Source of the DNA: Lama guanicoe
Lineage: Eukaryota
Assembly: GCA_013239625.1 (NCBI GenBank)
Contig: MU053652.1
Span: 7,369,902-7,433,901 of the forward strand
Reading direction: 5' to 3'
Length of the DNA stretch: 64,000 nucleotides
The notes beneath the pieces are model-generated. The model did no database searches. It had not been told where the DNA came from and saw nothing but the letters and a program-made list of their open reading frames with translations. Positions 1 through 64,000 of the stretch are shown piece by piece. How positions within the stretch are numbered: position 1 is the first letter of the stretch; every line of letters begins with the position of its first letter. A program made the position numbers and the translations under genes.

Positions 1-614
1 GGTATATATTTATATAGTTTTGCAATCACAGGACCTGAAATTTATGGGAGGTCTGGGAGGAGTCAAACTGTGGTCAAATGCTGGCTGTAATAAGAAGTAG
101 AAACAGAACTCATTCCTTTTGTATGGTATTTTTCTGTTGACTTGTGCAGAGCAGGGACCCAATTCGAGGGTTACTACGACTGGATTTCCTCTACCAATAC
201 CCCCTGCCTTTGTGCCCGTCCCATTCAGACCAGTCCAGGTGGGGGTGTTTGCTGCCTTCTTTCTCAACTTCAGCACCTCTCCCCGAACCTGCGTATGTAT
301 CTGTGTATCCACCAATGGTCATAACCACTTCCTTATCACAAAATGGGTGCTTCTTTTGCCTGAGACATTTGCCACTTACCCTCCCCTACTCAAGATATAA
401 GAGAAGAGTGAATTTTAGGGGCGGCCAAGGGAAAGGGAACCAGAAATAGAGGGCAGGAAGAATTCAGACTGGTGTTGGGCATCACAGCAACCTCTCTGAG
501 CCAGCCCCTTACATCTGTCTTTAGCCAGTCAGTTCCTGTGGTTACTCGATCTTGCTTGTGCCGATACTACAGATTTTTCAGTGTTTTCAAAGATGGCTGC
601 TAACTACCCTGATT

Positions 615-760
615 ATAAAGTTGCCTGGGAGGTTGTTAAAAATGCAGAGTCCTAGGTCTCACTTGGGTCTTTCAGAATCAGAATCAATGGAGAATGACCT
701 TCAGAAACTTATCTTTACACAAAATCCCTGTGGCGGTTAATTTGATCACTGAACCACTAG
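615..760. mobile_element. MER5A-like hAT-Charlie DNA transposon relic
   Basis: 'cctgggaggttgttaaaaatgcagagtcctagg...tcagaatcagaatc...gaaccactag' resembles the MER5A core; recognised by eye. Confidence 0.55.
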
Positions 761-2729
761 TTACATCCTGGTACAGACAGGACACTAGGCTCGTTCAGTC
801 CATTGTCAAAGATTGCTAAAACAATTCCCTGCCAAGCATCCTTCTCGGTCTCTAGAAAAACCAGCAAGCAAACCAACAAAAACCTCACTTGTTTTAATGT
901 GTTAAAAAAAATGTAGAATTTTTACTATGGAAAAGATAGGTGAAAATTGTATAAGGCTTATTTTTTTAAGAATACTCTCCATTAATGCTTAAAGTGGGTA
1001 TCTTTAAGGACTTTTCAGCAATGAAATAGAAATCTAACAGAACCACGTAGCAGTGACACTCTGTAAGGATGACTGATTTAACTGAAAGGTAATGCAAAGG
1101 TAGGTTAATGTCTATGTCATCAGCTTTTCACAATACGTATTTCATTCACACCAATGTATATAAGATAGAGATGGTACTTATTCTAAAAAGAAAAGCTTTC
1201 TGCCTTCATATGTCATGATATGTAATAAACATGGGCTGCATAGAAACCATAAATGTCCATAAGGCCACGGAAGAACATAAATGTTGGAAGAAAATGAGGA
1301 AGATGATGAACTGGAGTTCCATCTGAGTCAGCAGTTGTAGATTCAATCGCTGTAACGTTTGGGGGCTAATTAGCAAGGTCCATAGGGTGTGGTTCCTGCA
1401 GTGAGTGCCCCAGGATATGGAAAATATAATAAGGTTTTCTAATTTAAAAGGCAAGTGAGATATTTAAAACAGGCTTACTTCTTTGGTTGTTCAGAAACAT
1501 TATTTTGCTAATTAAACTGTTGATTGTTAAAACACCGTTCATAAGTACTAAAACTTACTTGCATGACCATAAAAAAATGACATATGCTAGAAAATCAGAT
1601 TATAGGAAACTGTCTGTCATTTTTATTCCCTTGGTACTCTTAAGAATTTGCAGCAAACCCTAAGAAGACTATATATAATTCATTAAAACATGTTAATTTC
1701 TTATGGAAGTTTTGGTGTGTGTAACATAAAAACATTATTTTTAACAAGATCACTAAAATGTGACTGTTTTCTATAAAAAGGAAGATGCTACAATATGGTC
1801 AATTAAGAGAGAAAAAACTTTTATTACTGATATTATAAAGATTCAAAGAGCCCGTCACTGATTATTAACTGCTAGTTAAATGCCTTTTGCAAATTGACTT
1901 CAAAATTTTAGCTGCCAGACTGAATTATGTTCTTTTGAGCCTCGGAAAGAAAAATCATAGAGCTTTTCTCACATAATTAGAAAACCATTTGTATCAATCT
2001 ATGCATCATTCTTACTGGGTAGAATTGGTTGACTTAAGGACATAGATTTCATTTATTTGTCATTTCCTTCCTGAAATTATTGCAAAAGTATATGTTCTAG
2101 CCAAATTTATCTAGGTGTATTCAAAGCAAACACGAGTTTGAGACAATTATTTATTAACTACTACCAAAAGCCTCATGGAAATCTGAACACCCACACAGTT
2201 TTGCCCTTATGTCAAGTATATTACTGGCCAAACCGCTTGTATAGAGTAATCAGCATTCATGTGGTCTCCCTCTGAAGCGAAAGTTTTCAAATGTGTATTT
2301 TTACCACCTGTATCTTTTTGCTATAATGGTTGATTTTCTACTCTGGAACTTAGTAGAATGAGTTGATTTGAGCTTTATTTTATGATTGTGCAAAACGCGT
2401 CGAGATAGAAATGCTTTGTACAGCTTTAAATCAGTAGCTTTGAAATAACTCCTAAATTGGGCTCCATAACTTGGTCCCCAATTTTATTCTTTTTCTATTC
2501 TTTGTCTAGAGGTTTTTTTTTTAAGACAGATAGGGCTAAGAAAATAATTTGTGGATGACTAAGCAAGAGATATCAATCAAAGGTTTGGAATTAGGATGTT
2601 AAACAAAGATTAAAGTTAAGCTATTTTCACCAACTGTTTATTCCCTGACATAATTTTTATATGTTCAGGTATGTTATCTCATGTTTTCAGCAGAATCAAT
2701 TTGCAACAGTGATGTCCCCGCAACACCTA

Positions 2730-3460
2730 ATATTATTAAGGCTATGAAGCAACTGGAACCCATATATGCTGCTACTGGGAGTGCAAAATGGTCCTGTCAC
2801 TTTGGACAACAGCTTGGTAGTTTCTTGTATGGTTAAATATATATTACCTAGCAATTCCACTCCACATACAAGAATTTACTTAACACACAAGAAAGTATGT
2901 CCCCCTAAATTGTGCAAGAATGTTAAGAGAACTTTATCTTTATTTTTATAACAATGAAATCTGAAAACAACCCAAATTTTCATCAACAAACAAATTGAGG
3001 TACAACTATACAGTTGTAGACTACTATAATAGACTACTCTTCTGCAATAAAATGAAACAAGGAAATAGACAAATTAAGGTATAATCACACAACAGCATAC
3101 TACACAGCAATGAAAAGGACAGGCAGCTACTACATGGATGGATTTCACAGAGATTATGTTGAGTGACAGAGGCCAGAAACAAAATAGTACATACTACAAC
3201 CTTCCATTTACATGAAGATTACTAACATGCAAAACTAATCTATGATGCTAGATATCAGAAGACTAATTGCCTCTGGTGGTGAGATGGTGCTATGGAAATG
3301 ACTAACAATGGATACGCAGGAACTTTCTGGGAGTAATGGAAGTAGTCCTTATCTTGATTGGGTAGGTGGTTGCCCAGGTGTACACATTTTTCAATACTCA
3401 TTTAACTGTGTACTTAATATCCATGTATTTCACTGTATATAAATCATGATGCAATATAAA
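2730..3460 (+). mobile_element. Old L1 (L1ME/L1MC-type) 3' fragment
   Basis: 'gaagcaactggaacccatatatgctgctactgggagtgcaaaatgg', 'ctagcaattccactcc' and 3' UTR-like 'cttgattgggtaggtggttgcccaggtgtacacatt'. Confidence 0.75.
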
Positions 3461-3516
3461 GACCCACATTCATGCATAAATACATAAATGGGTGGATGAA
3501 TGACCGAAAAAAAAAT

Positions 3517-3715
3517 ATGCTCTGGATTCAGAAAGTCTAAGTTTAAATCTTGGCTTTATAACTTCCTGTCTGTGTGACCTTAAACAAGTCACTTTATTTC
3601 TCTGTGCTTAAACTTAATTTGATAATAATAGAAGATTGTGAGGATGAAGTAAATTAATACATTGAAAGAACATTGGACAGTCCTAGGAATGTAGTAATGC
3701 TTGAATAATTCTTAG
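3517..3715 (+). mobile_element. MIR SINE
   Basis: 'gtttaaatcttggcttt...tgtgtgaccttaaacaagtcacttt...tctctgtgc' is the MIR core. Confidence 0.75.
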
Positions 3716-6700
3716 ATATTATGATATTTTTCTCTTTGTGATATAAAGACATCAATTTGATTGTAACTCAACACTGATGTTCTGTTTCATATATACTGTG
3801 TTTTTCTGGAAAGCAAGATAATTTATAGGCCAATTACCGGTATGCCTTCTTGTTATACAAGCAATTATTTTTATTATAAAAATGAAGGTACTAAATGATG
3901 ACATGCCATTTTATTATGTTGAGCAATTAGCTAGATCTGTCCACAATTAACTATTGTAATCTTAGCTATCAGTGTGGCAGGTACAAGACCAACATATAAA
4001 ATTTAATGGAGACCACTGAAAAATTTGGCCCCACATTACTTATATGTTTTTTATGCTGAATTCCAAAATTCTTAGTTTAAATGAAGAGCCCTATGAATAA
4101 AAGTCTTAGACACTTTCATATCGCAGACAGACAGAAAGCCACTACTTTTCATAATTGAAATAGCAGAGTTAGCAGGAGTGACTATAGCTCCCAGTTCATT
4201 CAATCCACTCACTGAGTAAAGCTTCCTTTAAAAACATCAGGAAAAAGAAAAAAAAAACCTTCAATAATTTAAATAACCCTTTCCTAGGATTTATCTGTTG
4301 CTGAATAGGTCTTGAATCTCTTGTTAGGAGAGAAAGGCATTAAGGATGCTCGAGCCTGCCTGACTTTAATGTCTTCTATTTAGTGCTGCATATGTGAGCA
4401 ATAAGGAAGTCATCCTGTCATCTCCCAGGACAGCTATAGTCACAATGAATGATCAGGGAAAAACTGATTTCTCCCACTGAGATCATTCATAATTGCCTGT
4501 GACTTCTTACTTCTAAGGTGGCTAGAAAGTCACTGCTCACGTTGTTAGACTCTTAGGAGAGCAGTTAGAAAAGCAATAGACTTAGCTGGTAGTGTCCACA
4601 CTTATTGAGTCATTGGACAGTGTCTCTGTCCCTTTATTAATTGTAATCTCATCAGACTCCTTATCTGAGCCTTGTTTATTAATGTAAGCATATGCAGTTT
4701 TCTATTCTACTCAAAGAGGTAAGTTATCCATCTTCTCTTTAAGGAAAAGTTTAGACAATTGATTGTCTTAAATTCTCCTATTCATTTACGTCAAACCTGT
4801 TAAGGAAGCTCTAATTTTAATCCCTGTTTGAGTTACTTAATACCATTCCTTATCTGATCATATAGGTTGGAGTTTGTACAGGGTAACAGGATAGGGGCTG
4901 ATTGACCATTACTCAAAAGCAATTTAGGGTGGGGGAAGTTAATTAGCAGTTATTCCATGTCCATTTGTATTAGACACTATAATACTGTATAAGCACTGGG
5001 CATCTTTTGTCTGATTCATTTCATTTTCTACCCACTTATTACTTTAACAACAGTAAAGTCTTTTTTTATATATATATATAAAGAGTAGGTGGAGTTTCCA
5101 TACCTCCTACTTCTAGTAAAACTTTTCCTGGTCTTATGAAGGAGGCCAGTCACTGCAGACTTATAAACATGTTGCCTGATTTCTTAGTCCTACAGGCACT
5201 GGCTTAACTGCAAGTTAAGTGGCAGTTCCTGAAGTCTTGATACCTAACCATTACGTCTTGGACTGGAATGAACAACTCTTTCTATGCAGATAGAAAAAGT
5301 TTTCTAAAAAAGGGCTACAGCCACGACTGGTTGTGGGAACACAACTTCAGCTATCACAATATTTCATTAAATATTTGTATCCAAATGATACCAGACTCCA
5401 ACAAGATTAGTTGAAATATCAGGATTTTCCTAAAAATATTCCTGACATCCTATTGGCAGATTCCTTACTGGATGCACACTGAGGTATCAGAGTGGATAAT
5501 TAATCCTTCTCACCTTTTGGCTATTGGTAGGTTGTTCAAAAGGCTTTTGCTAGCACAAAAATTCATAAAGGGGCATTAAGGAAGAAATTGCTAAGCACTA
5601 GAGAAAAATGGGTAAAAATACCCCATATTTTGAGTAGGCTTTTAAAACCTTGGTTTGAAAACTGCAGGGAAGTTTATTGCAACATCTCAGTATGATTATT
5701 CAAAAACAAAATAAGAGTCTTAATCCTATGCCTCTGTAGGGAGCCTCTTCTAATGATGACCCTCTAGTTAAAAAGGAGATGAAAGCAAAATTTCCCTCCG
5801 ATGGCATCCAGATAGCCCAAACTGTAAGTTGTACACCAGAATATGGCTAAAGCAAACATTTTTTTCCCCTAGAATTTGAATTTAAAAAATTTCAATTTTG
5901 TAGTTAAATATCTCCTCTTATTTTCCTGAGTTCATTCATTTTTGGGGGGATAGAAATAGTCCTTTTTAATTCAATTCCAGTCTGTCTATAAGACGTTGAT
6001 TGCAAAGATAATGACAACAATAACTAAATTCATCAATATAATTTAGCAGTTGGCTATAAATTATGATTAGAAAATTTAACCTTTATTCTCAAAACAACCT
6101 ACAAAGGTTAAAAAATTATAATCTTTATAACATGTTTCTTATGTCTCCAATTTACATATGTTTATATAATTTACATGTACGTATATAATATATAATGGTT
6201 TCCTTGTTTGGCCCATTTTGAGAGAATTCTCTCATGATTTATATGAGAGAAGAAATAAAGGTTTTCTTCCAGGCTCCATGGGACCCTTCCTGTAGCTGCT
6301 TCACTTGCATTGTAGCTAAGGCAGGACTTGTGAAGCAGGAAAGAAAGGGCACCACTGATGCCTGGACTGAGGCATGACTGATAAGGTGGATGGAACCGAC
6401 CCAGCAGCAGATGATGACTGTAGAAATACAGCCCTGAGAGTCAGGCCTCCATATACGTTCAGTTCTTGCTTCCGGTCGTAAGCGTGGAGCAAAATAATGG
6501 CTGATACTCAAGAGTCAGCTAGCACACCACCATTCTTAAGACTGGTCTATAGGCTGCTGGTTCCAGTTCCAGACCTGCAAAAAGAAAGCAGGTCTCCAGC
6601 GCCCCTGACTACCAGGCTGGAGTTGGTATACGAGTTCACTGAAGAGGCTGGGATTCAAACTAGGAACTGTGGCTGAAGATAAGGCTGGCAGGCAGCAGGT

Positions 6701-8445
6701 AAAACTGGACTGATGAATTATAATTATGTTAATTTTAGTCATGATTGGACCTGAGAGAGTGACAATTACTCTGTTTTGTTTGGTAATTATACTCTGTGAT
6801 GCACGTGTTTTTAGGAAAAGGGTAGAAAGGGCGAATCTCATGGCCATCTCCTTCTTCAGACAGGGTTGCCATGGGTCACGGGATAATTCTGAGTCTTCCA
6901 GTGAGAGCCTTAGCCAACATCTGTTTCCTGCGAAACAGATGCTGGAAAAAAGACAGGTACAAGGAAAGAGGCAGGAGATAGGACACACAACTTTCAAAAG
7001 CTCGTGATGGGGCTCTGTCCCGGGACTGGGAGCGCTTACTTTCTCAGGGCTTAAGATACAACCATCTTGAGAGTCCCTTAACTATTTCCTTAATGTTACA
7101 GCTGTTGGCTACATTTTAGACATGCTCTGAACTGGAAGTAAGCTGTGGTTCAAACAAACGAAAAAGATATGTTAAGTAAGATTTAAGACTAGATTCTTTT
7201 CTCTCGTAGAATCTGTGTTGCAGTGTACACAGCAGGATGGAGAGAGCAGAAAAAGTACCCTATGTGGGGGGCATGGATGCTGTTTTCTGCAAGCATGGCT
7301 CTTGTAATTTGGCCAAGGGCAAAGAGAACGATAGGAATATGGACACATTCCAACTCCAATGAGTAAGTGCTAATTTAAAAAAAAAATCACATTTCATAGT
7401 AGTATGTCCTCAGCTCTTTTCAAGTTGGATGAACATGGCTCTGAGGGAGTGACATGCCAGACCACAAAACAAAAGGCAAATATGTGCCTGAAATTAAAAC
7501 GTAGTTTTACGTTTTTAACCTGGCTTTAAGGCATAATTTGTTACTCAAGTAAACAATTAATATATTTATGCGACACTTAAGTTGAGGATAATATAGGAAT
7601 TTACTAGTTGTTCCTTCCCTTTCCAGATGGCTATTAATTGTGTAACTCTGAAATGTTTTCTATAGTAATAGCTGGGACAGTGGAACAGTTAATTGAATGA
7701 TGAAGGTTATCTCATTGAAATTCAGTACCCTGTCTTGCAGAGAGAAAAGGCGACTTGTTTGGCTCCAGTGGAAAGTGCCACAAGATATACTACTTGGACA
7801 CAGAAACAAAGAAAAACACTCAAAGGAATTCAGTGCAGTGGATGGTACTTAGGATCGTAGGGGGTCAGCTTACACTGAATGCCCCCGGGGCAAAGACTTT
7901 CATGTTTGTGTACAGGATAAACTCATCTTGCGGGCTCGACAACAAAAAGGAAGTGATAACATTAATTAATTATAAACACATGATATCAAATACACCAATG
8001 TGAAATAGTGTCAGATTTTTTTTTTCTTTGAAGCTAACTCTTTGAAGAAATGGATGTTCAAATACTCAACAAATCCGTTCCAATAGCTATTTTGGAATTC
8101 AAAGAAAAATATACAATGTAACTATTTTCATCAGGATTTGAGTGCATGTTATTTCTTGATTTCTTGAGAATGGCAATGATAGGAATTGGCTTCCTTTTTA
8201 AGATTTGCAGGTGTGGTTTTTCTGATTGTTCTCTAGAGAGATTTCTGTCGTAATAAGTTGTGGCTTGTTCATCATTTATTCCAAGTGACTTTCAATAGAG
8301 CAGTATTTCCAGATACTAGATATCAGATATAGTTTCGTCTCAAGCCTAGAGATAACAATAACAATAATAGTATTATGTGCCGTAATACTGAATATATAAT
8401 TATATATAACAATATCATAGATATCAATCAGTATATAATACAAAA

Positions 8446-8635
8446 ATAATAATAGCTATTATAAATTTTGAGCCTTAGTGCAAGTGATCTTAAGTGCTTT
8501 TTAAAAAATATTGTCTCATATTATTTTCAAAATAATCTTATAGGGGTTGGATTTATTTTTCCCAACTTTACAAATGAGGAAACTGAGTGGTTAAATAATT
8601 TGCCAAAGACCGTATAGCTAGCAAATGACAGAGCC
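8446..8635 (-). mobile_element. MIR SINE
   Basis: 'cccaactttacaaatgaggaaactgag...taatttgccaaagacc' is the reverse MIR core. Confidence 0.8.
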
Positions 8636-8759
8636 TTAGATAGCTCAACACTGCATCAACCTTACTCGCCTACCCAAGCAACCGAATCCATTAAGAGTGG
8701 CACACAACCGGGTCACCAGATGCAAATGCACCTTTAGCACTGCCTGCCAATCCTCCCAT

Positions 8760-9060
8760 ATTTCTCTCTTTAATTCACTCAGCCAACTCTTCGCTCTCAA
8801 ACCTCTGGCCCTCCCTCCTACCCTCTCATGCTAAGCAGATGAAATTGCCTCTTACTTCAAAGAGAAACTGAAGTAATCAGAGAGGAACTGCTTAAGTCCT
8901 ATTCTTTCACCTCTATGACTCACCTCATCAGCACGCATTCTCTTTTCTTCTTCCCTCTTGTTATGGGAGAGAAGGCACCCCTCCTCCTATGGCTGCCAAG
9001 CCCCAGCCTTCTCTTTTTGCACCTCCTGGGACCACCATCACATGCCCTTTCTCTCCTGTA
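8760..9060 (+). mobile_element. L2 LINE internal fragment
   Basis: 'gcagatgaaattgcctcttacttcaaagagaaactgaagtaatcagagaggaact' in pyrimidine-rich context, typical of L2. Confidence 0.6.
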
Positions 9061-11032
9061 CATTAAATGTGACGTGAGGGTGACAGTTACGCTCAGCACT
9101 TAGGGTCATCATAAGGATCAAGTTAGACTTATATGAAAAACTGTCTGACATATAACGAACATGGCTGAAGGATGAAGAAGATGAGGAAGATGACCCTACT
9201 CTCCAGCCATCCTTTTGGTCGTTGGAAGCTATGGTCCCTGTATCACTTCCTACATTGACAAAGGGATTAACAACAGAAAAAAAAATTTTTTTAAGTACAA
9301 CACATCTGTGCAAGCCTTGGGAATAGCGGTGGCAGGAGGGTGCTTAGTGACTTGAGAAACAGGTTTAATATTCTTTCATTGCAAAAAATACGATCATATA
9401 AATCGTCTGTTGCAGACAATAAACCTGAGTGGGTATTTTGTGAGCTAATATGATGCCAAGGAATTATAAACAGATTTCAGACTCCTTAATATTGTTTTTC
9501 CTCTAGATTTGCTCCTGTATACTCTCAAGGTTTCCTGGCCCATGAATTTGTGTGCTAGTTTTAGCATTTCAAGAGGAAATTGTACAATTTTTATTAGGGG
9601 CATCTCTCTGGGGCCACATAATTTTAATAAAGTATAAAGTAAGTTCAGTGTGAAGACAGTCGCCTGGAAATTTTTCCTCTCCCAGTTATTTCAAATAATT
9701 TATTTTCAATAAGTAGTAATGAACCAAATTCACTTTTATTAAAAAAAAGACGTTTGACATTTTAAGTGATATTATTTGAAAGTTCATTTTTTGCTCATTT
9801 TCCTAAATGGCAGGACAAACTGTGTTTTCTTATCTCCATCATTCTCTTTCTCCATTTGGTTTCTTTTTCTAAAAAGAAAAAATTATCAGATCTTTTGATG
9901 TGCCTACAATATTGCGACAATTCACTACTAGGTGATTTAATAAAAATTTTTTTGTTATCACTTCAGTGAAACCCCAGGTTATCAAAAGGACCAGAATCAG
10001 AATTGAAAAGAGTATGTCCGTTTGGCTGGAGAATGTTGTAACTGAATAAAATATGAAATGATCTAGTTCAGTACTTTAATATTAACAATTTGTGGGCTGA
10101 GGATGGAGAAGATGAGTTGTCTTCACCCCAAGTACCCCAGGTGGTTAAGAGACAAGAGTGCACTGTAACACCCAGAATGCTGCCTCCCATCCAAACAGGG
10201 TGAACTCTAGAAATGCAGGAAATGTAAAATTTATTTCCCTAGTCATGCAGAAATTCTTTAAAGCAAATATTCTAGAAATAAATTTATGAACATTTTCTAA
10301 TTAATTCATAGTTCAGCTGAGATTTATCTTTTGATCTTAAAATATAATTTAAAATACATTAGTTTGCTTTTCTACCCTAATAATAGTAGGCACAACTGAC
10401 CCCTTATTTGTTGCATGATCTTAACTGCTTCTGATTCATCTTCTTAAACATAAATGGTGGTGTATAATGAAAAGGCACTACTGTATAAGGTAAACAAATG
10501 CTGACTTTAAAAGACTTGTATTTGAATTCTGTGCAACTAAGTTGGCCAACTTAGGGTTTCTGCCTCTCAGTTTAAAACTGAAGTTATATATGTTTTGCTT
10601 TCTTTGTGAGATTCCTGAATCTCAAAGGAGATGACCTATGTGAAGATGTTCTTTAAATTATAAAATATTATACAATTTCATGGTGACATTGGGAGACTTG
10701 ATGAAAGTGACAGCAGCAAGTAAGGATATATTCAAGGGAGGATGCCCAGTTTTCTAAAGGCTTCTGGGGTCAGTACACGGGTAATTCACCATGATGTAGC
10801 ATTTAGTTCCCAGCCTTTGTATAAGCAGAAACCCAGACTGATTGAACTCAGAATTGACTGGCAAAAACTGAACTTAAAATCTATTGATCTATAAACCAGT
10901 AAGAAAATTCCTAAATTTGAATGACCAGAATGCTCATGCTTCCTCTCCAGCACATCACCTTCCTGGCAAGGGAACTCTGTGAAGAGAAACTGAGTTTCTT
11001 CATTTACAAAATACATTAGAATGTGGTTTCAT

Positions 11033-11200
11033 CCATCCTTCCTTCCTTCCTTCCTTCTTTCCTTTCTTTCTTTTTCTTTCTTTCTTTCTTTTTTTTCTTT
11101 CTTCCTTTCCTTCTTTTCCTTCTTTCCTTTTCCTTCTTTCCTTTTTCTTTCTTTCTTTCTTTCTTCTTTCTTTCTTTTTCTTTTTCTACTGTTTTTATTA
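11033..11200 (+). repeat. (TTCC)n/(TTTC)n polypyrimidine simple repeat
   Basis: Directly visible ~150 bp almost purely C/T tract abutting the minus-strand L1 3' end. Confidence 0.95.
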
Positions 11201-11229
11201 TTTTCTTCCTATATAAACATAGATATGTA

Positions 11230-11930
11230 TATAAATTTTCTTCTAAACCATCTGAGAGTAGGTTATATACATTGTGACCTTTAATCCCTTAATACTTAGT
11301 GTATACTAAGAACAAATATATTCTTTTACATAATCTTCAGTACAGTTATCAAATTCAAGAAATTTAACAGTGATACAACACTTTACTATTTATACTCCAA
11401 TTTTGTCAGTTGTCTCGATAAACTTTTAAATATTTTTTCCCCTTCAGTCAAGAATCACAGATTGCATTTAGTTGTCACGTTTCTTTAGTCTCCTTTGATC
11501 TGGAACAGTTCTTCAGCTTTTCTTTGTCCTTCATGACACTGACATTTTTTATGAATATAGGCCAGTTTTTTCTTTCTCCCTTTTTCCTTTTCCCTTTTTA
11601 TTTTTTTAGAGACTCATCCTTATTTGGGTTTGTCTGATGTTTGCTCATGATTAGATGATGTGTGTCTGGCATGAATCTACACGCCACTACTGATAATAGT
11701 GTCCTCAGGATATCATATGTGGAGGTACCCATCAATGGTGATATTAATTTTGATCACCTGACCAAGGTGTTACTTTGTTTCTCCACTGGATAGCAGCTGT
11801 TGTCCCCTTAGCACTCACAAATAATCTATGGCGAGACACTTTAAGCCATATTTTGCTCCTCATTAAACTTCTCCCTCATGAGTTATCATACATTGATGAT
11901 TCTTGCCTGCACCGTTTTCAGACTGCCGTT
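11230..11930 (-). mobile_element. L1MC-type 3' end fragment
   Basis: 'tacagttatcaaattcaagaaatttaac', 'gcatttagttgtcacgtttctttagtctcc', 'ttttgatcacctgaccaagg' match L1MC4/5-like 3' UTR in reverse. Confidence 0.75.
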
Positions 11931-13109
11931 GTAGTAAATTTTAAGTGACTGCTTGAACAGTATGGCGGTTCTCCTATGAGCTATTTTATCCAGGCTCTGA
12001 TAGACTCAGTGAATCCTCCTCACCTCCCCAACAGCAGGCAACTATTTGGTGACTCTTCCCTCACACAGCACTGCATAAACATTGCCAACTTCTGTCTCTT
12101 TCAGCTTCCCTTTTCCATGCTTCAGGCTAGCTATCCTTTCTGTTCAATCTTTCTCTTGACAGGGTGAAACATAGTTTCTTTCTTTTTTGCTTACTGTCTG
12201 CAAATACATTTCAGACCTGTCTTTCTGCAATTACATTTTGATAACATTCATTAGAGTTTTAGTTGTTTCCAAACTCTTAAGTCACACATTCAAAGACAGT
12301 TCTTTAGTTAATTAGGATAATCACATCTGTTGTTTGAATTCTGTTAGTTTACAGTTCAAAGGGCAACTTACTTTTTCTTCTTTTCATGTTCTTGAAAGTC
12401 ACTTTGTTGCCTTGTTCTCATACTACCTAAAGATGTATTATTGTACTGATGGCTATTATGAATACTGACAGTAATGTAGATGTAAACAACTCCAGAATAA
12501 ACTCAAGAATTTTTTGTTTAATTATTGGCATCTCCAAAACTGAAGTCCATAAAAAATTATACAGAAATATGATCTGGAACACTTAGAGTTTTGCTTAAAG
12601 TATTAATGTCTAAATTGACTTTGGGTTTTCCCAGCAGAATAAAAAATTGACCGTCAAGGCTAAAGTATTACTTGTCATGGAAAAATGACTTGTAATATGT
12701 ATATTTTTAATTTGTCTTGGACATGTCATAGAAGTTTCAGTCTACAAAAATGTCTTAAGGAATATTACTTTACCAACTCCTCATTTTATCAGTGGGGACT
12801 CAAAGTTCAGATGATTTTAGTGTCTTCTTCTTGGCAAATCTGGCAATTCCCTTCACATATTCACAGTCAGTCTCCTTTCTTTTTCTCCAAAAGTGCTGCC
12901 AGTTTCTTGGATCTGGCCTTTGTAAATGATTATTCAAGAAGCTCAAGAAGCTTCTGAAATAGAATCTTTGCCTTCATTCTTATTCCCCAGTAATGAGGAC
13001 ACAGGACATGGAAACTTAAACTGAGGAGGAGGTTGGGGAAGCCCAGAGAAGCTTCTTGAAGGTGACTCTTGAGCTTGAGTTTAAAGAATGGTCAAGGAAA
13101 TCAGAAACA

Positions 13110-13362
13110 GGAAAACTCTACCTGGTCTTCAAGACAGCCTTAGGTGAAATCCTCCGTATGTTCCCAAGGCACCTTAATTTACTTCACAACACTTAGCATC
13201 ATGTTATACTGTAATTGCCTGCTTACCTACCTATATCTCAGGTGGATTACAAATTCAGCTGAAGTTGGCACTGCTGTCTTATTCCTGTTGTAGCTACATT
13301 ACTTGGTACAAAGTAGGTACTCCATAAATATTTACTAGTGATTGAAGAGATGAGTGAATGAA
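13110..13362 (+). mobile_element. L2 3' end
   Basis: 'ttggtacaaagtaggtactccataaatattt...gagtgaatgaa' is an L2 tail. Confidence 0.65.
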
Positions 13363-13461
13363 CACCATGAAGAATTGTAACAAGAGATAACTCTAGACAA
13401 ATTACGGTGATGATCCAGTTCCTCTTTCAGCAAACTTCTCAGTTAGATTGAAGCTTTCCAG

Positions 13462-13558
13462 TTAGAGTGACTAACTGTCCCAGTTTGCTTGGGACTGACC
13501 TGATATTATCACTGGAAGCTTCTCAGTGCCAGACACACCAGGATGGTTGGTCGCCCTG
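13462..13558. mobile_element. MER81-like hAT-Blackjack MITE
   Basis: Inverted ends 'tagagtgactaactgtccc' and 'ggatggttggtcgccctg'. Confidence 0.65.
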
Positions 13559-13573
13559 CCTCTCACGTCTTCT

Positions 13574-13779
13574 CACTGGTGTGCTGGCGCTGCTTGTCTT
13601 GGATCATGAGAGCCAATTTTTCACACTGCTTCCCAAAATTTTGTTCAGTGACATCACACTGCAGCTTGAAACAAGACATGGTGGAAGAATTTATACCATG
13701 AAAATTGACAAACACTAGAAATCTGGGTTTTTTTTTCCCCCTTAGGACGGGTAGTTAAACATTTTTCCAGCACACTACA
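13574..13779. mobile_element. MER63-like hAT-Blackjack element
   Basis: Inverted ends 'cactggtgtgctgg' and 'ccagcacactac'; internal 'gcttgaaac...catggtgg...ttataccatgaaaattgacaaac'. Confidence 0.7.
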
Positions 13780-14401
13780 GCTTCTACTCCTTCTTAGTTA
13801 CCTTCTGAAGTGCGTCCACTGACTTCATGAAGTCCACTGCCTGTGCAAGATTTACCAAAGGCACCGTCACGTTCCTGCAGCACCGTCTCCCCATCCACAG
13901 AACTGACGCACCTGTTGCACTTTGGCAGGGCTCCACTTCTTGCTAGGCACCTGATAAGTGAATCACTCTGAAGGGTTACTGTTCTTCCCAGGTTGCATAA
14001 TTTCACCTAAAGAAGGGTTTTGTAAATTGACTGCTTCATTCAAAGAGCTTGGTAGCTGGCATGGTGGTTCTTTTCGTACAAAGAGCCCATTTTCTCTCTT
14101 TCACATACAATCTACTAGCAGTTCCCAAGAGTGCATCCAGACTTTGAGGGTCATCATCCTTATGTCATTTTGAGGTCCTCTTTGGAAAACTCATTCTAAA
14201 TTCTCCTCTAGCAGTGGTGGCTCTTTTCCCATTGGTAGTTTCTGACACTACTCTCCTTTATTTTCGTGAGAAATACCAAGGGGCACTTGATGACACAGTG
14301 GTGGAGGAGTTAAAACACCTGGATTCTAGTCATGGTTCTATCTTGATTTGCAATCTTGGGAAAGCCACTACACATCTATGAGCCTTTATTTCTGCAAAAT
14401 A

Positions 14402-15398
14402 TAGTTGATCCTCATTATTCCTGGATTGTCTATTTGCAAATTTGCCTATTTGCTAACATTTATTTGTAACTCCCAAATCAATACTCATAGCTTAGTCATT
14501 AACAGATGTGTGCAGTGGCAAAGAATTTGAGTCACCCCAAGTACACATTCCCAGCTAAGGCTGAACAAGCAAAACATTGCCTTCTTGTTTTAGCGCTCAG
14601 ATTATAGATGTGTCCTTTTTGCAGCTTAGCCTCATGTTTTTTACATTTTTGTACTTTTTCGTTGGTGACTTTGCTGCTTAAAATAGCCCCCTAAGCATAG
14701 TGCTGGAGGGTGACTAGTGTTCCTAAGCACAAGAAAGCTGTGACGTGCCTTAGACAGCAAATAACGTTGAGTTACATAAACTTCATTCAGGCATGAATCA
14801 TAATGCTGTTGGCCATGAGCTCAATGTTAATGAATCAGTAACACAGTACATCCAGGAAAAGGAAGCTAAAATGTGCTGATCTGTACGTGAGGCCACTCCG
14901 GAAAGTGCTAAACTAACATCTACACTGTGTGATGACGCTAAGGAAAAGACGGAAAGTGATTAAATTTGTGGATTCATGAGATAACAACTGATATTTTAAG
15001 AAAGTACATTAGATAGTGTTTTTGTGAGTCTGAAAGTCAAAGAAATTTATAGTCACATTACTCAGGGTGAGGACAATATTAAACCTTTCTTGGTTAATGT
15101 TTTATTATAAAGAAATAAACTGACCATACTTCAATAAAATATATATATACACATTAAAAAAGAAATACTAAATATAATTATTTTATTTATAAGAAAGATA
15201 TATTAAATAAGTGTCTCTACACATCAATACACCAAAAACAAGGTTATATTTGATAGGTTGATGAAAATGTGACCAGAGGCTCAAAGGAACCTGGACCTTG
15301 TATGACCTGACCTAGGAGCTATGATTAGTATTTGCTAATTCAGTGTTTGTAACAACTTTATAAAATGTAGCTCTCACAAATCAAATATTCAGACTTTG
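14402..15398. mobile_element. TcMar-Tigger non-autonomous element (MER82-like)
   Basis: Starts 'agttgatcctcattattcctggatt...tttgcaaatttgcctatttgctaacatttatttgtaac'; decayed transposase-start-like 'gttcctaagcacaagaaagctgtg'; interrupts a MIR at ~14290-14400. Subfamily uncertain. Confidence 0.7.
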
Positions 15399-15599
15399 TA
15401 GTTATTTTAAGCTGGTGCCCCAAGGACACCTGTAGTTGAGAGAGGAATGAGTGGTTGAGTGGTAGTCTTAAAAGAGGGTTCATGGAGTTCTTGTTTGCCT
15501 TCTGTAATAGCAGTTGTGTGTTTCTATTTTGCATTAAGTTCTTAGCAAAATTTTATTAGATAAAAAGAAGCTGAAGGTTTTTTTTTAATTAAAAATTTA

Positions 15600-16283
15600 T
15601 GGAAATTCCTTAAAAGACTAAAAATAGACTCATCATATGATCCAGCAATCCCACTCCTGGGCATATATCCAGAGGGAATCTTGATTCAAAAAGGTACATA
15701 CTCTCCAAAGTTCGTAGTAGCACTATTTACAATAGCCGAGACATGGAAACAATCTAAATGTCCATCGACAGATGACTGGATAAAGAAGTTGTGGAATATT
15801 TATACAATGGAATACTACTCAGCCATAAAATGTAAGAAAATAATGCCATGTGCAGCAACATAGATGGACCTGGAGATTGTCATTCAAAGTGAAGTAAGCC
15901 AGAAAATGAAAGAAAAAAACACTATATGATATCACTTATATGTGGAATCTGGAAAAAAGACACAAACTAACTTATTTACAAAACAGAAACAGACTCACAG
16001 ACATAGAAAACAAACTTATGGTTACCATGGAGGGAAGAGGGGGTGGAAAGGGATAAATTGGGATCTATATTTATAGATACTAATTAATATATAAAATAGA
16101 TAAACAACAAGTTCATATTGTTTAGCACAGGGAACTATATTCAATATCATTTAGTAACCTATGGTGAAAAAGAATATGAAAACACATATATGTATGTTCA
16201 TGCATGACTGAAGCATTATGCTGTACACCAGAAACTGATACAACATTGTAGACTGACTATACTTCAATAAAAAAAAATACACA
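15600..16283 (+). mobile_element. Young 5'-truncated L1 (ORF2 C-terminus, 3' UTR, polyA) with TSD
   Basis: ORF 15681-15863 'ALFTIAETWKQSKCPSTDDWIKKLWNIYTMEYYSAIK' is the L1 ORF2p C-terminus; AATAAA plus A-tail at ~16266-16277; direct repeat TAAAAATTTA at 15590-15599 and 16284-16293. Confidence 0.95.
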
Positions 16284-17483
16284 TAAAAATTTAAGAACCA
16301 CTGGAATTGAAGATGGTTTAAATATACAAATTCTTAATCCTGACACTGAACTTCAGAATTCTCTTAAGAAAGTTAAAATCTATTTCAGATGATTTGTTGC
16401 TTTCCTATTATGCCTGCAAGATTTTTCTTTTAAGCAATGAACAATTGCTACCTTTAAAAATACTTTTACGTACATAAAAAAATCGAACGTTTCATTGAAT
16501 TAAACACGTCTGGCATGTGAAATTCTCAGCACAGCAAGCTTCTTTCTAATCACCCTGATGGTGATGAGTCAGTGTAGAAGTATTTTAATATCAGCTTTGG
16601 AAGGTATTTGAGTGGCCATCAGGGTGAAATGTATTTACATTTTGCCAAGGAACTCCTAAACGTTAAACCTAAGCCATTAAATTCTATGAGCTCTAACAGC
16701 AAGTTATTCCACTAAATAATAAGAAATACAAATTAATATTGTTGACTAAGTGACTACTGAGTAAAATTTTTGTTTTCTCCTAAAATAGATGACTCATATC
16801 ATCCTGTTTTTCCATTTTTCTTACTTGCCTCTAACTTTTTCTACTTCTCGTTGACATGATTTAGTGAAACCCAGTGGTTAGCTAAAGTTTTACCTTAAGA
16901 GTCAGTTTGAAATATTTTTTAAGTGACATAGGAAATTATGTGTGTGGTTTTATTTTATTTTATTTTTTACAGCTTTTCAAATGGATTATATAACTGTCAA
17001 CTGGCACCAACCCAGCAGTTAATTGCACTGCGTATGATCAGAAGACAATTTAGCCTCTGATTATTTTGGCCATTTGAAGGAACAAACTAGATCAACAATT
17101 AGTGTTGCATGTAGTTACTTGTTTTAATGGTTTCTAATTCTTTGTGGAGAATTCTGTCAAAGATCCTCCATATCTTTGATATATAAATTTCAAAAATTTG
17201 TCCAGGTTCAAAAGTGTCCATCTTATCTCCAGGCAGAATAAACCCTATCCATTATGAGGATAACTCCTATCACCACTTCTGAAACATGGTAGGCATTCAA
17301 CAGAGGCTTTTTGAATGACCAGAGGCAGCAAGTGAATAAGAACATAAACTTACATAGATATTATTATCACAATACAGTAATGTATTTTTTATCTATTGTC
17401 TTTTTCATAAAAATGATCAAGCTTTACTTTTTTTGAACTGAAACACAAACATGTTCTACCTAAACAATACATGAAAGTAACTA

Positions 17484-17726
17484 CAGTTGACCTTTGAACA
17501 ATAGGGGTTTGAACTTCAAGGGTCCACTTACATGCAGATTTTTTTTCAATAATAAAATTTTCACTACAGGATTCTGAGGTTATTGAACCTACAGATTGGG
17601 AGCCACACATATAGAAGAACCACAGTTGCATACAGGGAGGGCTGGCTCTAAGTTGTACAAAGATTTTCCACTGCACACAGGGACACTGCCCTGAATCTCC
17701 CTTCCCTGTTGTTCAGGGATCAACTA
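17484..17726. mobile_element. Tigger2-family MITE
   Basis: TIRs 'cagttgacctttgaacaa' and 'ttgttcagggatcaacta', each flanked by TA. Confidence 0.8.
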
Positions 17727-17834
17727 TATATTTTTATTATAACAACAATTCTGCATTATTTCAGGCTTTCAAATCTGAACTGTGATACATTATGCCCATA
17801 TCAACTAGTTGAAACCTCATAACAACAAAAAAAA

Positions 17835-18440
17835 AAGAGAATCTAGACACAGATCTTATAGCCATCACAAAAATAACTCAAAATGGATCATAGTTCTAAA
17901 TGTAAAAATGCAAAGCTATAAAACTCATAGAAGATAACATAGAAGAAAACCTAAATGACGTTGGGTATGATGGTAGCATTTTTGATATAATACCAAAGGC
18001 TTGATGCATGAACGAGATAATTGATAAGCTACACTTCATTAAAATTAAAAGCATCTACTCTGGAAAGGAAATGCCCCCAAAATTAGAAGACAGCCACAAA
18101 CTAGGGGAAAACATTTGTAAAAGACACACCCTATCAAGGACTGTTACCTAAAATATACAAAGAACTCTTAAGGCTCAATAACAAGAAAGTAAACCCAACT
18201 AAAAAGTGAGCTAAAGACCTTAACAGGCACCTCATCTAAGAAGATACAGAGATTGATCATAAGCATACGAAAACATGTTCCACATCATATGTCATGAGAG
18301 ACATTCAAACTGAGACAATGAGATGCCACTAAATACCTATTAGAGTGACCAAAATCTGAAACACTGACAACACCAAATACTGGTGAGGATGTAAAGCAAC
18401 AGGAACTCTCATACACTGCTGATGCAAAATGGTATGCAAT
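17835..18440 (+). mobile_element. Old L1 ORF2 fragment (L1MC/L1MB-type)
   Basis: 'aaaataactcaaaatggatcatag...ctaaatgtaaaa', 'aaaatatacaaagaactctt', 'aaatactggtgaggatgtaaagcaacaggaactctcatacactgctg'. Confidence 0.85.
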
Positions 18441-18614
18441 TATTCTGTAAAGAAAAAATGCATGCATGTATAAATTCGGCACATTCGTTTCTTTTTTTTT
18501 TTTTTTAAATATTTACAGGTTTGTCTTTTTGCTCCAGAATTTCAGGCATGGATTGTTTCATCTTTGGATCTTAAGTGATCTCTTTTTGTTTTTCTTTGAC
18601 AGAACTGAGAATGA

Positions 18615-18617
18615 AAA

Positions 18618-18656
<39 letters not shown>
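18615..18656 (+). repeat. (AAAT)n microsatellite, about 10 units
   Basis: Directly visible. Confidence 0.95.
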
Positions 18657-18774
18657 GACCTGCAACTATTCAATTTCTTGCATTGACCAAAATGTAGATT
18701 TTATAATTTGACTGATAAACTGTCTTATGAGAATTTTAGCTTTCTCAATCAATGTGGCTGCAATGTCTTAGAAT

Positions 18775-19465
18775 CTCAGTCAGTCACCAGATACTTTATT
18801 AAAGGTCTCTATTTGACAAGCATAGTTCCAGCTGTACACTGGAAATAGTGGTGGATGAGGCCAAGGGTCCTGGTCTTAACAGAGTTTACAGTCTATGAGA
18901 AAGATGAATATTAAACAAATCAATATGTGATGAGGAACATAGGTTTTATAATGGGAGGAACACTTTACTGTAGGGAATTTAGGAAATAATATATAAGCTG
19001 GAGTCTGAGGAATCAGTAGAAGTCATAGGCCAAGCTGGCTGAAGAATGTCAAAGTGAATCAAGCATACAGAGGGCTCAAGGCAGAAGGAAACCTGAAATG
19101 TTGTCTCACTGAGAGAGTTTTGGCAGGTTGGGAGTGGGAGAGATGTGACTGAGTAAAGGCAAAAATGAGTCATGAGGTCTCCTACAGCAGGGAAAGAATG
19201 CTCCATTTAAATGGAAAAGCAATGGGAGTTCCCTGGAAAGGCTGAAGTTGGGAAGTCGTATGATCAGATTATAGTTTCAAAACATTCTGACTTCAGTGAA
19301 GCGCAGAGTGTGGATGGGCAGTGGTGAGCAAAACTGATGTGAGAAGAACGTGATCAGTCTCTAGGAGAAGGATAAGACGAGTGGCCTGGATTGGGGTGTG
19401 ATCAGTGGGGATGGAGGAAGAGCATGGATTTCAGACAAATGTAGGAGATACAGCTGACAAAATTC
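18775..19465 (-). mobile_element. L2 fragment
   Basis: Reverse L2 tail followed by purine-rich 'gcaatgggagttccctggaaagg...tgatcagattatagtttc'. Confidence 0.65.
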
Positions 19466-19469
19466 GGGT

Positions 19470-19740
19470 CAGTGCTGCTCCATAGTAATAGAAAGGGGGC
19501 AATGTGGAAAATTTTAAGTTAAAGGGAAAACGTGAAATTCATTTTAATGATTTATTTCACTTAATCTTATATCCAAATTTTATCATCTCAACATACATCA
19601 ATAAATAAAATAGTAATGATATATTTATACTCTTCAAAATCCAGAGTGTAATTTACACTTATAAGACTTTCAATTTGGACAAGCACACTTCAAGAGTTCT
19701 ACTGTCACATACGGCTAGTGGCTAAATATTTGGAGGAGCT
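19470..19740. mobile_element. MER33/MER3-like hAT-Charlie element
   Basis: 'acttataagactttcaatttggacaagcacacttcaag...cacatacggctagtggcta'. Confidence 0.65.
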
Positions 19741-20519
19741 GTGGGTCAGATCCTGATGCTTGTCTTGGTACATTTAATAATGTTCCATAAACCAGCAGCC
19801 CACTCCAAAAACCTCACTGCATCATTGTAATGATTAAGTGAAATAATGTACATGAAAATGAATGATGTTCAATAAAGGATTATTTAATATGAGAAACTGA
19901 TAGTTGTCCATCTATTTATTATCTTTATGATGCTACAATAACAGGTAATTTATTCAATTCACTGAGGAAAAACATTTAGACCAACTGATTTTTTAAAGTA
20001 AAGATGGAAAATAGAAACAGTTGGTTGCTTACTAGAGATAAATCCTAACGTAGAATCATTGGCATGGATTATATCCTTAGGTAAAGGGTAGGCAATAAAC
20101 AAGTAGGGTGATGAATCCTAAACATATGTTTAAAGTCATTAATAGTGTTCTTTCAGAAAAAGGTGACCTACTGGGGCACAATAAATTGTGACATAATATC
20201 ATTTTTCATGTTCTATACATTTTCATAGACAACTCTTTTAATGCATGTGAATGCGTTAAATCTCTAGTAAACACTAAAGAAAATTCTGTAATGTCTCTGT
20301 GAAATGATTTACTTTAGAAACTGAAATAAGACTTTCTTTTGGTAGAGGTCACAAAGAATGCTCAGGTTGCTTTTGATCATGCGTACCTGGCTGATGAATT
20401 AAGAGTCAACACATCAAACCAATTTTCAAATGCTTTCTCTTTTTTTAACTCTATGGGAATTTTCCCATGGACACATCAGAGGAGAATTTTGCTCAAGGCA
20501 ACTGATTAATCAATCACAT

Positions 20520-20972
20520 GATTCTCTAGACAGCTTCTCTATCGCAGACTAACCTCTGTAGCTGGAGCAGAATAACTGAACTGTGACCAATATACTGAGG
20601 AGATATCTGCCTTTGCCCTTCTAATCTATTTTCAGTACGGTAGATGGTGATTTTTTCAAAACACAATTCCAGTGAAGCCATTTCTCTGCCTAACACATGA
20701 CAATGACTCATCTTACTTAGATTAAGACCGCATCCCTAAGGTGGTCCACATGGCCCTGCACATACACCTACCTCTCCGTATTCATCTTGCACCTTGTCCC
20801 ATACGTATCTGCCCCTCCTTCCTGCTCCTGATCCCACACACATGCCCTTTTCTCTCAGGATTTCAGCCACCCTGGCTTCCTGTGGTTCCTCAGTTATACA
20901 TCAGTTCCTCCTGCCAGGGCCTCTTCATAAACAGCTTCCTATGTTCACAATAGTCTGTTTCTACACACCACC
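20520..20972 (+). mobile_element. L2 fragment, host of the L1 to its right (tail resumes at ~23335-23395)
   Basis: 'gatggtgattttttcaaaacacaattcc', 'cacatggccctgcac...ctgccagggcct'; tail 'gcacagtgcccggacatgatggaaattcagtaattattgaatg'. Confidence 0.6.
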
Positions 20973-20974
20973 CT

Positions 20975-22760
20975 TTGTTTAATTTATTAAAATGTTCATC
21001 TTGTGATAATTTTAGTTTCATATGCAGTTTTAAGAAATAGTACAGACATTCTGTGAATCCTTTATTCAGTTCCCCAGTGATAACATCTTGCAAACTGTAG
21101 CTGAATATCACAACCAGGATATCAACATCTATACAGTCAAGATCCAGAACATTTTCATCATCACACGATCCCTAATGTTGCTCTTTCATAACCTCACTAG
21201 CTTCCTTCCAGCACCCTCCACCCTCTACTAACCTCTGGCGACTACTAATCTGTTCTCCCTTTCTGTAATTTGTGATTTCAAGTATGTTATACAAATGGAA
21301 GCATCAAATATGTACTCTGTTGGGGGTTGGCTTTTTTCACTGGGTATTAATTCTCTGCAGATTCTTCCAGGTTGTTGTAGTGTGTTAATAGTTTAATACT
21401 TTTCACTGCGATGTACCAGTTTTTTTAACCATTCACCTACTGACGGACATCTAGATGTGTTTCGTTTTGTATTATTACAAATAGAGATGCTATAAACATC
21501 TGGGTACCTGTTTTTGTGAATATAAATCTTCATTTCTCCGGGATGATTGTTCAGAAGTGTAATTCCTGGGTCACGTGGTAGTTGCATGTTAAGGTGTTTT
21601 GTTGTTGTTTTTAACCTGCTAAACAGTTCCAGAGTGGCTGTTTTGTCACTAATTTTTATTTTAGTCATTCTGATTAAGTGTGTAATAATATCTCATGTAG
21701 TTTTCATAGCATTTCCTAGTGGCTGATGATGTTGAATAATCTTTCCTGTGCTTATCTGCCATCTGCGTGTCTTCTGTGAAATGTGTGTTGCCCATGTTTT
21801 AATTGGATTGTTTGATTTTCTACTGGTGAGTTTTGAGAGTTCTTTATACATTCTAGACACTTTGTTGTGTATGTGGTTTGATTCTCCTGCTCTGTAGCTT
21901 GTCTTTTCATCTTCTTAACAAGGTCTTGTACACAGTGAAAGTTTTTATTTTTAATGAAGTCCAACTTATTAATTTTTACTTTTATGGATCATGTTTTTGG
22001 TGTCAAGTCTAACAACTCTGGCTAGTCCTGGATACTGAAGATTTTCTCATTTTTTTTTCTCTAAATGTTTAATAGTTTCACATTTTACTTTTAAGTCTTT
22101 TATCCATTCTGAGTTAATTTTGTGTCAGCAGTAAGACTGTGGTCAAGGTTTATTTTATTGCCTATATGTGTCTTATAGCTACAGCAGTAAGTTGAAATAC
22201 CATCTAGCCTCCATTGAATTGCATTTGAACTTTTGTCAAAATATCAGTTGGGGATATTTATGTGCATCTATTTCTGTGTTCTCTGTTCTTTTCCATTGAT
22301 CTATGTGCTTATTTGTCTAATGAAACCACACAGTCTTGATTATTGTAACCATATAAGGCGTGAAATTGGGCAGGTGGGCTAGTCTAAGTTTATTGTTCTT
22401 TTTCAAAATTGTTTTAGCTATTTTAGTTCCTTTGCCTTTTAATACACATTTTGGAATAATCTTGTCTTGATCTACAAAAAAACTTGCTTGGATTTTGACA
22501 GAAACTGCATTATACCTGTATATCAACTTAAGGAAAAGTGACATCTTTATTATGTGGAGCCTTCCGATCCATGAACATCAACGTCTCTTCATTTATTTCT
22601 ATTTTTTATCTCTTTCATCAGTGAGTGTATTTTAAGTATACAAATCTTGTTCATGTTTTGTTAGAGTCACATCTAAAATATTTCGTTTTTAAAAAACAAT
22701 TTTAAAAAGTATTGTATGTGTAATTTCATGGGTCCATATGTTCAATTACTAGCATATATT
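20975..22760 (-). mobile_element. L1MC-type element: 3' UTR plus decayed ORF2
   Basis: Minus-strand ORFs 'KLIYRYNAVSVKIQASFF...KIAKTILKKNNK...IIKTVW' and 'MDFIKNKNF...KMKRQATE' are L1 ORF2p-like. Confidence 0.9.
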
Positions 22761-22779
22761 AATATAACTGCCCATCTAT

Positions 22780-23300
22780 GTTCTTTTAGTGACAAATTCA
22801 GTTTTCTTTCATATGAGAATATGTTGACTTTTTTCTTTATTTATGCCTGTTTTCACTGGGCATAGAATTCTGGGTTGATGTATCTTTTCTTTCAGCACCC
22901 AAGAAATATCATGTTATTTCTTCTGGCTTCTATGGTAGCTGATGAGGAATCTGCTGTTTTTGAATTGTTTTTCCTCTGTAGGTAAGGTGTCTTTCATTCT
23001 GGGTGCATTCACAATTTTTCTTTGCCCTTAGTTTTCAGAAGTTCAATCATGATATGTCTTGGTGTGGGATTCATTGTTTTTTTTCCTGTTTGGAATTCAC
23101 CAGCTTCTTGTATCTGTAGGTTTATGTCTCTTGCCAAATTTAGAAGCCTTCATCCATTATTCCTTTTAGTACTTTTTAGCCCTGACCTCTTGCTCTTCTC
23201 CTTCCTGAACTCTCAAGACATGAATATTAGATATTTTGTTATCATTCCACAGATTTTCAAGGCTCAGTTCATTTTTTTCAGTATATATTCCTCTTCCTTT
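22780..23300 (-). mobile_element. L1 ORF1-region fragment
   Basis: 'catagaattctgggttga', 'ctgatgaggaatctgctg', 'tgatatgtcttggtgtgg' are typical reverse L1M ORF1 sequence. Confidence 0.75.
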
Positions 23301-24324
23301 TTTTGTTTTTGTTTTTTTTTCTTCAGTTTTTGGTGACAGGCACAGTGCCCGGACATGATGGAAATTCAGTAATTATTGAATGGAATTAAATTGATATGCT
23401 TATTAGTACTTAATGGGACTTATATGAGGTTTTCAATGTAACATTATATACCTAGGAAAATGTAAATTAAAAAATCAAAAATTAGAGGGAGAAAGAGTTT
23501 TTCTCAGAGAGTGAAAAGGCTGTTTTGTCAATGGTTCACCCTTGAACTAGAACAGAAGCAGGTTGAACAGAGTAAATACATTTCAAGGAAAGAGTATAAA
23601 TGTTTATTCTATAATAAATGCCACAGAAAGTTACAAGAACAAGTCCATTTGGAAACATAAAAAAGAATGTGAATTGTGTTTAGAGGCCAAAAAGTCTGCT
23701 GAAAAAGTAGATAAAAGAATTCTTGTCAAATGGAATCAATTTCATCTCTTAGAGTCAGGAAAAGGGAACAAGAAAAAGTAGACTTCCAAATACACACTTG
23801 ATACTGGTCATGGGAGAGTTTATAGTCTTTGGCTGATCTTTTCTTTAGCAGGTCAAGTGTGTGTCCTGAGCTTGCAGCACTGACTGTGAAGCGGTGAACC
23901 TTGGCGTGAAGGGTGCCTATTGAATTTTGAACAGTGTAATATACACAGGATAGCAGATGCTTCCACCCCATGAGAAAGCTGTAATTTATGATTGTAAGAC
24001 AGGAAGAGAAAAATCACAGGGAAATCCAGAACACATCTGTCCAGATGTGAGCTGAGATAGAAGACCACCAGTGAATGTGTATAAACGGTGGTAGGTATTT
24101 ATCGAATATACTCTGTGTGCTGGGGACTGCACTGTGAGCTCTACATGTATTGCATCGTTTGACCTATTATGACTGGTGTTTATGTCATGATATTCATGTC
24201 GGGATATAGAAGCTACAACATTCTTGTAGGTTTCCTGCTACTTTCTGTCTTCCCGGGTTGGAAGTGGGGAGTTGTATGTTTGGGCTGGGAGAAGAGATAA
24301 TTTATACTCCACTGCTGTGCTTTC

Positions 24325-24531
24325 TGTTACGGGTAGAACTGTCCCCTTAAAATTCATTTGTTGGAGTCTTCATCCCCTGTACCTCAGAATATGAGCTTAT
24401 TTGGAAATAGGGTCGGTGTAGAGGTAACTAGTTAAGATGAGGTAACACGGGAGTTGGCTAGAACCTAACTTTGGTTGTTTAAGGCACCCACTTCGTGGCA
24501 CTTTGTTCTGGTAGCCCCAGCAATCTAATAT
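24325..24531 (+). mobile_element. MLT1 (ERVL-MaLR) solo LTR, internally deleted
   Basis: 'tgttacgggtagaactgtcccc..aaaattcatttgttggagtc', 'ttatttggaaatagggtc', end 'ctttgttctggtagccccagcaatctaata'. Confidence 0.75.
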
Positions 24532-25034
24532 ACTTTCCCTGGGGCACTGACTTTCATGATTTTGAGGGTTATGTATCCTTTTGAAAATTTAAATAGAACA
24601 AAGGAAGCCCTTTCTCAAAAAATGCAAATAGCCACAATTTCACGAGTTCAAAGATGTTCTGCAGTCCATCTACAGAATCCACCCACTTCCAGGTCAGACT
24701 AAGAACCTTTGTCCTAGAGTCCATGTGACCTCACCAGACCTCTTTCTTAGGCAATGTGTCCTGAACACATGGCCCTGTGCTGAACGTTTCCCATTAAAAG
24801 AACCACTCTTTACTGTGTGACGGCATCTTACAGCAACAGAAGGCAATTCTACCCTTAAGAGCTGGTCCCGTGGAGCTGTGACTCACATCACAGCATTCAT
24901 CTTAGAAATACTGTGGGCCTTGCCACAGTCCCCTGCTAAAATGTACAGCTGCTTTTCTATATCCTTTTTCTTTTCTTAATTAAAACAATCTTTCTCTTGT
25001 AATTGCTCCATGTAATTTATAGGGCGAGTATAGA

Positions 25035-25351
25035 AATAGGCGGGGTGAGCTGTTGCTGTTTTGGTGTGCTTTTGGGAAAGAACTTGAGCTCAAAGGGACT
25101 GCTCTGATTTATATTTAAAACTCCAAATATAATTTTGGGGAGTGTGGGGTAAAAAGCACAGCAAAGAGACTGAGGAAGCGGTTCCTGGAAGGAGAGAAGG
25201 GCTCTTGCAGAGGATATAAGAAGAAGCCAAAAACTCACTTTGCTTCCTTCACGCTCTCTTTGGCACTGCGAGGGTTTGCAAATATTCTGGGTCTCACGTC
25301 GTCTGTTCTGTATGCATGAGGCTGTAAGGCTTTATGAAGAGAAACGTAAGA
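25035..25351 (+). promoter_or_regulatory. Candidate promoter or first exon (motif cluster)
   Basis: GC box GGCGGGG (25039-25045), ETS GAGGAAG (25172), STAT GAS TTCCTGGAA (25182-25190), TATAAG (25215), donor-like AAC|GTAAGA (25345/25346), all in sequence I do not recognise as repeat. Confidence 0.35.
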
Positions 25352-26831
25352 ACCACCTGCCTACCTCCTTCCTGTGTGTGTTTGTAGCTGTGTCTTGCTC
25401 TCTAGGGGAGGGCTTTCCCTTCCTGCTCAAATAAGCCGTATCTCTGTTATTGTGGCGAGAACTCTGCGAAACTGTGTATTCTGTTGTCCTTTTTCTAGCC
25501 ACCAATAGAACTGCCCTTGCCGAGGCTCCATGTCATCCTTGAAGGATGCCTTCTACCTGTGTTTATATAAGTTTTCTCTGTCGTTCACTTTGAGAAAGAG
25601 ATCCTTTATCTTAACGTTGCCAATGCCCCTCATATATTGACTCACACGAGTGAGTCTATGTTGTTCCACTGTCATTACTGTCGTCAAACAAACATTAAAC
25701 ACAGTCTGGCAGATAATCTGGTCCGCACATGGAATGAGATTTCAGAAACCCCACTGCTCCTGACGTTTGCTGTCATGGGATAGAGGGATCGTCATTTAGG
25801 GTCCTTCCTCTCATGCAGCTCTTCCCCAAGACTGGCCTCTCTGTCTGGAGTGATCAATGATTTGTGCCTGTAGAGATCCCGCTCACTTTTAACCATCTAA
25901 TGATGCCCATGCCACCTCCAGGAAGCCCTTGTAGATCTCTCAACTGTATGGGGTTCGGACATTTTATAATTTTCCCCAGTTTATAGTATTATACTCATCA
26001 TGCAACTACCTTATGTCTGCCTATGGCACTGGAAGGTCCAGAGGACAATGCCTGGCCTTCCTCATTTTGTGGTCTTCCTCAGTGCTTCACACAGGATGCT
26101 TTGAACTTTTTTTTCCTGAAGCCTTTCCTACATTAATCAGAATTTGGGCTGACTTTTGAGGTAGAAAGTAGTTTGGCAGGTGCAACTTGAAGAATATAGG
26201 CAAAGGGACATGAAAGGAGATGCCAGTCAATATGATTTACTGAGATCTTACAGAATGCAGTGAAAATGTAGTGGGAATTTATAAGATAGGAAAATAGAGA
26301 CTAAGGAAGGAAGCTGGGATAGGGGACATTTAGAATAAGATAAAGATTGTAAAATATTTAGATTTATATAGCAATTGGCTTTCAAGGAACTTAAGGGAAT
26401 TACAGTGATACAGGCATAGATCAATCTATTTCTATAAATTTTACATCACCAGAAACAACATAAATACCCAAACCAAGTAAGAATTTAGTTATTTGTGGGA
26501 TGAAGATGTGAAGTACTTGGAATTTTGGAAGAAAGAGGGTTGATTAAAGAAGACCACTGGATGACACAAGGAGGGTAGCGAAAACCTTGGTTCTATATTT
26601 TAGCCTTACTCAGTTTAAGGATGCTAGATGGAGGAGAGGAGTATACAATAATGGTAAAAGCTGATCAGATTATGATCTTCTCGGTAAGAAGGCAGATATG
26701 ATGTTAGTATAAATGCAAATTATCAGCCCCTGGCTATAATCTGCTCCGTTACAGAAGTAGCAGCACTGCCCTCCCCAAAACTTGTGTTTTAGATATTCTG
26801 ATAGCGGGAACTATCTCATAGTGGGAACTTT

Positions 26832-26962
26832 TCTTATTGCAGTAAAAACACCTGAAATGAGATCTACTCTTTTAATAAATGTTTAAGTGGACAATACAAT
26901 GTTGCTAACCATAGCCACAGTGTTGTACAGCATATATATGGAACTTAATCATCTTGCGTTAA
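26832..26962 (-). mobile_element. Short L1MA/MB 3' end
   Basis: 'atgagatctactcttttaataaatgtttaagtggacaatacaatgttgctaaccatagccacagtgttgtacagc'. Confidence 0.75.
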
Positions 26963-27239
26963 CTTCTTTTTAAGACGTGCTTCTAGGCTGCTGTAAATCA
27001 AGACAGCCATTTCTTTCCTTAGGTCTCTCACTCTAGCTTCAAAAGAAACTCTGAATAATCCAGGGTGAGTAACCCTAACATAAGGCTGATAGTGTTCTTT
27101 TTCTCTGGGTGCACAAACGTGGGTACAGGAAGTTGTACAAAGGGACAGAAAATTATAGTGAAGGTGGAGGACAGAAATAGCTCAGTGTCATTCTTATCAA
27201 AAACCAACTAACTACGTGTTGGTAAACAGCCCCATGGTG

Positions 27240-28340
27240 GGAAACTGGTGTGTGGGGAATGAGAAGGGCGATTTGGCTGAGAGCAGTGAGAAATGGGAGA
27301 AGAGGAGAGTAGGAGATAAGATCTGAGGGGGGTCCAGGGCCAGATCAGGAGGTGCTAAGCAGTTTGGGTTTGATTCTAAGTGTGATGCTTAGATGCTGGA
27401 AGCTTTTGAATAGAGGAGTGACATAACCTGATTTAGTTTTTACAAGCTCTGTCTGCCTGCTCCATGGAGAATGGCGTGTGGGAGGGCAGGCCGAGGAGCA
27501 AGCTGACTAGTGGGGACGCTACTGCTTCCCCCTTGTTGAGGTGACAGTCAGTGATAACATACAGGATGGTAGCGGGGAGGCAGCAAACGTGACTGGACTT
27601 GGGAAATGTTTTGATTGATCTAAGCTGACAAGACATGCCGATAGATAAATTGCAGGGGAGGTGGAGAGAAAATTCAAAGATGGGTTTTTGGACTTAGTAA
27701 CTGAGTTAGTAAGAGAAGACTGAAAGGAGCAGGCTCTGGAGGGCTGATGAAGGCTGCTGCTTTGGGTAGATGCCTAATAGACACCCAATGGGGGTGATGA
27801 GTAATCTGTTGGATATCTGAGCCTGAGATTCAGAAGGAGGTCAGGGCTGGATATATACATTTGGCAGTCATTAGCAGAGAGATGGTATTTGCATGCAAGG
27901 TCTAGATGAGGCCGTATGGAAGAGTGTTGATAGAAGAGAGAATGGAGCCCTGGACTGAGTCTTGGGGCACTTAAGTATTTAAAGATAGAAAGAGAAAAAG
28001 GAGCAAGCAAGCAAAGAAGCCTGAAAAGGAGAGGCTGCTGAAGGAGCAGAATAATTAGGAAGGTAGATGTCAAAGACAAAAACATGGTAAATGCTGCTAG
28101 CAGGTTGAGAAAGATGAAGTTGGAGAGGTGACCACTGGGCAGGGCAAGATGGACATGCTGATAAATTGAAGTGTTGAGTAGACAGGAGGAGACGAGGAAA
28201 CTGAAACAGCTATGTCAACTGGTTTTAGCTATAAAGGGAGCAGTGGGTGGAAACAAGGAAAATGTGTCCATGGTAACAGGAGGGAAAGTAGAAGTTAAGG
28301 GTATGGATGCAGGTCGGGGTTGACTTGATATTGAAAACAA
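27240..28340 (-). mobile_element. L2 fragment
   Basis: 'gtttgggtttgattctaagtgtgatg...aggagtgacataacctgatttagttttt', 'ggtcagggctggatatatacatttggcagtcattagc'. Confidence 0.8.
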
Positions 28341-28984
28341 GAAGTTGTTATCTTCAGATTACAAGAAAAAACGGAAAACCATTGTACTTTTCTTTTCAAA
28401 AGCATCCGTCACCATATTGGTTCCTTGATGAAATGTTAGGTCACAGACGAATGAAAACCTTGTGAATACTTGTGAATACTCACTTGGTGTAAGTTTGTTT
28501 CCAGGTTTCCTGTTCACACGCAAGTATGTTTAAACCAGTCATTTTAGTTTTTAGAAGAGCTTTCTAGTCAATTCCGTGCAAAAAGTACGTAATACAAGCA
28601 CATTTAAAAAGTTTTAAATTGCCGTTCGGCATCGACATGGAATGTAGTTATGGTTCAATTACTATCTTCTGCCCCACATATCTCTCTGTAAATATAAACA
28701 AATACAACAGTGGAATATTCAGTGGTAACAGGTGATTCTATGAACGGTTATTCTTCTGAGCTGTTATGTAGTAATCATAAATAAACAAAACGCAGTTTGC
28801 TTTAGTCAGTCTCTTCAGATTGCAATATTCAGAATTTTAATGCTGTGTTCACCTCTGCTTTGCTCCGTAACAGTGGACTGGCAACTGAACTACTCCATGA
28901 CCACTGTAATAAACAAAATTGTTGACGAAGGAAAAGCATTTTAAGAACTCAGTGTCTTCTTAATGAAGCGGTATTAATACATTT

Positions 28985-29129
28985 TCTTCCAATGTTTGTA
29001 TCATAGTAAAATACATATGACATAGAATTTACCGTGCTAACCAATTTGAAATGAAGAGTTCAGTGGCATCAAACACATTCATGTTGTTGTGCAACCATCA
29101 CCACCAACCATATCCAGAATTCTTTTCAT
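28985..29129 (-). mobile_element. L1MB-like 3' terminus fused to U6
   Basis: Minus strand 'GGTGGTGATGGTTGCACAACAACATGAATGTG...GCCACTGAAC...GTAAATTCTATGTCATATGTATTTTAC' is an L1MB 3' end. Confidence 0.8.
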
Positions 29130-29236
29130 AAAAATAGGAAATGCCTCCTGAATTTGTACAACATCATCGAGCAGGTGTCATGCTAATCTGCTCTGTATTG
29201 TTCCAATTTCAGTCTATGTGCTGCTGAAGTGAGCAC
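29130..29236 (-). pseudogene. RNU6: U6 snRNA pseudogene, full length, 5' part of a U6/L1 chimera
   Basis: Minus strand GTGCTCACTTCAGCAGCACATAGACTGAAATTGGAACAATACAGAGCAGATTAGCATG...CAAATTC...TATTTTT aligns ungapped to U6 over 107 nt with about 22 mismatches by hand; the ACAGAGA box reads ACAGAGC. Confidence 0.95.
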
Positions 29237-29529
29237 CAGTACACAGTCTAATAAAAACACTTTTTTACATAAAGAAGAAAATTACAGAGACTGTGCCTCT
29301 GACAAGCAAGATCCGTTTGATGATTATTGTGAAAATAAGGGCTTTGATCTATTCCACAATGCTCGGTATCAGAGAGTCGAGGCACGGAAGGGGACTAAAA
29401 TACCTTTCGATTCTACACTCAAAGGCAGGATGTAGGAAAAGCTTGTCTGATCCAAAATGATCTTTTCTATATTTTCCTAGTTTATCTGATCGAAAATGAA
29501 ACCACTGAAAAATGACTCAAACCCAGATT

Positions 29530-29760
29530 AACTGAGTTCTTACTGTATGCCAGGCACTGTGCTAAATAATATACAATGCATTGTCCAGCTTCATCCAAAA
29601 AGAATGCAATGAGGTAATTCTCTTATTTTCATTTTAAAGATAGTAAAACTAGGAGTCAGAAATGGCAGGATAATTAACTACCCATGGTCTCACAACCATT
29701 GTGGGTGAACGAGGTAGCTCTGGGTCAGTCTGACTGCACAGCTCTTGCTCTTGACCTCTG
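29530..29760 (-). mobile_element. MIR SINE
   Basis: 'ttactgtatgccaggcactgtgctaaa...cattttaaagatagtaaaactagg'. Confidence 0.7.
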
Positions 29761-30961
29761 TGATATGTTGTGTTGGCTTTGAAGTGATGGCAGACCACAT
29801 CTGCCCCCAATTTTTTTCAATTTATGGCCTTAGACAATCTCCCCAAACACATCCCATTCTTATGAACACACCATTTATTTGCTGGACAATGGTACCTCTT
29901 CCAGGTTTTGCACTGGACCCTCACACGTATTTCTAAGTGTTTTAGAAGCAAACATTTTCTCTATAACTGCACTCAAGATCTGTGGTTTGGGAGGATGGGG
30001 AAAGATTTCATCGGCGTTCTGCAGTGCAGTTTCTCTGTATTCATGCTCGTCACTGCTGACTTCTGAGATGATGGCTTTGAAATTAGAACATCTCTTGAAC
30101 TATAACTGCTGTGCCAGAAGACATCATTTAGAATTCAGTTTCAGCTCTGATGTACAAACATACCTGCATCTACATTCTGATCCTAACACCTGTTATGCAC
30201 TAAGAGATATATCTACATCCAGAATTTGCCCTAATGGAGCCGGGTTATCATATACTATCTAATTCAGGAAGCCCTTAAATATTTGTCAGCCATTGGTGAA
30301 GTTTCTGCTTGCTTTACTCAGACTTTGTTTTGTGGGCTTTCCTTGCACAGCACTCCTGCTACTGTTATCTGGGAGGAACCCTCCGCTGTGAAAAGAGCAT
30401 GGTTTTGGAAGACACCTGACCCTGGTTTGATTTTGAATGCTCTATTTTTAGCATATAATGCACAATTATGTTCAATTTTTTTTAAATTTCTAAGATTACA
30501 GACATAATTTTAGATTTGCCTATGATCAAGTAGAGGTTTATACAGCTGAGCGGAAATATATTTCATGTTTGTTGCTGGGGGGTGTGGTAGAGGGGCTTGG
30601 TAAAGGGCTTTAGTCTTGCCCCAACCAATCTATGTGGTAAAAGAAGCTGGTCTGGGTGAGCGCTCTGTTCCTCTCATGCTTCCTTCCTTCATGCACTCCT
30701 CTTCCTTCCTCTGAGCATCTTCCCCCCGCAGGCCTGCCCAGCCACAGATATCATCCCATAGATCAGGTTAGATGCACGAGGGCAGGTGGGCAGGAGGCTG
30801 CAAGTAGGGAATGACTTTCCTAATCCCCTTCCTTTTACTCCTCTCCTTAAGCACTGGATTCTGTACTACTGGAAAAGGTAGACAATTCTGTTGTCTCAGA
30901 AGCCAGGCTGACTTTTCATTTACCATTTTGCAAATACTGAGAGAATTGCTTTTTATTTATT

Positions 30962-31366
30962 TAAGAAAGTGTGGTATATACATACAATGGAATACTATTT
31001 GGCCTTAAAAAGGAAGGGAATTCTGCAATGTACTACCTATATATGAATGAACCTTGGGAACATTACGCTCAGTGAAATAAGCCCATCACAGAAAGACAAA
31101 TATTGCACGGATCCACTTATACAAAGTATCTACAGTAGTCACAGTCATAGAACCAGAGTGGAATGGTGTTTGCAGGGGCTGAAGGGAAGAGGAAATGGGG
31201 AGTTACTAAGCAATGGGCAGAACGTTTCAGTTAAGCTAGATGAATAATTCTGGAGAGCTGCTGCACAACACTGCACCTGTAGTCAGCAATGCTGTATTGT
31301 ACACTTATAAATCTAAGAGGCTAGATCTCATGTTAAGTGTTCTTGCAGCAATAAAATAAAATTTAA
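30962..31366 (+). mobile_element. L1MA/MB 3' end with degenerate TSD
   Basis: 'gtgtggtatatacatacaatggaatactatt', 'gatctcatgttaagtgttcttgc..caataaaataaaa'; both flanks share TGCTTTTTA (~30947 and ~31372). Confidence 0.9.
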
Positions 31367-33337
31367 AAAGCTGCTTTTTAAATCTAGATTTCCAGTGCAG
31401 AACGCTAGATTGCACTTGGGTTATGCGCAAAGCTCAAAAATGCACCTGGTCTCTCTAATCTGGCAATTTTTCATATCCAGAAAGTAAGTTAACTGTGTGG
31501 AGCAGAAGAGCTGAATTTCTGGGGCTTGGTTTGCTCTTTTAGGTTATTCCACCCAGAAAAAAATTTCCAACTAAGTACCATAGACAAAATATTGTCTTCA
31601 AATCAGGGCTTTTCTTAAATAAATAAACTGAATTCTTAAAGATACATGTTATTTCCCATGTTATCATTTGGGAGATGAAATACTACTTTGAAATCTGAGT
31701 CTCCTCCCCTTGCCCCCAACTTTCAATTATTTTCTGAAGTTTGTGCCAAATATAATTCTTGGTCAAGCAGATGATGTTTCTTCAACATGAGCAATTCTCA
31801 ATGTTTTCAGCTTCTAATTTTGTTGCCTCAATTTTTATTGTAATTTGGGTTTTCTGAGGCAGAATTGTTTTAAATGAGCACAGAAGTTTCCATTGTTCGG
31901 TGTCCTACGAAATGAGCACGCCTGAGTTGCAACCATTAAAGGCCTTCCATGGGTCAGTTTTTGTTATTGTCCCCCTGTCCGGTTCCCCACCTAAACTTTA
32001 TTTTATACGAGTGAGCTAAGAAGAAGCAACTATTATTTGACCAATTTATTTAAATAAAAAATGAGTGACTAAGTGTCTCCCAGAAAGATGGCCGGAGGTG
32101 TTTTTAAATTCTGAATGCTACAACTAAATTTAGCCAAAGTGCGCTGCTTTCTGAATGCTTCCAAGATGGAACACTGTGCTTTTGATTGTTGCTTTGGGAG
32201 CCTCATTAAGACTTTAAAAGGTCAAAGGAACAAGGACTGGAGAAAATACATTCATTTGTAATACACACAGCACAATCAAAATGTAGAAATCAACCACTTA
32301 CACCATGTTTCTACCGGGATATTTGTATAATACTCTTTTTGTGGGTAGCTGATGTGACTAAATGGTTGCATTTACTCTACCAAGTGTCTACAATATTGTT
32401 ACTAGTGGAGAAATATTTCACATGGCCAACTGTTTGCTTCATAAACTAATTTCTGAACAGAGGGTGATGTCAGAATCAGATATTTTTGCCATAAAATGAA
32501 ATCGCTTCCCTCATAGGTTTAAACTTTCTTAAGAGATTCTTCATAGGGCCTCTGCTCTAACACATTACCAATGTCATGAGATGAAGAGAGAACGCAATGG
32601 TTTGGGTCCCTGGAAAGTTGCCCTTGAAGGATGACATCAGATTTTGATAAAGAATATATTGAGAGTACAAACTATCTTAAAACTCAGTTTTCCCAGAAGA
32701 GTCTCATCTAGCCCGAATTCAATTTTCTCAGGTACATTCCAGTAATTTGTTTCTGCTCCTAAGAAGATTATTTTCATGTGATATCCTATAGAGGAATCAG
32801 TGGGAGCTTTCCTTTAGTTTGAAGTCAGCCTTTAGTATCTTCTTTCCCTAACATATTAAGAGGATAGCATAATTTTAAGCACTTTGCTACTTGGTTTTTC
32901 ACATTCTATATTTTAGCTTTTATTTTCTTTGGCTCTTGAGTGTCTCAAAAAATTATAATGAAATAACCCCATAACTTTCCTTTTTGTGTCCATAATTGAT
33001 TCTTACAATATTTGATATTCTTACAAGGATTAAGACCTACCGTATTTCAGGCACTGGTCCAAGTGCTAACAATTCACCAGTGAAATACGGATAAAAATCC
33101 CTGTCTACATAGACCTTTCACTTTTGTATATATATCTATACCTAAGTTTACCTTTTCTACCCTCAACCTCCAGCAAAAGTTCCCCAAATTATCACCAATC
33201 TTAGAATTTAAAAGATTGTGTAACTTTTTGAAGGAATTACTATGAATTATTTTCAGTCTGTGGATACAGTGTTATGGTACTCCTTGGAGGGGAGGACTAA
33301 ATCAATGCTATTTAATGTTTTTATCAATGAACAAGAT

Positions 33338-33495
33338 CAGTGAATCTTAACTGTGTCCTTTGGACCACCCATGTCTCAGTCCCTGAGATCTACTTCATAG
33401 CTCCTGATTCACAATCTCTAGGTGAAGAACAGGAATATGCATTTTAAACAAGTAGTCCAAGTGATCCTTAGACATGCTGAAATCTTAGAATTACT
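33338..33495. mobile_element. MER5A-like element
   Basis: 'caggaatatgcattttaaacaagtagtccaagtgatcc..acatgctgaaatcttagaattact'. Confidence 0.6.
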
Positions 33496-35083
33496 CACTA
33501 ATCTAGACAAAAAGATGAAAAAAAATCTTAAATTAGAAAATGACCACAAGCAACTAGACAAAGAGGACTGACCTCATGTATTCTTGGTACATAAAATGGT
33601 GTGAAAGGGCAAAACAGTTATTTTCTGAGCAACTGGCACCAGAATCTCTCCTAGAGAGAAGATTGTTTCTTGTTAAGAAAATACTTTGATGTCTGCTTGG
33701 AGAGACAACATAATAAGCCTATGAGAACAAATGTCACTGAGGCACAAAGAAAAAACAAAATAGAAACAAGATTGGAGGACACTGAACATACATACAGAGA
33801 ACCATACATCACAGGGGGAGGCTGGCTGCTGATGGCAATGACCTAGAGGATGTCTAAGACTGAATTTTTAGGCATTTGTGTGGTTGTGAGATAAACTCCT
33901 TTTTTCTTCCCAAATATTCAGTGATGGCTGCTACACACGCAGAACCTGTTGTGAGTGGTTTTCATGGGAATCAAATTAAATCAGTGGAGGTCTCTGTCGA
34001 GGTTAAAATGGAGTGGTGAAGATGAAGGAACAACTAGCAATCAGAAGTTGGGCAGAAGATGGTGGATTAAGAATGGAGAAATCAGAGCCAGAGAGTTAGG
34101 AGAAACGACTGGGAATTTTCAGAAATTCAGAGGAAGACATTAATCTTGCCATAGAATGAGGAATGGAGGGGTTGAAGTTAATTTTGTATGGATCTTGAGG
34201 CATAGGAGGACCCAAGAGGATGTTAGGCATAATGCTTAGTGATCATTTTATGTGATTATGCCTTATCTTTTTGAATAGGTTTTGGGTTTCTAGTTAGCAG
34301 GGTATTCTTGCCTTTTTTAAAAAATTATTAACCACTTTTCTGCATGTTTTATATTTTACACACTGTAGGCTGCCACATAGTTATTGAAATTTTTTTGTGC
34401 TAAAGTGAAAAGTGTAGTGAATAGTGAATGAAAAGTGTCCTAGATTTATGATCTTTAAGTTATTTCCTTGTGGACCTTTTAAATTCTGGGCCCTTAAGTC
34501 TTACAGACAATTTCAGAAAATAATTTGTCTATGCCTCTATTTCTAGAATGTCTGAGTTACTTAATATTTACTATTTCAGTGGAATGAAATGGTCATTCAC
34601 TTGAAATAACATCTATAAACTACTTTTCTATATGAAAATGTATGATACTTCAATTTCCCAAAGTTAGTTTAATTTCCCAGCAAGTATTTCAGACCTTATA
34701 TGTGCTCTAAAGCCTAATGATTATTTTAACTTTGTGAGTTAAAAATTTGTGGCTCAGTTCATTACATTTTTAATGCTGGAAGTACATTTACTTTCCTATG
34801 AGGATTCTAAATATTTAGAGTAATTATTCTTGGCATCTAGAATTTTGTTGGAGGATGCATTAAAAAAAATACTACTTGGCACCTCTTATGGGTAAAGAAA
34901 TCAAGGCATAAATAAGTGGATATGGCACAGAATAGCATTTAATTTTTGAAATTCTGGTCATAACTAACAGTAATTTCCATGCTGTGAGAAATTCCCTTTA
35001 AATCTTTTTCATCTGCAAGAGAGCTTTTGTGTTGATCTTATGTATGTTAGTTTCATATTTTACAACAATGCCTTGAAATAAGT

Positions 35084-35385
35084 TAGTCATTCCTCAGTAT
35101 CCCCTAGGATACTAGAGATTCCAAAATTTGTAGACCCTCAAGTCCCTTATAGCACATCCTCCCATATACTTTAAATCATCTTTAGATTACTCGTAATACC
35201 TAACACAATGTTCATGCTAAATAGTTGTAAATACAATGTAAATTGCTATGTAAATAACTGTTGAGCATGCTGCAAATTCAAGTTTTGCTTTTTGGAAGTT
35301 TCTGGAATTTTTTTTCCTGACTATTATTGATCTGTGTTTGGTTGAACCTGAGGATGTGGAACCAGTGGGTACTAAGGACTGACTG
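35084..35385. mobile_element. MER2-like Tigger MITE
   Basis: 'cacatcctcccatatactttaaatcatctttagattact..taatacctaa', end 'ggaaccagtgggtactaaggactgactg|ta'. Confidence 0.8.
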
Positions 35386-35389
35386 TATA

Positions 35390-35447
35390 TGCACATAAGT
35401 CAGTAAGTCATTTGCACATAAGTCATCTGCACATAAGTCATTTGCAT
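35390..35447 (+). repeat. Short tandem repeat, 15-bp unit TGCACATAAGTCATY, about 3.5 copies
   Basis: Directly visible; produces 'QMTYVQMTYVQMTY' in ORF 35400-35633. Confidence 0.85.
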
Positions 35448-35510
35448 TATGCTTTTATAACCAACCATCTTGTGTGACAGGAAATATTGTTTCCACTTTA
35501 TACACAAGAG

Positions 35511-36390
35511 TGCCAGGCAGATTTTGAGATGACCTCCAATGATCCACAATTCCTTCTTGATTATTTGACTGTGGGCTGGACCTAGTGACTCATTTCTAAA
35601 GAACAGAATATGGCAAAAGTGATGGGATGTCATTTTTAAGATTAGATTACAAAGAAAAGGTAGCTGCCATTTTCCATTTCCTTTTTTTCTCTCTCATGGG
35701 CTTTCTTTGAAGGAAGCCAGCTGCTATGTTGTGAGCTGTCCTACGGAATGGTCCATGGCATAAGGAACTCATATCTCCAGTCAATGTCCAATGAGGACCC
35801 GAGACTTGCCAACAGCCATGTAGGTGGTTTGGAATTGTACCCTGTGGAGCCTTGATATAACTACATCTACACTTTGATTCTAGCCTTGTGAGATAAACTG
35901 AGCCAGAGGCATCCAGCAAAGCTGCATTTGGATTCCTAACACAGAGAAAATAGGTAATAAATATTCATTTTTTAAGCTGCTACATTTTGGGATAAATTGT
36001 CTTAGTCCTTTCAGGCCACTATAACATAATACCACAAACTGGATAGTTTATAAACAACAAAACTTTATTTCTCTCAGTTATGAAGACTGGGAAGTCCAAG
36101 ATCTAGGGGCCAGAAGTTTTGGTGTCTGGTGAGACTCACTTTCTGATTCATAGGGCATCTTCTTATTGTGCCCTCACATGGTGAGAGGATAAGAAGGCTG
36201 GGTGGGGTCTCTTTCATAAGGGCACTCATCCCATTCACGAGGGTTCTCCCATCATGACCTGCTCACTTCCCAAAGACTCCACCTCCTCATACTGTCACCT
36301 TTGGAGGTTAGGACTTCAACAAATGAATTTTGGGAAGACACAAACATTTAGTCTGCAGTATTTGTTATACAGCAATAGATGACTAATACA
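35511..36390 (+). mobile_element. MLT1F-like LTR, interrupted by MLT1A
   Basis: 'tgggctggacctagtgactcatttcta..aacagaatatggcaaaagtgatgggatgtca', end 'tttgttatacagcaatagatgactaataca'. Confidence 0.8.
35998..36360 (-). mobile_element. MLT1A-like LTR nested in MLT1F
   Basis: 'tgtcttagtcc..tcagg..ctataac..aataccacaaactgg', 'ctgggaagtccaagatc', 'gaattttgggaagacacaaacatttagtc'. Confidence 0.85.
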
Positions 36391-36479
36391 TGAGGAAGCT
36401 GAATCCCAGAAATGCCATATGATTTGAACAAGGTATCACACAAAGAATTGAAAACTCAAGTGTTTTCTGATCACTTGGT

Positions 36480-36960
36480 CAGCGAAAGGCTCTCTGAGAA
36501 GCTGGCACTAAATAAATACCTAAAGGAAGTGAGCCATGTGAACATTTGGGGAATATGTGTTCAGGCAGAGAGACAAGCAAGGGCAAATGCTCTGTCATGA
36601 GAACACTGGAACAGCATCAAAACCAATGTGGACAGAAAAGAATGAACTCGAGAAAGATGTAGGGGATGAGGTCAAAGAGACAGGCAGAGGCTAGATAATG
36701 CAGAGCTTCTAGCCACGGTAAGGATTTTAGATTTTGTTCTAATTCTAATGGAAGGACATTAGGGTATTTTAAACAGAGAAGTGATATAATTTGATGCACT
36801 TTTTTATATTTGTGGAGAATGGAAAGAAAAACAACAGGAGGAAAGACCTAATAAAAAGATTTACTGAGGCTGGTAACTTGCCTGGCTGAGTGGTAATGAT
36901 GGCTTGGGCTAGAGACGTGGGAGTGGAAGTGGTAGTAAGTGGTGGATTGAGTGCTTGGAA
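36480..36960 (-). mobile_element. L2 fragment
   Basis: 'gccacggtaaggattttagattttgttctaattctaatgg', 'gagaagtgatataatttgat'. Confidence 0.75.
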
Positions 36961-38111
36961 ATAGAAGTAGTTTTCATTTCTGGTTGCTTCTATTGACATT
37001 TTGTCAAAGAGCATGCATTTCTGGAAGGGAGGTTTAATTATGACCAGAGAGCAATCTAGGTTTTTGATCACTGGAATTTAATGGTTTTGAAATTATGGCT
37101 GTACTCTGCTTTAACCAAATTTGATGAGCAGTCTTGATTCAAGGCGCTCAGGCATTTGAGAAGACTTGGACTCCAGGTATGTCTAAAGGCAGGTAATGCA
37201 GGTTTGGCATTCTCCTTAGATTGAGCAGATGACCATATAGTGTTAGAAAGAGCCAACACTTACTTCTTTACTTTTCCCTGTGCAACCTGCACATAAGTTA
37301 GTTTTTGTTTTCCTCTCATTTCTTTTTGACCAGCTTTTTTGGGAAGATTTCAGAGAACTCTCCCAGCATTCACATTTTATAACTATTCTTTTTCAGAGAA
37401 TGGGTATGTATATATGTGTATACACACATGTGAACACATACAGGGAACAGATGGCACAATCTCTACTTGATTTTCCTGTGTATGAGAACATACATTCTAA
37501 GTAATATGCAGAGGTTTAAGTTTGGATGTTGGTTGAGATTCCCAGGGAGCTGAACACTGGCACTTTTATTTTGAAATGTCCTATTCCTGTCTCATCAGCT
37601 TAATCTCCCATATTTTTTTTTTCTCAAAGGTGAACTAGAGTCTTTCATTCTTTTCATCTGTCCCACCAGGAGGCCTAGAATTGAACATATTTCAGGAGCG
37701 CTCTTTGTATACTTGATTTTTTCACAAGCTTTGTTTTGTAAAAAAAAAAAAAAAAGTAACAATTCATCTGGTAATTTTGAGTCTTTTCATCTTAAAGGAA
37801 GAAATTATGTGGTAAAATTTCAATAAGCAGCTCTGAAATATATCTCCCTTTTGATAAGTGTAATTGCCTTTTCCAGATTTCAGAAATAAGGTCTAATATG
37901 TATTCAATATGAATGATATGAAAAACTCATTCATCCACAGGGTGCAATTCAGATTTATTAGAGTAAAACATCCAAAAAACCCACAGATCAACTTCCTCAA
38001 TAATAAATTCACGTAAACTATGGATTTTAAAATAAATACATTCTTGGGGAATAAAATAAATGACATTTGACAAGATACTAATTATTTGTAGAGGCACTGT
38101 TTATGTTAAAT

Positions 38112-38392
38112 GCATTATGCTGAGTGAAATAAGTCAGACAAAGGCAGATACTGTATGATATCACTTATATGTGGAATCTAAAAAATACAATAAAGTAGTG
38201 AATATAATAAAAAAAAAAACCAGACTCACAGAGAGAACAAACTATTGGTTACCAGCAGGGAGTGGGGGAGTGGGAGGTACAAACTACTGGGTGTAAGACA
38301 GGCTCAAGGATGTATTGTACAACACAGGAAATGTAGCCAGTATTTTGTAAAAACTGTACATGGAATGTAACCTTTAAAACCTGTATGAAAAA
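38112..38392 (+). mobile_element. Young L1 3' end stub
   Basis: 'attatgctgagtgaaataagtcagac...gatatcacttatatgtggaatctaaaaaa...ggttaccag'; TAAATGCA on both flanks. Confidence 0.9.
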
Positions 38393-40072
38393 TAAATGCA
38401 GTTTATGCACTATTTTCCCAGCATTTTACCAACTAAGATCTCTTACCCTCTTCATCATTCCTTGATCATCTACTACATTTAATCCATCCCAAATGAGTAA
38501 AGGTCCTGCAGACTGTTGGTTGAATCTACCTACAGAACAGGCATTTCACATAGAAAACATACCTTACTTTCATTCTCTCAGATGTGAGAAACATCATATC
38601 ATGATGGAAATTGGAATAATTCCAGCCTTAGAAGTGTCCTCTAGAATTTCCAGATGTCCATAAATTCACACTTCGGAGTGGAGGGATCATAATTTATAAA
38701 CTGCTAGGGAGTAAAAAGGGTTAAACAACCATTACATTGGGTGTTAAAAAGTAGATGTATATTTTGTGCTTTTCCTCATCATACAAAAGCAAAGGTTTTT
38801 CATTATGCTAGCACAGTAAATTTATTATTTTCAAGCTAGTGCCTCAACTTCTGGAACACAGAATTAATGGGCTCTTCGAAATCCTCTCTGAATCGCCCAG
38901 AGTTAATGGTGGTTCTTCTCATCTGTCATCTTAAATTGTAGTATGTCTCCCAGATGCATTAAAACAAACAGACATTCTAACTTCTTTGCATTCCCATTGG
39001 CACTAAGCAAAAAAAAAAAAAAAAAAAAAAAAAGTAAAAAATGAGTTCTTTACAAGAAAACTCCAAAACTGGAAGCCCTGACTATAAACTTGGACGTCAC
39101 TCAGGTTTGCCAACCAACTCTTTCAGACTGCAAATGACACATTTATTTATAGAGCTATTTAGATAATAATGGAAGGTTTAATGACTTGTTTTCTAAACTA
39201 GCAACCAATGTCAAGCCTGTGAGTTTGATGCCTGCTTTTAAAATGATCTGTTTGCAAAAAAAACCCAAAAAACAAAATAAGTTTGCATCTGTTTTCTGGT
39301 GAAATAATTAAAATTGGAAGTGATAAGAATATGTTAATCTTCAACATTACACTTGTTTCTGGTCATATTTTGAGAGAAGACTATTTTCTGATCCAGAATT
39401 ATGGCATTAAAGTCACTGAGAATGAATTAATTCATGGCTCCATATATCTCTCTAGGAGAAAAGAGTAACAGAAAAGTTGTGTAAGTAATTTCATCATTTT
39501 ATGTTGTCTCATGTTGGAGCTGGACCCAGTTTAGCCTGGGGAGAATCCAAATCACTGTTGAAAAGAAACCAAGTTTGTAGTCAAAAAACACTGCTACATA
39601 CAGCAAGTCCAAAGAACGAGGGAAGCCCAAGAATGGGGGAAGAAAATGAAGTGAGAAAGCTAGAGAAAAAGAGAATGTGAGAATGTAGTTTAAGGAACTG
39701 GTCCAGTACAGTGGTTTATAAGCAAGGTCAATCATTTTCAGATAGTTCCAGTACTCTCCTGCAGCGATAATGGCACATCAAAATGAGAGTGGGATTTATA
39801 GGATCAGCAAGACTCAAACCTTCGCTGTCCCCACTCCTTACCCATAATTGCTGTATTTCCTTCAGTGTTTATTTTTTCTTGGTACAAGATAGCTAAAAAG
39901 TTGAGTGACAGGTCAGTTAAACAGTCAGGTTTCCCTGACTTCGTCCTAGATAATGCCTACCTTTTTGTATAGTTATCAATAGCATCCCCTTCACAATCCA
40001 GTTTCCCAGTTCATGGTCACTCTAGCAAGGGCCCAAGATGAGAAGGTATGAGCACTTTAATCCTTTGTGGAT

Positions 40073-40108
40073 ATTATTATTATTATTATTATATTATTAT
40101 TTTATTAT
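40073..40108 (+). repeat. (TAT)n microsatellite
   Basis: Directly visible. Confidence 0.85.
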
Positions 40109-40324
40109 TCCTATAATACCTGTTGAAATCCACGCAATCCATGTAGGAAAAGATTTCTTTGATCATTCCTTCTTCGAGAGATGGCAAAGTGTATGTGAAG
40201 GGATGAGATGTATTCCTGGAGAATAAAAAAAAAATTAGAGAAATTTGGTTCTTAACTATACAGGACATCAAAGATCCACAGACCATGAAAGTAAATTTAA
40301 GAACATCGATATAAAGTTAAATAG

Positions 40325-41680
40325 TTAAATTACTAACCTCCATTTCATTAGTTTTTTTTTTTCTTTCCCCCCCTGAGATTTTAACTTCTTTTGTTCGCAA
40401 CATATGCCTTTGTTTCTTCATTTTGCTTGGCTCTGTGTGGGTTTCTACGCATTAGAGAAAAGAGCCACCTCTCCCAGTCTTGAAGGACGGGGCTCGTGCA
40501 GGAGGTGAGCCTCATGGTTCAGCCCTGCGCTGGCTCTTCGTTGTGTCTCAAATCCTTGTGATTCTCCAAGTGGCCTATTGCATTTTTAGTGGCTCGCCCT
40601 AGTTGAGGGTTTTCTTAGAACTGCCAGTGTCCCAAAGGGAAAGATCTCAGGCAGCGCGGAGATTCAGGCAGATTGGAAGCCAGACCCTCAGGCAGCGGCT
40701 TTGACACTATACAGAGAGATGCTGTCCCGCGGGCCCCCAAGCGTAAGCCCGCGGGGGCACCACAGCAGGGGATCCAGCGGCGTCCCCTGGGCAGCGGCTG
40801 CGAAAACCTGGGCACCAGATCGAGGTACATCTCCCCTCCAGGAGCCCCCGGTGCGTGCTCCGCAGCACCGCAGGAGGGGAGCGTGAAGACGGAGCCCACC
40901 GGCTGGGCTGAGGCTGAGGCTGAGGCTGAGGTGCAGGCAGAGCCGCCAGCAAGGAGACGCAGAGGGAGAAAGATGGCGCCCGCCGAAAAGCCCGCCAAGA
41001 CGGCGCCTGCCGGCTGGAGCCAGGCAGAGGGCGAGCAGCGATGGCACTCCTGGGGGCAGGAAAAAAGAAAAAGTCCAGCGTTTGAAAACAAGCAAACAAA
41101 CAAAAGGCGACGCCTGCGTGTAGAGCGAGGCAGAGGGAGCGTGTGAAGATGGTGCCGCCCCCCCAGACGCGCGCCAAGTTAGACGCCGGCCCCTCAGGCG
41201 GAGGCTGGCGTTTCAGCACGTGAGCTTCGTTCTCGGAAGGTCTGGGGCCTCGCCACCCGCTGCCCCGGCCCAGCCCCGGAGCAGGTGAGTCCGGCATCGG
41301 AGCCCTTTAAGGGCGTTTCTCAGACCGCTTTAACCTTGTAGGTCTCCTGAACCCCAGCCCTTAGGCTTTCAAAGCTAGAGGTTTGGGGGGCTGGTCTCTG
41401 AGGGACAGGTCTTAAAAGCTGGGGTCCCCAATGTGGGGGTCAGACCCCACACTCCTCAGGGAGAAGCTCTGGGCTTTGGGCTCCGGGGTGGGATTTCTGG
41501 GGAACTGGTGTCCCAGCCTCCCTACCTGCTTCCCTGTGGGACTGCCCTCATTCGTCGGATGCTTAGCAGTGTTAAGGTTTATTTCAGAGGAAGTTATTTC
41601 ATATTTAGCTGCAGATGCTGTGTGTCTGTGGAAGGAGGTGAGCCCAGGATCCTCCTGTGCTGACGTCTTGACCCAGAACT
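40325..41680 (-). mobile_element. Orphan L1 5' end: complete 5' UTR plus decayed start of ORF1
   Basis: Minus strand begins 'GTTCTGGGTCAAGACGTCAGCACAGGAGGATCCTGGGCTCACCTCCTTCC', like a laurasiatherian L1 5' terminus. ATG at 40421 gives MKKQRHMLRTKEVK, then after a frameshift NEMEVSNL, resembling the ORF1p N-terminus. Homology stops at ~40325. Confidence 0.8.
40650..41335. promoter_or_regulatory. CpG island with YY1-like motifs and a consensus plus-strand splice donor
   Basis: About 54 CpG in 40681-41340 by hand count; AAGATGGCG at 40970; E-box CACGTG at ~41217; CAG|GTGAGT at 41284/41285; (GCTGAG)4 at 40907-40930. Confidence 0.75.
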
Positions 41681-43519
41681 AGTTGATAGAAAGAAAATCT
41701 GACAAGCCTGATCATTTTAAAAGGTTTAATGGAATCTTAGGGTCCCATAAAATGCAGCACAGGCCATAAATGAATTCTTCATTGAGATGAATAAGGAATG
41801 GTGAAGTTAATATTAGAATATGGCTCATTATTATATGTAAGATGTTTTTTATTCAAGGACTGTTAATGGCAAAAACACAGTTAGAACTTAGATCTTGAAG
41901 AAAGGTAATTCTTTAGGCTTAAAAGTAAACAGGAAAATAAAACATTCGTGGGAATTTGAATTTGAAGGTTGAAATTAATTTATCACTTCTCGTTTTACTA
42001 TTTAGTGTGGAGCCTGTGTTCTAGGGGATGTTAAGACCTTCCTCATGAAAGTCAGTAAACTATTCATCTGGCCTGGGGCACCCGGGTGGGGGCCCTGACA
42101 GCAGAGGCAAATGGGAGTCACTTGGGTGTTTAGTAATGTGGTTAATGTGGTTCACTGCGATCATTCCTGCAGTTAGAAGATGAAAGCTGATTAGTAAGTG
42201 GAACTAATGTGGGAAGAATTTATTAAAAGTTTGTGCATGACTTAAGTGTTAAATAGAACGTTTAAGTTCTACAATTAATGTTTTCACGAAAAATATGTGA
42301 GATTATTTTTTTTTAGAAAAGAGTCGAGACTGTCTTGTCCCTGGTCTTCCCTAGTCTAATTTCTCCTCCATATCAAGACAGAGTGATTTATACATACTCT
42401 TTCACTTCCTTACTTCCCATTTCCTATCCAACCCACCACAATCTGGCCTTGTGCCCATTACTTTACAGATACCCGGAAACTGCTCTCATAGTCATTGTGA
42501 TCTTCATTGGACTTCTCTATTGCATTTGAGTTTGGGATTATTTTCTTGTTGAAATTCTGTGCTTCCTACGTGTCCTGATATCACCGTCTCCTAGTTCTCT
42601 AAGACCTGTTCTAGTATAAATACGTGCTGCATTGTTACAATGGAAGTTTGAGCAACAAATAATTCTGGCTCAATTTCTCTTTTTCCCCTCTTATTTGTTA
42701 GTTTTAGAGGTTGGGCCAAAACACCTCAGGGTCACAAACAAGAAAGCATTTCCTAACCAACAGTGAATATCCAAATGTTTTGAGGACCTTATTTATTATT
42801 TTTATTCATTTTACACATTGATGTTAATACATAATGTTTCATTTGATAAAAGATTGCTACCAACCTTGAAGCGGTTACTGTTGACATCCTGTCTTTACTT
42901 GAGTTCTAACTCCTGTCTTTGTTGCTGCATTTTGAGTTTCTGCATATGTGGGTGTTGATACAACCAAGCTGGAGAAGTTTTGTCCTTTTGTGTAGATGTA
43001 GCTGACCATGCCCAATCCACCGGTGTCTCCTGCTAGTGGTGGTGGTTCCATCCTGTTGCCTTTCCTACCAATGCTCTGCTTGAAGAGTAGTTTTTCCCAC
43101 TCAGAGGGGAATATTTCTCTTGAAAATGTGACACCTGAATTCAGTCAGCACTAAAAGATTGCTTTCTACTTGACGGTAGCTCATTTCACTCCCACATGGT
43201 CACCTTCTCTTTGATGATTATAATGGCGTAGGTGAGACCTGCACATAGTGGGTGTTTAGTTAACCCATCTACTCTTTTCAAGTACCCTAGCGGTTATTCT
43301 TAGTGGAGGATAAATAAAAGGGAGATGATTCTGTATCACTATTTAAGTTTCATCCAAAGTGGGACATTTGTCCATTGATTTATCCTTGACTTTAGGGGAA
43401 TATCGTGCTATTCTAGGAGTTAGAACAGTCTTCTCTGCAAATCAGAATCTTGGGGACAGAGCTTGAATGCAGTCAAATGCTTCTTCCCTGACGGCTCCTG
43501 AAAAATAATCTATATATGA

Positions 43520-43660
43520 TAATTTTTGTCTTTATTTTATGGACGAGGGACTTCTCTGAGAGATTAAGTGATCCTCCTAAGGTTATTTAGCTGGTACTTA
43601 CAGACCTGAGACCGAGCTCAGGAGATATGAATCCAACTCCTGTGTACATTTCCTTTAAAT
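43520..43660 (-). mobile_element. MIR SINE
   Basis: 'attttatggacgaggga...ctgagagattaagtgatcctcctaaggtta'. Confidence 0.65.
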
Positions 43661-45009
43661 TCTATGATTTTATTGTAATAGTGACATTTTTTGAGTTATG
43701 CCTGAGTCTTAAATTCCTTCCAATTTTAAACATTTCTGGGTTTTTAATTTAATATTCTGTAATTGGATTTAGTACAAAATAAGCAAATCTATAAACTGGA
43801 AACTCCGTATTTCAAGTCTATTAAAATGAAAAATGAAATTAAATCAGCTCAATTACTTTACCTGGTGGTCTCTAGCAAAAGAAGCATAAGTCTGTATTAT
43901 AAATCCCTCCAGGAGTTTGGGAATTTAGTTCAACATGAATGGTTAAATTATTATATTATTTCCTGGATGTGTCTTTGATTTTCTGAGTATTATATTAAAC
44001 CACAAATAAATTGCAGTTGTCTCTGGGGAAGCAATTAGAAGAAAATAAATATAAATTAATGGAAGGTCTTTTGAAGAATAAATGAGAAAAACGAGTTAAA
44101 CCTGAAGACAGTAGCAAGGAGTGATACCAAGTATCTGTGAATAAATAAAGCTAGATTCTAGGGAGAACATGGATCAATTTTATGAGTATTCATCTTAGAA
44201 TAAGGTATTAATCAACTTAAAATTCTAGACAGAAAAATAATTTCTTAAAGTTTTGATATGAAAATCTCATCATTTTAAGAAGGGTTGAAGGACAGAATAA
44301 GCTTTTAGAGAAGAGAAGAGAATCCTATAATGTAAAATCCTTGAAGTCAGGTTAATGAGTGGATTAATATTGATGACATCAATCCTATAATGCAGGAGAG
44401 TGGCTTAACTGACTTGTTGGGGAACATTACTCATTCAAAAATTATGTTCATCTGCTTGGAAATAATGCTTTGGGGGCGTCTAGGTATCTGGAAATATATT
44501 AATTTTTGCTTTTTCAAATTATTCAAAATAAAAGACTTCAGAAACTCAAGTCGCTCAGTCATTGAATGGAAAAAAATCTTAATTCTGATTTTTAAAAAAA
44601 TTCTCAAGCTGTATATGCGTCAAATTAATTTTTACCTCAATTTAAGTTGTAGGGACTTCTGGAGCATTGTTTTAAAATTTTGTTAGTGTCTTGTGAGTAA
44701 TAGCTAAAGGATGATTTTCCTATTTGCCAATGATTTTTTTTTTTGGCCATGATTTCCTATTTCTTACGTGAGATACCGATTTTAAAGAAACATTAGAAAT
44801 GTGGTTTGTAAAATAGAGATATACCTTTCTTGCTGCAAAAGACAAATTCCTGAAAGAATGTAAACTTAGTTCTGGCTTAAAAATGACTTCTTGGCTAGCA
44901 TTTTCTCGTGTTTCCTTCAAAATACTTATGGAATCAAATTTAAAAAAGAAAAGAAAACTCTGTAGATTTGACTTTGGAATCATGTAGTTCAAGAACAAAC
45001 AAAAACCCC

Positions 45010-45750
45010 AATAATTTCAAACTTACAAGAATGTTGTAAAGGTAATACAAGGAACACTCAGATATCCTTTGTCCAGAGACCCAATTCAACTTCATTTGTT
45101 TCAATCATATCCATTATAGCAAAAGAATCCAGGATTATGTTCTCTACCTGGTCATGACTTTTTAGTCTCTTTTCTTGAAAAACTATTGTTCCTCATCCTT
45201 TCCCTTGTTTTCATGACCTTTATATAAATCTTAAGATTATATAGATCAGTTGTTCTCTTTGTTGTTTCTCAGTTTGGGTTTGTCTAATGTTTGCTCATGA
45301 TTAGGCGCAGATTGCATATTTTTGGCTGGAATGTCACAGGAGTGATGCTGTGTTCTGTCCATTGCATCTTTACCAGGCAACACACAATGCTGATTGTCAT
45401 TCCTGGTGGTTGTAGTTTTGATCACTTGATTAAGGTGGTTTATCTGCCAGGTTTTTCCGCTGTGAACGTACTTCTTTTCCACTATGTAATTATGAAGATT
45501 TTGGCCAGGGAGAAGATATTTTGAGACACACAGAAGTCCTTTGTCTCATCCTACTTTCACTCACTGGTTTTAGCATTCATTGGTATTTTATGCATGAATT
45601 AATTATTACTGTGATGGGGCCAAATAGCAGTTTTCTGATTTCATCATTATTTCTACATAATTAGTTGGCTTTATCTTCCTGTTTATTTATTCATTTATTG
45701 ATTGATGTCAGTATGGGCTTACAGATTTCTGTTTTTCTTAATGTGCTAGG
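45010..45750 (-). mobile_element. L1MC-type 3' fragment
   Basis: 'tttgggtttgtctaatgtttgctcatgattagg', 'tttgatcacttgattaaggtggt'. Confidence 0.75.
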
Positions 45751-45849
45751 TTTTACATAATTCTAAAATAAAATCAAAACTTTAAATAACTAAAAGCAGA
45801 AAATAAAATGAAACTCATTGACCTAGAATTTGTATCCAGTAGTTACAGA

Positions 45850-46650
45850 GCCTCACTGATAGGGCCTGCTTCAAGTGATTTTGAAATGGAGTAATGCAAA
45901 TATTTAGTCCTAGTAGGATAGCTTAAGGTCAAAAAGAACGTCTCCCCCAAACCAGATATTTTACTAGTTATGTTATTGATGGCAGTATTAGTGATTGTGA
46001 TGGCTATGGCGTATGTAATATGGAATAAAGCAAATAGGTAATTATTTCCAGCTCTGTCCACTGAAAAGGCTGAGGAAGCAATGCCAGTGCAATAGCAATG
46101 AGCACTCCAAATGCCATTTCCCACTAAAACAAAGCAGGGCTTCCTGGAGAATTAGTAATTGCATATCTAAGGCAAGAAAAAATCCATTATGAATTTTGAA
46201 CAACTTGTCACATCAGAAGGCAAGATTAACTACTAGGATCATGTCCAAAGGACTGAGAAGTGTTGTAAGAAAAGCAAAACAACAATTGAATAATTAAAAT
46301 CAATATCGCAAACAATAAAAAACAGAATTGGAGTTGCAGAAGACTAAATATTCAAGGTATAGCAAGTGAATTACAAAAATTTCCATCTAAATGGAGAGAA
46401 AAAGCGGCATGTGGATGACATATGCTTTGTGTGCTGTGTATGGATGTTTACACACACACACGCACTCACACACACAAATATAAAGAACAGACAAACCTAA
46501 GAATTTGAGGTGTTCTTAAGAGAAAAAGGAAAAATTAAAAGAAAAAAAATTGGAAGATAAATTTCTGGAGCTGAGAGAAGACATAGAGAGGTTTTATCAC
46601 ATATGAGGCAAGATAAATGAAAATGGAGTTATCCTATGACTAAGAAAGCT
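45850..46650 (+). mobile_element. Mosaic of old L1 fragments (L1MC 3' UTR-like, then ORF1-like)
   Basis: 'ttccagctctgtccactgaaaagg', 'cagggcttcctggagaa', 'aacagaattggagttgcagaagac', 'aatttctggagctgag'. Confidence 0.55.
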
Positions 46651-47145
46651 TATAAATTAAAAGAACAATTTAAAACTTGAAACGTGTGAAATGTGAAAAA
46701 TAAGCTTTGGCTAGTTGAAACCGTTAAGATTCTGGGGTTCTCTGTTAGCATGGCATAATCTTGCTTGTCCTACTTGATATAATGTATATTTATAAAAAGT
46801 ACTTTAATAACACTGAGATATATGTTTCTGTATGTTTCAAATTTTCTACCACAGTTACTTAGATAAGTGAAGAAAAAGTCAATAAAAGCTTTAAATACAA
46901 AATCTTGTATTTCAGGGGATTGTTTTATTATTTCAGATATTGTCTTCAGGGTAGAGCAAGGAGGATAAAAATGATAATAAATTTAAAAAAAAAGTTTTGT
47001 GTTTGAAAATTCAGTATTTTACAAAGAATCTTGCTGTATGATGGCAGTACATTCAATAAAACATTAACACATATGAAATTTATTAAGAGATTAAGTAAAA
47101 TATGTAGGGTAAAGTACTTGTCTTCCATAATAAACAATGACAAGA

Positions 47146-47576
47146 CGCAGACATAGAAAACAAACTTATGTCCCAAAGGGGAAAGGAGGGGAGGGATAAA
47201 TTAAGAGTTTAGGATTAGCAGATACAAACTACTATATGTTAAATAGATAAACAACAGGGTCCTACTATATAGCACAGGGAACTAACTATATTCAGTACTT
47301 GTAATGATCTATAATAGTGATTCAGTTTTATAGCTATATATAACTGAGTTTAGGATTAATATATACATACTATTATATATAAAATAGATAACCAGCAACA
47401 ATCTACTGTATAACACAAGGAACTATACTCAATATCTTGTAATAACCTATAACGGATAAGAGTCTGAAAAAGAATATGTATGTATTATATATATATAAAA
47501 AAACTGAATCATGATGCTATAAACCGGAAACTAACATGACATTGTAATTCAGCTATACTTCAATTAAAAAAAAAAG
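47146..47576 (+). mobile_element. Young L1 3' UTR stub with polyA and 14-bp TSD
   Basis: 'cagacatagaaaacaaacttatg...gggataaattaagagttt...ctatacttcaattaaaaaaa'; TSD AAACAATGACAAGA (47132-47145) and AAACGATTACAAGA (47577-47590). Confidence 0.92.
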
Positions 47577-50500
47577 AAACGATTACAAGAAAATCCTACC
47601 TTTACCCTCCAATGTGAAAGGTGAAGCTCCTTTAGCATTCTTGTTTCATATGTGTACACCTTGCTTAACAAAAACTCATATGACTAAACTAATAGGAAGT
47701 ACCTTTATATTCCTGCATTTTACCTAGTAATCATCTGATATTGACTGTAGTATTATCTTGTAAGGATATGCAAAAAGACATTAAGTACCTGTCTTGCTTT
47801 CAAAAAGATATGAGGTGATGTATTTCCTGTCTATCATGTGTATATGTTTATATATGTGTATATGTATATGTATGTACACTTTAGTTACTCAAAAGCTAAT
47901 CTGATAGTTATGAGCAAATTTACAAGCCACTGATCTTGAATGTTAATCTTAGTATTTATATTTTCCTTATATTAATGTCAACAACTGTATACATTATGTG
48001 TACATAGTATGCATATGTTTATATGTGATATATATACATACATCAGGATAAAAATGGATATATTAGGACTCTATCTCTGTTTTATATATATATATATAAA
48101 ACCTGATATATATATCAGGATAAAAAAAATGGGAGTGAAAATGATCGTGATTAAAGGAAAGAAAGCAGGATAAAAAACAAAGTTAGGGGCAAAGTAGATG
48201 GACAAAAATGAATGCCGTATAGTCCCATACAACAACAGGTGTCAAGAAAATTTTGTTTCTGGATTACCTCCTAATAGAGCAAAGAAAGGAACAAAATCAA
48301 CGACATACTTTATTACGTTAATAAAATAGAAGCTAGCAATTTATTCTGGATAAGACTGAAAATCATTTCTTCTGTGAATCCTCATACATGAAATGTGTTA
48401 TAGTGAAGACTGGTAAGTGAGAGCTCTAAAAAAATTAGCCAATTTCAAGCATTAGTTTCTTGTATGCATTATGAAACCTGATGGCAAAATATAAAATTGC
48501 GTTTTAGTAAAACAATTCTACAATATAAAAAATTTTTGACATCAATGTAAGAAAAATGCTAATATTAAAGTTCATGTTCAAGTTTAGTGACTCATGAATT
48601 TGTCACTACGTTTCTGCTTCGAGTGTGAGTGACCAAGCAGGGTGTTTCCAAAACGCTGAGCATCTCTCATAAATGAGACACTATGATTCAGCAAGGGCAA
48701 ATCTTTGTTGGATTCCATTCAAAGGATTTTTATTATCCAAAGGACCACTGGAAACTTATTACAACCTTGTCTCGTATGTAACCAGTCTAAGGTTACATCA
48801 TAAACCAAACTGTTTGTGAGTGTAGACTCACATTTGTTCAAATTTTATACAGATCCAAGACCAAGTGTGCTGAATTGATAGACCATAAATAAACATTTCA
48901 CTGATGGATTGGGTTGTTGATTGTTATTCATTCCCTTTACCTTCACCCCTACCTCTGCTCTGTTCTCTCCATATTTCAGTCAATTATTGGCTTACATTCT
49001 GAGCTCTTAGCTTTCCAGGGCTGTGTTGTTAAATCTATGTTTGCCTTTGTTTTTCTGCTCCTCCTCCTCCTTGCCTCTGGTCCTGGTCGACATACAGGTT
49101 TCCCCATGATTGCCATTAAATGTGTCAGAATAATCTCTCTCTTTCCACAACTATCTAAAGCCCCTCAGCACTAAGCACTCTTAGATTCACTAGCCATTGT
49201 GGATGTTTTTTGAGTTGCAAAGGGATGGAAGACTGTTTTATCTCACTTGCTAACTTCTCATGTCCCAGTCGGACGAGATCTCTTCTCATTCTTCATTTCC
49301 CTCTGTTCTCTGGCATCCTGGTTCATTCTTCTCATCCATCCTGCCCACTAGCATTACCTCAGGAAAAGACCTGAGCAAAGTAGATCGATGTCTTCAAAGA
49401 CTCTGGAAGCTTTCTAGCCAATTTAGTAAATTTAGCAAATCTATTCCTGAGCTCTAGCCCTCTGTAAAGTTTTGCGAAGCCAAGGTTTTCCCACCTAAGG
49501 ATTGAATCACTTCCTTGAATTAAAAGGAATGATACCATCTCACGTGGAAAGCTTTTTAAAAATCTCTTCTACCATGAAACCTTTTCCTAACTTGTGACCC
49601 CCTGAAAGGAAATGCCATACCTTGCCCTGTCTTGAATCTTGCCTAATGTCATGTATTTTATTAGAAATCAAAGCTAACTGTCTTCTAACTCCGATAGTGT
49701 GGTAAGTGTACTTAACTAGGGGTCAAAAAAAAAAAAGCCCTGGAAATTAGTTTATGCTTTATGTGTTCCTTGGTGTAAATAAATATTCACACAAACACAC
49801 ACATGCGTATATAATATACACATATATATGTATGTGTATATCTTCATATATGTTATATATTGCCTTAGAAAGCCTTGTTTTGACACTATTTTACTTTTTG
49901 ACCTTGGACATGTTGCTTAGCTTCAAAGTCTTCAACTACAAAATGTGTGTTTATGAAACTAAGTAAGATGTAAGGTGCCCACTAAAGTGTCTTGTATCAA
50001 GAGGGTTTTCAATAAGTGGTACCCGCTTTTGTGTTTCATTGAATTTATGTGACAGTTCCAGCCCCGTTTACCACCCAGGATTATCACGAGGCTCATGTGA
50101 TAATTTGTGTGAAAGTATTTTATACCCAGGAAAGTGTCAAACAAATGAAAGAAAAACATTGTGATGGGTGCAGTGCCTCAGATGAGGGATAAAGAAGAAT
50201 AAAATGAAGCAAACAGAACACGGATGGCACCGGCAGTTAGAATGGGGAGGGGGCAACGGAAAATTCTGACACCTGCTCCTGTGGTAACAGTTGGCATAAT
50301 CCACACAGTTTATGGATCTTAACAAACTCTGTAGCTCCAGTAATGTCCAGAGCCGCAGGAGTGGTGATTCAAAGCGTTATGACACCACTGGAATGTGACA
50401 CCACATGCCATATTATCAGCACGTGACCTTTCCATGAATTTCCCCCCTTTTTCTCTTTCATAATTAACCTAATGTCCATCACAGTAAAAAGAGAAGCACC

Positions 50501-51059
50501 ATGGCAAGAGAATCTGGGCTGTGCTCATGAGAGTTGAAGCCAGGCAAGTCCTTCTCATGCTAAGGAGGACAGTAAAACAGGCTAGTAACCTGGCATTGGG
50601 TACTTGTGTCATTTCATTTGAGTTTTATTTCGTGTGATCTCTGGTAGAGTCTTAGAATTGTCTTAAAGGAAGATGAAGGTGAAGATTGTGTAGCATGTGA
50701 TGAGCACAGACTCTCAGAAAGAGAGCAAAGACTTGTGCAGTCCCGTGGAGTATTTTATTTGGACATTTCAGCTCCTTAATTTTAAGTGCAATGCTTTTGT
50801 AAATATGAGAATAATCCGATTTATAAATATATTATCTTGTGGTAGTTCTGAATTAAAAATTAATGCAAAGCAAAATACACATTGCTCTCTTACCCTTCAT
50901 TTTTTACAGACTACCATTTTTTAAAATTTGGATTTGGTTAAATTGGATTAAATGGTTAAAAAATTAAATGGTCAAAAAGTTAACTGATTAAATAGTTAAA
51001 ATTTCCAACAATGCCACTCATTTTACATATCTGTACTTGCACTTGGTATTGGCTGATGC

Positions 51060-53450
51060 TACTGTTCAATGTTTTTGAAAACTCTCCATATGCCAGGCAC
51101 TGTGCTCAATGCTAAGGACTTAAGTATAAGTAAGATATGCTGCCCATCATTCCCAATGAGCATGTGAATTATTCAGAGATGGAGACACACAAATAGACTA
51201 GCAATTCTAATACAACGTGATAAGTAAACTTTATATACAAAACTCTACTAGAGCTCACTCTAGAGGAAGAAAGGAAGTTGTTATTATTATTATTCTTTAG
51301 AAACTTAAAGGGAGTCCAAGAAAATGGTTATTTAGTGAAAGAAAGGGCCTCCTGGGTGGATGGTAGAGGGACATTCTAGACAGGAGTTCTCTGAAGCTGC
51401 AGGAACAGCTTTTACAACAAAATGGAGTCATGAGTACACAATTTAATGAGAAAGAAACAAGTTCACGTTGGCCGGAGTGCAAGGTGCACTTGGAAAAGGA
51501 AATGGCAGGAACTGAGACTAGAGAGGTAAATGGGAGCTTGATAATGAAAAGTACTGAATATTTTTCTAAGGAATCTGGGCTTTTTCTGAAGGCTAGGAGA
51601 GGGTGGTGGTCACTGGAGGATTCAGAGCAGTGCACTGACACGCACAGATTTTCATTCAGGAAGATCACTCAGCTAGATATGCAGAAACAAGAGAAGTGGT
51701 TGGGAGCTGGATTATGCAGCGTCCCCTCAGCCATCGTAAGTGCTTTGGCTTTTATTTTGACTGAGATGGAGAGACTGAGTGGAAGAATGACATAATCTGT
51801 ATCATTTTTCAAAGGATACTTTTATCTCCTTGTAGAGATAGACTACATGGGTGAAGACATCAGGACATCAGGTAGGAGACTAATGCACTTGTCCAGCACA
51901 GAGGTGTTGGTGGCTTAGACAAGGATTGTGGTAACGGTGGAGGTGTGAGGAGTCTTTGTTTCGGGATATACTTAGAATGCAGAGCTGAGAGCATTTGCTC
52001 CTGACTTTAATAGGACTGAAAGAACAACTTCAAGGTTTTTGGTCTAAACAGTTGGAAGGCTGGAGGTGCTATTCCTTGAGATGTTCAAGAGACACTCTCA
52101 GGGAAGGGGGTGGTGATGTCATGTGTGCTGCTCTAACTATGTTAAGCGGAGATGCCTGTAAGCATCCAAGTGGAGGTTGTGGGTAGAGAATTACATTTAT
52201 GAGACTGTATTTGGAGGAGAGATCTAGGAGGGAAATAAAGACTTGGAAATTGCCAGCATATAAATTTATTTTAAAGCATGGAGAAGGATAATATTCCTGG
52301 GCAATGAGTGTTTATTGGGCTGATGAGTCAGAGAACTAAGCATTGTGACACTCCCACATTTGGTGGTTGGAAATAAAAAGAGGATCTGGCAAAGGAGCAC
52401 GAGAAAGAGTAGCTAGTGTTACTGCCGGGGGAGAACCACATGTTCCACAAGTCAAACGAGGAAAATGTATCAAAAAGGAAAGAGTGGAACTCTTTTGTAT
52501 TCAGTGCTATTGATAGATGGAGGAAGAGAAGAAATGAGAAGAAACCACTTGTTTTTAAACTTGTAGATTATTTGTGACCTTGGCCGTAGCAGTTTGATAA
52601 TGTGTTGGGGACAAAAGCCTGATTGAATTTGGTTCAGGACAGAACTGGAAAAAAGTCGAAAAAGAGAGAATGGGGAAAGAAAAAGTAGAGATAGAAGAAT
52701 TTTGTTCTAAAGATAAGGGAGAATAGGGACAGTGGAGGGAGGGTTATGTGGGGTCAATGGAGAGGTGGTAGTTTTTAAGATGGAAGATAATAAAGCTTGT
52801 TTGTATGTTAATGATCCTGTCAAGAGGCAAACTTGATAATGCAGGAGATAGAAACGATTAAAGAGCTTGAGTAATCAGATGATGTGAGAGCTACTGTAAA
52901 ATAGAATTTAGTATTAGAAAGAAGCTTGGACAAATTTATCCATGGCAACAAGAGGGAAAATGTATATGAGTACACAACAAGTGTATTGATAGAATTAGAC
53001 AATGGAAAAAGTACAGATGATAAATGATGACCTACATTAAGTTATTGCATGGAGATGGAAGTGTTCAGACTCAGAAGATACTTGGAAAGCAGTATGGGTA
53101 GAACTCAGTGCTTATTTTGATGTGGAAGGTGAGAAAGAAATCTGCTAAAACCATGTAATAAATTGATCATCCAGCAAGTTAAAATTCAAGTAGCTTAATC
53201 GGAGCAAAAGGTAAAGATTTCTGAGTCTTTAATTATAGAAGACAGAGACAGACTAATGGAGGATAGATTGTTTTTTTCATATGGGAATGTGTTACACATA
53301 CTGTGTTCAGAAGCACGAGTCAGTTGAAAGAACAAGATTCAGGGCAGAAAGAGTGGATAAAAGAGTAGAGAGGTCAGAATTTTAAAAGCCCAGTTTAAGA
53401 GCCCAGATGGCTGTATAATACTTGACTAGAGGGAAGGAAGCCACTGCCTT
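51060..53450 (-). mobile_element. Long L2 region, several fragments
   Basis: 'atgccaggcactgtgctcaatgct', 'ggaagaatgacataatctg', 'aagcatccaagtggagg' and other purine-rich L2 signatures. Confidence 0.75.
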
Positions 53451-53839
53451 CTGAGGTTATAAAGACTTTAAGAGGGTAGATACACATGTATGTTTAGTGG
53501 GGAGAGAAGTAGGGCCTTAGGACGGTAGTTCCTGACTTACAGTTTCAAGTCTTCTTTTATCATGGACCATGGATGGTGGGACAAAGACACCCTGAGGAGC
53601 ACGGGGTGGCTGGGTGCATGGTGTAGTCTCTCTGGGAAGTGCTAGGAGGAGCAAACCAGGTGGAAATGAGAGACTGCAAATTTGTAATGATCTCAGTCTG
53701 TATAACTCTGTGGCCATTTTTAACAGGACTCACAGGCTAGGAATACTAATGGAAAAATTGATGGGGGTGAGGGTTCCTGTGGATGAGGATTTTAAGAATA
53801 ACAGACATACAGGCATATAGAGGAGGAAACGAGTTACTA

Positions 53840-54193
53840 TGTTACCAATTACTAACTTAAATGCCATGGTATAACAGACACAGTTCTGAGTATCTGACAA
53901 GACCTTAACACACATTTCTGAGCCAGTAGTAAAATCACCTCAATAGTCATGCTCAGAGGATGTAATTTGGCCCTTTCCTGGCCTCAGCTAGTTGTTCAGA
54001 GAAAGATACCAGGTTCAGAGGGAACTCATCCAGAGGGTAGGTAATGCAGAATAATCTCTACATCTCCAGATCAACTGATAAGCAAATGTAATTGCATCTT
54101 CAGCCTTAACTTTCCTTTGCCATGTCAGATAACATAGTCACAGGTTCCAGTGATTAGGATGCAGATATCTTGGGGGATAATTTGCCTACCTCA
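53840..54193 (-). mobile_element. MLT1C/D-like LTR fragment
   Basis: 'aacatagtcacaggttccagtgattaggatgcagatatcttggggg...tgcctacctca'. Confidence 0.55.
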
Positions 54194-55910
54194 CCATCAT
54201 AACATGACTACTAGCAGAAATCACCCTGCTACTTTATCTTGTAAAATCGAATAAAAATATGATTCTACAGCATGTGGACATTCTCATGTACTTTCCAAGA
54301 TCCCTACAAATTTTTGTAGAACTTATATTTTTATGTTATCTCTAGTGCTGAGTTATATTTCTACTAAAATAACCCTCAGTTCCACTCTTTCTGTTTTTAT
54401 TTTGTACCATGCCAGACAAAATGGGAAATGCAGTTTTTGGAATTTGGGGTGGGATTGCAGGGGAGAAGCAGTAGGTAAAATTAAGCAAGAATGTCAGTCT
54501 CACGAAGCTTTTGGATATAGGAGACTTTACTGACGATTTAGTAAAATGTAAGACAAGTTGGCATAATGGTGGCAATTATGTAGCCAATACCAAATATTTT
54601 AAAATTGAACATCCCTAAGTTTTAAAAATTCTTTCATTCACCCCATACCCAGGGCTTTTTTTCCATTGACAGTATTGTCCTACAAAGGCTGCTTGGGTTT
54701 TGGAAATCTACTAGGGCTTTTCCTTTCTTCTCATTCCTTTCTCCCTTTGCAATTAAAAACAATTAAAAAAAACAAAAAGAAAAGAGAGAAAGAAAAAGAA
54801 AGCGTTCCTACCTCTCTTTTTATTTTGCTTTTCCTAATACACCTGTTCCAAGGCTAGGTGTTTTATACCGAAATTATTAGGAAGTACAGGTAAAGGGATT
54901 CTCAGATATTACAGTCAAGCTTTAAACATGTAAGTGATAGATCTTTGAGGTTCTAAAAGTCTCCAGTTCTGAGTTACTTTGCTGCTGCTCTAACAACCTT
55001 CGTAATTTCAACTGTTGATCAAGGTCAGTATAATAATTGTAGTAGATCTTCTGCTGGAAATATTTAAGACAAAGGATAATTTCACTCTTCTTCCTGTGTG
55101 GAGTGCTAGACACTATATTTAGCTATATGTATAACTGACTTACTGTACTTTCTGTGTTCTTGAGTATTGGAACAAAAATTGCATCTTTATAAAGCACTTC
55201 ATGTTACAAAAATACAGTGTAACTTAAAAATGACATTAAATACTTGATGTACAGAAGGCAATATTTTGAAGGAAGTTTTATCCTTGTAAACATTTCTCTG
55301 TAATGAAATATTTCTATTGTTTGCATACTATAATTTCCATGTCAAGAAGTGTACTTAATGAAAATTGGGTAGAAAAAATTCAGAGTGATTACTATTCAAA
55401 ACGTTTGGATAATACAGAGTACTTAAGACTAAATTCATCATTGTTAAATTGCATTCTAACTACAAGTAAGAAAATGCATATTTTGTGAATGGCAGTGGGT
55501 TAGTTGGGAGAAGGGTATGTGATTATAACCATACATGTTGCCTCAGCAGGTCATATAATCTCTTTCAATAACCCACTATTAATACTCATTTCTATTTTTA
55601 AGAAGCTGTCTTTATTTCTGTTGTTTGATACTCCCAGGGAATTCTGTCATGTTATTGAACCTTTATTAGAATTTTAGTATTTGGTACTTGGTACTTGGTA
55701 TTTGGCACTATCGTTATTGGTAACATAATCATATGATGTTAAAGTTTCAGCATGAACAGTACTCCCAGAACTTCAAAAGAATCAGAATCAGCCTTCTCAG
55801 GAGCCGTCCACAGGCCTAGACCTGAGTGAAACAATCCTGGACAATAGTGAGAAGTTGGAAGTTTGTCTTTGCCATCCAGCTTTCTCTTTTCCCCAGGACC
55901 CCCCCCCCCC

Positions 55911-56692
55911 NNNNNNNNNNNNNNNNNNNNNNNNNNNNNNNNNNNNNNNNNNNNNNNNNNNNNNNNNNNNNNNNNNNNNNNNNNNNNNNNNNNNNNNNNN
56001 NNNNNNNNNNNNNNNNNNNNNNNNNNNNNNNNNNNNNNNNNNNNNNNNNNNNNNNNNNNNNNNNNNNNNNNNNNNNNNNNNNNNNNNNNNNNNNNNNNNN
56101 NNNNNNNNNNNNNNNNNNNNNNNNNNNNNNNNNNNNNNNNNNNNNNNNNNNNNNNNNNNNNNNNNNNNNNNNNNNNNNNNNNNNNNNNNNNNNNNNNNNN
56201 NNNNNNNNNNNNNNNNNNNNNNNNNNNNNNNNNNNNNNNNNNNNNNNNNNNNNNNNNNNNNNNNNNNNNNNNNNNNNNNNNNNNNNNNNNNNNNNNNNNN
56301 NNNNNNNNNNNNNNNNNNNNNNNNNNNNNNNNNNNNNNNNNNNNNNNNNNNNNNNNNNNNNNNNNNNNNNNNNNNNNNNNNNNNNNNNNNNNNNNNNNNN
56401 NNNNNNNNNNNNNNNNNNNNNNNNNNNNNNNNNNNNNNNNNNNNNNNNNNNNNNNNNNNNNNNNNNNNNNNNNNNNNNNNNNNNNNNNNNNNNNNNNNNN
56501 NNNNNNNNNNNNNNNNNNNNNNNNNNNNNNNNNNNNNNNNNNNNNNNNNNNNNNNNNNNNNNNNNNNNNNNNNNNNNNNNNNNNNNNNNNNNNNNNNNNN
56601 NNNNNNNNNNNNNNNNNNNNNNNNNNNNNNNNNNNNNNNNNNNNNNNNNNNNNNNNNNNNNNNNNNNNNNNNNNNNNNNNNNNNNNNNNNNN
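55911..56692. other. Assembly gap (782 N)
   Basis: Run of N preceded by a C homopolymer. Confidence 1.
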
Positions 56693-57199
56693 ATATGTGT
56701 ATTTATACAGTTATGAATATTTTCATAGGGTCATCCTAGTGTGTTGCCTTAACTACTGGACCAGTTGTTTAAATAAATGTAAGTCAATTTAAATGCTTTA
56801 AACATGCTTTTGATGTGTTTGTTTATTTCTGCATTTTGTCTGTGTATTAGACACCTGTGAGGACCTAGAAAGTCATGTGGATGCTCCTGAGAAAAATGCT
56901 CGTTTGCCTAAAATACTGTGTTTAGATATCCCCAAAAACCTAACTTTATACTGCAGGTTGAAAATCTCTGAACGAGAGGACTGTGGTAAGGGAGTGATCT
57001 AAATAATATCACAAGCATTTGTTAACAATTTTAAGAGAAATCATGGATTAATTTCACATAAAACAAAAGTTTTAAAAATTAGAATGAATTGTTGAGAATT
57101 ATTCACTACCAATAAAAGCATACATTGCAAGAGGCTATGTAAGTGAATATATGACCTTTGCCAGTTTATTTAATAAATTTTTTCTTACGATCTAATATT

Positions 57200-58800
57200 C
57201 TTTTAACAAACATTTATTAAGCACCTACTATGTGTCAGACACTATTCTGGATACTGAAGATACCTCAGAAAGTAAAACAGCCAAAAATACCAGCTCACGT
57301 GGAGCCTCCACTCTTGTGGACAGAGAAAAACAATTAAATAATAAGTAAGTTGAATAGTATTAGGAATTAATAAGCGTTATGGAGAAAATACGCAGGAAAA
57401 TCAGAGAATACCAGATATTGGGGTTTTCAATTTCAAATAGTTGAACCAGGGCTCACTGAGGAGACATTTGGACAAAGACTACCAGAGAGTGAGAGAGTGA
57501 GCCACATGAATATCTGGGAGGAGCGCATTCCAGGCTGAGGGGACAAGAAGTGCAAAGGCCCTGGGGCAGGAGTGTGCCTGGAGTCTTCTCAGAACATCAA
57601 GGAACAGTTGTAGCTGGAGTGCGTCACCTGGTGTGAGAGTAGGAGGTAAGTCAGAGAAATAATGAGAAGTTGGATCATGTAAGAATAAGGCCTTGAAGTT
57701 CATTGTAAGAATTTTGACTTTTACTCTGGGAGGTAATGGAGGGTCTGAGACAAGAAATGGCATAATCTGACCTACATCTTAAGCAGGATCTTTTTGCTGT
57801 AATGTTGAGATTAGACTGTAGCAGCATAAAGTGGAAGCAGAAGAGACCAGTTAGGCAAGAGACGATGGTGACTAGGACTAGGGCGGCAGCAGTGGTGGTA
57901 ATGAGAAATGGTCAGTATCTGGATATACTTTGAATTAAAGCCAGTATTTGGCTGTCTGATGGAGAGGAATCAAAGATAACAACAAAGGTTTTTTAACTGA
58001 GCCAATGGAAGGATTGGATTGCTATTGAGAGGGAAGTCTGATAGGAGAGCAGGATTGTGTAGATTAGAGACTTATTTTGGAAAGGTTAAGTCAGAGAAGC
58101 CAGCTAAGAGGTGAAATCAGATAGGAAGTTGGGTCTATGAGTCATGACGTTAGCAGGGCAGTCTTGATTAGAGATGTGAATTTGAGTGTCACCAGCGTGT
58201 GGACAGTGCTGACAGTCCTGGAATGGAGGAGGCCACCCAAGGAATGAGTGTAAAAGGAAAAAGGGAAAAGATGAGAGGCTTAATAACTGTGATTAAGAGA
58301 TTTGAAAAATGAGAAAAAAGAGGAAAAGGAAAGGAGGCTGAGTGTCTGCAAGACAGAAGGAAAACCAGGAGAGTGTGATGTCCTGTGAGCCATATTAAGA
58401 AATTATTTCAAAACAGATGAAGCACACAGCGTTATTGTGTTAAGTGTTGCTAACACGTCAAGTGAGATGCAACTTGATGGTAATCATTGGATTTGTAGAT
58501 GTGAAGGGGTGAGATTTGTAGGGTTGAAGGGGTGATGGGGACAGAGTCTGATTGAATATAAGAGAGTGGGAAGAGACTATAAACTTTTGAGCAGTTTTAC
58601 TCTCGAAGAAATGAGAGAAATAGAGTGGTCATTGGAGAGACAGAACCAAAAGTATGAATGTGTATGTGTATGTGTGCTTTAAGAAAGTGAAATAGCACGT
58701 TTGTATGTTGATGGAACGTTACAAAAGAATGCTTGTCGAGAGAAAGACTTCCTGGAGCAAAGCCCTTGAGCGACTACAAGGCTTGGGATCCAGTGTACAG
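57200..58800 (-). mobile_element. L2a-like element
   Basis: 'aacaaacatttattaagcacctactatgtgtcagacactattct', 'gtgcaaaggccctggggcaggagtgtgcctgg'. Confidence 0.85.
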
Positions 58801-59809
58801 GTGGGATCTCGTGTTTTCCACCTATCATGCTGGGAGCTTTCCTGGGAAACCTGTCGAGTAAATTCTCTGAGACTCAGAATTTGAGTAGTTTGCAAATGTA
58901 ATATAGCTGGTAAAGAGCAGAGCTGAAATTAAAGGTGTAGTCTATTTTCAATCCAGTGCTCTTTCCACTTTCCTATGGCTGGAGAGCCATCAAAATGGCG
59001 ACTTTAATGTGGTATTTAATTTTGTGCAAATGCATGGAGAAAAAGTACAGGAAATGTGCTACATGGGGTAAATGTACTGCTTACTCATTACCTAGGGCTC
59101 GGCTGGTACACTCTTCATGTTCTCTTGAGTTTTCTTATTTCTGCTTACTACCCTTTGGCCTCCAAAACGCATCTGCTCCTGCACAAGGCGGAGAAGGATG
59201 ATTCGACCAAAACATGATCTAAAAAGAGATTTACTGTGGGAAGAGCTCCAAATTAAAGGTTTTTTTCCCTCCTAGAATACCATTTTTAGATTTGATCAAT
59301 GGATATAATATGTTCTCTAATATAACAGTGGCATTTGAAAATGGATTCTATTTTGACCATAGGTTCGTAAGTCCTGTAGAGCTGAAAGAAATAATATGAA
59401 AAGCGATATTCTTGCAGGAAGATTTTAATGAGGACAATGTTAAACTTCACTCCCTGTGTGGGTCACTGAGCTTTGTTGTGGTCCCTCTTCATTTCTGATT
59501 TTTAGCCCGTGCATGTCAATGGTATTCTCAGAGTTTGGTCACTGATCCAGTGATCTCCAGGTGAGAGGATAGGTGCGAATCAGCATAAACTCAGTCCCAC
59601 AGCTGTCAGAGGTCAAAGGGCAGGACCTGTAGTTGATTGAGTAATAGTTCCTTTCCATATGCAAAGGTGGTATATTTATTCTTCTAAGAGTGCTGTCTGC
59701 CATACTACCAAAATTCTTAGTGACAAAACCCAGCACAGGAGTTCTTGAATGACCTCATCCCATGGAGACAAATTAGGATGAAGAGTGACTGAGTATTATT
59801 GTATTAGTT

Positions 59810-60080
59810 AACTTACTCATTCAACAAATATAATGAGCACTTCCTATATGCTACTTAGCTCTTCTCTACTGAAACGGTATCAGTGCACAAAACTGTTTAA
59901 AAAAAATCTCTGCTTTGTGTGGAGGTTACAGTCTACTGGGGACAGATAGATAATAAGTAATAAAGGTAATTGACAAGTAAACTTTATGGTATGTACAAGC
60001 TAATGTGTGCTATGGAAAACAAATACATCAAGGTAAGGGGGATTGAAATGGGGGAAATTATGTTAGTTTAAATCTTGTCT
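59810..60080 (-). mobile_element. L2 3' end
   Basis: 'ctcattcaacaaatataatgagcacttcctatatgc'. Confidence 0.75.
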
Positions 60081-61546
60081 TTAATGCTATTGCTCTTAAT
60101 AAGGACATGAATATTCTTACAGCAGCGAATTACTTCCAAATCAGCAGAAAGAGTTTTCTTATGTCTTACGTATAGTGTGTACTGTTTTTAGTCTGAAGAC
60201 AGTAGGACTGAATTCTGAGGCACAACAGCGGTGTGGGAATTAGATGAACTTAACTGTCACCCTTTGAAATTCTTGTTTCTGACAGGTCAAATATTTCAAA
60301 ATCTCTTGTTAAGAACACTTTGAGCATGTCCCTTTCTTGGGGACACTTTCATCTTTAATAATAACCAACTTAGAGAAAGTAGGACAGAGCAACTAGGATA
60401 TTTTGAAAACAACAAAGAAATAGATGCTTCATTGATAACTGCTTGGCACGCTGGAACCTCTGAGTATTTAAAAAGCATCAATTGTATTTCTAAAATTTGA
60501 GTGAGGTCACAGGCTAACAATACCATCCTGTGAAACTCTCATCATAAAACTAATGAAATTGAAAACTAGTGATATTTTACAGGGCAGTAAAAGGATGAAA
60601 GAGGATCAGGTAATTATTTCTGTATTTCCCCACACCCAATGCTTGTCAATGAGAAGCTCCGGGGGAGAGACTATCTTAGGCTATTTCTGCATCCCCAGAG
60701 CTGAGCACAGGACTTGACATAAAGTGTGTTTGTTCTCAGATGCTGAAGTTCCAAAGAATCACCCAAAATACTAAAAATATAGAATCTTGAGCTCTAGTGT
60801 ATGGAATATACTCATAGTGACTTATACTAACAAAATTTGTGTTCATGAAATTCAAATTTAAACCTGGCAACTCTAAGATATGATTAAAATTAAGAATGGC
60901 TGTCCCATGTATCTAAGGACAGATTTCATAGCTATAAGATAGTCATCTACTTAGATAACAGGGGTCTATGAATTAATTCAGTTTTCTATGGTTCCAAACA
61001 GACTAAACTCTTATGTGGCCCAGAAGTAGATTTGTTTATTTCCTTCTTTTCTGAGGCTAGAAATTAGCACTGGCTTCTCAGCTTGGAGGTAACTACGGTT
61101 AGTCCTATAGAGGAACTCAGTAGGTGAGTGTGACTAAATAAACATGATTAATCCTGGTGACATTATTGCAGCCTCGTTTCTCATATATGAGGATTATGTC
61201 ACGATAAAGGAAGGAAAAATCTAGCTATTTCAGTATATAAGTATTTGTGTTTCAATGAAAATTGCCAACTATCGACTTATTTGGATGGAAATCAGTGCTC
61301 TAACCACTCTTTAGTTCTTAATAATTCTCTTAAGGAAATGATCGTAAAATTTTCTGCAGGCCTAGCTGATTATTTTTTTTCCCTCAGGTATGCTCACCTT
61401 TCTTTCATTTTATATTTAAGCTGATTGATTTTTGTTGATTCTGCTCCACCATCAGGGGTTCCAAACAAACTAACCTTAAAAATTTGTGTCTATGACAGTA
61501 AGGAAAGGAAATGGTTCAAGATGCCCATAGAATTAGAAAAAGACGT

Positions 61547-62005
61547 TGTATTAGTTTCCTACTGCTGCATAAGAAATCACCACAAATCTACCAGCTTAAA
61601 ACAAACTCCATTTATTTTCTCACAGTCTCTGTGGATTGGGAGTACAGGCACAGCTTGACAGAGTTCTCTTCTTGGAGCTCAAGGCTGCAGTCAAAGTACT
61701 AGTTGGGGCTGAGGTCTCCTCTGAAGCTTGGCATCCTCTTCTAAGCTTACATGTTTGTTGGCAGAATTCATTTCATTGAATCTGTGAAATTCCTTAAGTC
61801 TAGAAAACAGAGAAAGTCTCAAACTTCTACTGTCTCTGACTCTTAGACTCTTTGAAAGGACTCACCTGATTAAGTCAGGCCCACCCAGGATAATTTCCCT
61901 TTGGATAATTTAAAATTTACTGGTTAAGGATCTTAATCACATCTGCAAAATCCCTTTATCTTTGCCATTTAATATAACATTATCACTGGAGTGACATCCC
62001 ATCAC
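61547..62005 (-). mobile_element. MLT1D/E-like LTR
   Basis: 'tgtattagtttcctactgctgcataagaaatcaccacaaa', 'gtcaggcccacccaggataatttccc', 'cttaatcacatctgcaaaatccc'. Confidence 0.85.
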
Positions 62006-62029
62006 CAAATTCTAATGTTTGGAAGAATT

Positions 62030-62400
62030 AATTGCTCATTTATATGTAGAATTAAAAAAAAAAGTCACAGATCGGTGGTGGCCAGAGATGGGTGGTGGGA
62101 GTGGGCGAAATGGATGAAGAGATCAAAAAGTGCAAACTTTCAGCTGTAAAATAAGTAAGTCAATAGGGATTTAATGTACAGCATAGTGACTATAGTTAAT
62201 ATTTAAATGTGTGTTGCATATTTGAAAGTTGTAAAGAGAGTAGATCATAAAAGTTCTCATCACAAGAAAGAATCTGTAACTGTATGGTGACAGATATGTA
62301 TGTACACACTCACTCTTGGAATATATACAAACATCAAATCATTACATTGTACAGCTGTAACTAATATAACAGTATATGTCAATTATACCTCAGTAAAAAG
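62030..62400 (+). mobile_element. L1MA-type 3' end
   Basis: 'aatgtacagcatagtgactatagttaat', 'agagagtagatcataaaagttctcatcacaag'; both flanks share TAATGTTT(T)GGAA. Confidence 0.85.
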
Positions 62401-63259
62401 TTATCTGCTATAATGTTTTGGAATATAAGCTTCTACAGTGTCCTACAATCTCAGAAAAACTTATTGCATATAGGTTACAGATAAAGACTGATAACTGATC
62501 ATTGATACTCTAGATAATTATGACTCCTCGGATATATAGTGAATACTGAGGGTTTTCTATCATAAATGTGGACATGATTTTGAGTCCATTTTTCTTAACT
62601 GTTAGAGAACAGGGTGATCCCAGCAAACTGAAAGTCTTGGCAACATTAAAAATGTTTAATCTGTGGGTTACATATGTTTCTGTCTGAGAGGAGAACAGTA
62701 ATTAGAAATTATCTTAGAATATATATCCAGACCTCCATCAAGGTAGGCCAGGAGAACATGGCTCATTCTGAAATGAGGGCAAGCAAGTAAACTTCAGGGT
62801 CATAAAACAAATGGACAAACAAAAACTGAAGCTTCTGGGAAAAAAAAAACTTAGAAATAATTTCATTGTATTTGCAAGTGGTTGTTGTCTGTGGCTTTCC
62901 CAACCCAGCAGCACAGTTCGCAATATTACTTATGCCAGCAAAATGCTGCCCTTCAGACAGATGGCAGTTTATTAGATTTTCAAAATTGCACTTTTTGTGA
63001 TAAAATCACCTCAGGCCTCAAGTACAAAAGAAATGACACGCGTTTATATGGGTTTGATTCAGAGATTAGAAGATGTGAAATATTAATGCAACATTCAACA
63101 CTGTCTGAATATGAATTTACACAAATTCAGCATAAGATTCCTTCTCTTTGTGGAAGGATTGGAATCATACAATAAACGTTCAGTCTGTCAAAATTAGGAA
63201 ACATTCTGGTGTTTGGTCCTCAGGTTGGTTGAATACGATGGTTAAGAGAGACGACAGGA

Positions 63260-63400
63260 GAAGCAGTATGTGGAAAGAACACCGAATTTGGAACCAAAAA
63301 TCCTTTCTTCCATTCCTGTCTGTGTCTTGTGTGGCCTTGGGTGAGTTATTTAACATTTTAAGTCCTCGATTTTCTCTTCAGTAAGATGGGGACAGCTTCG
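63260..63400 (+). mobile_element. MIR SINE
   Basis: 'tgtgtggccttgggtgagttatttaac...cctcgattttctcttcagtaagatgggga'. Confidence 0.7.
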
Positions 63401-63887
63401 CAAGTTGACTAGTTCAAGGGGTTTGCAAGTTACAAATTACCATTAATAGCCTGAGTTTTTATTTTCTAATGGTTTCAAGCTAGGTCCCATTCAAGTATTT
63501 TCTTCATAAAGAAGAGATGGTCAGAGCACACTGGGATATGATAATAGGTTTGTAGCAAAAAAAAAAAAAGTATCAAATGTAATCTGAGACCTTTGAAGGG
63601 TCTCCGCTGGTATCTATTCTCACTTCAGTCAAGCTCCTTCAGCCACAGGAGGTACCTGTCTGTGGAAAATCACTTAAATCAGCTTAAAATCTTTGTTCTA
63701 CATGAAAAAAGCATAAGATGAAATGGCAAGAAAGCTAAAGTTTGGGCAAAGATCTCTACTTCTTCCTTTCGTGTACTGAGGTCTTGCATTGAATAGTACT
63801 TCAAAGTTAGGCAGGGAAGATGTTATCCCAGTTATACCCAAGACGGAGCCTTCTTACAGAAACTTTGCTGGCAAAATATTTCTTCTT

Positions 63888-64000
63888 CTTTTTTTAATTT
63901 AGTCACAAAATTATGTAACCATTGCCATTGTCTTAATTCCAAAACATTTTGTCATTCCAAAAAGAAGTTATTGTTAGTAGTCACTCCCCATTCCCCACAT
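63888..64000 (-). mobile_element. L1MB-like 3' end, runs off the window
   Basis: 'taaccattgccattgtcttaattccaaaacattttgtcattccaaaaagaa...gtagtcactccccattcccc'. Confidence 0.7.

What the first reader, a model, noticed from the sequence alone, without database searches (positions are those of the whole stretch)
40325..41680. Orphan L1 5' UTR that appears to have become a CpG-island antisense promoter or first exon
Seen: the only CpG island in 64 kb lies wholly inside a minus-strand L1 fragment consisting of the 5' UTR and about 32 frameshifted ORF1 codons. This is the reverse of the usual 3'-stub relic. CpG density is uneven within the element: about 54 CpG in 40681-41340 against about 4 in 41341-41680 (hand counts). 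The drop comes just after a perfect plus-strand donor CAG|GTGAGT (41284/41285). Known: methylated old L1s lose CpGs, and human L1 5' UTRs carry an antisense promoter that splices into neighbouring exons. Inference: this segment stayed unmethylated in the germline and acts as a promoter for a plus-strand spliced transcript, possibly bidirectional. One candidate acceptor has a long pyrimidine tract ending at AG 42706-42707.
Basis: partly seen in the sequence, partly recalled or inferred. Interest (0 to 1): 0.7.

Follow-up and report, generated by a model that had tools for sequence, protein, structure and literature searches.

The report
L1 relic keeps antisense promoter island
The stranded front end of a dead LINE-1 jumping gene in a camel-family genome carries the window's only CpG island, and a predicted wild-camel gene covers the matching stretch on the opposite strand, so it likely works as a promoter for a non-coding RNA: a known way of recycling jumping genes, not yet shown here by RNA reads.

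Summary
One CpG island (40583-41417, GC 63%, o/e 0.69) lies inside a minus-strand L1 5' UTR plus about 32 ORF1 codons; the counts of 54 and 4 CpG are exact, and the drop beyond about 41330 exceeds chance. Corrections: the ORF1 stub is open, not frameshifted; the first AG after the pyrimidine tract is 42700-01; lone 5' UTRs are common in old L1 families. New: a RefSeq model of wild camel (XP_032340263.1) runs collinearly on the plus strand over 40515-41182. It shares the island, but its frame is not conserved (3 frameshifts, 2 stops), which points to a non-coding RNA. A distant L1 relative (L002) keeps 1 CpG in 1013 bases. Best reading: a likely germline-hypomethylated, L1-antisense promoter or first exon (0.6). 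The CpG-decay test against camel was inconclusive, GC-biased gene conversion remains open, and no reads, junctions or methylation data were obtained. A degenerate flanking duplication with a plus-strand endonuclease-type site hints (about 0.3) that the piece was inserted already inverted and orphaned by twin priming. New member of a known kind.

The parts
40325..41674 (-). L1 fragment: 5' UTR (about 1250 bases) and ORF1 start; the rest of the element is absent
   Evidence: Alignment to L002; by-eye likeness to pig L1A/L1B consensus; the ORF1 continuation in L002 has no match elsewhere in the window
40320..40421 (-). ORF1 stub, open for 34 codons; L1 likeness ends at about 40325
   Evidence: 40 of 52 columns identical to L002 over 40421-40370
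40583..41417 (.). CpG island; dense core about 40725-41330
   Evidence: 57 CpG, GC 0.63, o/e 0.69; change-point fit
41341..41674 (-). CpG-poor 5' end of the L1 (sense-promoter end); the YY1-type motif seen at the start of pig L1 consensus sequences is degenerate here (41662-41670)
   Evidence: O/e 0.15; by-eye comparison; YY1 label from PMC4908685 passages and recall
40515..41182 (+). Stretch covered by the coding frame of wild-camel RefSeq model XP_032340263.1 (LOC116665088); frame not conserved in the window
   Evidence: 205 of 221 aligned codons give the same residue; 3 frameshifts, 2 stops, start ATG not matched
40886..41154 (+). Four copies of a YY1-like motif, all on plus (40886, 40970, 40997, 41146); 40970 is the perfect AAGATGGCG
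   Evidence: 4 on plus, 0 on minus, 0.03 expected; pattern chosen after seeing the sequence; binding not tested
40901..40931 (+). (GGCTGA)5.3 microsatellite; two units longer in the camel model
41282..41290 (+). Candidate splice donor CAG|GTGAGT (41284/41285); weaker AG|GTGAG sites at 40503 and 41636
   Evidence: use not shown
42666..42707 (+). Candidate acceptor region: pyrimidine tract with AG at 42700-01 and 42706-07
   Evidence: one of 11 similar tracts downstream; use not shown
40299..40322 (+). Left copy of a possible degenerate target-site duplication, preceded by TT|AAGA (L1 endonuclease-type site at 40297)
41675..41698 (+). Right copy of the possible target-site duplication, starting at the L1 5' end; 19 of 25 columns match the left copy

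Best explanation
This is the orphaned 5' end of an old L1 whose middle part is a CpG island shared with wild camel, and it likely stays unmethylated in the germ line and likely works as a promoter and first exon firing antisense to the L1 (plus strand) into a predicted non-coding RNA. Shown: the island, its place inside the L1 5' UTR, the decayed 5'-most third, the plus-strand camel gene model and the non-conserved frame. Inferred: the L1 sense-promoter end fell under methylation and decayed, while the antisense-promoter part, with plus-strand YY1-like motifs, an E-box and a GC-box, was kept open. RNA would start at or left of the island core (the camel model's frame begins near 40515), splice at 41284, and stop early in the leftward direction (first minus-strand AATAAA at 40106, no minus-strand donor-like site in the element). 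The acceptor is unknown.
For: One insertion has two CpG regimes: o/e 0.76 against 0.15, P=1.4e-4, 1 of 300 permutations. RefSeq model XP_032340263.1 lies on the plus strand over 40515-41182. At 53 positions where a CpG transition would change the residue, the camel protein keeps the window's residue at 46, shows the transition at 3 and another change at 4. A distant L1 relative, L002, has 1 CpG in 1013 bases, the usual fate. AGGTRAG occurs 3 times on plus and never on minus in the element (P=0.0025), and the consensus donor lies about 40 bases inside the island's edge. Known: human L1 5' UTRs carry an antisense promoter with a YY1 peak that gives spliced, mostly non-coding chimeras; young pig L1D 5' UTRs show weak antisense activity (PMC4908685, PMC6501411; passages).
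Against: No read, junction, start-site or methylation data were obtained. The camel record is a prediction whose support line I could not see, and its protein ends before the donor, so it says nothing on splicing. CpG transitions between window and camel run at about 6 times the non-CpG rate (4 of an assumed 104 against 5 of 778 position-branches); likelihoods are 0.10 at 3x, 0.15 at 5x, 0.10 at 10x and 0.05 at 15x, so protection is not demonstrated. The distal segment has no TpG/CpA excess over the island (o/e 1.10/1.08 against 1.18/1.04), so it may have been CpG-poorer from the start. There is no change in TA or GC skew across the island. In human, ancient L1s show only minor antisense activity from the 5' UTR. 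No same-subfamily copy was available.
Confidence: 0.6

Rival explanations
1. The island was largely built or held up by GC-biased gene conversion at a lasting recombination hotspot, and any promoter activity is incidental or absent. This can also act together with the best explanation.
For: In the well-aligned 3' end of the UTR, non-CpG differences from L002 are 14 with G/C in the window against 5 the other way (p=0.064), but 3 against 4 in ORF1; GC is 0.55 against 0.40 in that block and 0.31 against 0.32 in ORF1. Two of four YY1-like copies read ACG where the others read ATG. PMC11170920 names gBGC as a source of orphan islands (passages). My recollection of a related L1 consensus also suggests an A/T-to-G/C excess (recalled, no call, untested).
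Against: The comparison is unpolarised, and L002 has itself lost G/C. The distal block leans the same way (13 against 7, p=0.26). Transversions in the island are balanced (18 against 14, in a poor alignment). It does not explain the plus-strand gene model.
Confidence: 0.2
2. The island is unmethylated but works as an orphan-island enhancer or gives only short unspliced RNA; the donor is an inherited L1 motif that is not used.
For: No Pfam match at cut-off in 228 of 236 frames of 58 aa or more, so no coding gene is evident nearby. Orphan islands are enriched for enhancer marks (PMC11170920). The acceptor is unremarkable. A plus-strand AATAAA lies at 41936.
Against: The camel model has a defined strand; donor-like sites are strand-biased.
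Confidence: 0.12
3. This is an ordinary copy: the subfamily is young enough, or had CpGs only in the middle, so that all copies look like this.
For: Young LINE 5' UTRs meet CpG-island criteria (PMC12582260, passages). No TpG/CpA excess in the distal part. The ortholog test does not exclude methylated rates (P=0.28 at 10x).
Against: The 5' motif is degenerate, a microsatellite and A/G runs have grown inside, and the insertion predates the split from wild camel. Pig L1A consensus keeps a few CpGs in the segment matching the CpG-free 41341-41480 (by eye). L002 is fully decayed.
Confidence: 0.08

Closest known systems
L1 antisense-promoter (ASP) chimeric transcripts of human and mouse (Criscione et al. 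2016, PMC4908685; passages read)
   Same: Antisense orientation inside an L1 5' UTR, YY1-type motifs, a splice donor towards the L1 5' end, mostly non-coding output.
   Different: A different, non-primate 5' UTR type; the island lies 350-1020 bases from the L1 5' end, against an ASP within the first 600 in human; the element has no body; expression and splicing are not shown. The short plus-strand ORF at 40973 (57 aa) resembles ORF0 in position only, and its frame differs from camel after 28 codons.
Transposon-derived orphan CpG islands (PMC11170920 and PMC12582260; passages read)
   Same: An island far from any evident coding gene, carried in by a retrotransposon promoter; gBGC is a named alternative source.
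   Different: Those surveys mask repeats or find LINE DNA rare in human islands (0.9% of bases); here the whole island is L1, and only part of the 5' UTR was spared.
Twin-priming L1 insertions with a very short non-inverted part (Meyer et al. 2010, PMC2837659; Kojima 2010, PMC2912911; passages read)
   Same: An L1 piece cut at its 3' side, flanked by a possible duplication, with the endonuclease-type site in the orientation opposite to the L1.
   Different: Meyer's 39 loci keep a poly(T) stretch; none is seen here. The duplication is degenerate (19 of 25 columns) and long (23-24 bases against a peak of 14-16).
Pig L1A/L1B 5' UTRs (PMC6501411; passages and part of supplement 1 read) and old perissodactyl L1 families (PMC5872511; passages read, supplements unreadable)
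   Same: Homologous 5'-end and mid-UTR motifs by eye; in an old horse family 5' UTR counts far exceed full-length copies (323 against 11).
   Different: Not the same subfamily: several window motifs had no match in the pig file.

Membership tests
LINE-1 5' end | 5' UTR followed by the ORF1 start, homologous to mammalian L1 | tested here: met
   L002 alignment score 449 against 229 best shuffle; by-eye match to pig consensus. L002 is itself labelled L1 by eye against the pig ORF1 start; protein searches with the 44-residue stub found no true relative.
LINE-1 5' end | Assignment to a named subfamily | not testable with these tools
   No Dfam or Repbase library; horse consensus files unreadable.
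CpG island | At least 200 bases, GC above 50%, o/e at least 0.6 | tested here: met
   835 bases, GC 0.63, o/e 0.69
CpG island | Unmethylated in the germ line (slow CpG decay) | tested here: inconclusive
   Ortholog comparison through the camel protein, about 6 times the non-CpG rate, unpolarised
L1 antisense-promoter transcript | Transcript antisense to the L1 starting in the element | tested here: inconclusive
   Plus-strand RefSeq model in wild camel; its 5' end and support not visible; no reads laid
L1 antisense-promoter transcript | Splicing from an L1 donor to an outside exon | not tested
   Donor motif present; no junction data obtained
L1 antisense-promoter transcript | YY1 binding and active-promoter chromatin | not testable with these tools
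   Motifs only
Twin-priming insertion | Target-site duplication bounding the insert | tested here: inconclusive
   Null scores reached it in 5 of 620, 8 of 654, 14 of 728 and 9 of 760 trials; left boundary partly chosen after seeing the match
Twin-priming insertion | Endonuclease site in the orientation opposite to the L1 piece | tested here: met
   TT|AAGA on plus at 40297; nearest minus-strand site 45 bases from the 5' end
Twin-priming insertion | Non-inverted 3' part or poly(A) remnant at the inner junction | tested here: not met
   The right copy abuts the L1 5' end with no A run
gBGC tract | Polarised excess of A/T-to-G/C substitutions | tested here: inconclusive
   14 against 5 relative to L002 in one block, unpolarised
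Protein-coding gene (camel LOC116665088) | Frame and start codon conserved between orthologs | tested here: not met
   3 frameshifts, 2 stops, ATG not matched; Atlas model pLDDT 0.38; cluster of 1

The most novel reading that the evidence does not exclude
The element was born an orphan: one twin-priming event copied only the L1 5' UTR and 32 codons, inverted, between a target-site duplication, delivering a ready-made promoter cassette with no L1 body to attract silencing. Its antisense half was then kept unmethylated, perhaps sharpened by GC-biased gene conversion, and now drives a spliced camelid lncRNA while the sense-promoter end decayed.
Probability: 0.2. Interest if true: 0.62.

Novelty: new member of a known kind. 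Interest (0 to 1): 0.4.

Why it matters
If true, it is a clean case of a new CpG-island promoter arising from half of an L1 5' UTR outside primates and rodents, with an internal control in the same insertion (kept and decayed halves of equal age). It makes a standing question testable at one locus: whether transposon-borne islands persist by staying unmethylated or are rebuilt by GC-biased gene conversion. If the twin-priming origin holds, it adds a route by which L1 inserts a promoter without its genes. The general phenomenon is known, and no host gene or function is linked yet.

Tried and rejected
No whole genome is held, so sister copies could not be counted. The run search listed 10 RNA or guessed-RNA contig sets holding 0.07-0.20 of the words of 40300-42800, from 3 studies; these small shares were never laid on the sequence and are not evidence. 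No read-level result was obtained, so start, strand, splicing and level are open. Pattern scans for relatives: viral contigs 0 in 3 scans; metagenome contigs 0, then 4 loci of which 1 (L002) is L1-like and 3 match only at the pattern or at simple repeats; genome contigs 4 loci matching only at the pattern. Plasmids gave 8 short hits over the microsatellite, phages none. The ORF1 stub found nothing true: none, none, one repetitive protein rejected. A mixed-frame profile found only the camel protein again. Pfam: 2 sub-threshold hits in 229 frames sent (228 of 236 frames of 58 aa or more, plus the stub; 8 left out). Rfam: only a U6 copy. Strand skews show no step at the island. LOC116665088 is in 0 papers of the library's full texts (supplements not covered by that search). 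Window motifs had no match in the 4 readable supplements of PMC4072516, and the 11 full-text hits for 5 window motifs were unrelated by title (listing only). The horse consensus files could bear on subfamily and CpG ancestry but were unreadable. Rejected: a protein-coding role for the camel ORF; the acceptor at 42706-07 as first choice; 'frameshifted' ORF1; rarity of a lone 5' UTR as such.

Full report
Observation. One island is found in the window under each of two standard definitions, 40583-41417 (GC 0.63, o/e 0.69) and 40610-41487; a gap of 782 N cannot be judged. O/e is 0.76 in the island, 0.15 in the distal 340 bases and 0.21-0.22 in the rest of the window. The distal depletion has P=1.4e-4 at the fixed boundary, and 1 of 300 permutations with a free boundary reached it. 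The donor CAG|GTGAGT is at 41282-41290.

What the element is. No repeat library was available, so identity rests on two comparisons. A metagenome contig, L002, found by a pattern scan, aligns to 40904-40286 with score 449 against at most 229 in 100 shuffles, and more weakly to 41437-41219 (169 against 148); its middle is poorly alignable. By eye, the window's 5' end, the 41480-41270 segment and the ORF1 start resemble pig L1B and L1A consensus sequences (PMC6501411, supplement 1, searches and part 1 of 56). So this is a minus-strand L1 5' UTR ending at about 41674, with ORF1 starting at 40421 and breaking off at about 40325. The stub is an open frame of 34 codons, not frameshifted. The subfamily is unknown. 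A lone 5' UTR is not rare in itself: an old horse family has 323 5' UTRs against 11 full-length copies (PMC5872511, passages). No coding gene is evident in the window: 228 of 236 frames of 58 aa or more gave no Pfam match at cut-off; short exons would be missed.

New evidence from wild camel. A search with the longest plus-strand frame found one protein among 370 candidates, XP_032340263.1 (LOC116665088, Camelus ferus). It maps collinearly on the plus strand over 40515-41182: 205 of 221 aligned codons give the same residue, and it shares the GGCTGA microsatellite. I infer that it is the ortholog and that the window is from a camelid. The frame needs 3 frameshifts, crosses 2 stops in the window and lacks a matching ATG, and the Atlas model has pLDDT 0.38, so the protein is probably not real and the model more likely marks a non-coding RNA. 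That RefSeq models of this kind usually rest on RNA alignments is my recollection; the support line was not visible. The protein stops 102 bases before the donor and so does not test splicing.

Is the island protected from methylation? For: one insertion carries both a kept and a decayed part, and L002 has 1 CpG in 1013 bases, though it is a single distant copy of unknown species. At 53 positions where a CpG transition would change a residue, the camel protein agrees with the window at 46, shows the transition at 3 and another change at 4; one more CpG-type difference runs the other way; non-CpG transitions are 5 of 389. That is about 6 times the non-CpG rate, and the likelihoods at 3x, 5x, 10x and 15x are 0.10, 0.15, 0.10 and 0.05, with the camel-side count of sites assumed. 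With methylated CpG expected at roughly 10-15x (recalled), the test is inconclusive, and the changes are unpolarised. Against: the distal part shows no TpG/CpA excess over the island, so it may have started poorer in CpG.

GC-biased gene conversion. In the well-aligned 3' end of the UTR the window has G/C where L002 has A/T 14 times against 5 (p=0.064), against 3 to 4 in ORF1 and 13 to 7 in the distal block. Transversions in the island are balanced in a poor alignment. The signal cannot be polarised. PMC11170920 names both transposon promoters and gBGC as sources of orphan islands (passages), and PMC4417305 lists both germline hypomethylation and BGC as ways to keep them (passages). Unchecked earlier notes report gBGC at other islands of this genome; they are leads, not support.

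How it likely works. Donor-like AGGTRAG sites are 3 on plus and 0 on minus in the element (P=0.0025 in 2000 shuffles), and four YY1-like motifs all lie on plus (pattern chosen after inspection). The YY1-type motif at the L1's own 5' end is degenerate by eye against the pig consensus. The first AATAAA leftwards on minus is at 40106; on plus it is at 41936, behind two donor-like sites. By the known balance of U1 sites and poly(A) signals at promoters (recalled), the plus direction would be the productive one. I therefore infer a plus-strand first exon from near the left edge of the island to 41284, with the sense-promoter end silenced and decayed. The acceptor is open: the first AG after the tract is 42700-01, and 11 tracts of that quality lie downstream. 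Skews show no long transcription unit starting here. No read evidence was obtained.

Origin of the orphan. The 23 bases left of the ORF1 break (40300-40322) match the 24 bases that begin exactly at the L1 5' end (41675-41698) in 19 of 25 columns. Null trials reached that score in 5 of 620, 8 of 654, 14 of 728 and 9 of 760 cases. The left copy is preceded by TT|AAGA on plus, and no such site lies within 40 bases of the 5' end on minus. That geometry, priming on plus with the L1 piece on minus, is what twin priming with an almost empty non-inverted part would leave (PMC2837659, PMC2912911; passages). Against it: no poly(A) remnant, a long and degenerate duplication, a partly post hoc left boundary, and the rarity of such events. 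I put it at about 0.3 against later deletion.

Comparison and verdict. It works like a human L1 antisense-promoter chimera (PMC4908685, passages), but membership is not shown, because transcription from the element and splicing were not tested. It meets the sequence definition of a CpG island and is wholly L1-derived. LOC116665088 appears in none of the library's full texts. Best explanation 0.6; gBGC as main cause 0.2; enhancer or unspliced RNA 0.12; ordinary subfamily profile 0.08. New member of a known kind; interest 0.4.

Noticed in passing
window 29130-29236, minus: U6 snRNA copy, full model length, 77.5 bits; diverged, likely a retrocopy.
   Followed up: no
window 40973-41146, plus: ATG in strong context inside the perfect YY1-like motif opens 57 codons; the camel model shares the first 28 and then changes frame.
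   Followed up: partly
window 47140-47575, plus: L1-type 3' end in which an 80-base block recurs 141 bases later (79% alike); related to the 3' end at 16058-16277.
   Followed up: no
window 55897-56693: A run of C leads into the 782-base N gap; GC-rich sequence could be hidden there.
   Followed up: no
window 6400-7100: Non-repetitive-looking stretch with many TAAT motifs and overlapping open frames of 96 and 181 aa without Pfam match; might be a conserved non-coding element.
   Followed up: no
window 11623-11654 and 45273-45304: 32-base direct repeat, 97% identical, 33.6 kb apart, probably within copies of an old repeat.
   Followed up: no
L002:1-1013: Mammalian L1 5' UTR and ORF1 start in a metagenome collection, with 1 CpG, 72 TpG and 93 CpA.
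   Followed up: yes
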